Positions 1 to 64,000 of a stretch of 64,000 bases of DNA are shown here, one piece after another (the stretch's first letter is position 1; each line of letters starts with the position of its first letter). Position numbers and translations under genes: made by a program. The notes beneath the pieces are model-generated. The model did not search any database, was not told the origin of the DNA, and worked only from the letters and a program-made list of their open reading frames with translations. This DNA comes from Lama guanicoe (Eukaryota): assembly GCA_013239625.1 (NCBI GenBank), contig MU053881.1, positions 14,126,373 through 14,190,372 on the forward strand, given 5' to 3'.

Positions 1-368
1 AACCTGTTTCATCTCCCCCTAGTCCAGGATCCAGTCCAGAATTACACATTATACACTTAGTTGTCACATCTTTTTTAGTCTTCTTTAATCAGAAACAGTT
101 CCTCTGCCTTTCTTTGACCTTTGACATTTGAAAAACCTAAGCCAGTCATTTGGTAGACTAGCCTCCAGTTTGAGATTTTTCAACATTCCCTTGTGACCAC
201 AGAGGTGACGTGCTCCTCAGTATGTTGTGTCAGGAAGTCCAAGATAGCAGATTATCCCAATATCGGTGATGTTTGATCTCTTGGGTAAGGTGGTGTCTGC
301 CACATTTCTCCACTACAAAGTGATTTTTTTAACTATTGTAATTAATAATTTGAAGGAAAGATACTTTG

Positions 369-539
369 CAAGTGTTGTTTTTGTTTTTTATTTTTTCGGT
401 TTTGGGGGGTTTTTTGTTGTTTTTCAGTTGGGGGAGTAATTAGGGTTATTTATTTAATGGAGGTACTGGGGATTGAACCCAGGACCTTGTGCTTGCTGGC
501 CTTGTGCGCTACCACTGAGCTACACCCTCCCTCAACCAC
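369..539 (-). mobile_element. tRNA-derived SINE (Vic-1-like), inserted in an old L1 relic
   Basis: Reverse-strand A/B boxes (TAGCTCAGTGG, GGTTCAATCCC); A-rich tail; TSD TGAAGGAAAGATACTTTG at 351-368 and 540-557. Confidence 0.85.
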
Positions 540-2355
540 TGAAGGAAAGATACTTTGAAACTATGCAAATGTTCAGTTCCTCATCAAACTTTCTTCTACT
601 AGTTTGGCACCCATTTTATATCTGCTTTGTTTTTAAGGAAGCTTATTTTCCATTGTTAATTTTTAAAAAAAGAATATGATTACGATAAAAGAACTTTCTA
701 AATTACCCCGCCGAAAACACCTGCCTCTCCCCTACCAATTCAGTCTTCTTTGTGAAGGTCTTACCCCCTAAAATTGAGAAACGTCTGATAAGTACCGTAT
801 TAGCCAAGGCCAGACTTCTCATTTGCATGTTCAACTCTATTCATGAGTAGTCTTTTCATTTCCTTTTCTTGTACAATAATATTTCTTTAAAAAAAAGAGC
901 CCATGAAAGGGGCACTTATTTTAATAATGAGAAATAAGATGTGTATTACTATTTCAGACTTACCAGCTGTCATAATATTGCTTTTGGTCACGTTACGATC
1001 GGCGTCAGTAATTACATTTACTTTCTCATGCCGTATACAAGGGCTCACTTAAGACTCTGAAGAGCGTCTTGCAGCCTTGGGGGTCTGTGGGTTGGAAATC
1101 ATCAGGATTAAAGTCCGTGAGGAGAATTAGGATCAGGGTCAGATCACAGGAGCAGCAGGAAGGTAAAATATTACCATTTAAACAAGAAACGGGACTTTTC
1201 CTCCTTTCGTGAATCACGTTTTCCGTGACAGAGGAGGCTGCTTGCTGTAAGATGAATAGTACCTGACATTCACTCATCCATTTATTCAAGAGAAAACCAT
1301 CCTGCGGGCCTACCAGGGGAGAAGCACCACTGTGTACAGCTTCTAACCGTGTAAAGTGTGCATTTGGATAGGTTCCTCCGGGTACTTATCTTTGGGTAAG
1401 CTCTTCGTAGCAAGATTTGGCTAAAAGTAACCTTGAGGGCTTGCTTACAGAGTGTATCAAAAGCGCTCAGACACTGGAATACCCTAGATAAAGCAGCGTC
1501 TCCCACCATCTAAGAAGTCCATCTGCTTGGCTCAGGGCTCAGTCTCAGGAACCACCAGCTGGAGTAGAGAAAAAGGAAGGATCTCCAACCCCTACCCCTA
1601 GTCAGCCAGATCAGAAAAAGCCAGCCATGTCCATTCATGCAACCACATTCATCACAGCCCAGTCACCTCGCGCTCAAATTTCCTAAGAAAGAAACTCTCC
1701 TCTGTACCACCTGTCACTCTCCTGTGAGGTCCTGACCGCAAATGAGGTTCTCCGAAATGTCACCAGTATCAGAAAATGTTAGAGCCAGGACAACCTAAGG
1801 AATAAATATCTTTCCCTTTAAGACGTACCTCAGTTTACTTTATGTACTGTCTGATTTGTTCCTTACCAAAAAAAAAAAAAAACAGGTAGAATAAGACCAA
1901 GTTTCCTCATGTTACGCTGAGGAAACTGGACACCAGCAAGGTGGAAGGACGTCCCCAGTTAGGAATGAACAGAGCTCGAATTCTGACCTCTGGGGTCATA
2001 GCCCCCCCAGGCCACTTTGGCTGGTAGCCCCAGCGGGGCCGTCAGCACCCTCCCCGCCCCACCCCACCCACCAGCTTAAATGCTTTCCTGGCACTCATCG
2101 CAGGGCTAGTTGTATATTAGTTATATGATTATTTGCTTCATGTCTCTCACCCTAGAAAGGAGGAATGACAGAAACTAAGCCTGTTTTTTCCACACCGTGT
2201 CCCTTCTGCCTTGGACGGCTGGGGAGACAAGTTGGGGGGCCAGTATGCCACCTGTTTCTCCTGACCACAGCTTCTCCCTGTGTTGATATATCGCAGATTC
2301 CTCCTGACCCCAGTGACTTCACGCATCCTTTTTCGGACCATAGCTGCTGCCAGAA

Positions 2356-2630
2356 ATGGCCCTCTCAGTGGACTCGTCCTGGCACCGGTGGCAGTGGCGA
2401 GTCAGAGATGCCCTGCCCCAGTCTCCGTCAGAAGCCACACCACTGCTGTCCCCGGAGAAGGGGAGGCAAAGCTACAGCGTGACGCAGCAGCGGGTCGTGT
2501 TCCCCAACAACAATGCTTTCCACCAGGACTGGGCAAAGGCGTCCAGGAGATACCCCGGCAACAGAATCTGCACGGCCAAGTACAGCCTCTTCACCTTCCT
2601 GCCCCACAATCTCTTGGAGCAATTTAACAG
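2356..2630 (+). CDS. ATP10B: ATP10B canonical coding exon 1 (N-terminal tail, MALSVDSS...EQFNR); exon probably starts at 2297 with 5'UTR
   Basis: ATG at 2356; acceptor tcgcag|attc at 2296/2297; donor AG|gtaaca at 2630/2631, phase 2. Confidence 0.95.
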
Positions 2631-5600
2631 GTAACACAGCCCCTTGCCTGAGCAATATGCACTTTAACCACGTGTTTGCCACTCAGACGAACTGAGGGAT
2701 GATGCCCTCTTGGCCACCTTTCCTTTAATATCCAAAAGCATGTTCTTTGAGAAGCTTGGTCATTCATTCATTCATTCATTCCTTCAATAAATATCTATCA
2801 GATTCTACTGTGTTAGGTTATGTATTGTGTGTTAGAGAAAAAAAAGGTATTGCCCTGACTATATTGGCTAGTGGAAGAGACAGATGTCTTCCCAATTTTA
2901 GGAATTATATAAATTGGTGCAAACTATAATTCTGATAGATACTTCCAAGAAGAGATATACGGGGCTATTGGAGTGAGTAAGGGAAATCTGGCCTAGTTAA
3001 GAAAGTCAAGGAAGACTTCCAGGAGGAAGTGATAAAGGAAGTGTAACCTGAAAGAAGAGAATGCATTAACTAGGTGAAAAGAGGCAGGGAGAAGTCAGAG
3101 AAGTGAGCCAGAAGAACATTCTTGCAGAAAGTCCTTCCTGTGCAAAGGCACTGGGGCAAGAGGGAACAAGGTGCACTTGGAAAACTTAAAAATGCAAGCC
3201 ACTCTTTTGAGATACTATAAGCAGAATCATCATTTAATTTTAAAGCAAAATATATACCTAGACATTATTCTAAATTTTGTGACTATTGTAAGCCACCATT
3301 TATTAAGCAACTACTGTACTCCAGAACCCTCTACATTGTATGTGTAGCAAATATAGCCCATGTAATATTTATAGGAGTCCTTTAAAGTAGGTAGTACTAG
3401 CCCCATATTATGCAAGACAAAACAGGTTCAGGAAAGTCACACAACAAGTAAACAATAGAAACCAGATTTGAATCTAGATGGATTTGGCTTCAAAGCTCTT
3501 ACTATAATGTTCAAGGTGACACTGAAAGAGAATGTCATTTTAATTGGGAAGGGCCAATAGTTAGGAAGAAAAACGTGGAGAGTATTTTTCTTTGTGGCTT
3601 TCAGTTATACCTCCCTCGTACCTTTCAGGTGGGCTAACCTCTACTTCCTGTTCCTGGTGATTCTGAACTGGGTGCCCTCCATGGAAGTCTTCCACAGGGA
3701 GATCACCATGCTACCACTGGCCATTGTCCTGTTCATCATCATGGTTAAGGATGGTGTGGAAGACTTCAAGAAACACTGCTTTGACAGAGAGATAAACTGC
3801 TCCAACATCCAGATATATGAGAGGTAAGGGAAGTCATTTCCTCTGTGGCAAATAGGTTATGCAAACTTAGCAGCATTTTCCAAAAATTAGTCTCTCTTCT
3901 CACATTATAGTTCCTTAAGTTCGTTGAATTCAATGATTGTCAACCAGGGCAGTTTTGCCCTGCAAGGAGCTTTTGACAATGTCTGGAAATATTTTTGGTT
4001 GCCATACTGGGAAGGAGGGTGCTACTGGCATCTGATGGGTAAAGGTCAAGGACGATGCTAAACATCTTACAATATACAAGACAACTTCTCGCAGCAAAGA
4101 ATTATGAGTCAGACCAAAATGTCAATGGTGCTGAGACTTAGAAACCTTAATTTAACTTGTGTAAACATTCCTATTATTAAACCCAACGGTGTTATATTAT
4201 TAAGAGTAGGGTTGAAAGCTCCAGAGTGAAACTCTAGAATTGATTGGATCACCTCAGGAGACCAAGTTCAAGAGCAGTTCTTTGGAGAGTAACAGGCAGT
4301 GTCTCCCAGAAAAGAAAATGCATGCTGTTTTGAAAGCATCTGTGGCCCTTGGCTAAACATTCTTGCTTTTAGAACTTAACCAGGTAGGTTTTAGGACCCA
4401 GAGCTGGCACACCTGTTCTTGGCTGCCTGGGGTGGAAAAGGAAGCTACCTGTGTGTGACGTCTGCATTCCAACAGGTGGAGTCTCAACAAGTAGGAGGAA
4501 GTGACCCGGTGGGTACACACCTGTTCTCTGCAAGCTCTTTCCTTGTCATATTCCTCCCCTAGTGTTTGTACACCGGCTTTTTATTTTCAGTTTTCGTTTT
4601 GAAAGGAGAGAGAAATCTTCCGCAAAGAGGGCAAGCAAAAGATGTCAGGAACATCACTCGCTGGCAGCTGAACAATGGGACTGATCCAGGAAGAACCTCT
4701 TTCACGGGGATCTCAAGTGCCCTGCTATGAGAGTTAAAGAGACCGGACTGAGCAGAGATGAGAAAGGAAGGGAAGAGAAGGCGGAAAAAGAAAGAAGACA
4801 AGAAACGAGTGGTGGTCTCCAACCTGCCCTTTGAAGGATGGTCCCACAAAGAGAATCCCAACAGACATTATCGTGGGAATCAAATTAAGACCAGCAAGTA
4901 CACTGTGTTGTCCTTTATACCCAAGAACATCTTCGAGCAGCTACACCGGTTTGCCAATCTCTATTTTGTGGGCATTGCGATTCTGAATTTTGTGCCCGTG
5001 GTCAATGCTTTCCAGCCCGCGGTGAGCGTGATACCCATCTGTGTCATCCTGGCGGTCACGGCCATCAAGGATGCTTGGGAAGACTTCCGGCGGTACAAAT
5101 CCGATAAAATGATCAATAACCAAGACTGCCTCGTCTATAGCAGGTAAAGCGAAAGCCCGAGGAAGTCTTGAGCCCAGCTCTGATCTCTCTGTGGCCACTG
5201 CCACGGTCGCTGCTGTTTATGGAAGGATGGGGTGGGGAGATGGCATGTTTTGATCGCAGTGAAGCTGTTTGATTCTCCACAGTGGAGATTATGGTCTAAA
5301 ACAAAAAAACAGAAAGGAAAAAAGATCGAGGCTTGAGTCAGTCATATATTAAAATTTGGAGGTCTTTAGTATGTGATGTTTTCTTTGCTGTTTCAGATGT
5401 AAGAATTGTGTATAAATTCTCATCCATTTGGGGTTCAGTGTGTCCATGAGCACGTTGGAGCATGTTTGGAGACCCCTGGAAGGAAGCGGCACCCCTGTTT
5501 TTCAGGGGAGCAGTAGAGCACTGTATTAGGAGAACCAGCCCTGGAGACACTGCCTGGGTTGAACGCGGTCTCTGTCAGTCATTAACGTTATGTGATGTTA

Positions 5601-8600
5601 AGCAAGTGACCTAACCTCTCTGAAACTCATTTTGTCATTCGTAAAATTGGAGCACTTCCCGGGGTGGTCTTGAGAATTGCGTGCGATAATCCTTGGAAAG
5701 TGTTTAGCACTCCTTCTGACGTATGATACTCAACGTGCAAGCTGCAGTGGCTTGATTTATAGACTGTAAAACTTGCCTTAGCTCCATCAGGCTGTCCTGA
5801 AGCTTTCTCTCTGATGTTGTCCCAACCCAAACGAAAACTCCCCGCCCTCTGTCTTTCCGTGTTGTTTGACGTTATTTTATCCATGCTGTTGTTATAGAAA
5901 GACTCCATTGAGCAAGTAACCAAACTGGGTTGTGAGGGAAAGGATATGCTCTGGGTCAGTAAGGGAAGAAAATGGAATTATCATGTGTCTCAATTTTGTG
6001 AGCATTCACGTAGCCCAGAAAGGAGGGAGGGGATGAAGCCTGAGCACTCAGAGAGCGCACGGTGGTGAAGAGCACTTTCTGGGCTAGTGTGAGAAGTCTT
6101 GGGTGAGTCAGTCACTCAGATGATTGAAGCAGGTGAGGGCTTGACCTCCTGCCAAATAAGAAAAATGTCCATCTTTCTCCCGAAGCACCGTCCCTCTGAC
6201 TTCTTCCCTCTGATCTCATGAACCCCAGTTCAGCAGAAGTCCTGCAGTTTCTCTGGTCATTCTGCAGCTGTCGAAGGGCTGGTCTGTCTAAGGAGAAGCT
6301 CTCTTCCCTGGGGAGAACGTGGAACTGACCGACTTGGAGCTGGCTGATGAGAGGGTTTAGGAGCCGAGCTCCACTTGGAAAGCTGTAGCCTGGGGAGGTT
6401 TCTAAGGCAATCGTGTAACACGAGGGACTCAGTTGTCTCCAGAGCACCCCTCAGAGAACCTCCATGCCCTCTCCTTAGCAAAAGAGGAGTTTCTGGTCTG
6501 TCTGCCTGCAGGCCCACAATGGTACACCTAACAGTATGAGTCCGAAGGTGTGGGTTTTATTTTTTTTCCAGCTGGCTCTAATTGTCTTGAATGTTGTGAG
6601 TATCCTGAACACCTAGAGTTGAGATGTAGTCATTCCTCACCTTTGAATAAGGAAATCACGTAGAGAGGAAAAGTAACAGTTGAAGTGTGTCGCCTTTCCT
6701 AACAAGGCTGGTTTTTTAAGAAAGCGTTGTTTTTCTGTTGTCACCAATCCACCCCATCATGTGTTGTTTTGTACTTTCTCCTGTGTTGTTTTGCTCACTG
6801 AAGATGCCCCAGTGAGGCTGGCTCCTCGGGGAGGCATACCTGGGGACCTCAGTCAGCCTGGTGTCCCATGCTCCCTGCTCTGCCAGGAACCCTCTGCCCT
6901 AAGTGTCCCAGAAGAGTGGACCTGTTCTTGGGGGCCTGTGCTGGGCAGGCCAGGCTGTTGTCATTCTGTTCTCAAAATAGCTTCCAGGAAACACCAGAAA
7001 ACCGAGGTGATGACAATCCAGAAAAAGAAGAGTCATCAGTCCCCAGGCTTGCTGGCAGAAAGGGACAAGAAGGGGGTTTTGTGGCATATTTCCTAAAATG
7101 TATTCAGTGGAATAATAGTGACAGAGAGATGGTCTCTTGAAAAAAAAGACCCATGGACAGGAAAAACTACACTGGCCCTCCTGAACCCGTGGTCCATGAA
7201 GGACTAAGGAAAGATCACAATAAAGAAGCCTGTTCATCTTTGCTTAACCCTATGTGGTTCCAAACTTACAGAATCTTGGAAATATTAATATCTCAATTGG
7301 GGCAATTTTAATTTTTCCATTGTTACAAAGTAAGTGACTACAGGGGGCCAGGCAGGTGATTGAATGAAATAGACTGGCTATAAAAAGGAAAGCCATATTA
7401 TTCATGTGCTGATACATGGTAGCAGGCAACAGGGAGCAGTGGGGACTGTGGCAAACTGGGCCAGGGGAGGTGGGGGCCTGTATTCATCTTAGGAGGCAAA
7501 GCTGGCCACTGAGCTCCAGCTGGTTACCATGTGGGAATATAGGCCTAGTGTTGCCAGATTGCCTAAGTTTTAATAGAGGAGCTAAAAATTCATATTTTTA
7601 TTTGAAATAACCTGATTTTTAAGTGTTGGTAACTGATAGACTTTTTCCCAAACACTTCAGACCTATTTTATTTCAGACCTAAAAAATCTTATTTTGCCAC
7701 TGAGCCCCCTGATTTGCAGATTTTGCTTTAGAATACCCTACGAATCTGCAAATGAATAATTAGATTATTCTTTCAAAATTCATCTTCAATGAGGTGGCAT
7801 CTTTCCGTAGAGAGCTGGTATGAACTTGAAGCAAGAACACAGGCCTGTGTGTCAGGAGGCCTATGTGCTAGGCCTCGATCTGTGACCCACTACTAATAAT
7901 AGCTTAGAAAAGTCATTTAAATCTCTGGATCTCAGTTTCTACTTTTGCAAAACTTAGGAATCAGACTAGATCTTGTCCTGTGAGATAAACTTATGGAAAA
8001 ACAAAACCCACAGTCAGACAAGTTTGGGAAATAGCACATACTTGATGAGTTTCTTGAGTCAAACAGTACACGTCAAAAATAAAGTTTCTGGGAGAACCTT
8101 CAGTTAGGAATTATCCAACTTTGTTTAACTGTTGTGTCAATTGAGATGCTCTCTACTGCAAGAAGCAGAAACCTCAACTCAATTTTAAACAATGAAGACT
8201 TTGTTACTTAAGTCACTACAAATGTCTTAAGGTGGGCAAATGATCAGACATAGTTCAATCAGCTAATCAGCATTCTAGATGCAGCACTTAGCATTCCTTT
8301 TCATTCAGTTCCCATCTGTGCTATTTTTGCCCTCAGGCAGATTTCCCTCATGGTAGTGAGATGGCTGCAGCTGCTCCATCCCTCACATCTGCATTTAGTA
8401 ACCCACAAAGGGAGAAAGAAAAGTGCTTTTGGAAGCATTCTTGGAAGCTCCAGGAGGCTTACTCCTCAGTTTTTCCTCATCTCAGTGACCCCAGTGGGTC
8501 ACATGCCCATCCCAGAACCAATCCCTGTGAGCAGGAGGTGAGATTATGCTAATTAGGTGATACTTGAACCACAGAGCCCAGCGTGAAGTTCACTGCCTTG

Positions 8601-11600
8601 AAAGCATATCGACTACCCAGGGGAAGATGAAAAACTAATTAAAAAATGAGATAGTTTACAAGAGGAGAAAGAACAGATGTTAAAGAGGCCACCTCCATGT
8701 CCTTAACTCCATCCCCTTTAAGTATTTTTGATCTTCAACTCCTTATGAATTGCTTTCCACCCATTAATAGGAACAGACACACTCTGGGATTCTGTAATTT
8801 GTATCCCTTAAGTTTTTCCAACTCTGAAGTGGCTTAATTCTATGAGAGATCCTGGAATAGAAAGCAAGAATGTGCTAGATAACTGTTATTATCTTAACTG
8901 ATGGTCCTGAGGAATGATTCCTTTTCCTAAATATCAATGATTTTTGACAGAATGTCTGGCGGAGAATACAAAATCTGAGAGGACAGTTGTTTTATTTTTC
9001 CTGAGAAGCAACATAGAAGCTTATATCCCAAATACTAGCTCTATCCATGTTGTCTCAGATTCACACATTTGAGAAAGTGATGTCAAATGTCTTCATTTTT
9101 GTGCTGTTGAATACAAAGGCCCTAAGAATTTTGCTCAGCCTAATCCCATGCATCATCCAGCCTGGGCTTGTTTCTACTGTGAGAAAATCTTTTTGCAAAC
9201 AGCAGAAGCCTTGTTAACAGAATTACAATCCTGTTAAAGCATTTTCTTTTAATATAGCAACTGTGCTTGTGGTCTAAAGGTGACCCATTAATCAGATTTA
9301 TGGAATGACTTCAAGGAGAGATTAGCTTCAGGATTTTATTAGCTTGGTTTCTCCCAGGGCTCAGTTTAATGAATCTAGAAGCCATACCCAGCAAGAGATT
9401 TGTGTTTTTCCATCCAGCTTAGTAAATTTTTATTTGTATTCAGAAAACCTGCAATAATGAAGCAGGAGTGTGAACCAAGGGAATCCATGATGGAAGATTT
9501 TTGTCCGCACATTGTAATGTAGCAGAAGCCTTCCAGTGTTTGGGTCAGTGCACGCTTATTAATCTGCTCAGCCAGTCCTAATTCAGGGTCAAGCGTGTGT
9601 GCACCAACATGGAGCCCCTGGAGGGGCTCTCAGTCCAGAGATCACGAGGAGCTTGTGAACAGCTACAGTGTCCCCTGCCTGTGTACAAAGCGCTGCATGA
9701 CACATCTGCCTGCAAAAAGCATCCAAGCCGAGGGAAGCCTTCCCTGAAGAGGTGACATTTCAGGAGGGCACTGAAGGATGAGCAGCGTTCACATAGCAGA
9801 GTAGACGTGTTCCAGCTCACAGCCTGTTCATGTGCCAGCGCAGGGTTGTATGTGTGACTTACGCTGGTATCAGAAAGACCAGGACTGAGAAATGTCAGGA
9901 ACTTAGGAGATGAATGATTCAGATTAGAAATTTAAATTCTGACTTTTTACCAAGAGTTGGAGATTCTCTTCTGTGCATCAGGTGACCACTATAACAAAAA
10001 TAATTCCAGATGCCGCAGGATTGCAGCCAGCCTTCTGGCAGCATGGCACTGAGAGCCTGGATCCCCGCAGTGGCAAGTTCTGCTGGAGAGGACGGACGCC
10101 CGGCCGGCAATTTGTTGTTATTTGTGCCGGTCGCTTTCTGTGCCAGTGCCCCAACAGGAAAGGCTGAGACCAAGGAAGCCAGAGGTCCTGATCCTGGGCC
10201 GGTCACCAGTTAACTCTGTGACCTAAATGAAGCCGCTGAAGCAGTCAGGGCCCCATTTGTCTCATCTTTAAATGGTGATCATAACCTCTCTACGGTATAT
10301 TTTGTGAACAGATATGCAGATGACACACAAGAGGGCTTGGAAGTAACAGAGGTACAGAAACAACTAGACGAAGCAACACCGCAAGAGAGTGTGTGAAGCA
10401 TTCTCAACAAGGACATTTAAAATGTGACGTCTTACTGGATGCTTAGCCTCACACCTGGGCTTCTCTCAGAACTGCTGCTCGATGTGTGGGCGTTGAGCCT
10501 CCATTTCAACATCTGTACGATGGGGCCAGTATCAGCACTATCTCCCAAGGTCATGTGCATCGAACGAGATAATCCTTACGAACCGTTTAACTCGGTGCCT
10601 GCACCATAATTAGCACTAAGTAATTTCTTTTTATTTCTAATTGTTTCAACTCTAGTTTTTTCAATGAGAGGCCCACCCTGTGCTTTTATGTTGCTTGCTA
10701 CGGTCCCCCGTCATACAAGGGAGGAATTGCTTATTTTATTGGTGAAAGTCAAGGACATTCATTTACTGGTAGACAGGATAACAGTGTTTCACTTACACAA
10801 TATTTTTTTTTATAATTATTGAGGTATAGTCAGTTATAGTCGGTGTGTCAATTTCTGGTGTCCAGCATAAGGGTAACAGTGTTTTAAAAGCAACAACCTG
10901 TGCTCTGCTCCCTTATTTCCCTTCTTTTCCTCGTGGCAGAATTTAAAATCCGAATTTAGGAAGTCCCTCTGGAGCGCAGACCTCTTTCCCCAGCTCCCCT
11001 TCCACAGCACACCTGAGCACACCCAGACCAAGACTGAGACGGAGTCAAGGGACTGAGGTGGCCTCATGCAGCTCAGAGCCTAAGCCGCTGCTCCCAACAC
11101 AGCTTCTAACCTGGAATGTGCATTAGAATATATTGTACAGCTATTTACATAGAAGCTATTTGGTCCCCTTTCAACTATTATTTTCCTCCACATAACACCT
11201 CTCTAGGAAACCCAAAGGGGATGAGATGATTGACAAGGCAGAATTCAGGCCTTACCAGGGCCATCCTAACACCAAAATAGAGCCATAAATTCGTCACCCT
11301 AAACTGCATCCTGGGGCTGCTGCAGGTGTTAAACAATGCATGTAAAATGCTTAGCATAGTGTCTGGCACTCAGTGGCACTCAGGAAATGTCAGCTCAAAC
11401 GTTGCTAAGGAGAATTCTATAACCTTGATAACCAGGGTCGCCAGGAGCTTGACCCGAAGAGAGTAAGAAAGGAAGACCATTGGCTGGGGTTGGGAACCGC
11501 ATGAGAGGAGACAAACTCTCCACCATAGAACTTAGCACATAACGCAGCAAAGTAGGCCTGGGGGAAGAATCTGAAAAATGCGGGCAACAGAGAAACACAC

Positions 11601-14600
11601 AGTGTCATATGAAGCATGACTGTGAAAAGTGCCACTGGCTGGAGTTTACAGACCAACAGACCGCTGCCTCCGTCCACCCTGCGGGTCTTGGCTCTGCAGG
11701 CTCCTCTCCGAAGCGCCCATTTTTGCAGGTGCCCTCCCCGATCTCACTGTCTCGCCCTGTGCTCACAGCAGGCCGTAAACTGTTTGGGCCCATGCAGCTT
11801 GTCATTTCAGGATGGAATGCGTTGGGCTTTCCCCCAGACTCGGTGGGTAGAAGAGTAATAAAACAAGAACTCAGGTGTCCCTGAAGCTCCTCACTCGTGC
11901 CAGTGAGCGTGATTTGTATTTCGGCAGGTGGGGATTTATAGCCTCCGCTTCTCTGTGATGGAGCTCACAATTTCGAAAGCTGAGGCTCCCGTTCTCAACC
12001 CAGCCTCGGTTCTGTCGATGTGTCCAGATTCAGAGTCTTCATCTGCCTTGTAGTTCTCCCTTGAACAGAACCAAGAGACCCCTCTGAGCCATGAAGGTCC
12101 CCCAGCTGTCACACGTCAGCCCTGGTTGACATGCCTGTGTGACCTTACCCAAGTTAGATAACCTTTCCAAACCTAAGTTTCCTCATCTGTGAAACAGAGA
12201 CAATACTAATAACAAAAGTCGTTTCATCGTTAGACAGCTAAATGGTAATGTGGGTTAAATGCTGGGTTTATTATAGGCACTCAATACATGTAGGCTTTAT
12301 AATATTGTATTATATCATATAATATTATATCATATCACAGCTCAAGATGTCTTATATATTATTATATCATTATTGGAAGTCTCCACTGGTGTGTCTGTAA
12401 CAAAAAGAGATAGATCAGATGTCAAAATGACTTAAGGCTGGGAAAAGCTTCTCTTCTACTGCCTCATGTTGAAGACAAATCTACAAGGAATCAGTTACTA
12501 AATATTTACTCAACACTCCCCCATGTGCTAGACATCATAACAGAACCCATGTGGGTGCAGAAATATAAGACCCAGGGTCATCCCAGCTCTCGGCAAGCTT
12601 ACCACACAGTTGAAAATAAAAGATGCATGAAAGAGTTAGGCCTCCGGGTGAGAATGAAGCCACATACATGCCTCAATGATACAACCCCGAGCTGCTGATT
12701 TGGGGCTTCGGGCTTCCCGTCCTCACCCTCAAGGCTCCCCAGATGTTACCCAGGCATCCTCAGGATAGTCAGTATCTTCGGGTCCCCCAATATTTTCATC
12801 CAAGCGAGGGGTCCAAGTCTCCTACCACTCCTGTGGCCTCAGCTGTTTCTTTCTGGAACTTCCCTGAGCCTAAAGCCCTCCTCACTGTGGTGTGTAGCCA
12901 ACAGGCGGGGGCGGAAGCAAGGAATAGCCAGGTGGGGAGACAGTGGCACCCACTGCTGTCTGCCCCAGGCCCCTGCTGCCTTTAGCGTCACTCCTTTCCC
13001 TTCTGTTCCGTTTCCATTTTGCAGGGCCAGGTTGGGGCAGCAGCCACATGACCTTTTCTCCCTTTTCAGTTTCTTCCCTCTCTTGCCAGGCTCCTCCTTG
13101 AGCCAAAAAACTCCACCACGACAGCTCGTGAAAACAGACCACACGCTCCGTCCACAGCAGTGACCCTGTGTTGCTTCAAGCCGATAATAACTGTGATGAT
13201 GGTGGTAGTATCAGCAGCAAATGCCATTTGCTCTAAGGTCCTTGGACACTTTTCAGATATTACTAAACTCTCACTTAAACCTGTACAATAGACTTATGTG
13301 TCCATTAGAGAGACAAATAAACTGAGGGTCAGACAGTTCAGCAGTGGATTCAAGGTCACATTACGTGTGTAAGAGGTAGTTCCTGGTTTTAGCCAGGCTT
13401 ACGTGACTCCAAAGACCGTAACCACCCTGTGATATTGCACACCACTGTCAAAACAAAGACAAGTGGGTGTTACAAGTATTCCTGAGCCAGCCAAGGACCC
13501 TTGACTCTTCCTTGGAGCCATGGAAAGAATAGAGGTTCCAACCCAAATTTTGTGGCTATACACCTTGGCCAGGTCAGTCTCCTCACCTGAAATGGAGATT
13601 TATCAAATTTCCTCCAGCCCTGATTTTTTTTTTAATTAAGACTTTATTTTTTTTTTAGAGCAGTTTCAAGTTTACAGTAAAATTGAGAGGAAGGTACAGA
13701 GACTTCCCATAAACTGGCCCCCACACGTGCATAGTTTCCCCGATTTTCAACCAAAGTGGTCCATTTGTTATACTGATGACCCAACATTGAGGCATTATAG
13801 TTGCCCAGAGTCCATAATTTACGTTACAGCTCACTCTGGGTATTATACGTTCCATGGGTTTGGTCAAATGTATGTGTCCACCATTGTGATATCGTACAGA
13901 AGGGTTTCTTTTCTCTCAAAATCCTCTGTGCGCCACCCCTTCATCCCTACCCACCGCTCAACCCCTGGAAATTACTGATCTTTTTACTATCTCCAGAATT
14001 TTGCCCTTTCCAGAGCATCTGATAGTTGAAATCATACCACATCTGGCCTTTTTAGATTGGTTTCTTTCACTTAACAATGTGCATAGAAGATTCCTCCATG
14101 TCTTTTCATGGCTTTGCTGGCTCACTTCTTTTTAGCTCTCAATAACGTTTCATTGTCTGCAGGCACCACAGTTTATTCATCCACCTATTGAACATCATCT
14201 GTTTGCTTCCAAGTATTGGAAATTATGAATAAAGCAGCCGTGAACCGACATTGTATGGGTTTTTTGTGGACATAAGTTTTTAACTCCTTTGAGTAAACAG
14301 GAGCAGAATCACTAAGTCATATGTGACGAGTATGTTTGGTTTTATAGAAACCACCAAATCGCCTTTCAAAGTGGCCGTGCCATTGTGCATTCCTACCGAC
14401 AGTGTGTGAGAGCTCCTGTTGCTCCACCTCCTCACCAGCAATGGGTGGTGTTAGTGTTCCTGATCTGGAGCGTTCAAATAGGTGTGCAGCAGTATCTCGT
14501 TGTAATTTGTATTCCCTGATGACTTACAACGTAGAGCCCTTTCCATGCTTACTTGACTATCTATGTATCTTCTTCGGTGAGGTGTCTGTTCAGTTCTTTT

Positions 14601-17600
14601 GTCCATTTTTTAATTTCCTTATCTTGAGTTTAAAGTTCTTTGTATATTTTGAATCACAACCCTTTATCAGACGTGTCTTTTGCAAAACACACGTTTTCTC
14701 CCAGACAGTGGCTTGTCTTCTCATTCTCTTAACATTGTCTTTCACAGAACAGAATGTTTTAACTGTAATGAAGTCCAGCTTATCAGTGACTTCTTTCATG
14801 GATAGTACCTTCGGTGTTTTAGCTGAAAAGTCATTGCCATACCCACGGCCATCTAGGTTTCTTGCTATGGTGTCTTCTAGGAGTTTTATAGTCCCACATT
14901 TTACATTTAGGTCTGTGATCCATTTTGAGTTAATTTTTGTGAAAAGTAGAAGGTCTGTGTCTAGATTCATTTTTCTCTTGCATGTGGATGTGCAGTTTTT
15001 CCAGCACCGTTTGTTGAAAAGACCATCTTTGTTCAGTTGTGCTACTTTTGCTCCTTTGTCAAAGGTCAGTTGACTATAATTATGTGAATTTATTTTTGAG
15101 CATTTCATTCTGTTCCATTGATCTATTCGTCCATTCTTTGGCCGATACCACACTGTCTTGATTACTGTAGCCTTACAGTAAGTCTTAAAGTTGGATAGTG
15201 TCAGTCCTCCACCTTTGTTCTCTTTCCATATTAAGTTGGCCAGTGTGGGTCTTTGGCCTCTCCCTATAAACTTTAGAATCACTTTCTCAACACTCACAAC
15301 AGACCCTGCTGGGCAGTCCTGATTTTCAGGATACATTTTTCTGGCAGTTTGCCCAGCAGCCAGCACCCAGAACCCTTAGTCTTTAATAGGCTGAATTTGG
15401 GTCCCACTTTCCTGGGCTTGGGGAAAATGTTTGGATTTTCAGAGTTTCGTGTGTCTGCACTTTGTGTGTCTGAGCTCAGTTCACAAAATGTAATCACAGA
15501 CATGAAGTGGGTATCCCAGCAGCATGAAGAAGAAAACGCTGGGGCTGGCAGTGGTGGTTAGCCCTCACCGTAACTTTAACAATCCTTGTCACCATCATCA
15601 TCAAAGATGCTTGTATTCACTGAGTACTTACCAAGTGCCAAGCCAAGAGCTCGGTCCCTTGCATGGGTTGTGTCACTGCTCCCTTCAGTAACCCTCTAAG
15701 GCAAATAGTCATATTGCCTTCAGCTGAAGAGGTTACTCCCCAAGAGGTTAAGTAACTTGGTCACACAGGTAGTAAGCAGTGAAGCTGAGATTCAACCCGC
15801 TCTTATCTGCTGCACTGCCTGCATTCTCCCTGGCATTCGCCCTTCACCCTGGGGTAGCAGCACGGACCAGTCTGGGCCGGACATTGGAGCTTCCTGAAGG
15901 CCAGTTCCTCTCATCACCCTACACTGAACAAGAATTCCCACAAACAATTAATCCTCCTGACAGATCCCCTCGATTCCTGCTCCTTGAAAGCATTTTTATG
16001 AAACCCACATAGTACTTGAGAAACGGAACCTTAAGCACCCTCTCCTCCTCTGTTTCCCCCCTTTCACCTGCTTCCCCTTGGGATCCAGTTGGTTATAAAC
16101 CTCTCTTGCTGTTTATTTACCTCTTAATCAGCCCTGTCTCCTCTCGGAATGCTGGTTAGCACCGCACCGCTTAATTTCTCCCCGAGGCAGAATCTGCCAG
16201 ATGGAGTCTTTGTCCCAAGCCACGCTGATTTGCCTTGTTTTTAAATAGCAGTGAACATGCCATGAAACTAAAATAGCAATCAGTTCCCAGGTGTGGACTT
16301 CACTGAGCAGGGAAACAATCAAGTGTGTGTGGACGTGTCCACCGGGGCAGCTGTTCCAAACGGGCTGGATTCACAAGGGAACAACTCCCACAGGTGGCTC
16401 CCCGCCAGCTGCTGGCCACATCTGGGCGTCACTCAGCGCAGCAGCTCGCCTGCTTTTCCGCGTCAGCTGGGTTCAGCCACTCATCACCTCCTGGGGCTGG
16501 ACGCCCCCCAGCTCCCGGGCTCCACACCTCTGCCTTTTCCATGGCCATGTTCCTGACGGTTGAGGAGACAAAGCAGGCCCCAGAGGATCAGGAAACCAGC
16601 ACAGAGCAACCAGGGCAAGGAGGAAATGTCCCTATGGCTTTTTTTTTTTTTGATCCCTAAAATTCCTACAAAACCTGACTCTGATTCTATACCATGACTA
16701 TGTTTGGGTTAATATAAATATAATTTTTCAAATTTTGTACCAGCTAAATTATTAAACTATGTCCCCCCCCAAAAAAATGTTTTTGAACGTCCCCAAATCA
16801 TGTTTCTGCAGCTTTCAGAGTCCTAGACACACATGGCAGGACATGGGTCTGGAGAAAGGTGTGCCTCTGAGACACGCAACCCGGACATGGGCAACCTCTC
16901 TTTTGGGGAGGATGAGCCTCCAGCAGGGACGGAGTGTTTCTTCACCACCACATCATCCTGATAAAGAGAAGACTGCATCTTAAGGAAAGACAGAGGTGGT
17001 TATTAGTAGCACAGCAGTGACCTCCCTGGGATCCAAGGATTAACAGAAAGAAGACAGAGACTGGTCGGACTTGCAGCTTCTCGTGTGGTCCCTTCGATCT
17101 TGGGTTACCTCCTATCATGGTGGAAGAGCGATCTTGTCATGCACAAGGCAGCCCAGATTCCAGCACAAGCAGACGCAGTAACATGCTCAGATGGGGCTCA
17201 GCATCGTGGAGAAAAACAGTAAAGGAGAGCCCACATCTCCAAACCTGGCTGGAATCAGAGACACCCAGCTGCGAGCCAGTGGTGCTTAGTTAAAACGACC
17301 ACCTGTGGAATATTGGTTTGGTCCCAAATCCCACATTTAAAGAGGAAAGTTTTCAAACACTGCCTTAGGCAGAAGAACCCTCAGCTCTAGGACAGATCCT
17401 GAAACTGTGTCACATGCAATAATTGAGGGCACTTGGAAAGTTAAATTTGACTTGGCAAGTCCAAAAAGGATTTGGAGGATACCTGATGAATACTTTAAAA
17501 TATTTTTTTAAGTGGTAGAAGATGGAATAAATCAGGTTGCCTAGGGAGGGAGAATTAGTTCAAAATTTGGCTAATCAGAAGGAAGACTGTATGTTAAAAA

Positions 17601-20600
17601 AAAAAAACAGACTGTAAAAATGGGAGCTCTTGGAAATGGACAACGATGCCCTGGGTTGTAGCAAGTCGTTTTGCTGGAGGTGTAACATCTGACTCTGCTG
17701 TACCACCCGGGGGGAGAGAGCAGAATGGTTTTGAGGAGGTGGGATATCCAAGTAGTGAAAACTGGGGTTTGGGGTCCAGTTGGACCCAGACTCAGATTCC
17801 AGCTTTGTGTTTGTAAGACCTGAGGAAATTTTTCCTGAACCCTCCGTTTCCTCATTGTGAAATGGGGATGGCATCTTCTCTAGTGGGTCATCACACAAGT
17901 AAAGGAAGTACAAATTAACACTAGTGCTCGGCACGGAAGCAACGCTAAGTTCACAATAGTTGCTGCTCCTCTTACTCCCTGGGCTTGATAAATTGGAAAG
18001 AGAAAGTGCGTCCTTCCCTCAGATTTCTTTAGCCCTCCGACTCTGATCACTGTGGGGCCCATCCTTTCAAAGTTCCTGGCACCTTCTTGCTGATTTCCTG
18101 TTGGCTGTTCTAGCACCGCTCCAGACCTTCCGTGATTCCCTGACGGCGGTCTGTATCCTCACCTCTCCTACTCGTAACAAGAAGCGATCTTTCCTATACT
18201 CCAGTTCTTTATGACCCTGCTTTCCACGGCGATAGCTGGGTATTCTGAGAAGTGATGTATATTAAGAATATGATGCTAATGTGACAATTTAGTCACCTTC
18301 TCCTTTTAATTTTTTTCTCCTGCTAGAGAGTAAGGGTTGAGCACAGCACCCAGTCAACAGCCAGCAGCCAGAAGTCTATGTGGTCAGACGAGGGAGCTTT
18401 TACTAGCGGGATTCTCTAGACAGACCATGCTTAGCTTTTCTAGAGATGATGACAGTGGTTGTTTGGCACAAGAAGGAAGAAAAGTCTGTGACAGGCTGAC
18501 TGGGGGATATTTAAGTATAGCTGGGACCTGTTTCCATCCACTCATTAATGTTCTGTAGACCCTTAAGATTCACTCCTGTCTTTCTCTCTCCCAAGAAAAG
18601 AGCAGGGCTACGTGCAGAGGCGCTGGAAGGATGTGCGTGTGGGAGACTTCATCCAAATGCAGTGCAACGAGATCATCCCCGCGGACATACTGCTCCTCTT
18701 TTCCTCGGACCCCAGTGGGATCTGCCATCTGGAAACTGCCAACTTAGATGGAGAGACGAACCTCAAACAGAGGCGTGTGGTGAAGGGCTTCTCACAGCAG
18801 GTAGGGCTCTTTCTAAGATCTTCAATCGGAAGGGCAAAGGGATGAAGCCAGCCAGTTCTCCTGGAAAAATAGATCTAATTTGGGGGGCAGAGGAGAAAGT
18901 AAGCAGACACCTCCTTTTCCCAGGCATTCGCGTGCGCTTCATCTTCCCAGCAACAAGCGGAGAGGGATGTGATCCCCTCGGCACAGACGGGGAATCTGAG
19001 ACTTAGGAAAGGTAACTTGCTGAAGGCTTCAGAGCCATAAATGGAGACCCCCACCCCACGCCACCCGTTCAGCTGAAGAAACCATGCTCTCTGCTCTAAA
19101 CCAAGGAGTCAAGTATCTGTTCAGTTACTCTTGGGACCAACCCACGTTTCTGTGCTTGTCCAGTCCCCGCTCATCCTGCCCAGGTCAGCTCCAGCAACTT
19201 CTCCCTCCACAAATTTTCTCTAGGACTCCTCTGACCTCAGCGTAAATGGCAGCAAGGTGTCATCAACTGGTTTTCCATTTGTGTGTATCTTACCTTGTCA
19301 ACAGCACTGAAACCTCTTTGGGGACAGGGAGCCATCAACATTTTTATTTAACCCCCACGCTTAGGTGTATGAGACCTTGGACATTGCAGAGAAGTCATTA
19401 TTGTTGGGTGGTTAAGAGCCCAGCCTCTCGAGTCTGACAGAACTGAACTCAAAGCCAACCCCACCATCTACTCTCTGCCTCACCTTAGGCGAGTCACTCA
19501 CACCTTCATTCTCTCATCTGGAAAATGGGAACAGAAAGTACCCTCTCCAGACGGTGTTTCTGAAGACCAGGTGATGCATACGTGAATTACTTAGCATGAA
19601 GCCAGGCACGTGGTGAGAGACCAGTAAATAAATAGTTGGCAGTAAATTCAGTGGTGTTCATAGGCAGCCTGTGTTGACTGGTTAAAACTGGGTGTGATGC
19701 TCCAATTTTCTCTTCTTTTCTCTGTAACATTTTTTATTGAGTTATAGTCATTTTACAGTGTTGTGTCAATTTCCAGTGTAAAGTGCAATTTTTCAGTTAT
19801 CCATGAATATACATATATTCATTGTCACATTTTTTTTTGCTGTGAGCTACCACAAGATCTTGTATTTATTTCCCTGGGCTATGCAGTATAATTTTGTTTA
19901 TCTATTCTGCATATGCCTGTCAGTATCTACAAATTTTGAAATCCCAGTCTGTCCCTTCCAATCCCCCGCCCCCTTGGCAAACACAAGTTTGTATTCTATG
20001 TCTATGAGTCTGTTTCTGTTTTCTGTTTATGTTTTTGTTTTTTAGATTCCACATATGAGCGATCTCATGTGGTATTTTTCTTTCTCTTTCTGGCTTACAT
20101 GACTGGTTAAAACTGGGTGTGATGCTCCAATTTTCTCTTCTTTTCTCTGTAACATTTTTTATTGAGTTATAGTCATTTTACAGTGTTGTGTCAATTTCCA
20201 GTGTAAAGTGCAATTTTTCAGTTATCCATGAATATACATATATTCATTGTCACATTTTTTTTTGCTGTGAGCTACCACAAGATCTTGTATGTATTTCCCT
20301 GGGCTATGCAGTATAATTTTGTTTATCTATTCTGCATATGCCTGTCAGTATCTACAAATTTTGAAATCCCAGTCTGTCCCTTCCAATCCCCCACCCCCTT
20401 GGCAAACACAAGTTTGTATTCTATGTCTATGAGTCTGTTTCTGTTTTCTGTTTATGTTTTTGTTTTTTAGATTCCACATATGAGCGATCTCATGTGGTAT
20501 TTTTCTTTCTCTTTCTGGCTTACTTCAGTTAGAATGACATTCTCTAGGGACATCCATGTTGCTGCAAATGGCATTATGTTGTCGTTTATATTGGCTGAAT

Positions 20601-23600
20601 AGTATTCCATTGTATAAATACACCACAGCTTCTTTATCCAGTCCTCTGTTGATGGACATTTAGGCTGTTTCCACGTCTTGGCTATTGTAAATAGTGCTGC
20701 TATGAATGTTGTGGTGCAGGTGTCTTTTTGAAGTAGGGTTCCTTCTAAAAATATGCCCAGGAGTGGGACTCCTGGGTCATATGGTAAGTCTATTCCTAGT
20801 CTTTTGAGGAATCTCCATACTGTTTTCCACAGTGGCTGCACCAAACTGCATTCCCACCAGCAGCGTAGGAGGGTTCCCCTTTCTCCACAGCCTCTCCAGC
20901 ATTTGTCATTTGTGGACTTTTGAATGACAGCCTTTCTGACTGGTGAGAGGTGATACCTCATTGTAGTTTTGGTTTGCATTTCTCAGATAATTAGTGATAC
21001 TGAGCATTTTTTCATGTGCCTATTGATAATCAAATCTGTATGTTGGAGAATTGCTTGTTTAGGTCTTCTGCCCATTTTTGGATTGAGTTGTTTGGTTTTT
21101 TCATATTAAAGTTCCTCTTGAAAGGGTTGATTTCCCATCTGGTACTTTCTCTACTCATGGAAAAGAATAAAACTCTATCCCTTTTATTCACTCTGCCAGC
21201 CTGTGGCTGAGGAGAAATTGGTTGAATTAGGGGATTGAGAGGAAAGAAGGCAAACACTTCATTCCTCAGTCTCATGAAATCACGGTTAATATCTAGACAG
21301 AAACGTCTCAAGAGAAGGCAACCTGTCACACCTCCCTTTGCCCCTCTCAAAGCTCTGGAGGGACAGTGCTCACGAAATTGCTTTTGTGCGATAGATTCAG
21401 TCCTCGGAAGTCTGTTCTGTCATCCTTACAATGGGAGTAATAAAAATAGCTCTCCCAAAGTGTTGCTGTGAGATTCAGATGAGGTAAAGGAGCGCAGGGA
21501 ACATGATGAAGGGTGTGCTGCTTCATTAGATCCATAGTCAGTGGTCTACAGCTGCCTCCTTGGCTGCAGCCTCTAGACTGGGAATGGAAACTGCTATGAC
21601 CACCTTGCAATCATCTTGTTTATTGTTGTGACAGTAGCTCAGCGCTCCCAGTGGTGTCCAGGCTCTGCTTGAGTCGATCACGGCCCCAGGGCTTGGTGTC
21701 TGAGTTTTCTCTCCTTTGCTTGTCCTTGTCACACTCACCCTATCACCTCAAAGTGGCAGGGCAGAAGCTAAGTTCACAAAGCCATTCTACACACAACAGC
21801 AACCTACTTCATGGCTCAGGGCCTTGTGAGCAAAGGTTTTCAAACCTTCTTAACCGTAACTCACAGTGAGAAATACGTGTTGCGCATGCCCACATCCTCG
21901 TGGATATGTGTGTGAGTGTAAAATTGCCACCTCAATCCCATTGCATGCAAAGCACTCTGAAACTTCCTCTTCTATTCTTTTTCTGTAAAAATTTTTTGAT
22001 TGGATTTTTAAATTTTTTATTTATTTTATTTTATTTATTTTTTAAATGGAGGTACTGGGGATTGAACCCAGGTCCTCAAATATGCTAAGCATACAATCTA
22101 CCACTGAGCTACACCCTCCCCACCCCCAGTCTATTCTATTGAGTTTTTTTTAAAAAACATTCTGGAAGCAGTGAAACTTGTCTGTGCTTACAAATCTCTC
22201 CTTCAGCCTCCCTACTCCAACATCCCCACCACAATTTTGAGTCTTTTGAGCCTCTTGGCCACGTTATTTTGGTGGTGTTGAGTTTCACCCAGTGGCAGCA
22301 CTCCCAAGGTGTTGCTTGTATGTTAATTAGTCAGATAGTTTGGGATTTGACTTGAATGAAGAGCCAGATGAAAGAGTCATTCACATGCCACTGCTACAAA
22401 CCAGCCAATTCAATTTAATCACATCTCTCAAGCTTGGACCCAAATTCTCCTAGGATACTTGGTGTATTGATTTACCAAAAAAAAAAAAGAAAGATAAATT
22501 CATGTGTGAAGAGAATAAGATTTATTTGAGTTTGGAGGTTTCCAGAATTTTCCAGTCTATTTAAATTCTTGATTCCCCCCTCACTTTGCTTAAGTGTGCT
22601 TTTCCATTTCTGTAAGAATGATGATGATACTATAATGATAATGCACTTACACTTTCTTAAAGCCCTTATACACATAAGGTAAGCGAGGCACCGAGAAGTG
22701 AAGTAACTTGTCTAAGGTCACTGAGTTGGGAAGTGTTGGAAGCGGATTCAAAGCCAAGTTTGCCCAGAGTCCATGCTCTTAAGGTTTTTGAAGTAGGTCA
22801 TCCCCCTGGTCCATTGACTATCACCCAGAGTCTACCCAGGGGTACTTACTTGAAAGCACACATTTAACATTTTCAATACTTTTTTCCACACATATGTAGC
22901 AAGTAGCAGGAGGAATAAAGGCAGGCTTAGCCAGCTCCCTGGGGAGGAGGAATTTCAGCTGCTCTTTGCTGCCTTGCTTCTCCTTTACGTCTTCAGTGCA
23001 AAAAAGATTTCTGAATATGGGTAGAAGTGTCTTCTGACTCTATACTATAGTATTTCTCAAATGTATTGGACAAAGATGTTGAGGAGAGTGGTAAGAAAAA
23101 AATCTGTGTTGCAATATCAGATAAGATCAGAAGACAACAGGTTACCAGTTTTCAAATAGAGTGTCCTGCACAATTTCTCTGGTACTTTAATAAGCCCCAA
23201 GGAGGAAAGGGGGCAGGTACTAGGACGTAGGACTTCTAAATATTTAACCACAGAAAACGTTTGATTCCGAGGAACGTATCCCAGGAATTCTGCAAGAGAG
23301 GTGGGATCACAACTTAGAAATTTGTCTGAAATGCCTTGCAGGTGTTTAGGATGAATCATACTCATCACAGGGAGAAACTCTTTCAAATATACATGCAGCC
23401 TTCCCCTTATCACCAAATTGTAATTCGCCGGGACTAAGGGAGGGGTCTGAGGCATGCATTTTTTTTTAATTTATTTTTTTTAATGGAAGTATAGTCAGTT
23501 ACAATGTGTCGATTTCTGGCGTACAGCATAATGTTTCAGTCATGCATATGCATACATGTATCTGTTTTCATATTCTTTGGGCATGCATATTTTTAAAATA

Positions 23601-26600
23601 TTCTCCCAGGTGATCTTAATATGAACCTACCATCATGTCCTTGAAAATCTATACAAGGGAGGGAAGGTGCTACTTCCAAAAAAGCACTCATCGCAATCAT
23701 GAGAACAAAACCGCCACCTCTGAGCGTCTTACGTGTGCTCGTGCCTTGCTGGCATTGTCATTTGTCCTCATGACCATCCTGTGAGGTGGGTGTTACTACT
23801 GCATCTGATGGATGAAATGCCTGAGGATTTTTAAACACCTGCAAATATGGTTTGTTTGGAAATTTATTACCTTCAATGATAGATATTCATGGCTTTCATT
23901 AGCTTGTTACTCTTGTTGGCTGTGAGACTTTCACCTTTCCAGAAGGGTTTTTTTGTGGGTTTTTTTTTTTTTTTTGCTAATCACAGAGATTTCTAGAAAC
24001 TCCCAACCCTACACCATTTGCCACACCCATGTTCACCAGGATGTTCCGTTAATTCACAGTCAATAAGACCAGCATTTCTCAAGCCGGAGTCCGCCAAACC
24101 CTTATCTCAAGAGACAGTTCTTGAAAAACAAGGTCCATGGTCAAGTCTGATAGGGAGGCCAGTGTCCTGTGGACCCGTCCTCGGGGAGGTTCCAGTGTAC
24201 CGTCAACACGATAAGGTCTCAGAGAAGATCTGGAGGGAAGAGGCCAATTAAACTTTCTTTAACCTTGAGCTTCCCAAACTTACTTAACCTTGGGACCATT
24301 TGTGGCACAATAGTTGTCAGCCTTCCTATGGAAATTTGAGGAACATGTTAGTCTGCATGGTACGGAACGCACACGATCACGGCAGGTGAGGAGTGACGAG
24401 GAGGCCGACCGTCCTCATGGCGTAGACAGCTCATTCTTCCCTTCCCGTCCAGGGTCAGACGACATGACACACCTGAAAGAGCTTCTCCAAAGGCTCTTCC
24501 TCCTGCGACACCACATGTCATTCTCAAGGCTGCCGAGGAGTTAGCTTCAAAATCCTCTCCTCAGACTGCAACATGGACCACATCAGGTTTTTTGGTTTGG
24601 TTTTTCAACTGGAACTTTGATTGTGATAGGCTCTCTTTGAATTCACAAAATTATTGACCTATTCTTGATATTTATTCGCACCTCCCGTTGCTGGGCAAAA
24701 GGCAGAAAGAGAAGGAATGCAAAATGAGGACTATGGTAAGGTCTGCCAAGCAGACAAGAGGACTTCACCAGAGAATTAAATGGCACAGTTTTCTCTTTGG
24801 GGATATTGTGAAACCTGAAATCTCTTCTTTAAAGGGATTTCCAAGATGGGCATTTGGAATTTAACACCTGAAAAGTATGTGCCACTTATTTTGGTAGATG
24901 GAACAGTTACCAAAGCCCAAGAATCAGAAATGAATTCTTGTAGTTAGTTTTTCAGAGCAATCATCCTTATTACCTTTTATCAAAACCATTGAAGCCCAAC
25001 TGTTCCCGAAGGCTGTCAGATCATTTCCCAGTGATGACAAGGAACTTGCTCCACCAACGAGACACGAACTAGAATCTTCAGCATCACCTGGGAGCTTGTC
25101 AGAAATGCAAGCTTTCAGTTCAGTGGGAAATGTAGTTTCCTGGTGGATTTTATCACGAGACCTACCCTTCACGGGCTGTTCGGGATTTCCTTTAAGAATG
25201 ATACTTAGTCCTTCTTCCAGTTTGTGTTTCCCTCTGTGTTTGGCTTTGATCTCTCAAACCCATTTCTTTCATGTGGAAGGAAAAGGTGTCACCAGGAAAC
25301 CTATGTTTATACCCCAACCCCCTAGAAAGTGACTGGGAAACTTCCCTGTTGTCTGGCTTAAAACGTCCCAGGCAGAGGGGCTGATCAGCCTGGTTGGTTT
25401 CGTGTGCCCCCCACTCGCACCCCAGCCCAGTTAACTCTGGCCAGGGGGAAGGATTCTGTCCCTGGCATCCTCTGGTTAATGGCTGATACTGGCCTATGAG
25501 GCAGAAGAGCCCCAAACAGCACAGCAGTAAATACCCATTACGTCTGTTCTGCATCGGGGCTACGTAAGCCTAACTGAGCGCAACCACGGTCATCTGTGCT
25601 TAAGGAAAGGGGCCCAATGTCCTCTCTCCTGCAGCCCCCAGTGGCATTCCCTCTCCCTAAAAAGCCCCTTCCTGTCTGCCCTTCCTCTGCCTGGGCGGCA
25701 GTCTCTAGAAGGTGCCTGCAGTGAATCCCTCCTTTGTGCTGCCAGAGACTGTTCTCGCAGCTCTCAACCATGGTGCCTCCCTCTTTGTAGTTCATTCGGT
25801 AAATTCAGTTACTCGGCCAATGCCTGGTGAGGTCCTTCTGTTGCCAGACACTGCGTTAGGATTTGTCACTGTTGTTGCTATTATGGGGATGACACATTAT
25901 GATCCTATCTTCATAAGTAACTTTGTATAGAGTTCCTCAAACTGGAATTCATACTCTCTTCTTTGTGACCTCTTTTGCCCAAAATGTGAGGAATGAAACG
26001 TTGGATCTCGTGTCACCGTCTTGCATCTCAGTTATCCACAGCAAGAAAAAAATGTGTACAGAAAAGTGTGTCTGTGCAGTGCTGGCTTCAGGCGCCACTG
26101 CCCACCTGGTGGCGGCCGCCTATATTCGCAGCATCCCGCAATCACAAGTACTGACTGAATGCCTTCTTTGCGCCAGGTGCTGTAGTGTGCCGGGGGGCGG
26201 GGGGGCCAGGTGTGGACAAGAGAGATACAGGCTCCAACAGGGAGTGAAACAGACAGTTCTTAACAAACAATTTCACAATTAATTGATTCCTTTTAGGAAT
26301 GACAGAAGAAATCATTCCTCTTCCTGTATTTGCTTCACACGCAACTTGTGTCTTTGATATTGGAAAATGTCATGGGGCAGATTTCAAAATCAGATTTAGT
26401 GTTAGCTCTCAATAAGAATCAGAGTATTTGTCCTCTTAGAAAAAGGGAACACAGACTGGAAGGAAGCCTGAGGTAGAGTCTTTCTCCCGCAGCCCTCCAG
26501 CCCACCCTGTGCGCTTTTAGGGGAGTCACTGGGCAGGCAGGGAGACCCAGGCTGAGGCATATGCAGACAGTTTCCTCACCTGAACCGGAGGAAAGTACCT

Positions 26601-29600
26601 TCCAGGCACCCTGTTGCAGATTATCTTGGAGAGAACTTTGACCAGGAAGCAGAAGGGTTATCAAGTGCTGGTCACTCTCATTAGTTTTCAGACAGGATTC
26701 CCAGAAGCCAGAGAGTTCATCTGCATGCCAGGGAGGAAACCTCAGTCCCTTCACTCAGCAGCTGGGGCATGAAGAGCACTGGATTTTACCATTTATCCAA
26801 ACTCGTACGCTTCTTTTAAAAAGTTTAAAAGCCACTTTAAATAGTGCTCTTCTAAGATTGCAGTGCATCCCTTGTGTAGCAGCATGAATGGGCATGGGCT
26901 GTGTCCCCCAGGACCCCCAGTCCTTGCAGCGTCCATGTGAGCTCGTGAGCCCATGCAGAGTCCGCAGATGGGTTACTGCTACTGCGTCATCCTCACCCCA
27001 CCGTTGGCGGGGGGAATGGGAATGTAGAAGAGGACGCTGGGAGCTTCACAGAACCTTGGCGTTCCCTGCTTCCACTCTTTTTCTCATCCATCCCTGGCTC
27101 AGAGTGAAAACACAATAATTAAATGCATTCTGTGTTGGAGGAAAGAGTTTTGTTGATTTCTCCTTCTTTAATTCACAGAATCTCTTTTTTTTTCTATTCT
27201 TTAATGCATTTAGTTCTTTTATGGTGGTGGTTTTTCTGTTCTTTTTCTTCCAGTTTCATTGAGATGTAATTGACCGACAGCGTTGATTCAGCTGAAGGTG
27301 TGCAGCAAAATGATTTGTGCAGCATACATCATGAAATGATTACTACAATGAGCTCAGTGAACATCCCTCATCTCATATAGATACCAAATAAAAGAAAGAG
27401 GAAAAATTTTTTTTCCTTGTGAGAAAGACTCTCAGGATTTACCCTCTTTTATCAACTTTCATGTATAACGTTACATCAGCGTTCATTGGATTAATCATGT
27501 TGTACCTTCCATCCCTAGTACTTATTTATCTTGTAACTGCAAGTTGGTACCTGTTACTGCCATTTCCCCCTCCCACCACCTCCCACCTCTGGTAACCATA
27601 AATCTGATCTCTTTTTCTATGACTTTATTCAGTTGGTTGGTTGGTATTAAAGTGTAATTGACCTGCAGCTACAACACTGTGTTCATGCTGGTGTATAACA
27701 TAGTGATTCGATATTTCTGCACATTACAAAATGATCACAAGTCTAGTTACCATCTGTCCTTATACAAAGGTGTTACATTATGACTGACCATACTTGCCAT
27801 GCTGTACGTTTCAAATCTGTGACTCATTTCGTATTTCTCAACTGGAAGTTTGTAATTTTTAATCTTTATCACCCATTTTACTCTTCCCTCTACCCCCATC
27901 CTCTCTGAACCTATTTGTTCTCTGTATCTATGACTCTGTTTCTGTTTCGTTATGTTTGTTTATTTGTTATGTTTTTTTAGATTCCACATGTAAGTGAAAT
28001 CATACAGTACTCGTCCTTCTCTAGCTAACATTTCACTTAACATAGTACCCTCTGGGACTACCCATGTTGCCACAAATGGCAAAATTTCTTCTTTTAAGGC
28101 CGAGTAATATTCCATTGTACATATACATCTCATCTTCCTTATCCATTCATCTATCAATGGACACTTAGGCTGTTTTCATATCTTGGCTATTGTGAATAAT
28201 GCTACAGTGAACATAGAGGTGTATCTGTCTTTTCAAATGAGTGTCTTCATTTTCTTCAGAAAAAAACCCGTGAGTGGAATTGCTGGATTATTTGGTAGTT
28301 CTATTAATTTTTTGAGGAACCTCCATGCTGTTTTCCACAGTGGCTACACCAATTCACATTCCCACCAGTAGTGCCCTAGGGTTCCTTTTTCTCCGCAGCC
28401 TCACCAACACGTGTTGTTTTTGTCTTTTTGATAATAGCCATTCTGACCCATATTTGGTGCTATCTCAGTGTGGTTTTGATTAGCATTTCCCTGGTGATTA
28501 GTAGTATTGAGCATCTTCATGTGTCTATTGGCCCATCTGTATGTCTTCTTTGGTGAAAAAAAATGCCTATTCAGGTCCACTGCCCATTTTTAATCAGCTT
28601 GTTTGATTTGTTGAGTTTGAGTTGTATGAAGTCAGGTTGGTTTTTTTGTTTAATATTTTGGATCGTCTCAGATATATCATTTGCAGATATCTCCACCATG
28701 CAGTAGGCTGCCTTTTCATTTTGTTGATAGTTTCCTTCCCTGTGCAAAAGTTTTTCAGTTTGATGTAGTCTCATTTGTGTGTCTTTGCTTTTGTGTCCCT
28801 TGCCTTAGGAAACAGATCCAAAATGACACAGCTAAGACTGATGTTAAAGAATGCACTGCCTATGTTTTCTTCTAGGAGTTTTGCAGTTTCAGGTCTTACA
28901 GTCAAGTCTTTCATCCATTTTGAGTTTATTTTTGTATACAGTGTGAGAAAGCAGTACAGGTAAATTATTTCACATGTAGCTGTCCAGTTTTACCAGCACC
29001 ATTTATTGAGTCGACTGTCTTTCTCCATCATGTATTCTTGCCTCCTTTGTCATTTCTGTGCCCTCTATTCTGTTCCATTGATCTATGTGTCTGTTTTCGT
29101 GCCAGCACCACACTCTTTTGATGACCTTGGATTGTAGTGTAGTTTGAAATCAGGGTGTGTGACCACCTCCATTTTTGTTCTTTCTCAACATGGTATTTGG
29201 TTATTCTGGGTCATTTGTGCTTCCATACAAATTGTAGAATTGTTTGTTCTAGTTCTGTGAAATATATCATTGGTATCTTAATACAGATTACACTGGATCT
29301 CTAGAGCACACTGGGTGGTGTGTCATTTTAACATTAATTCTTCCAAGTGGCGCTTGCCAACACCGGTGTCTCCCTGGAAGAAGGAGCTCCCGAAAATGGC
29401 TGTCAGCAGCATCTGTCTCCCCAGAGGGATTCCAGTGGCCTCTGGTCTCTCTGGGAAGCTCTCCAAGATTAGTGAGTGCTTCTGACCCAGGCTCCTTTCA
29501 AATTACTGCCTCTGCTCTGGGTCTCAGAGCGTGTAAGATTTTGTGTGCACATTTTGAGAATGGAATCTCTGGTGAACAAGCCCCACTGGCCTTCAAAATG

Positions 29601-32600
29601 AGACATTCTTAGGACTTGCCTTCCTCATGCAGGGCTCCCGGGCTGGGGAGCCTGACGTGGAGCTCAGAGCCCCTGCTCCTTGGGGAGAAGCTCTGCAGTT
29701 GTGACTGTTCCCCCATTTGTGGGTTTCCTACCTGGGGGTGTGAGTCTTGACTATACCACATCACGGCCTCTCCTGTCTCACTGTGGTTCCTTCACTAGAC
29801 CTTCAGTTTTGAAAAAATCTCTTCTGCTAGTCTTCAGGCCATTCTCATTGATAGTTGCTCTAAATGATTATTATTTGGTGTGCCTATGGGAAGAGGTGAG
29901 CTGAAAGTCTTCCCCACTCCACCGTCTTGCTAACAGAATCTTCCTTGAGTGCTTCCGTAAGTCGGTGGAGGGGTTTCAAAGTGGTGTAAGACATACTTCC
30001 TGTCCTCCAATGGCTTAGGAGCTATTTTTTTTAACATAAATACCCTTGGTGACTATGAAAAAAATTTTTGATAATCCTAATGCCCAAAACCCTCCACCAT
30101 GAAAGTGGTTGTCCTTTCAGTGTCCACTAGTTAAGAAAATAAATTAAAACAAAAAGCTACTGTGAATGTGGTGACCTATTTAAGTGAATTTGTACTTCTT
30201 GATCTCAGGAATTCCTACAGAAATTTGAAAACCATGTATGTGTGAGAGTTATTTTTACTCTGTCTGCAGACAGCATGTTGGTTTATTTGGGGATTTATAG
30301 ACATGTTCCAGTGCTTCATCTACCAATTGGCTTATAGAAACAGCTTGGTATTTGACAATTAAAAATGTAAAACATTTTAAGTTCCATGTGAGTGGTGTGG
30401 ATATTACAAATGCTCTAGGCTCAAAGAAAGGAGAAATCGCTATGGTCTGTGGTAGACAGATGGGTCCTTAAGGGGTATAACCCTTCAGCTTGGCAATGAA
30501 GGTTTAAGAGAATTGTCAATGTGGAAAACTTGCGAAGAAAGCGTGAAAAAAGGCCCAGAGGGGTTGCTCTAGGGGAAGACAGAATTAAATGCTTACATCA
30601 GGCGAAAAACAAGCACAAACTTTAGCATCAAATAAACCTGGGTGTCCATGAGCTGTGTGACCTTGGGCAAGTTCCTTAGCATAATCAACAATCAGTTTTC
30701 TCTTCTATAAAATGGGACTAACCTGTCCCAGACACGTCACAGGAGATCTGGGAAGATCAAATAAGATCAAGTATGTAAGGGGCAACATTTTGTGAACTGT
30801 GACTTTAAATTTAAAAGTAAATAAACATCTTTATTTTTTGAAGGTCCAGATATGCCCAATAGACTGAGTAGGCCACTGTGTCGATTGCAATTCTTTGTTG
30901 GCAAGAACAGAAATGATTCTGGCTAACTTAAGCAAAATAAGATTATTGCAAAAATGTGGTGAAAGGTGGGATGGAAGGGGGGAAGCACACAGTATGACTC
31001 ACAGAATCAAAGGAAATCTGAAGATCCAGGCTCAGAAACAAGGACCAGGAAACATCACTGCCACAGGAGAATGCTGCTAGCAGCAATTGCTTAATGGTCT
31101 CATTTGTTAGGTGAGGGAGTATCTCTCACCCTGTTGGCTTCAGGTTGCTCAGCCTTTCCAGTGGCCCCAGGAGGATATAGCCTTCTGTATCTAGGGCATA
31201 GGGCAGTGAGGAGTACCTTAACCCCGAGAGTCATTCATTGCACATTAACACTTGGCTCACTTTCCTTCGATTTCGTAGATAAGACCATTGACACGTGGAG
31301 CTAAACTGGGAACTTTGAGTTGTTTTATGGCTACCGTAATTGATTTGTGTCAGCAACCTTTTCCTTCTCTCTCATTCTCTCTTCTTCACATATACTGTGA
31401 GAATTCGATAAATGCTTGAATACATGACTGCATGAATGGATGGATGGATGGATAGATGGGTGGATAGGAGACTAGTCTGGCCCATGTGGGGATCTAAGAC
31501 TTTGGCTATATTTTTTATTTTTTTAATTAATTGAGCCAAAGAATTTCCTTGCAAGAAGCAATCCCATTCCCATGAATTAAAGATTTGTACCTGGGGCTTT
31601 TCCTAATTATGTGCGCCGGTCTTTACAGAGGTTTTCTTTGTTATCTCCTCATCCATCACCTTTCAGTATTTACATTCATAATATTACCCTCTCCAGTACT
31701 AACCTTACCTCACCAAGTCTTTATGGTGTGCCTGTTAACACAAGGTATTACGGGAGATGCTCCAGAGGAAGTTTGACAGTCTACTAGGGGGAGCAGAGAT
31801 CTGGACACATCGGTGTTAAATGAAGGCATGAGAGTTGGTGTGGAAACATGTGAAAAGGAGCAATTTTGTTGGCTGAAGTGAAATGGTCTATGTAGACTTG
31901 GGCAGGTTTCACAGAGGAGGTAGCAAAGAAATTTGCTAAAAAAAATAGTAATAATTCTCAAAAGAATGTTCTCTATCTAGACAATGTAGCATCTTAACTT
32001 CTACTCTCTGAAGGTACCCTGCTTCAAAACACAAATATACCAGGGAGGAGAGTATAGCTCAGTGGTAGAGTGTGTGCCTAGCATGCATGAGGTCCTGGGT
32101 TCAATCTCCAGTACCTCCATTAAATAAATAAATAAAATAAAACTAATTGCCTCCTCTCCTCTCCTCTCCTCAAAAAATGCAAGTATACCTGGAAAAGATA
32201 ACATAGGACATTGCTTATTAGTCGTAGTAATTTTATATACATTCTCTACTGTATATTAAAAATGAATTTTTTTTTCATTATCAATCTCCTTTCTTTTTTA
32301 GCCTTAGGATAGTAGATATATTGCAAGAGCAGCCCACCATGCGTATGCAGTAGTTTCTGTGGTATGGAGTGATATATACAAATTTCTCTCATTACATGTA
32401 ATTAAGAACCCCCAGTCATAAAACCTAAATGTTTTCCAATTGAATAGAAAGAAGATAGGAAAAAAAAAACTTGTCCTGCCGTTTCCCAATGGATGGATAG
32501 GATAGAGGGTGTTCTCAATCTGGGCATCTTCATTGCAAGTTAATTTAGAACTTCTAGAGTAATTCCTACTTCTACCCACACAGCAGACTTTCAGAAATGC

Positions 32601-35600
32601 TTGTAAAGATTTCTGGTTGTCACAACTGAGGGAAAGAGGGGAGGGTGCTACTGGCATCAAGTTGGTAGAGGCCAGGAATACTGCTAAACATCAAAGAATT
32701 GCCCAGCCCAACATGTCAAGAGTGCCGAGGGTGAGCTACCCTGGTCTAGAAATGCCTTGACCTGCCCACCAACCAGATGCAGAGACTAGAGAAAACAGAG
32801 GGAGCCAGCGCAAAACCTTTCATGGAACGTAAAAACAAATCCTTTAGGAACAAAGAAATTTAAAAAAAAAAAAAAACATTGAATAGAGGTAAATCAAAGG
32901 TCAGCAGGACAATATTATGTAATTTATTTTTTGATTCTTCCTTATTTGACTCAAGTTAAGAAGAATGGTAGTGATGGTGATAATGATGATGGTTTCCAGG
33001 CACTGGCGTTTGCTTAGATTTTTTATTGAGATGTAATTGACATATAACATTATATTAGTCCTAGGGATACAAGGTAATGATTTGCTGTGAAACAATCACC
33101 ACAGTCAGTCACCAAACATCGTTGCAGTTTTCTTTCCTATGATGAGAACTTTTAAGATCTTCTCTCATAGCAACTTTCAGAAAAGCAATACAGTATTATT
33201 AAAGGGTCACCATGTTGCACACTACATTCCTTTTTTATTTTTTAACTGAAAATTTGTAACTTTTGATCCCCTTCACCCATTTCACCCACCCATCACTCCC
33301 TGCCTCTCTGACAGTAAGATTCCACATGCAGCTGACCCTTGAACAACATAAGGGTTGGAGTGCCAACCATCCACACAGTGGAAAAGTCGAGTCTAATTTA
33401 TGATCAGCTCGCTATATTCACAGCTCAGCATCTACAGTTCAGCCAACCACAGATCGGGTAGTTCTGTAGTATATGCTATTTTTAAAGTCTGTGTAAATGG
33501 ATCCACACGGTTCAAACCCATGTTGTTCAAGGGCCAACTATATATGGACTTCATGTATTATACCAGGTACTTCAGTCATAGGAAGTGCAAAGGAGCACAG
33601 AAAAGGAAATAGGGCCAAAAGGAGATCTTAAAGGCTGAATCTTTTCATCTTTCCTTTGGGCATCGAAATAACACTGTGGTTTAAGAGAGCAGACTGTGTG
33701 GCATCAGAAGTCCAGAGGTTAAAGACTGTCTTCTGCTTTGCTATAGCTCCAAGTCACTGGGAAAATTTACTGAGCTTCCCTAAGCCTTAGTTCCTTTATG
33801 TCTGAAATAGAGATAATAATAGAACTTATTTGATAGAGTCATTGTATGAATTCAAAGGAATAGCATTTGCAAAATATTTAGTTGTTTTTGACACATAAGC
33901 ATTCAATAAGTGCTGTAATATAATAATAATGATGATTAGAAATTAATGATGAGAACAATGACAAGGACTATGAGGAAAATGACGACTGGCTTTCGATTCC
34001 ATTTATGTAAGTTGCAGTCCTGGCTCTGTTACTCACCAATCATAAGACAGGTTGCTTTATTGAATCTCCATTTACACTTCTGTCCAAAGCCCTTGAGGTC
34101 ACTGTAAGAACTTTATGACAGGTGTCTGGCGCATAGTAAGGGATCAGGATGGGTGCATCTGGCCTGAAAAACTGCACAGACATGCTCTCTTCTCTGGAAA
34201 GGGTTCATCTTTTCCTGTACCCTGATAGCTCCCCAGGGCTTCCTGCCTGTTAGTGAGACTTTCATCCAGGACATTTCCTTAGATAAAAGGCTGAGTCAGA
34301 AAGAAAAGTCGGTCAGGTGGACTTCATCCACAAGTTAAGAAATGCTGGGGGGTCGGAAGCAGGGAGTCAGAAGTGAATCAGGGACAGGAGGTGGGAAGGG
34401 ATAAATTTGGGAGTTTGAGATTTACAAACGTTAGCCACTATATATAAAAATAGATTTTTTTAAAGGTTCTTCTGTATAGCACAGGGAACTAGGTTCGATA
34501 TCTTGTAATAAGCTTTAATGAAAAAGAATATGAAAACAAATATATGTATGTATATGCGTGACTGGGACATTGTGCTGAACACCAGAAATTGACACATTGT
34601 AACTGACTGTACTTCAATTAGGAAAAAAAAAAAAGGAAAAAGAAGTGAATCAGAAACTCCTAAACAAGGTTAAAATAAGGAGGCTGACAGAGTTGTAGGG
34701 CTTGGCGATTCCTCCCACCACTCCCATCCTCGGGCTCTCCTAGCAGCTCCCTGGAGTGAGTTACAGCAAATCCTTAAAGCAGGTGACCCTGAGGGGTTGT
34801 CTGGAGAGAGCAGGGCACATGTGCCCCTCCCACGGCACATCTTGGGGAGGGAAGGAAGGAGCCTGGGGACAGGAAGCTAAAAAGGGTGAAGTCACCTCTC
34901 CATGAAGACAGGGAGACAGAGCATCTGGGGCCAGTGCCCAGAAGAGGAAAAGAACAAGGGAGACTTCAGGGGGAAGGTCACTGGGGAGCCCCACTGAGGG
35001 ATGAGAGAGGTAAACATCACCACGGCCAGGCTCTACCGGGTATGATCAACCAGATGGCAGTGACTCCCTGCAGCAGGACCCTTAGCTCCCAGACCCCGCT
35101 GCCACTCCTGTCTGAAATGAGTTTGGATTTAGAAGGCCACCCAAGAGCCAAGTGGGATGGATCCGGAGGGAAGCCCACGGCTTCATCAGCGCACAAAAGC
35201 AGCTGACAAATTATGTTGTGATTTGTCATCATCTCAGAACTCGGCAAGTGCTTGTCCCTGAAGGAATCAATACTTGCAGGGAAAGGGGCTGTATTTTTAG
35301 AAACTCCTGCATGGGTAATTGATTTCAAGTGAGTGGAGAGTTTATTTATATTGGCGCCCCCGCAGAACCAAGGGGCAGTATATTTACACAAAGCCAGAAA
35401 ATGCTATCGTTGCTTCTAATCCGTTCACCCCTGTGAGCAGCTGTTCCTTGAAGCTTTTGGTGATAAATTCACTCCTCCTACTAAAACCTCTACCCCGGGA
35501 ACCATTTCCCATCCCACCTTTAGCAAGGCATGTTACACACTTCTCAAAACTTTTCCACATGATTCTGTCTTCCAGGGCACAGATGAGATGGGCCAGGGGC

Positions 35601-38600
35601 AGGGCGGGTGGTACTAGTCCCCTTCTACAGATGAGAAAACTGAGGCTCAAGAGTTGAATGTACTGTTAGCCAATGGGGGGTAGAATTAGAAAGCAAGATC
35701 TTCCCACCCCTAGTTGTGTTCACCACTCCCTCCCCACTGCCACCCCACCCCGCACTGGACTCTAAGAGATTATGCAACTGAAATACCTAATGACAGAAAA
35801 AGTAAAGAGTCAAGAATGTGTTTAAAATGCTTTGCTGCAAGAATGTTCACCCCGTGGGCAGTGTGCTGTACAATGCAGAACAGAGGGTCTGCAGTCAGAG
35901 TTGTATTTGAATCCCAGTCCTGGTATGACCATGGGCAGCCTACTTAACCCTTTGGAGTCACAGTTTTCCCATCTCTAAAGAGGAGACAGTCCAAGTTCTT
36001 ACTTCATAGAATAATTGTAGACCTGAAAATAAATAGTATTTGTAAAGTTCTTCTCACAACATCTGGCAGAAGTAAGAGTCCAGTAAATGCTACTTATTTT
36101 GTTTTGTTAGCTACTGTTTTCACTGCATTTTTGCAACAGCAAAACAGTTGAAACAGTGTCACTGTTCAGTAGTGAAATGATTAAATGAAATATGGTGGCA
36201 TTCATGCAATGGGTTTCTATCAAGGTGTTGAAAAAGATGTAGAAAATTTTAATAACATGTATAAATGTTCAAGATATGTGAACATGAAATCTCATTTTTA
36301 AAATGCATTAATGTGTGTGTGGCCATACATAAATGTGTGTGTAGGTGTATGTATATATTTTTAAAACCCTGGAAGTACTATATACACAAGAATATTAACT
36401 GTGAATAGCTCTTGGTGGTGTGATTTAAAATCTCTGCTTTTTGATCATTTATTTCTGTGCTGCCCAGTGTGGTAGCCACTAGCCACATGTAGCTATTTAT
36501 CTTGTTTTAGTTAAAATTAAATAAAATCTTAATAAAATTTAAAAATCTGTTCCTCAGTTGTACCACCATATTTCAGTCGCCACATGCGATGAGTGGCTCC
36601 CATGTCAGACGGTGCAGACTCCAAACATTTCCATCACTGCCATAAGTTCTACGGGGCAGAGTGGGTCTGGAGACGCAAACCCCCTCTGCAGGAGAAACGT
36701 GGTCTGGGCAGGGCTCTCCCTCTGCTATGTGTCCCACTTTTCATTTGCATCTACTTTCTCCTCCTTAATGAGGGTTTAACTTTCTCTTCTGACACGCTAC
36801 AACTGTCACCAGTGTGACAAAGCAGGGATGACCTTATTCACAATGGTTCTAACTATGATTAGCTATCCTGATGATCTGATTAAAACGAGATCCTTCTGAC
36901 TTAATAACTCACAGCATCCTGTCTCTCCCCCAGGAGGTGCAGTTCCAGCCGGAACGTTTCCACAACACCATCATCTGTGAGAAACCCAACAACCACCTCA
37001 ACAGATTCAGGGGATATATGTAAGTAACGTCCGTGTGCGGCTAGTGAGTATCTCCTCTGCAGCTCGAAAACATTTTTTCTTGAAATGGCCAAACATAAAT
37101 ATCTGGGCCCAAAGAAATTTCCTTTTATCATAAAAAAAAAAAGGGCTGGAGCAACCTAACTAAATTGGAAAAACTTGCTTTTTTTTTTCCCCCTGGAGTG
37201 AAAGTTAATCATCTCACCGGGTTAAATTCACTAGTAGTTTTTTCAGAACTTTGGGGAAACAACATCAAAATAAAGACCACATTCTGATTCAAGGAAAGTA
37301 AATATGATTGAATTTAGATCCGTTTTTTGAAAGTCTGTATTACATTATAGGGAAGAATGGGGACTTTGGAGTTTGAAAGACCTGGGTTTGAAACCAGGCT
37401 CTCTCACAAGCTGTGTGACCTTGAGTAAATTAATTAACCTCTCTGGGCCTTGGTTGCCACATCTGTTAAAAAAAAACACTGTAATAGCTACATCAGAGGA
37501 TTTTTCTTTAAGAGTTGATCACATGCAGATCACAGAAACTGGCACAGAGTAAACAGTTACTGGGGCTACTGCTCTTGGCCATTATTGTTGTTACAGTCCC
37601 TGAACTTTGGTTCAGCCTGAGAATTATACCATAATTCTGCTCCCACATCTGACTACTGGTCTTAGCACAGAAAAGACCGAAAAAGCGATGATAACAGATG
37701 TGGATAAACGCCCTTATCAGGGCTTTAACAGTTTTAGAGGACTTCGCAGATCATCTCATTTAATCTGCAGAACACAGGGAAGTGAGAACTATGATTCCCA
37801 TTTTTCAGACGGGGGGTCTGATGATTTAAGGTGTCTCAAGATTCTCCCAAAGGCACACAACGGCTACAAGACAAAGCCAGGACTTCCATCCAGGTCTTTT
37901 CACTCCAACCCCTGTGCATTTTCCATCATCTGCACACAGAGTTCAGACATGTTAGGGCCTCTTCTCTGCCAGTCGGGCCTGCAGCGAGACTTAGGAAGGC
38001 TTCCTGGGAGGCAGATGTCTTTGTTTTCCCTCCATCCGTGTTTCCTTAGGCTGCATGGGATGTTATGAAGAGCAAGATAAGAGGGGAAAGGGTAAGAACA
38101 ATACAAGATAAATAGCAGCTATTCAGGGCTTTTCAGAAAGCTCAGGGAAAGCAGATGGAGACTGCGGAGAAGGGCACGAGCCCCTGGGGGAGAGGAAGAT
38201 TCATTGCCAGCATCTGGCTAGGTAGAGCTTGCCACCTGCCCCAGCAAAGAGCCCATCCCTCATGCCCAAGTTTTGTGGACTTGGTTCATCCCAAGACACC
38301 CCTGCCTGGAGCCATCCTCCTGTCTTCTTGAGAATAGCCTCACTGCTGGATTTCTATTCCCCCTCAAACAGCTCATGCCAGCAGCCAGACTTTCTAAGTT
38401 TTATCCTGGGCTCTGTCCCCTCATCCCAGACAGAACTTTCCCAGCTCTGTTCCACCCCCAGCACCTCCTCTTCCTGCTTGCTGCCCCTAGAGACATCTTC
38501 CCCCATCTACCTGAGCCCAATAGATGAGCCCAAAAAGTCAGGTTGGTTCGCCCAGGAGCCGACCTGTGGGATGCTGGCCAATTTTCCACCGTGGTCCTAC

Positions 38601-41600
38601 ATCCCTGCCACAGCCCAGCACCCAGAGATGGTCTGCAGTCTCTTCCTGAGCAAACCCCTGGGTCTGATGCCTCCAGGTTTCCAGAAGCTTCTTTGGGTCC
38701 CCTTAATTTAGGCTACCCAGGCTAGCTAGAAAATGAACAGCTTTTCATTCTCTGGAGAGTACTGATGTCAGATTTGAAAATACAACTTGGAAACAGTAAG
38801 ATCTCTACAGAGCAGTGGTTCTCAAACCCTCTCCCCACCTCTCTATCAGAGGACCTTTGCAGTGTCTGGAGACCCTTCTGGTTGTCACAGCTGCGGAGGG
38901 GTGCTGCTGGCATCTAGTATGTAGAGGTCAAGGATGCTGCTCGGCACCCTACAAGGCACAGAGCAGCCCCCTCAACAAAGAATGATCCCGCCCCAGTTGT
39001 CATTACTGCTGAAGTTGAGAACTCCTGCTCTCGAGTCAGTTACATGAAGCATCCCTGCAAACGGAGCACTCGATAGAAGAGCTGTGAGGTCGCTAATCCC
39101 TCATCCCATCCACTGAGAAAGGGGCAGTGTGACCCGGAGAAGTAGAACCCGCTGTCATTCGTTATCGCCTCAGGGCATTGTAACAATGCTCTTTAAACCA
39201 CTAGCTACTGACAGTGAGTCAGTCATGATTCTGTCCCAGTATCCTATCCATAGCCAGCTCCCTCTGTGTTTGGTGGGGGAGGGGGTCTTAAACTTCAGCC
39301 ATTCTTGAACCACCTTTATGATTTGTATCATATTCATAAAACATGTATACTTTCCAGATTTTGAACTGGCTTTTTTTTTTCTTAATTTATTGCAAAGGGA
39401 AAATTTATGTCACTGGCACTATGAACAACCAGTATCACTGCTGTAAATAAATGATTTATGGCATTGTCACTTTCCATATATAAATTTTATAACAGGTAAG
39501 ATTAATAGAATGAAATCAAAACAGTTATCATTATATTCGAACTGCAGGCTATTACTTGCCAAAGCCGCCTCTGTGTTGAAAAGCTAGATAAGTAAGTGCT
39601 AGAAAAGGGTTAATGAAATACTAAGACATTTCCTTGTTAGAGTCAAAAGAGTTGCAACTGGAAATGACTCTGATTCAATGTAAGTTGAGGGGAGTGACTT
39701 TGGGAACCCTAGTGTAGTGGAAACCACAGGAGAGTTGGTGTCGGTGCCCTGGGTTCCCGAGTCCGACAGTAACCCATGGACTAGCCGTGGAAAACTCTCT
39801 CACCCTCTCTGAGCTTTGTCTTTCTCGTGAGTAAGGATAATCACCCTGCTACCTTCCCAGAGCCATGAAGAATCAAATAAAATAATGTAAGTAAATGTAG
39901 TTTATAAACACAATAAAGATTTATTATTAAAAGGCACATGGAGAGGCAGTAATGCACTCAGGAGCCAGGCTTCCTAGGTTTGAATCCCCTTTCTGCTACA
40001 CAGTAGCTCTATGAACTTGCCTCAATTTTCCTATCTATAAAATGGGTATGAAACATGACCTATCTTATAAGGTCGTCATGACCATTAATTGAGTTGATGC
40101 ACAGAAAACATTTACAACTGGACCTAGAGGAATAAACTATTGAAGAACCAGAAAGAGAAAAATCCCAAAGGTTCAGATTTATTAATTTTTTTTTCTGTTC
40201 TCCCCAATGTTACAGGAAAGTTACATTCAAACTTCCTGAAAATCCCAAAGGGAGAGCATCAGGGTAGAGTAAGGGCCAGACGCCAAGCCATCACTGGTGT
40301 GGGGGACTCAGGAGCTTTTTTGTGGGGTGGAAGACTGAAGTGCTTCCTGAGGCTAGAGAAGGAAAAACTCTGAGAATCTTCTTTCAGAAACTGCCTCCTG
40401 TTGGAGAGGGTGTAGCTCAGTGGTAGAGTGCATGCTCAGCAGACATGAGGTCCTGGGTTCAATCCCCAGCACCTCCATTAACAATAAATAAATAAGTTAA
40501 CTTAATTACCTCCCCCTCACCCCCTGCCAAAAAAAAGCTGCTTCCCAGGATATCGATCAAGGGCCACTGGCCCACCTCCTGTGAGGTCTGTTTATTTTAC
40601 AAGGGGTGGAGCAGGAGGAGGATAGCTCAGGAGAGAGGCCAAGAGAGGGATGTGACTCAGGAGAGGAGCCTGCGAGCTGCCCTCCCTCGCAGTCTCATGT
40701 TACGAGAGGCAGGACTGTCCCGCGTCTTCTGTGGACGTGGATGTTTAGCGTGTGCGGGTCTAGACCCAGCAGCTGGGTGAGAGTCAGCCTGTGAACACGG
40801 CCTGAAGGGAGCATAGCGCCCGTCCTTACAGGGCCAGAAGCCAGTTCCTCCACACTTTGCCTTTTAGGTGGGTAAGTGATTCCATCCTTGGGGATGGGTA
40901 ATTCCCCTCTAATGGTCCAGCCCCCACCCCCAGTCCCAGGAGCACTGAAGAGTTGCACTTGAACATGGAGACTAGAGTCCAAGTTAATACCATTCTTCAA
41001 AAGAGGAGGAAGAGGGTTTCTGTTCACTCACCTAATAATTCTGTGACACTAACCAGTGAGAGATTGGTGAGGCCACCAATCGCTCCCTGTCTTTCCTCAT
41101 CTCCAGGGAGCATCCTGACCAGACCAGGACCGGCTTCGGCAGTGAGAGTCTTCTGCTTCGAGGCTGCACCATCAGAAACACCGAAGTGGCTGTTGGCATT
41201 GTCATCTACGCAGGTCATTGTCCCTGGACAGCTTCTTGTGTCCCGGTCCTTTATCCTCCCTCCTCCAAATCTGTCTTCAGGGACTGCCCTGCAGGATGTT
41301 GAGCAGTATCCCTGGCTGCTTCCCGCTAGATACCATTAGCATCGCCTCCTCAAAGGGGACAGCCGAAACTTTCTCAAGACTTCGCCAGGTGTCCCCTGGG
41401 GAGTCAAGTCCCATGGTTGAGAGTGGCTGGTCTAGAGACTCAGACTCAAAGACCCGAAAGGCCAGGCTGAGCTTTCCAGGAGGGAGAGATTCAGCATGGA
41501 GGTATGTGCTCCCCACAGCAAACATTTATTGAGCCCTGACTGTGTACCAGGAACTGATTTAGGTACTTGGTGTATATCAGTTCACTCCCCCACCCCAAAG

Positions 41601-44600
41601 CCCACAGCCGTCATACCCCATTTTGCAGATGAGGAACTGAGGTACAAAGGGATGAATTTCCCCAAGGTCAGGAGTCTCCTGAGATTAATTCCGTGTAACC
41701 CAAGGTCAAGTACCTGCAGAGCCAAGCTCTTCCTGCCGCTAGAGCCCATGTTTTATCTGCTACAATCTACTGCCTCCCCTTTGAGCCCAAATTTTACCAA
41801 AATAACAGAGGATGTCAGGAAGTGAGGAGCAGGTGGGTGAGGAGGTAGTCCCAGGACCCCTTACACAGGGTGAGCCTGGGGCAGGCAGGAAGCTGACAGC
41901 TGTGTAACCCGCCTCATGACAGCAGCGACTTGAGTCTGACTTAATAAGCTAGAGTGTGCTCACTCCTATGGTTTGTTGTCACTTGAAATCCACAAGGCAA
42001 CCAGCTAAACGCCATCAAACCACTCACTGCTGGAGCTGATATATTGGTTTTCTTTAATTTTGCACAGAAAGTATGTAAATGGTGTCTTGATTTGACTGCT
42101 AAGGGGTACAGCATGGTAATTAAAATTTAGCAGCCTAAAAGAACAGACTTTATCAAAAGACAAAGGCTGAGTTTGATTCTTAGCTGCATGGCTTGGGTAC
42201 CTGGGGTTGATGGAAGGGGAAATAGACTTGGAGTCAGAATCCTGGGTCCTTCGTATGGCTCTGTTGTTGATTTATTCTTTCACTTGGAGCAGGTCCCTTC
42301 TACGCTTTGGTCTTGAGTTTCTCCCCCTGGAAAAAGAGCTGACTGAATGAGATCAGTAGTTTTAAAATTTTATTTTCCTTTCTTTGGACAAAATTTTATG
42401 CAGAACTTCAAGATAGGAGGGGAGCTGCCCAGAGTTAATGCTGGGGTGGAGGCCTTTGGCCCCTACCACTCTTGCACAAGCAACACCAACACCTTAGGTG
42501 AAGAAGTGAGCATGAATATTACTGGCTTTCAAGTACTATCCTGCCACAGGACCTTGGCATGTACTGTTCCCCAGCCTAAAGCCAATTTCTCCCTACTCTT
42601 CTGTCTCCCTTAAATGTCACCTCCTCTGAGAAGCCTTCCCTGACTACCCTCTCTAACATCATCTTTTCTTTATTAGCCCCTTGTTTATTGTCTACTTCAT
42701 GGCACTTTTTGCTAACTGTAATTATCTTCTTTATTTGTTTCCTTCTCTAGTTTTCACCAGCATGTGAGTCATCTGTCTTATGCCTGTATCCCACCAGCAG
42801 CCCATAATAGCATCTTTGTGCAAATTAGAAAAAGATGTCTTCCTTGAGACAGCTTCCTGACACTTGCCAGAAATGTGTCCTAAGAGATAAATCTATGACA
42901 ACTACAACACGAGGGCTACCTCTAGAGTTGTGCAGTGCACAACCTGCATAGTAGTTCCATCCATGCCCACCAGGGTCCAGCATTGGGGGGTGAGGCATGT
43001 GTTCAGTAAAAACCCGCTGACAAATTGTGTGATGTCCCTACAGCTGGTCTCAGAACCTCCCTGCAGCAGGACACACTCAGGTTAGAGAATGAAGGCTTTC
43101 TGGTACTGAAGTCTCCAGCGAGGAGAGCCGAGGGTATAATTCAGGCCAGAGGCAACCAGGGGCCAAGGTGAGAATCCTGTTTTCTTTCACAGGCCACGAG
43201 ACAAAAGCCATGCTGAACAACAGCGGCCCTCGGTACAAACGCAGCAAGATCGAGCGGCGCATGAACACGGACATCTTCTTCTGCATCGGGCTCCTCTTCC
43301 TCATGTGCCTCATCGGGGCCATAGGTATGGCACGTTCTGGAAAGAACAACCCCACGTCATCGTTTCTTTGGGCGAGCTGCTTTGACTCAGAGTCCCCATT
43401 TCCTCATCCACAAAACGGGGTTCATTAAAAAAAAGCAAGCCTATTCTGTGCTGTAACAGGATGCCAATTAAGTCAAAATGCAGGTGAAAGGCTCTTCACA
43501 GGATTATGTGCTCCAAATATTAGAAGGAGCATCCTTGATGTATTTGTCCTGCAAATACTTCCTGAACTCGGGCGCTCCCGTACCGTGAGAGGGTGACAGG
43601 ATGACACAGTCTCAGGACCGGTCCTCAAAGACTCATCATCCTGCAGAAAGAAGCCCAACTCAAGCCAGAATCAGAAACACGGTCTGTCCCACTCAAGGTG
43701 GGCTGCACACAGGGACTGTATCCGTTTGCTATTGCTGCTGTAGAAAGTTAACACGAACTTAGTGTTTAAAACAACGCTGGTTTGCACTGTTACAGCTCTG
43801 GCGTTGTGAAGTCCAAAATCAATTTCACTGGGTTAAGACCACGGTGTCCATAGGGCTGGCTCCCTTCTGGAGACTCTGAGAGGAGAGCTGGTCGCTTGTC
43901 TTTTTCAGTTTCTATTGGCCGTCTAGATTCCTTGGTTTGAAGCACTTTCCTTCGTCATCAAAGCACGTTACCCAATTTCCCCCCACATTTCCTTCTCCTT
44001 GTCTGTGGTGGTATCTCCCTCTGCCTCTCTTTTATAAGGACACTTGTCACTCCATCGTTGGGCCCACCTGGATAATCCAGGCTCCTCCTCCCCATGTCAA
44101 GATCCTTAACGTAATCATGCTTTGCCATCTAAATTAGCATACTCGCAGGGCTCCAGGATGAGGACGGGGACTCCTGGCGGGGGAGCATTATTCAGCCTAC
44201 GACTGCATTACAGGAGCATCAGAGAAGGTAGTCTCACTAGAGCTGATTCCCAGATGCAGGAGGCGTCCACCAAAGGAGGGAGGTGGCAGGGCATGCTGGG
44301 GCGGGCAGCTGTGAGAAGGAAGCGAGAGGTCACTCCTAGCCCTGGGGACAGCACAAGCAAAGCACAGCAGTAGGAAGGAGCATCCTTTTATGCAGAGGAA
44401 TGTTCGACTGTTTGGTGTGGCCAGAGCAACGCCAAGGATGGAGCCCTGGTGAGAACCAGGTTGTGGCCGAGGTCTGCAACTGCTGGCTGTAGAGAGCTCC
44501 AGGAGGTGTAGACCCATGTGATCCACAGCCATTTAAGTCGCTCTTCAGAGGGGAGACAAAGAAGGGCCCTTGCTCTTACCCACTCCACTCTCTACGTCTT

Positions 44601-47600
44601 AACTCTAAGGATGGTTCTTAGGACCCTAGAGGAGACCCCAAAAAGGATCAGGGAGGATCCAGAGGAAGAACTCGTATGCAGAGTCCAGGACCCGCACCCC
44701 TCCGCTGACCCCACACGAACGAGCAGCGATGGCGTTCGCTCTTCACTCACTTTCATCAGAAATTGTGCCCATCACTGATTTTAACAGACGATGTCTGACA
44801 TCCCGAGGTCGTCCCAGGACAAATGGAGATCTCGTGCGGCGCCACAGTGAAGTCAGGTGGTGGGGATTTAGTCTTATGCGTGGCCTGGAGCTTTTTTAAT
44901 GACAGCACTTCCCAGATGTGTCTAACGGCTCTCCGTGTGGGGGGCTGGCGTCAGGACAGGTTTTTCAGAGCACGTCAGACCTGCAAAGGACATATGAGAT
45001 CATCTCACTGTGTCTCCCGAGAAAGGAAGTTAATGATGAAAAGGTCACACGGTGAGATGAGGTACATGCGAACCAGAGTCAGCTTGGCCGAGTGCCCCAA
45101 ATAGTAAGTAAACTGAGAGAGTAATGGGGAGGGGCAGGACTCTGTTCTCTCTGAGAGTAACAACTCATACAGAGTGGCAGGCCTCTGCTGGCGCCTAATT
45201 TAAGTACAGCTCCTGCAGGCGGTAAAAGCTCTTGAATGAGCACCATTCTGGGGTTATTTATCACACATTTACTTTAATGGTGTAAAATGCTGTTTCTTTT
45301 TTAATTCCCTTGAAAGTGCCCCCCTCAACCTTTCTTACCACCCAGGACCCACCTGGGCTGCAGGGCCTGGCCTGGCCTCCTCCTCCACGCAGCCTTCTCT
45401 GATTTCTCTCCTGGTCTGTCTTCTGAAAGCCAGTGATCCTTACTGCGCGCCGTATATTTGGCCCTTAACCTCACGTCTAGGAGTCTGCTTTCTTCTGCCA
45501 TGTCTGATGGTATTTGGCCCGACCTGCTGGGCAAGGAAGCATCCTAGGGGCTGGGCAGCATCCGCTGTGCCTTTTATTCCCTACAGTTGCTACCCTGGGG
45601 CTAAGGGCATCATACACATCAGGGTATTCTGTTCTCACAGTAACTCCATGGAGAAGGCATTGTAACTAATTGACAAATGAGGATACTGAGGTTCAGAGAG
45701 CTCGGAAGCAGGTGCCAGGCACACTTCACCTGATCAGTTCTCCCATGATGGGGGTGGTCATCCCCATTTGCAGATAAGGAAACAGAGGGTTCTGTCTGCA
45801 TCCAGTGCTGCTGTCACAAAATCTTAGAGCATTCCAGGATCTGGCATAGCACCCCTCACACTGTGGGATTTGTGTCTTTTCGTCTGGCTCCCTGACTTAG
45901 TAGGTAGCTCCTCAAAGACAAGAACTAGGACCAACTCCTTCTCGAATTAATAAATTTGGGGTAAAAGGAGGATAGGAAGGAGGCAGGAAGGAGTGGGTGA
46001 ACAGAGATATGGATGGATGGATGGATGGATACATGCATGGGAGAAAAAGAGGGGCTAGGGTACAGATCCATCAAGACTTCTCAGCTATGTACTTTCTACT
46101 ACACAACTAGAAAAAAAAAAACTCATGCCCCTTTCTCTCTTTCCAACCTCTGTATAACAGGGCTTCAACAAAATGTAAGTAATCCTCATGCTCGTCTCCT
46201 CTGGGAGGAGAGACTTAATGTCTATCAGGAGATTGAAATACAGGGTAGATGAAGGACCACTTTAGAGCTAAATGAACACACACACACACCCCTATGTTAT
46301 GTAGAATAAGGATGAGTTTCTCCAAAGCATGCTCTTTTCCAGGAATAAGGCAAGGAAGGGCTGATGTAATTGACCAGTTTGGGATTAAGTGGAGATTTTG
46401 CCTCATCGCTGGCTTTGCCTCCTCTAGGTCACGGCCTCTGGAATGGGACCTTTGCAGAACACCCTCCCTTTGATGTACCAGATGCCAAGGGCAACTTCCT
46501 TCCCCTGGCCCTCGGGGGCTTCTACATGTTCCTCACGATGATTATCCTGCTCCAGGTAGGAGGCCCTCCTGAACTCGGGGCTCAAAAGACCTGTGGCCAA
46601 TATCTGTACAACTCTGCAAAAGAAAGGAAAAAAAGAAAAAGAAAAGTCAGTGCTGAGCCCAAGAAAGAACTGACTGGACTGAGATGGGGAAATGTGGATT
46701 GCTTTCTTATGGGGCTTGGAAAGTATTCACCTCGGGGGTGATGTCAGGACCAGCCCTGCCTCGTGGAGGGGACCTTGGCCCCAGATAATAGCAGAGAGAA
46801 ATATTTATCAGGCTTTTCTCTCCAAGAATAAGACTGCAGCCGTAAGCCATGTGTCCCTGTCCCTTTGCCAGCTATAGAACAGGTAAGACCCTCATGACCT
46901 GGGGACAACAAAAGATAACACAGCACAGAGAACTGCAGAGAACTTTCAAGCCCCAAGCACTGAGAGAAGGAACTCCAGGTTAGTGTTCTCCCATTTGATA
47001 GATGGAGGGAAAAACCAAAACCACGGAGCACCTACGAGGGAGGTAAGGAAGGCACCTCCTACAGGTAAACACCTACAAGGTGCAGGCGGGTATAGAGATG
47101 AAGAAAAAAAAAACCTTCAGGCCCCGTAAGAAATTACAGTCTTTGAAAAGACAAGGGGGAGTTGTGGTTTTGCTTTGCTGAAACCCATCTAAGGTTGAGT
47201 TCTTACATTATTGAGGGTGTCACGTTGTCCTCTTACTGGTGAACCTTTTTCACTCATTAGTTCTCTTGCTCACTGAGCAGAGTAGTCTTTTTAAAATGTG
47301 AGTCGGGTCATGGCCCTCCTCTGCACTGAACCCTCTGATGGGATCACAATCAAAGTGAAATCCAAAGTTCTTACCGCAATCAGCAAGGCCCTGAATGATC
47401 CAAACCCTGCCTCCCTCCTGGCCAGCATCTGGGAGCTGTCCCCACTCAGTCACACGCAACCCTGCTGACTCCTACCCACCCTCAAACACCCAGCCTGCGG
47501 TGCCCGGAATGCTCCTCCTCCTCCCGCAGATAACCTCACGCTCACACCCTCATTTCTTCAGGTCTCTGTGCAAAGGTCGTGGTTTATGAAAGAGTCCCTC

Positions 47601-49012
47601 CCCGCCTTCACCCTCTACCCTCTTTTCTTTATTCTTTCACATGAGATTTAACCACCACCAGATACATGTTACTTTGTTTACTGAAATGCGAGGTCTTCAA
47701 AGCTGGGGGTTTTGTTCCACTCACTGCTGTTTGCAGGACCTAGAACAGCACATGACACACAGCAAATGCTCATCAGACACACGGTATCGGATGGGTGGGC
47801 CATGGTCCACAATGGGTCGGAAAGTCTGTCAAAGTGAGCGGCAGTCCTTGGTGGCACAGAGATCCAAGGGGCATCAGGAGACTCAGACAGAGGCCCCCAG
47901 AGCCCCTCACACACTTCCTGCTCAGTCAATAAACAGCCAACGGTGAGTGCCTCTCCCATGCCAGACATCCCTGACTGAAGAAGCCTTATCACTTTTTCAG
48001 ATTCCCCTAAGAATCCCAAGAGAGGCACGAGGTCACTTCGATTTCTCAGGAAAGTCCATGATGTAATCTGACCTCAGCTTTGCATGAGATGCCTTTGCTC
48101 CCCACCCCCCACCCTCACTCAGTGAGGGTCCTGAGGTGAGGAACCAGCCTGGCTGCTGACACGGTGGGAATCCATCTCCCCACAGGTGCTGATCCCAATC
48201 TCCCTGTACGTGTCCATCGAGCTGGTGAAGCTCGGGCAAGTCTTCTTGCTGCACAATGACCTCGACCTGTATGATGAAGACACCGATTTGTCCATTCAAT
48301 GTCGCGCCCTCAACATCACTGAGGACTTGGGCCAGATCCAGTACATCTTCTCAGACAAGACGGGGACGCTGACCGAGAACAAGATGGTGTTCCGGCGCTG
48401 CACCATCACGGGCAGCGAGTATTCTCACCAAGAGAATGGTGCGAGGGCTTCCGGGGGCCCCATCCCTCTTCTAAAGGAACGGCCCCTGTCCTCCTAAGAG
48501 AATGGTGACAAAAGCCATCATTCCGGCTCCCTGCAGAGCTGGGTGGCTCTGCGAGCGGGAGCTTCCCGCATCCCCATGGACTTCCTCGTCACAGATCAGC
48601 GCTGTCCTCATCACTGGGAAACTTCCACTTGTTCACAGGGGCAATCACCGATCTCCTGTGTGCTAGCCCTCTGGCCTGTCGACCTTTGTCTGGGGCCATT
48701 TACACACACGATTTTTATCTGTCAGGAGTGCGCTGGGGACATGTCCCAGTTATGCACCAGTAATGCAGGCAAACTTGAAGAATTTCTCAGGTCACCTTAC
48801 CGGACAGGACAGGCCTCAGGCTGGGCGCGTGGTCAGACATGGTACATCCAGGAAATGCCCTCCACGCTGACTGATCCCGGAGGTTTCCACTGAGGCAAAG
48901 CTTTTAAGCTTGGGAGATACGGCTGTAAAATGCCTGGGGACTGTCATTATGCGTGCACTGACGGTGGCCTGTAAAGCTGGCCTGATTGCATCAGCTCCCT
49001 CCCTGACCACAC

Positions 49013-49050
<38 letters not shown>

Positions 49051-52000
49051 TTGAGGACTAGGAGAAGAAACTCAGAGCAGCAGCCTCCTCTTGAGTGACA
49101 GGGGTGGACAAAGCGAAGGGAGGGGATATCACAGGCCGCAGCCCAGTCTCCTTTGCCACAGTGGTGACCATTTACATGGGAGCTTCCCATCTCTTTTTAG
49201 CAATAACAACAGCTCCCATCAGCAGGGCTCAGAGTGTGCTGATCACCTGAACACATTATATCAGTAAGTCTTCAAAACAAGCCTAGAGCCCCTGATGGAG
49301 GAAATGGAGGCACAGATTAGGCAAAGCTCAAGGTCACATACCTGGGAGGCAGCAGAGGCAGGATTTGAACCCGTGTGACTTAGCGTCACCTCTTGCTCCA
49401 GTCAGGGGAGCCAGCTGCCCGTTTCCCAGAGCAGCACGGTGCCCTTACTCCACCCCGCAGCCTGGCATCGCCCATCCCCCGCCCACGGTGCGGCCAGGGT
49501 AGGACTGGTGCCATAACAGGACTCCTTTCTTGCAGCCAAGCGACTGGAGACCCCAAAGGAGCTGGACTCCGACAGTGAAGAGTGGACCCAGTACCAAGGC
49601 CTGTCCTTCCCAGCCTGCTGGGACCAGGTCCCAGCGACAGTGAGGGACCGAGGAGGGTCCCAGCCTCTGAGGAGGAGCCAGAGTGCCCGGGTGCCCATCC
49701 AGGGCCACTCGCGCCAAAGGTCCGTGGGACGCTGTGAAATCTCCCCGCCCCCTGTGGCCTTCAGCAGTGCTATAGTAAGTCCCTGCCTTTTCCCCTTGGG
49801 ATGTAAGTGATGTCTCTCGGGGAGAGTTGGGAGAGGGCTCTGGGGTGTGAAAGAGAAAAGGCTATAAATCCTGAAGGGCTGTCACAACGAGCTGTCTCCA
49901 GGGCCTGGATGTCACCATCCTGCCCTGGCTGCCATGATTAAAAGCAGGTTCCGACTAAGTTTATTCAGACACAGTAAGGAATTTGATGCATGGAGTAAGA
50001 CCCAATTCTTCCTTGCGCAGGCAGGCGAGGATGGTGGCGTGTGCTCTTTATGAGCTGTTGGATGTGCCGATCCCGTCAGGGTGAAGACCTGGGGTTAGTG
50101 AGGCAGCAGCCTCCCGGCTATCTGTTGGAGAGAGGACTGGGCCAAGGGTCAGGAAGCGTAGGCCCTGGCTTCAGCTCTGCTCCTGTCTTGCTGAGAAACC
50201 TTAAGAACAAGTTAAACCTCTTTCTATCCCTGTTTCATCACCTGAAAAGCCTTTGCTTCCACCTCTCTCTGGCTGTTCTGAAAGGCGAGGAATATGACGC
50301 TGGTGCTGACCTGCAAGGTCCCTGCCAGCTATGAATTAGGCACTTGGGGGGTCCGGTGCCCCAGGGTTTCATCTCCGCGCCAGCGGGTATCAGCCCTGTG
50401 ACTTCAGTCAGCTTCCTGAGCTGGAAGCCTCAATGTTCCCATCTTGAAAAAGGGTGACTGTTATGCCTCGTGAGTTGATCCTGAGGACTTAATTCTGAAA
50501 ATCCTGTGTCCCAGACAGATGGATAACTAACAGAAGTTTTCGGTGATCTTTCTAGAGGAAAGCTGTCTGCCTTGGTCAAATGCTCACATGACTGATGACA
50601 GGGAGGGGAAATGTGAGTTTTCATGAAATATAATGTCGAGCCCTCTCCCCGGAGAGGCTGGTATATTTGGTCCCGGGCGGGGCCTACGCATTTGTGTTTT
50701 TATTTCTGATAATTCTAGTGAGCAACCAAGATTGAGAGCCTCTCCAAGCATCACATCACCTCACTTGGAAGTGGTCCTTATTTGGCTCAAACAGGCACCT
50801 GCTACAGCTTGGGAGGTACTGGCTAAAGACGGTGATTTCTGCGGCCTTAAAGGGCTCTGACACTAACCTACGAAACATCTGTGGCTGGAGTGGCAGATCC
50901 TGGAATGAGTCCGTAGAGAAGGCCTGTGGCAGCCCCAGGTGGACGCCTGGGCTCCCGCCCCCACCCACTCTCGGCAGGCTCTCCGTGTTGCCTCCTCTTC
51001 CATCTGCACATCTGGCACCCAGTCTGCTAAGCTAGTCTGTCGGCTGCACCAGTCCTTCCCCTCCCCCTTGTAAACTCAGCCAGAACTTGGCCTCTGAAAC
51101 CTCAGGGGTGCCAGGTCATGGCAGAGCGCCCGACCACACTCCAAACAAGCTCGTTGTTGGCTTCCTTGGCCCTTTGCTCTAAACCAAAACTAAAATGAGC
51201 ATCAGCAGTAACCACCACTGCCACAAAAGCTGGCTTTTTCCTTCACTACCAAGAGCGAGGAATCATCAGGTATTGTTGCCTAACCGGCTGCTGTAAAATC
51301 TGTGGCTTTAGGTTGGGTAATAGACTTACGAAGTGGTGAGTTCTGAGCCAACGTTTAATAGTACCAGCAGATGGAAAATGAAATGCCTTCCCCCACCCCC
51401 CCGGTCCCTAAGTAGCCAAGATTGGAGTAGAGAGTCTTTGCTTAGAAGTGCCACTTGCAAACATGTTTTCCAGAATCAACAGACCATAAAGAATATCTTC
51501 CTAATCGTAACGTTTGCATTAGGCTCCAGACTGTACCATGGCCCCGCCCCCACTGTGTGGAAAGAGTGCAGTAGAGAGAAGTACAGGGGGCGTCTTTGGC
51601 CCTCTGCCTCCCCTCCTGAAACTCGGCCTTCCTTTCTTGCGTTGGACCTGGTTTCTGCTCCGGGTTGGCGGGGGCAGGCCGCAGGCACACACTCCCACGG
51701 CGAGGCGCGCTAAGTGTCCTGATTTAAGCTGCCAAGCACACAGCGCCTTTTTGGCAGTGATGTGAGGGCAAGAAACAGATGAAGCCCGTCTCAGCGTTGC
51801 TTCCCTTGGCTCCCAGGGTCCCCACGGGGGTCGCACAGCTGCAGCGACCCTGTTCACAAGAACGGGGTCTTGCAAGACCTGGCAAACCCGCTTCCTGCTA
51901 GGCCACTGCGCTGCTTCCCTTGAGGCTTATGTCCCGCGTGAGAAAAGCTTACCTTTAACATTCCCTGTGCTTCTATTTAAGCAACTCGTTACTGACATGG

Positions 52001-55000
52001 GGCTCTCCCCGTTCTTGAACCAAACTCAGTATCATCAAGGCCACAACTTCAGCGAGGCCAAAAACGTCACTGCCCTAAGTTTTTCAGGTATATTTCAGTA
52101 CGTTTCATCGTTTAGCTCTCTAGCAACCGGGAAAATTTGTTTCCACAATAGTGATGCAGCCACATGGCTCAGTATTCAAAAGGAACCAAAGGGCAAATGG
52201 AAGAGAGGAAGTCCTGTGTCCCCCATCACCTCAGAGACAGCCATTACTCACAGTTTCCTGGGTCCTTACCGGAGGGCCAGTGTCTACACTGAATCCTGCG
52301 GTGGGCGATGCACATAAGCACATCCCTTCCCACAAACAGAAACATGCCAAACGCACTCTTTTGGACTTTGGAAATTTTTTTTTATTGAAGCGTATAGTTG
52401 ATTTATAATGTTGTGTTAGTTTCTGGTGTATAGCATCATGATTCAGTTATATTTATATATATATATATTATTTTTTATAGTCTTTATCATTATAGGTTAT
52501 TACAAGATAGTGAATGTAGTTCCCTGTGCTGTATAAGTAGGTCCTGGTAGTTTGTATCCGCTAATCCCAAACTCCTAGTTTATCCCTCCCCCATCCTTTC
52601 TGCTTTGAAACCGTAAGTTTGTTTTCCACTTCTGTGAGTCTTTCTGTTTTGTAAATAAGTTCATTGGACTTTTCGTTTAACATAATGAATCTTGGGGACT
52701 ATTTTATACATGTAGAGAGACAGACAGATACTCCGTGGAGAGCTGCCTTGTCCCTTTTTCAGTGGCTTTGAGGATTTGTTGGGTGGTTGAGCCATCATCT
52801 GTTTATATCCGTGTGTAAGTTTTTCTACAGCATTCTTAGAGCATAATTGCTAAATTGGGAGTGTGTGCATTTTTTTTTTAATTTTGACTTATACTTCCCA
52901 AGTAGTTGTACCAGCTTAGACATGCCCCAACAGCAGATAGGAGGGTCCGCTTCCTGCCTCCTCTGCCAAGTCTGTGTATCCTCAGTATCCACATTTCTTT
53001 AGAACAGGCTTTCATTTATTGTCAGGCAGCCAGCAAACACTAAGCAAGCATCCGCAACATGGCAGGTACTGTTCTAAAGGCTGGGGACGTAACATCTAAT
53101 GGAGCCTTCTCCCTGATTGCAGGTGCTTACAGCCCAGGGAAGGGGCAGGAAGAGCCCCGCTGACTGCAGGCAAGCACTCTCAGTGCTGGGGTGGGTGGCT
53201 GGGAGCCCAGAGGTGCACCTGCGTCAAACTAGGCATCAGGGGGGACTTCCTGGAAGAGTTTGCACCTGAGCTGAATTTGAGGCATACTAAAAGTTAACAA
53301 GAGCAAAGAGAAGAGATCGTCTAACGGGGAGAGGACAGGTGGTTGTAGGGGAGACAGTCCGCCCAGGCAGATGGAGAACTGGGGTTCTGAAGAGTAGCTG
53401 GGGAAAAAAAGGCACAGCTCGGAGAGAGGTAAAGGGAGAGATGGGGGCATGGGAGGAGCCAAGCCACAGAGTTTGCCTCCAGGCGTGAGCACCAGGGTTC
53501 CTGTTAATTTCCACCCCTGGCTCTGTGGGTTCCCATAGCAACAACCTGCTGCCCCCAGTCAGTGATGGTCACCAACGTGGTAAAAACTAGAGGAGAGCAG
53601 CAGATCGCAGCTCGGCCGGCTGGTCCCAGCCTCCAGCGTGGAACGCTCCCCAGTCAGGAGGTGAGCGGGAGCGACAGGGCAAGAGCCCAGAGCCTGGCTA
53701 CTCAAACTCTGGTCCTTGGACCAGCAGCAGGTGCACCACGTGGGAGCTTATGGAAATGCACGTGCTCCGGCCCTACTCCAGACCGGCTGAATCCGCATCT
53801 GCACTTAAATGAGATGCCCCATTGATTTGTGCACATGTTAGATAGAGTTTGGGAGGTGCCAGTATAGCGTTGAAGGGTTTCAGTTTGGGCATCAGGCAGA
53901 ACTGGACTCAAGACCCAGCTCTTTGACTTTGTGACCTCGGACAAGTTACGTATCTTCTGTGAGCCTCGTTTCCCTCATAAATAAAATGGGAGAGTGATAG
54001 TAGCTATTTTATTGCTGTTATAATGATTAAATGATGTACATGCAAGCACTTAGCAAAGCACCTGGCTTTGCTATAGATTGTCAATAAATATTATCTAATG
54101 ATAAGAGGTTCTTTGAGGGTGTGCTGTGAGGTCAGAGAGCGCCTTCCTCAGAGAGGGTTTGCATGTGCTTTAGGTGTTCAGCAACAGAAAGAAACCCAAC
54201 CAGTGGGGTGCTTGGCTGCCACAAAGCTCTGGTCTGAACAGCTAGTGGTCACACAGAGAAACAGACTAGTGGAAGGTCCCAGAGGTGGGTGGAGGCGCTG
54301 CTCTCCCTCTAGGAGTCCTACATGCCAAGCTCCTAAGTGTTAATGAACCGGACAGGAACCCCACGGGCTGTGGGCAGAGGGAGCCAGGGAGAACCTTGCC
54401 CTGCAGACACAAGTCTGCGAGCCCAGGGAAAGCTCCCCTGACGTCTGCCGCTGACACCTGCAGGCTGGGCCTGCTGCCAGCGCCAGGGAGAAGTTGGCCT
54501 CTGCAGAACTTTTCTTTAATGCATTACCGTAGGACTGGGTGGCAATACACTGAAGAAGAGTTCTAACAAAGGGAACGCCGTGGGTTAATCAGCAGTGAGC
54601 TAGCGCGGTGTCCTAGATAGGAGTCCGGCCACAAAGGTTTGGGTGCCCGCAGGCTGCCAGGCACCAGGGACACATCACAGCCTCTGCCCTCGCGGCACTT
54701 AGAGACCAGAGAGTAAGTGGACATGCAGTAAATAACCATTAAATCGCTTTAGCTGTGTCACCGTTTGGGAATACATAATGCATAGCTGAGAGCAGAGCAG
54801 TGGGCTGCCAGAGGCTGGAGTCAGGTGGTGTGAAAGCTGTCCGCACACTGACCCCGATTCAGTGTGCCATCTTGAGCAGTGCCTTCCCCTCCTCCCTGGC
54901 GCTCAGTTTTATCAGCAGGAAAATAAGGGATTTGGCTTTGATGACCTCGAAGCTTGTTCCCAAGTCTGAGTGTCTGTGGTAAGGGTTAAACGCATCTCAA

Positions 55001-58000
55001 TCATAAACCCCCACCAGGAAAATAAATAAAATCCTTTTCTCTGAAAAAGATCCCTATAATCCCCTTTATAATCTCCTGGACTGTCTGCTGAGCCCTAAGG
55101 ATTAGATATACAAGCCCCGTCAGTTGTGTCTGGGATGTGTCTGGGCGAGTATCTAAGTAAGGCCACTTCCGCTTCGTGGGGGACCTTGCCTGGCGTGGCG
55201 GTTAAGAAGGTGAATTCTAGAGTTGGGCTGTCCTGAATCAGCTTACTGTATGACCTTGGGCGAGACACCTAATCTTCCGGGACCGCAGTTTCCTCACCTC
55301 GAACACAGAGGTCACTGGGAAGATAAGAGTACTCCACAGATAATGTGTGGAGCGGATGCAGGGAGATGATGGATGTAGGCAGAACGTAAGGAGCACTGCG
55401 TGAATAGGAACGATCATTACTGTTACAGGAAACAAGCTCAGAGCCCCTCGAGTGGTGTGGTAAACTGGCGGCAGGCACTGGAGGGACCCTGGGATCTTAG
55501 AGGAGTTCGCACAGGAGCGTCAGTAAAGGAACAGAGCTACTTTACCTTGACCACAGAAAGAAAGACCCTAGACTCGCAGTCAAGGGGTCTGACATCCAAT
55601 TACACCGACTCACTGGGTGACTGGCCAGGTCAGCCCATCGCGCTGGATTTCAATTAAGTTGGGACTAGTTTCATCTCAACTTGAAACTGAGACCAGGGAG
55701 GTCACATCAGTGGCACTGCTTGGAAGGTAGGATGAGCTCCTGCTCTGACAGCTGCACTCAGAGCAGAGGGGACGGAGGGTGCGGGCTCCCTTCCTGAGGT
55801 TCTGAAGACAGGGGCCCCGCGGGGTCAGGACGGCTCGGCAGCGCCGGTTGCAGGGCAATGGGAGGAAGTGCAGGCTTGGTGGCAGTATTACAGCACTCTT
55901 CCTTTTAATTTTGGGGGGTTTTTTCTTTTGTTTTTTTTTTTTTTTTTGAGGAGGGAAGTAGTTAGGTCTACTTATTTATTCATTTATTTATTTATTCATT
56001 CATTTTTAATAGAGGTACTGGGGGTTGAACCCAGGACCTCATGCATGCTGAGCATGAGCTCTACACACTGAGCTATACCCCACGCCACACTCTTCCTTTT
56101 AATAAACAGAATTTTTTCTGGACTTTGTGCTCTTAAGATGGTATGAACTAGATGACAGTGTAGGTGTTGGCTCTGGGAGAGCCCTCCAAAGGAAGGCTGG
56201 GACCCTTGGAAGAGTGTGTGCTCCACCTCAGCTCCAGTCCATGTCCCTCAAGCTTCCTGGGCTGTTGGAAAGCCTGACCCTCGTCCCTCCAGCCATCCAG
56301 CACCTCCACGTCTGTCTGGGTGTCCTCCCCTGTGGCTCTCGCCTGTGCCAGCAGCCCCAGGGAGGATAGAATCTGTCCTTTGGAGTCGCTGCATTTGGGA
56401 GTCAAAGAAGACACACTCTGAGGACTCTACCCGCAGGGGTATTTTCAGTCTCAGCGGGGGCTCTTGTTTGTACAACTTTCTAGCTCATCAGCCCTCAGTC
56501 TTTACCCTGCACAAAGCAATCAGGCTCCCCCCCAGCCCGTCTTTCTCAATCATTGACTCTCTTTCTTCTAAACTTCAATTAACCTGTGAACTCTGAACAT
56601 TGATAGAAACGGTTCTATGTGAAAACTTCTTTGCAGAATGGCTTTTGCCATATCTAGGAGGAGCCGGTGTGTGTTGAACTTCTGCTTCAAACACACCAGC
56701 AGCTGGAGCTCCAGAAATTACAACTTCCTGGAGAAGGCAGCCTCTGTCTTTGAGATTCTTGGTTTATCTCTAGAGAGACTAAACATGGACGTGAGAAAAT
56801 TTAAAATATAGGTCAATGTGTAGTGACTTCTAGAGGGGTGGTGGAAGTGGGGACTTCTACAGTGACATGAAAAGTTGGAAACCCAGGAGTCAGATCCAGC
56901 CCACAGTGTTTTTTCATTTGTATATACATTTTTATTGAAGTGGGGTCAGTTTACAGTGTATCAGTTTCTGGTGTACAGCACAATGCTTTAGTCATACATG
57001 AACATACATGTATTCATTTTCATATTCTTTTTCACTGTAGGTTACTACAAGATATTGAATATAGTTCCCTGTGCTATACAGTATGAACGTGTTATTTATC
57101 TGTTTTGTATATATTAGTGTCTGCAAATCTCAAGCTCCCAATTTATCCCTTCCCACTCCCTCCTCCACAACCCCAGTAACCATAAGTTTGTTTTCTACAT
57201 CTGTGAGTCTGTTTCTGATTTGTAAATTAGTTTGTTTGTCTTTGGGGGGGGGGGATTCCTCATATGAGTGATATCATGTGGTATATTTCTTTTCTCTTTC
57301 TGGCTGACTTCACTTAGAATGATGATCTCCAGGTCCGTCCATGTTGCTGCAAATGGCATTACTGTATTCTTTTTCATGGCTGAGTAGTATTCCATTGTAT
57401 AACTTTACCACAGCTTCTTTATCCAGTCATCTGCTGATGGACATTTAGGTTGTTTCCATGTCTTGACTAAATAGTAAATAGTGCTGCTAGGAACATTGGC
57501 AGCTCACAAATTAAAAAAAAAAAGACAGTTCTCATATCATCTCTACTTTATCTTGAACTCTCCAGAGATTTGGTAACGTGCACTCTCCCTGAAGCATCTC
57601 ACTAGCAGAGCAGTTGTCACCTTTCAGATGGGGTAGGATTTGCCAGATCTTACAGCCCCTGCCATTCCGTGGTGTCCTCTTCCATACCTTGGGTGATTTC
57701 CCTCATTCACCTTACCTGCCTGACTCCTGTGAACATTCTGAGTTCAAGGACATGCTATTGTGGCTCAGAAGTAGGAGAACTCATCGTGGGCTGGTTAGGA
57801 TCTTACAGACATGTAGACGTTTTCATGGTTATTAAAGTCAGGGTAGGATCTTGGCAGACAGGAGAGGACTTTTTCAAACAGGGGGTGATCCAAGGCACAG
57901 GAGAGGGATACATCTCCCAGGAGGCAACAAACAGACCACCCGGCTGAGCTGAGGGTCCATGTGGCAGAGTGGTGGGGATAAGGGGTGGAGATGCAAACTG

Positions 58001-61000
58001 GGGAGAAATTGAATTGCCTACTGAAATGACCGTGCTAGCAGTGAAGGCCTCCCGAAGGCTTTTCACGCTTGAGAATATGCTCAGGGAGATGAGGTTGGAG
58101 GAAGATGTATGGGTGATCCATAGGATGGTTAGAAAGAAAAGAGCTGAAAGGCAGCAAAAGAGGAAGAGGCTGCGGCAGAAATCCAGGACTGAGGGCTGGA
58201 GGGCCAGGCTGGACCAGACTGGAAGCATCAGGAAGGAGGGGTAACCAGTGCGGAAACTTTGTGGGGGAAGAGCTACCAGAGCGTACAACTGATGGGCATG
58301 TGGCGGTGAAGGAAAGGGAGGAATCCAGTAAGAATCTGCAGTGAGCAGGCCTGCAGGAGGGGAGATGGACCGGATGCAGGACCAGACGCAGCAAGGACCA
58401 CGTGGCCTTTCCTGGGAATGAGAGAATCTACTGGGGGAGGGGGGGGTCCTTCCTCCCCTAAATCGAAAACAGACTCTGACCCATACCTTTATCTCCCAGG
58501 AAAGAGATGTGACTCCAGATAAAAATCTACTGACCAAGGTGCAGGACGCAGCCCTGTGGCTGGAGAGCTTGTCAGACACCAGGCCCGCCAAGCCTTCCCT
58601 CTCCACCGCCTCCTCCGTTGCTGACTTCTTCCTTGCCTTAACCATCTGCAACTCTGTCATGGTCTCCACGACCACCGAGCCCCGGCAGAGGGTGAGGACC
58701 GGTGATGGTGGAGCTGGGATGGGTGGGAGGAGGGGTAGGGGCGGAGGGGTGAAGCCCTGCACAGGGAGACACGACACTTAGGTCGCAGCCTAGCCCCACG
58801 GTCGCCATTTCCTCACTCTGAGACCTGGAACAGAGCATTTGTCCTTCCTGGGCCCCAGTTCCCCCATTTTTAAAATAAAATGGAAAAATGTTACATGTGA
58901 GTTCTCCGTGTAGCTTTCAATCCTTGGGTCTATCTGTCTGCAGGGTAGATGTTAAAAGTTAACATTTACTGAGCACTTGCTGCTGTGCACCAGGCTCCAT
59001 GCCAAATGCGTCACCTGCTGTGTCATTTAATCCTCGCAGCCCAGCAACCCTGTGAGGTATGGCCTTGGATTTAACAAGTGGAGAAACAGTGATTCAGAGA
59101 GCTTGAGTAACTTAGTGAAGGACGTATGGTTAATACACAACAGAACCATCCGGATGATTCTGTGATGTTATCATGGTATGCTGGTATCTGCTTTTTAATG
59201 GAGGCTTTAAAAAACAATTAATACCATGTGTGAAGTTCTGCCAATTTGGAGATAATGCAGCTGGATGGCCATTTATAGGAGGTTATACTTTGAATTAACT
59301 TTCAGTACTGAAAGTAGATTCATCTTCCACTTATATGCACAAATTCTCACCCAAGCTCCCTTGTAAGTGACTAATAAGAATAATCAGGTGGTACAACTTG
59401 GGGCTATGAAATCAAGAAAAAGAGGGTTCACTCAGGTACCAAACCAGAGGCTCCTAGTATTACACCCAGATTCTCACCCACCCCAAAGAGTCAGTTCAAC
59501 CACTGAAAAATCACGAAGTGACCAGACGTCCTCAGGGAGCTTTGGGAGGCGTGAAGCGTTAACTGAGGAATGCACCCTATTTTCAAGAGGGAAAGAAGCA
59601 CCATTTGGGGAAGGACAGCATCCCATTCTCAGTTTCCAAGTTAATGAGGAGGCTTTGGTTGGTGAGCAGCCCGAGAGCCCAGTCTCCCAGATATGAGTCC
59701 CAGCCCTACCACCTCCACTCGGGGTGATCGCGGTCAGCCTAACCTCTTCACTCCTCCGTCTCCTCCACCATAAATTGGGGTGATGACAGTATCCCCTGGA
59801 GGTGCTGGAAGGATGAAGTGAGCTGTGCCGTGGGCAGAAATAAACAGACAAGGTGATGGTAAGGGTGCAGGGGATGGGAAGTCCTACTGTGAGTCTGGCT
59901 TTTGTCTCCTTTTCTTTCCTTTGTCCGTGATCAGAGCGGGATGGTCGTAAGATAGCGGAAGGTGAGCATTGCCAATCCCTAGAATGCCAGGGCTGGAAGG
60001 AAACAAATGGCCTACTCCCGTTGTGTTACAGGTGGTTAAACTGAGGTCCAGAGAGGGGAGAAGACTTGCCCACCATCTCTGGTTGCAAAACAATCTCTCT
60101 ATTCTGCCACAGGGCAGCTTGGTGTTTTTTACACCATGGAGGGTAATGTTCTGCTTCCCTCCTTTGACCACCAGGTCACCCTGCCGCCCTCGACCAAGGC
60201 CCTGGGGACATCCCTGGAGAAGATTCAACTACTGTTCCACAGGCTGAAGCTGTCGAGCCTCAGCCAGTCATTCTCATCCACCGCGCCCTCCGACGTGGGC
60301 CTGGGGGAGAGCCTGGGGACCCACGTGCCCACCACAGACTCAGAGGAGAGAGATGATGCATCTGTGTGCAGTGGAGGCTACTCCACGGACGGTGGCTCTA
60401 AGAGCAGCACGTGGGAGCAGGGTGACATCCCAGGGGTGGGGCCGGACGCTTGCCTGGAGGCGGGGCTGGGGGCAGCAGCCCCGGGCCTGGCCGGCCCCGA
60501 GCTCTGCTATGAGGCCGAGAGCCCCGACGAGGCCGCCCTGGTGCACGCTGCCCACGCCTACAGCTTCACACTGGTGTCCCGGACACCAGAGCAGGTGACC
60601 GTGCGCTTGCCCCAGGGCACCTGCCTTACCTTCGATGTCCTCTGCACCCTGGATTTTGACTCTGTCAGGAAAAGAATGTCCGTGGTGGTGAGGCACCCAC
60701 TGACCCGTGAGATCATCGTCTACACCAAGGGTGCCGACTCCGTTATCATGGACCTGCTGGAAGACCCGGCCCGCGGTGAGTCCACCCCACCGGGCTCTGG
60801 GAGGAGAGGGCCCCATAGTTTAAGAGGTGGCCTAGAATGGTAATGAGGGGCTGGATTTTTAGCATCACTCCATCCAGCCAGTCGCAGCTGGAACACAGAC
60901 CCACAAGACGCTCTCCTCAAAGCATCATCCTTAAAACATGCCGCTTTCGACATCTCCTCAACCTGGAGAATTACAGAGCGGGCTGTTAGCTATTAAAGAC

Positions 61001-63254
61001 TTGGGGCAGTCTTGTCATAGAGGAACTTCTTTATTTATCCCAGTTTCTAGTTTTCTAAACTCATTTAAATCTGAATTATCCATACAGAACTTTTTTTTTC
61101 CACCAGGGCATCCATTAACACACCATCAAACACACTGTGGTCCAAAATCTTAGTTTGGGAGAGAAGCCAACTAACCCAAAGAGGGGGGTGACCTGAAGGA
61201 AGTGGCACAGGGAACTCATGGTCAATCCTGGGCCCAGGTACCCCGAACCCCGGCTCAGAGCACTCTCCCTGCCCCTAGAACTCGGCGTCAGACTCAGTTC
61301 ACTCTGGGAAGCCTCAGGTGTTCCTCTTTATCATCCATCTCCCCAGCCTCCCCTAAAATGGATTTTCATAAACTTGCTCCAAGCCAGAAAAATGTTCCAA
61401 AGTCCCTACATATCAGTGTCCAATTCTGGAGCAGCATGAATTGGTGTGCAGCCGCTTCCGGACTGCTAACAAGGAGAGGACAGTTATGGGCGGTGATTCT
61501 CCCAGGACAGTAGATTCTAGCCAAGCTGTAGAATTGCCCGGGCAGCCCCGTGACTCCTGCATTGTCAGCTGTGGATCAGAGCCAAGAGGTTCATGGGGAT
61601 TGATGACTGTTTAGAATGGGAAGGGAGCTAATTAGGTCTCTTCATCCCCAAACTCTGGCAGACAAGTGAATTCAGTGTTTCTGAGTCAAGGGAGCCACAG
61701 CATTCTATCCCTGGCAACAGCCATCTGAGCTACCCTGGAGATGTTTGTTCCTCACCTGATTCCAAAATGGATTAGAGATGGCTCCAGTAAAAGATAACAT
61801 AAGCAATGTTCCTATAAGATTTGAGAAGCAAAGCTTTGAAAAGGAGGGGAACAAAACAACCTCAGGTTTAATGTATTTACAGCATTTGAACATTCTATTT
61901 GACCCTGAGTTTCCTGGTAGCCCAAGCAAAAAGGTAAACTCAAACAGGTAGAAGGCAAAATATGTTTAATCTCAGGAGCTGATATCATTGAAAATAAAAT
62001 ATTGTAGATAGTGCTCAAAAAGACAAAGCACAAAGACTGTGCTTAAGGTACCAGGAAACCAGTAGCACTGAAAAATGAGAAAATAATCTTTGAAGGGATC
62101 TTTATAGTGCATAAAAGCAGCCTTACAATAGTATCATGGGGAAAATCAGAGCTTTGTTGAACTTCCTTATACTTATCTTACTGTTAAGAATTGTGTTTTT
62201 AATTTTGCATTATACGGAGGGATGGGCAAGGTACACAAGATCTTTTCCCTACTTTTGGCTTCTAAAGATCTCAGTCCAGCCCTGGTAAAGAAGGGTTCTG
62301 AAGCTTTTTCCAAGCTCAGATTTACAAAGTGCTGCCACTGTGTAGTGATGTCTGTGACATGTCAGATAAAGGAAGTGGTGATCACATCCATCCTGCCCCA
62401 TAACCACGAACCCAGGCTCAAGAATTCTTTTTATCTGACAGATGAAAGTACTGGAATTTCAAGAAAAGAAGACAAATTTCTTCTAAGAGAAACATATTAT
62501 GTAGGACTTCAAAAAAGGGGACTTAGAGCAACGCAATTAAATATTTTTCACACTAGATTTGTAGGAAGCCAAAAAATATTTTTTGTAAGCCTAACTCAGC
62601 AAACCCAGTATGGTACAGGCCTTAGCAATGAAGTTTGAGTCTGTCGCGATCTTGGGGGCAAACTTGCTCTAGGGACTGAAGCAGATGACACAGAAGGGAG
62701 CAGATAAGCATGTTCAAGATTTAGTGAACAGCTGGTCATCCAGGACTAACCTGACCCCGTGGAAAACTCCATAGGTAATGACAAAGATGCAGATTTCCGG
62801 TCCCCTGATTCAGCAGGTCTGCAACTGGACCTGGAGATGTCTAGTATTTGTTTAAGTTCCCAGGTGATTCTGATGCAAACAGATGTTTAGCAACAATACC
62901 TAAAACCACCTGCCTTCCTTAAACAATACCCTCTCTCAGACAGACTTTTGATGATCAGATTGAGAGAGCAGATAATTTAAGGATGCGTGAAGTGATCACC
63001 TTCCGGGACAACCTGGGAGAGCTCCTCCCTGTCTCTGGGGTGGGCTGTCAGGGAATCCCTCCTCTAAAGACTCCAGAATATTAGGAATGAGGATGTCTTT
63101 AGCATCTGTACGTGACTTCACGGGGCACGATGACTGTTTGACAGCAGCTGACACTGACATGGAAAGGAAGGTGAGGAAAATCCGAGCCCGGACCCAGAAG
63201 CACCTGGACTTGTATGCGAGAGATGGCCTTCGAACACTGTGCGTCGCCAAGAAG
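2356..63254 (+). CDS. ATP10B: Phospholipid/glucosylceramide-transporting P4-ATPase ATP10B, 3'-partial, spliced: join(2356-2630,3629-3823,18596-18800,36934-37019,41107-41213,43193-43324,46428-46555,48186-48438,49536-49774,58500-58691,60175-60775,63145-63254)
   Basis: All introns are GT-AG and phase-consistent; 2523 nt = 841 codons with no stop. Motifs: [10 protein letters not shown]4 [55 protein letters not shown]. The N-terminus [18 protein letters not shown] matches ATP10B as I recall it. Confidence 0.97.
2758..3190 (-). mobile_element. L2 LINE 3' relic (others near 42530-42800, 47265-47780, 53010-53480)
   Basis: (CATT)n end followed by typical L2 segments such as GGAAGACTTCCAGGAGGAAGTGA and TGCAAAGGCACTG; boundaries approximate. 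Confidence 0.6.
3629..3823 (+). CDS. ATP10B: ATP10B canonical coding exon 2 (TM1-TM2, [16 protein letters not shown]...NIQIYER)
   Basis: cctttcag|G acceptor; AG|gtaagg donor; 195 nt, phase 2/2. Confidence 0.95.
3931..4148 (+). mobile_element. MER20-like hAT MITE
   Basis: GCTACTGGCATCT...GCTAAACATC...AAAGAATT...AAATGTCAATGGTGCTGAG core, shared with the other copies. Confidence 0.75.
4400..4570 (+). promoter_or_regulatory. Candidate internal promoter for the alternative first exon
   Basis: CACACCTGTTCT occurs twice (4408, 4516) and AACAGGTG once (4471), giving three CAGGTG E-boxes; CRE-like TGACGTCT at 4456; ETS-like AGGAAGTG at 4496; non-repetitive sequence just upstream of the exon. Confidence 0.4.
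4758..5143 (+). CDS. ATP10B: Alternative first coding exon of ATP10B: paralogous N-terminus + TM1-TM2 ([12 protein letters not shown]...DCLVYSR)
   Basis: Open frame of 128 codons + 2 nt; in-frame TGA at 4749 just upstream of the ATG; P4-ATPase motifs N-x-[24 protein letters not shown]; donor AG|gtaaag is phase 2 and fits the exon at 18596. Confidence 0.9.
13628..15313 (-). mobile_element. 5'-truncated LINE-1 (ORF2 C-terminal remnant + 3'UTR)
   Basis: Minus ORF 14590-15366 contains L1 ORF2 motifs ([31 protein letters not shown]); T-tract at the left end; TSD CAG[C/T]CCTGATTTT at 13615 and 15314. Confidence 0.9.
18596..18800 (+). CDS. ATP10B: ATP10B coding exon 3 (A domain, VGDFI...[10 protein letters not shown])
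   Basis: ctctcccaag|A acceptor; CAG|gtaggg donor; 205 nt; DGET motif. Confidence 0.95.
19675..20523. repeat. Direct tandem duplication, 425-bp period
   Basis: 19675-20098 and 20100-20523 are identical except for about 2 substitutions seen by eye; duplicate ORFs at 19803 and 20228. Confidence 0.95.
19710..21108 (-). mobile_element. Young 5'-truncated LINE-1 whose 3' end is tandemly duplicated
   Basis: Minus ORF 20467-20979 is a well-preserved ORF2 C-terminus ([39 protein letters not shown]). Confidence 0.93.
21979..22125 (-). mobile_element. tRNA-derived SINE (Vic-1-like)
   Basis: Same A/B box head and (TAAA) tail on the minus strand; TCTATTCT flanks both sides. Confidence 0.85.
23460..23578 (-). 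mobile_element. Very short L1 3'-end insertion
   Basis: T-tract plus L1 3'UTR sequence shared with the other young L1 ends; TSD GGCATGCAT on both sides. Confidence 0.75.
27184..29932 (-). mobile_element. LINE-1 with a 5'UTR-like segment joined directly to distal ORF2/3'UTR (internal deletion)
   Basis: ORF2-like fragments (TMEYYSA, FVATW); 5' end reads CAAGACGGTGGAG on the minus strand (YY1-like L1 start); TSD ACAGAATCT at 27175-27183 and 29933-29941. Confidence 0.8.
32043..32176 (+). mobile_element. tRNA-derived SINE (Vic-1-like)
   Basis: GTATAGCTCAGTGGTAGAG...GGTTCAATCTCCAGTACCTCCATTAAATAAA; degenerate TSD CAAATATACC/CAAGTATACC. Confidence 0.88.
32505..32745 (+). mobile_element. MER20-like hAT MITE
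   Basis: GGTTGTCACAACTG...GCTACTGGCATC...GAGGCCAGG. Confidence 0.7.
33015..33328 (-). mobile_element. L1 3'UTR fragment
   Basis: TTTATTGAGATGTAATTGAC...AGATTCCACAT, similar to the 27250-27990 segment. Confidence 0.7.
33329..33540. mobile_element. Tigger2-type (Tc1/mariner) MITE
   Basis: Terminal inverted repeats: CAGCTGACCCTTGAACAACAT versus reverse complement TAGTTGGCCCTTGAACAACAT (18/21); followed by TA. Confidence 0.8.
34382..34640 (+). mobile_element. Short L1 3'-end insertion (sense to gene)
   Basis: L1 3'UTR plus poly(A); perfect 13-bp TSD AGAAGTGAATCAG at 34369 and 34641. Confidence 0.85.
36457..36660 (-). mobile_element. MER3-like hAT MITE
   Basis: GTAGCCACTAGCCACATG...AACATTTCCATCA...AAGTTCTA motif set. 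Confidence 0.7.
36934..37019 (+). CDS. ATP10B: ATP10B coding exon 4 ([29 protein letters not shown])
   Basis: ctcccccag|GAG acceptor; AT|gtaagt donor; 86 nt; not in the ORF track. Confidence 0.93.
38813..39027 (+). mobile_element. MER20-like hAT MITE
   Basis: CAGTGGTTCTCAA...GTTGAGAACTCCTG termini plus MER20 core. Confidence 0.8.
40403..40536 (+). mobile_element. tRNA-derived SINE (Vic-1-like)
   Basis: GTGTAGCTCAGTGGTAGAG...GGTTCAATCCCCAGCACCTCC; A tail; degenerate TSD CTGCCTCC/CTGCTTCC. Confidence 0.88.
41107..41213 (+). CDS. ATP10B: ATP10B coding exon 5 ([36 protein letters not shown])
   Basis: catctccag|G acceptor; G|gtcatt donor; 107 nt; LLLRGC motif. Confidence 0.93.
41275..41430 (-). 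mobile_element. MER20-like hAT MITE
   Basis: Reverse complement of the MER20 core just downstream of exon 5. Confidence 0.65.
43193..43324 (+). CDS. ATP10B: ATP10B coding exon 6 ([10 protein letters not shown]...TM3)
   Basis: tttcacag|GC acceptor; G|gtatgg donor; 132 nt. Confidence 0.95.
43718..44204 (-). mobile_element. MaLR solo LTR (MLT1-like)
   Basis: Hallmark MLT1 segments: GGGCTGGCTCCCTTCTGGAG, TATAAGGACACTTGT, GGGCCCACCTGGATAATCCAG, ATTATTCAGCCTAC. Confidence 0.75.
46428..46555 (+). CDS. ATP10B: ATP10B coding exon 7 (exoplasmic loop and start of TM4, ...FLTMIILLQ)
   Basis: cctctag|GT acceptor; CAG|gtagga donor; 128 nt. Confidence 0.94.
48186..48438 (+). CDS. ATP10B: ATP10B coding exon 8 (TM4 PISL; phosphorylation motif DKTGT at 48354-48368)
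   Basis: ccccacag|GTG acceptor; G|gtgcga donor; 253 nt; [12 protein letters not shown]. Confidence 0.96.
49007..49047. repeat. (CA)n microsatellite
   Basis: About 20 CA units with one interruption. Confidence 0.95.
49536..49774 (+). CDS. ATP10B: ATP10B coding exon 9 ([13 protein letters not shown]...VAFSSAI)
   Basis: ttcttgcag|CC acceptor; ATA|gtaagt donor; 239 nt open in the expected phase. Confidence 0.92.
52372..52663 (-). mobile_element. L1 3'-end fragment
   Basis: T-tract plus L1 3'UTR; TTGGACTTT at 52361 and 52664. Confidence 0.78.
53695..53860. mobile_element. MER5A-like hAT MITE
   Basis: GGACCAGCAGCA...GGGAGCTT...GAAATGCA...CTGAATC...GCATCTGCA core. Confidence 0.65.
53865..54090 (+). 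mobile_element. MIR SINE (representative; other copies near 5520-5720, 19405-19630, 33670-33920, 37340-37560, 55195-55400)
   Basis: MIR core TGTGACCTCGGACAAGTTA...TTTCCCTCAT...AAAATGGG; boundaries approximate. Confidence 0.7.
55910..56087 (-). mobile_element. tRNA-derived SINE (Vic-1-like)
   Basis: A/B boxes on the minus strand; perfect 16-bp TSD CACTCTTCCTTTTAAT at 55894-55909 and 56088-56103. Confidence 0.9.
56908..57500 (-). mobile_element. L1 3' fragment (ORF2 end + 3'UTR)
   Basis: Minus [13 protein letters not shown]...[18 protein letters not shown]. Confidence 0.85.
58500..58691 (+). CDS. ATP10B: ATP10B coding exon 10 (ERDVTPD...[15 protein letters not shown]...)
   Basis: atctcccag|GAA acceptor; AGG|gtgagg donor; 192 nt. 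Confidence 0.94.
60175..60775 (+). CDS. ATP10B: ATP10B coding exon 11 (N domain: [28 protein letters not shown])
   Basis: gaccaccag|GTC acceptor; G|gtgagt donor; 601 nt. Confidence 0.96.
63145..63254 (+). CDS. ATP10B: ATP10B coding exon 12 (…[21 protein letters not shown])
   Basis: gacag|CAG tandem acceptor; AAG|gtaaga donor; 110 nt; GLRTLC motif. Confidence 0.93.
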
Positions 63255-64000
63255 GTAAGAACAGATCCCTTGTTTAGTAGATGAAAGGCGTCAACCCTGC
63301 TTCTGTCTTTTCTATGTCTTTTTAGAAGATCATTAATGTTGGTGGTTCTCATATTTTTCAAAATCAACTATCCTGACCACAAAGACCCACAACCTGGACA
63401 ATTTTGCTGGGGCAGAAATCTGACTTGCTTTTCATTGGCTATATAATTGGTCACCTGCAACTCATAAAATAACCTTTGAACATTATAAATTTGCTTTCAA
63501 GGTATCTTTTTAAAGTTTGCATTATTTGCCTAGATTTGGAACTTGGGAGATTTAGCAGGATCACATACAAATCTAGATTTCTGGTTTCTCTTGAAAATAT
63601 AGAGGATCTGGAAAACTGGATCTCCATTCCTGAACAGCCACAAATTGCTGGAGCTCCATGGTAGCCAATCCCTTTGAGGGATGTATTGTGCTGTGTTCTG
63701 CAGTTGGTCACAGTCCCTACCATTCCCTATTGCATCGCCCTTGGCCCAGCTACAGGCATGTAGATGGCCCAGCTCACACCCTATAGGTCTTTCATTCTGC
63801 AGCTTCTACAGAAAAGCAGGCAAAGAGCTATGAATCCCAGAGCCAGGGCATCTAATGGGGGTACCTAAAATCAGGTAGGGGAGCTCTGAGGGGCACGCAT
63901 TTCTAGATGGCTAGAAGTGGTTGCTCTTCCATAAATCGCCAGAGTGCTTCGTCTCTTATATAGTGCTTGGTGCAACAGAGTTTAAGAGCACCCACTTGAA

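Follow-up and report, generated by a model that had tools for sequence, protein, structure and literature searches.

Whether a single gene can supply two different lipid flippases by exchanging its first coding exons is the question raised by a locus of Lama guanicoe, in which two related 5′ cassettes, A and B, lie in tandem ahead of one shared body. The DNA analyzed, called the window here, is a stretch of 64,000 nt from contig MU053881.1. In tblastn searches, the first exon of cassette A matched the Camelus ATP10B-like model P0005 at 95.7% over 92 amino acids, and ten further exons (18594 to 63281) matched ATP10B models at 66 to 100% identity. By these matches the gene is mammalian ATP10B, a class 5 P4-ATPase of the ATP10 group; its 5′ half lies in the window, and the rest runs past the window end. 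The features relevant to the 5′ cassettes are as follows.

2356..2630, + strand: cassette A exon 1 (coding), with the ATG, a 65-residue cytosolic tail, and the first half of PhoLip_ATPase_N, ending ...EQFN + AG
2431..2448, + strand: E26-A-T-P-L30-L31, an acidic dileucine [DE]xxxL[LI] in the A tail, from the translation
3629..3823, + strand: cassette A exon 2, with TM1 and its N-W, the exoplasmic loop, TM2, the start of the A-domain linker, and a phase 2 donor AG/gt
4563..4757, + strand: candidate 5′ untranslated part of the cassette B exon, with boundaries inferred from acceptor-like sites
4758..5143, + strand: cassette B in one coding exon, with the ATG, a 37-residue polybasic tail, a complete PhoLip_ATPase_N, TM1, loop, TM2, and a phase 2 donor AG/gt
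4761..4808, + strand: polybasic stretch of the B tail (residues 2 to 17); the whole 37-residue tail has 14 K/R
4986..4991, + strand: N77-F78 in TM1 of cassette B, at the position of the yeast "GA motif," ATP10A N98 F99, and ATP10D N110 W111
18596..18800, + strand: first shared exon, A domain (...DGETNLKQR...), in-frame splice target of both cassettes

An earlier note made from the letters alone had proposed these two modules, and its coordinates for cassettes A, B, and exon 18596 all hold. It was also right that each cassette has its own ATG and a phase 2 AG/gt donor that joins exon 18596 in frame. Cassette A totals 470 nt, with 275 nt in exon 1 (donor AG/gtaaca) and 195 nt in exon 2 (acceptor ...cctttcag/G, donor AG/gtaagg), and cassette B is 386 nt long (donor AG/gtaaag); both leave a remainder of 2 nt. 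With either one, the first base of exon 18596, which is preceded by ...ctcccaag and followed by gt at 18801 to 18802, completes AGA, encoding Arg. The ATG at 4758 is the first in-frame ATG of cassette B and has an in-frame TGA two codons upstream (4749 to 4751). An out-of-frame ATG at 4727 to 4729 overlaps the B start and could damp its translation.

Pfam family PF16209 (cutoff, 29 bits) matched cassette B completely, from positions 7 to 66 of 67, at 82.4 bits, and in cassette A the match was split over the two exons at 44.6 bits (positions 10 to 38, exon 1) and 24.9 bits. The shared exon gave a weak match to PF00122 of 19 bits, under the cutoff. Hydropathy peaked at residues 96 to 112 and 119 to 135 in cassette A and at residues 68 to 84 and 87 to 103 in cassette B. 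No ATP10-family structure was among 20 distinct matches in the PDB, and the limits of the transmembrane helices were therefore set by hydropathy and homology to ATP8B1 and Dnf1.

A gap-free alignment of the two cassettes, running from Y-x-G-N to the final R, has 36 identities in 92 positions, reproducing the hand count in the earlier note. Identity falls from 13/27 before TM1 and 10/16 in TM1 to 1/10 in the loop and 6/19 in TM2, with 6/20 after TM2, so that the loop and TM2 are the most divergent parts, as had been claimed. Because orthologues of both cassettes are found throughout vertebrates, the similarity is not due to chance. The TM1-TM2 loop is conserved across vertebrates within the A type and within the B type, and in 34 of 36 species pairs, protein identity is higher in the B core than in the A core (74% versus 68%). 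By these comparisons, cassettes A and B are ancient, intact paralogues; the open reading frames, donors, and vertebrate orthologues bear out the earlier proposal of an old duplication joined to one shared body.

Cassette B matched 746 of 868 candidate longer proteins at an E value of ≤1e-3, and the matches listed include "ATP10B isoform X2" and similar names from eutherians, marsupials, platypus, birds, reptiles, amphibians, and fishes. The N terminus MKKEGRKR, which the earlier note had ascribed to a human isoform, is that of "ATP10B isoform X4 [Homo sapiens]" (P0018/P0019), and its suggestion that the exon may already be annotated is correct (isoform X2 across vertebrates, X4 in human). Among 113 B-type ATP10B proteins, 66 begin at the cassette's own Met with the B tail alone, and 32 bear their own longer N-terminal extension. 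The "isoform X" entries are for the most part automatic models, and annotation at this locus is unreliable because the nearest model, Camelus P0005, strings A and B together in error; 14 other models are likewise misjoined, giving 15 in which an A-type core is followed by a B-type core, in support of the tandem order. Separate A and B isoforms are annotated within one species in Struthio (P0447/P0082), Microcebus (P0488/P0036), and Rhynchonycteris (P0459/P0048), and cDNA-sized Logan contigs of 4.5 to 7 kb code for full-length B-type proteins of 1,423 to 1,444 amino acids starting MRKEG.... Annotated and cDNA-like sequences thus show that cassette B is used in full-length isoforms of other species, and we infer its use in this organism as well.

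The misjoined models and the out-of-frame ATG ahead of B are what one might expect of an unused relic or an annotation artifact. That explanation is extremely improbable in view of the intact B reading frame, donor, and ATG, its conservation from fishes to mammals at a level tighter than that of A, the cDNA-sized contigs, and the presence of the human exon in a validated set (PMC5740500).

That set, a 2017 catalogue of human mutually exclusive exons (PMC5740500), was the only work to bear on ATP10B alternative exons that was found in a search of literature outside subscription journals. Its cluster 2328 is ATP10B, reported there as RNA-seq validated and tissue differential, and corresponds to the same homologous pair as A exon 2 and B here; a 195-nt "annotated constitutive" human exon in its Dataset EV4 is the counterpart of cassette A exon 2. 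With an entry in public annotation and in one genome-wide catalogue, the B exon itself is not new; the novelty lies in its interpretation. The catalogue calls the cluster eutherian only, whereas both cassettes were found here in marsupials, monotremes, sauropsids, amphibians, coelacanth, paddlefish, and bony-tongue fishes. It also models B as a 249-nt internal exon of phase 2-2, whereas B here has its own ATG. Measured against mutually exclusive exons in the sense of that study, the homology and phase 2 of the cassettes fit, but 470 nt in two exons versus 386 nt in one does not, and only the truncated 249-nt model of B resembles the 195-nt A exon in length.

The explanation that we consider probable is that the two cassettes are mutually exclusive and that either A, in two exons, or B, in one, is joined to exon 18596 to give two full-length flippases, with a putative shift in localization or substrate and an origin of the pair before the ATP10 paralogues separated. 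The two enzymes would be identical from the A domain onward and would differ in the cytosolic tail, TM1, exoplasmic loop, and TM2.

How the choice is made could be read in two other ways. If B were an internal mutually exclusive exon, A exon 1 would be spliced to an acceptor at 4893 to 4894, and exon 4895 to 5143 (249 nt) would replace A exon 2 alone. This join is in frame, PMC5740500 lists exactly this exon, and a hamster model (P0007) links A exon 1 to part of B. However, the tract ahead of this acceptor is poor in pyrimidines (7/20, compared to 16 to 19/20 at the two confirmed acceptors), the product would carry the K-Y-x-x-x-x-F-x-P-x-N-x-x-E-Q strand twice in tandem, and among the 113 B-type proteins, a join to A exon 1 occurs only in P0007, a "hypothetical protein" model, and at a different site. 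With its poor acceptor and repeated strand, and with 66 of 113 proteins starting at the B ATG, the internal acceptor is judged very unlikely, as is the hamster model.

A second alternative keeps the same cassettes and places the choice in splicing from a shared promoter, with one or more upstream noncoding exons joined either to the A-ATG exon or to an acceptor about 170 to 195 nt upstream of the B ATG. Acceptor-like sites are present, with predicted exon starts at 4563 (pyrimidines, 17/20), 4591 (14/20), and 2297, ahead of the A ATG (13/20). Joint inclusion of A and B is eliminated in such a scheme, since it meets a stop codon; A exon 2 read into 4591, for example, meets one after 34 codons. 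The validation rule of PMC5740500, which requires a junction read from the upstream region into the second exon, bridging the first, likewise favors splicing from a shared promoter, as it implies a human junction from an upstream exon into B. Evidence pointing the other way comes from base composition and from other vertebrates: positions 4501 to 6500 are modestly CpG rich, as near a start site (11 to 17 CpG per 500 nt, compared to 0 to 5 in three 500-nt windows on each side), and non-eutherian B tails have their own longer N-terminal extension, including an ATG. We regard splicing from a shared promoter as less likely than not, and the promoter or first-exon choice proposed in the earlier note is likewise a candidate mechanism.

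Of special interest is what such an exchange would do to the protein. The earlier note had dealt with the transmembrane gate and passed over the sorting content of the cytosolic tail, in which ExxPLL occurs only in A. Of 58 ATP10B A-type tails, 55 have E..PLL and 56 the acidic dileucine motif, while this dileucine is found neither in cassette B of the window nor in any of 114 ATP10B B-type tails. Polybasic tails are found instead in 102 of 114 ATP10B B-type sequences and in 11 of 12 from ATP10A. The numbering of E26, L30, and L31 in the window equals that of Glu26, Leu30, and Leu31 in the ETTPLL of human ATP10B, where mutagenesis demonstrated that both leucines are needed for endosomal trafficking of the N terminus. 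The ExxPLL dileucine has been shown to target ATP10B to late endosomes, a function known for the human A tail only. In published work on ATP10 chimeras, the N-terminal region determines where ATP10 proteins go and by itself relocates the chimeras.

Because only A has the ExxPLL dileucine, localization may be the main thing switched between the two forms. Cassette A would give the canonical enzyme, with an ATP10D-type N-W in TM1 and an ExxPLL tail that targets late endosomes and lysosomes. Cassette B would supply an ATP10A-type polybasic tail lacking the dileucine, together with an ATP10A-type N-F in TM1, and the resulting protein would escape lysosomal sorting, probably to the plasma membrane.

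The idea of an altered lipid gate, also raised earlier, gains a concrete anchor in the TM1 dipeptide that others have mutagenized, which is NW in cassette A and NF in cassette B. In ATP10B, 57 of 58 A cores have NW and all 114 B cores have NF; NF is likewise found in 14 of 14 sequences of ATP10A and NW in 11 of 12 of ATP10D, so that the split follows cassette type nearly without exception (57/58, 114/114, 117/117, 14/14, and 11/12). Mutation of NW (N110 W111) abolished glucosylceramide (GlcCer) transport by ATP10D, and mutation of NF (N98 F99) in ATP10A only moderately affected phosphatidylcholine (PC) transport (10.1101/373712). The B form may thus lean toward an ATP10A-like lipid preference. 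A substrate switch is far from assured, because the TM4 Pro-4 Gln and TM6 residues critical for GlcCer transport (10.1101/373712) fall in the body common to both forms, and because ATP10A also moves some GlcCer.

These observations bear on a further possibility, that both isoforms exist but the swap alters trafficking or regulation only, with lipid selectivity fixed by TM4, TM6, and the shared body. The TM4 and TM6 determinants, the moderate effect of the NF mutations, and the relocation of chimeras by the N-terminal region all agree with it. Set against it are the loss of GlcCer transport in the ATP10D NW mutants, the near-perfect association of NW or NF with cassette type, and a loop that is almost wholly different between A and B yet conserved within each type. 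Restriction to trafficking or regulation is a serious contender, though we lean away from it. In the preferred explanation, with two cassettes and two flippases, a shift in localization appears at least as likely as a change in the gate.

The cassette pair extends beyond ATP10B. Teleost ATP10D carries the same A/B pair, and many teleost "ATP10D isoform X2" proteins have a B-type cassette. For example, Siphateles X1 and X2 have 1,197 C-terminal residues in common and differ upstream of a boundary that coincides with that in the window. A tree of the protein bodies placed the dual models of Prochilodus and Electrophorus inside ATP10D (SH-aLRT, 97), and the bodies of B-type and dual models inside the ATP10B clade (SH-aLRT, 99). 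Trees of the cassettes grouped the sequences differently: ATP10B-A joined ATP10D in an A-type clade (99/99), and ATP10B-B joined teleost ATP10D-B and ATP10A in a B-type clade (99/97 and 95/97). AU tests rejected a single clade of all ATP10B cassettes (P = 0.002) and a single clade of all ATP10D cassettes (P = 0.0045). By rejecting lineage-specific duplication, the tests imply that the pair predates the ATP10A/ATP10B/ATP10D split. The cassette trees comprise only 92 columns, and their placement of the invertebrate sequences, and hence of the root and the exact timing, is tentative.

Every ATP10A N terminus examined was B type, and the non-teleost ATP10D N termini examined (sharks, a sturgeon, and two further sequences) were all A type; no B-type ATP10D from outside teleosts was among the matches listed. 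A shallow search (64 hits among 202 candidates) revealed no A-type ATP10B in euteleosts. Candidate N-terminal alternatives in invertebrates (oyster X1/X2 and amphioxus X1/X2) were rejected, as these isoforms differ elsewhere. This distribution could be accounted for by a vertebrate-ancestor ATP10 with two 5′ cassettes that were later divided among the paralogues produced by the early genome duplications, ATP10A keeping B, tetrapod ATP10D keeping A, and ATP10B and teleost ATP10D retaining both. In that case, ATP10B-B would represent a hidden, ATP10A-like, nonlysosomal flippase, with a tissue pattern of its own and perhaps a gate biased toward PC. We offer this full scenario tentatively, and exon transfer or gene conversion between paralogues is another possible source of the pattern.

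If this scenario is true, the B form of a Parkinson-risk gene would have been invisible to NM_025153 exon panels and to the cDNA constructs used so far. In the studies of ATP10B in Parkinson's disease that were consulted, sequencing took in the 26 exons of NM_025153 and expression was of the 1,461-amino-acid form, and thus B-exon variants and B-form biology were not covered there. A search of literature outside subscription journals for ATP10B isoforms, splice variants, alternative first exons, and P4-ATPase evolution returned no functional study of the B form, and the accessible part of a 2025 review does not mention an N-terminal isoform. Cassette B would also yield a natural chimera, in which the tail, TM1, and TM2 resemble those of ATP10A and the body is that of ATP10B, bearing on the share of the TM1-TM2 entry side in choosing PC versus GlcCer and on how N-terminal tails set the compartment. 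The pattern would illustrate cleanly how paralogues divide alternative 5′ modules among themselves once a gene has duplicated.

Among known systems, canonical human ATP10B (1,461 amino acids), the only form used in the functional work consulted (PMC7244618 and PMC7530900), is the orthologue of cassette A plus the shared body, with the same E26/L30/L31 numbering and TM1-TM2 exon, and later exons of the window match ATP10B models at up to 100%. Compared to this form, the B form would replace residues 1 to 157 with 129 others, lose the dileucine, and have N-F in place of N-W. ATP10A, a plasma membrane flippase that much prefers PC over GlcCer, has N termini that group with cassette B, sharing N-F, a ...NAFQP... 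loop, and a polybasic tail followed by R-x-V-x-S-N-L, but the body of the B-type proteins is that of ATP10B and not ATP10A. ATP10D, a plasma membrane GlcCer flippase, has N termini that group with cassette A, sharing N-W and an ...E-x-F-x-[RK]-E-I-T-M... loop, but unlike cassette A, its tails lack E..PLL (0/12). The closest parallel for alternative ends in a P4-ATPase is ATP11C, for which the literature describes C-terminal splice isoforms a, b, and c with different sorting signals, including a dileucine-like one. As described there, ATP11C varies only its cytosolic C-terminal tail, whereas the exchange proposed here for ATP10B would also include two transmembrane helices and the exoplasmic loop between them.

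On its forward strand, the window covers the 5' portion of a P4-ATPase gene of ATP10B type, in which two alternative 5' coding modules can each be joined to a shared exon that opens the common protein body.

Coding features of the ATP10B locus (window positions)
2356-2630 (275 nt) and 3629-3823 (195 nt), + strand: cassette A; starts with ATG, ends AG/gt with two bases over
4758-5143 (386 nt), + strand: cassette B; starts with ATG, ends AG/gt with two bases over
18596-18800, + strand: shared exon; the split codon is Arg with either cassette

This arrangement, proposed in the earlier note with the same coordinates, start codons, AG/gt ends and in-frame joining to 18596, was verified throughout in the window sequence. 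Between Y-x-G-N and the final R, the cores of A and B again aligned gap-free with 36/92 identical residues, and the greatest divergence lay, as claimed, in the TM1-TM2 loop and TM2 (13/27 identical before TM1, 10/16 in TM1, 1/10 in the loop, 6/19 in TM2, and 6/20 after TM2). Both cassettes have two hydropathy peaks and one PhoLip_ATPase_N domain, whole in B (82.4 bits) and intron-split in A. Searches by tblastn with three ATP10B models located the cassette exons and ten later exons, reaching 63281; the nearest model, P0005 from Camelus ferus, matched at ~80 to 100% but wrongly strung A and part of B together. An in-frame TGA stands two codons before the cassette B ATG. An out-of-frame ATG also opens a 35-codon upstream reading frame (4727-4834) overlapping the B start codon, which could reduce B-form translation if the mRNA includes it.

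Strong evidence for use of cassette B comes from species other than the guanaco. Compared with longer proteins, cassette B gave 746 matches at E<=1e-3 among 868 candidates, and nearly all of the 120 matches listed bear the name ATP10B. Among these, the B form is usually labeled X2 in eutherians, marsupials, and amphibians, X1 or unnumbered in many birds and turtles, and X4 in human. Of 113 B-type proteins, 66 have the B tail immediately after the initial Met, 32 carry a longer N-terminal extension of their own, 9 come from concatenated models, and 6 are incomplete; both forms are annotated in three species (Struthio, Microcebus, and Rhynchonycteris). Several unnamed proteins of 1423 to 1444 residues starting MRKEG are encoded on Logan contigs of only 4.5 to 7 kb and, because the exons are spread over tens of kb, can only derive from spliced RNA. 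The two-cassette arrangement is genuine, of ancient origin, and conserved.

It is also already in public records. In the datasets of Hatje et al. 2017 (PMC5740500; EV4 to EV6), human ATP10B is cluster 2328, made up of a 195-nt "annotated constitutive" exon homologous to A exon 2 and a 249-nt "MXE candidate in intronic region" that corresponds to cassette B without its first third. The two exons belong to the validated set, and each is used differentially among tissues of the Human Protein Atlas (adjusted p 5e-14 and 3e-13); taking the EV6 columns as they stand, oesophagus appears beside the candidate exon and colon beside the constitutive exon. The statement in the text of that paper that the cluster is eutherian-only is wrong, since annotated A- and B-type forms extend to marsupials, platypus, birds, reptiles, amphibians, and fishes.

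How the cassette is chosen can be read in more than one way. Positions 4501-6500 are richer in CpG than their flanks, which would fit an internal promoter. The validation rule described in PMC5740500 implies a junction from an upstream exon to B in human, and good acceptor-like sites offer candidate exon starts at 4563 or 4591; placed after A exon 2, such an exon would run into a stop codon. The internal acceptor modeled in that study, with an exon starting at 4895 and joined to A exon 1, would keep the frame but is unlikely, as its pyrimidine tract is poor (7/20) and the product would duplicate one strand of the domain.

Fifteen gene models carry an A-type core followed by a B-type core within one open reading frame (P0005, P0001, P0002, P0003, P0004, P0013, P0040, P0049, P0060, P0076, P0122, P0038, P0043, P0064, and P0066: one camel, one snake-derived fragment, three lizards, five birds, and five fishes), so the tandem order is conserved. 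Taken literally, these models imply two TM1-TM2 pairs in tandem within one protein; mis-annotation of this kind recurs at ATP10B loci and at those of teleost ATP10D, including in the window's nearest relative. A tree of the body (24 rows, 1165 columns, with ATP10A as two near-identical rows) separated three vertebrate groups (SH-aLRT 97 for ATP10D and 99 for ATP10B) and assigned the Prochilodus and Electrophorus dual models to ATP10D. Their second cassette gave 564 matches among 716 candidates, the 120 listed including "ATP10D isoform X2" of many teleosts. In Siphateles, the A-type X1 and the B-type X2 have the final 1197 residues in common and diverge at Y-x-x/K, exactly the window's boundary.

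Two mutually consistent trees of the 92-residue core grouped cassettes by type. In the first (52 rows), ATP10B-A joined ATP10D N-termini (99/99), and ATP10B-B joined teleost ATP10D-B and ATP10A (99/97); in the second (47 rows, all named records), support was 99/99 for the A-type and 95/97 for the B-type clade. Invertebrate ATP10 sequences fell outside both clades, with no resolution of their placement. AU tests rejected holding all ATP10B cassettes (p=0.002) or all ATP10D cassettes (p=0.0045) together. Although 92 columns are a thin basis, the simplest reading is a single tandem duplication that preceded the split of ATP10A, ATP10B, and ATP10D, with different losses afterwards; transfer of exons among the paralogues is a possible alternative. 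As far as the literature searched shows, neither this early origin nor the matching arrangement in teleost ATP10D has been described before.

Annotated A-type isoforms of ATP10B range from bony-tongue fishes, paddlefish, and coelacanth to mammals, and none was seen in euteleosts among 202 candidates scored. Among these candidates and the matches listed, teleosts beyond bony-tongues have ATP10D with both cassettes and ATP10B with B only; this may reverse the tetrapod pattern but is only a lead. P0130 from Acipenser sinensis (flagged UNVERIFIED_CONTAM) contains two A/D-type cores, at 67-158 and at 244-320, together with a pair of DGETNLK motifs; either faulty assembly or tandem duplication within a polyploid genome may explain this. 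Oyster and amphioxus homologues (P0147, P0195, and relatives) have a single cassette, start M-G-N-L or M-G-Q-I with glycine at position 2, and combine traits of both vertebrate types in TM1 and the loop; their annotated isoforms lack an N-terminal alternative and differ elsewhere in the protein.

The earlier note proposed that cassette choice would alter the substrate gate, a plausible hypothesis that now has an anchor in a specific residue pair. Roland et al. (10.1101/373712) align N110 W111 of ATP10D and N98 F99 of ATP10A with the yeast "GA motif" position, and report that NW substitutions abolished glucosylceramide (GlcCer) transport and that NF substitutions moderately affected PC transport. 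With cores sorted by loop motif, independently of the dipeptide, NW occurs in 57/58 ATP10B-A and 11/12 ATP10D cores, and NF in all ATP10B-B (114/114), teleost ATP10D-B (117/117), and ATP10A (14/14) cores. The loop and TM2 are nearly unrelated between A and B, yet kept within each type. The B core was the more conserved in 34/36 species pairs, so B is constrained at least as much as the canonical cassette.

The case for a shift in compartment is firmer than that for a shift in substrate, because the TM4 and TM6 determinants are common to both forms. The tail swap, which the earlier note missed, is the better-supported consequence. The A tail carries E26-A-T-P-L30-L31; the leucines of human ETTPLL are reported to be needed for the ATP10B N-terminus to reach late endosomes, and N-terminal swaps among ATP10 proteins to shift them between plasma membrane and late endosomes. 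E..PLL occurs in 55/58 A tails and an acidic dileucine in 0/114 B tails. The B tail is ~25 to 40 residues longer in marsupials, platypus, and sauropsids; in birds, turtles, and lizards, the extra part includes a C-C-x-C stretch rich in Cys that may be a lipidation site. This extension seems to have been lost in eutherians, since a by-eye similar 13-residue stretch lies upstream of the B ATG (4685-4760) in another frame and after a stop.

The other papers covered deal with the canonical (A) form: a Parkinson's study resequenced the 26 exons of NM_025153 and expressed the 1461-aa form, a later preprint used the same cDNA, and ETTPLL is the only tail given in the passages covered of a 2025 review. 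The function of the B form is unexplored, none of the literature searched containing functional work on it. Polybasic stretches occur in 102/114 B and 11/12 ATP10A tails, and the R-x-V-x-S-N-L stretch that follows is common to both. Given these differences in tail, TM1, loop, and TM2, the B form would be expected to bypass the lysosomal route and to act more like ATP10A.
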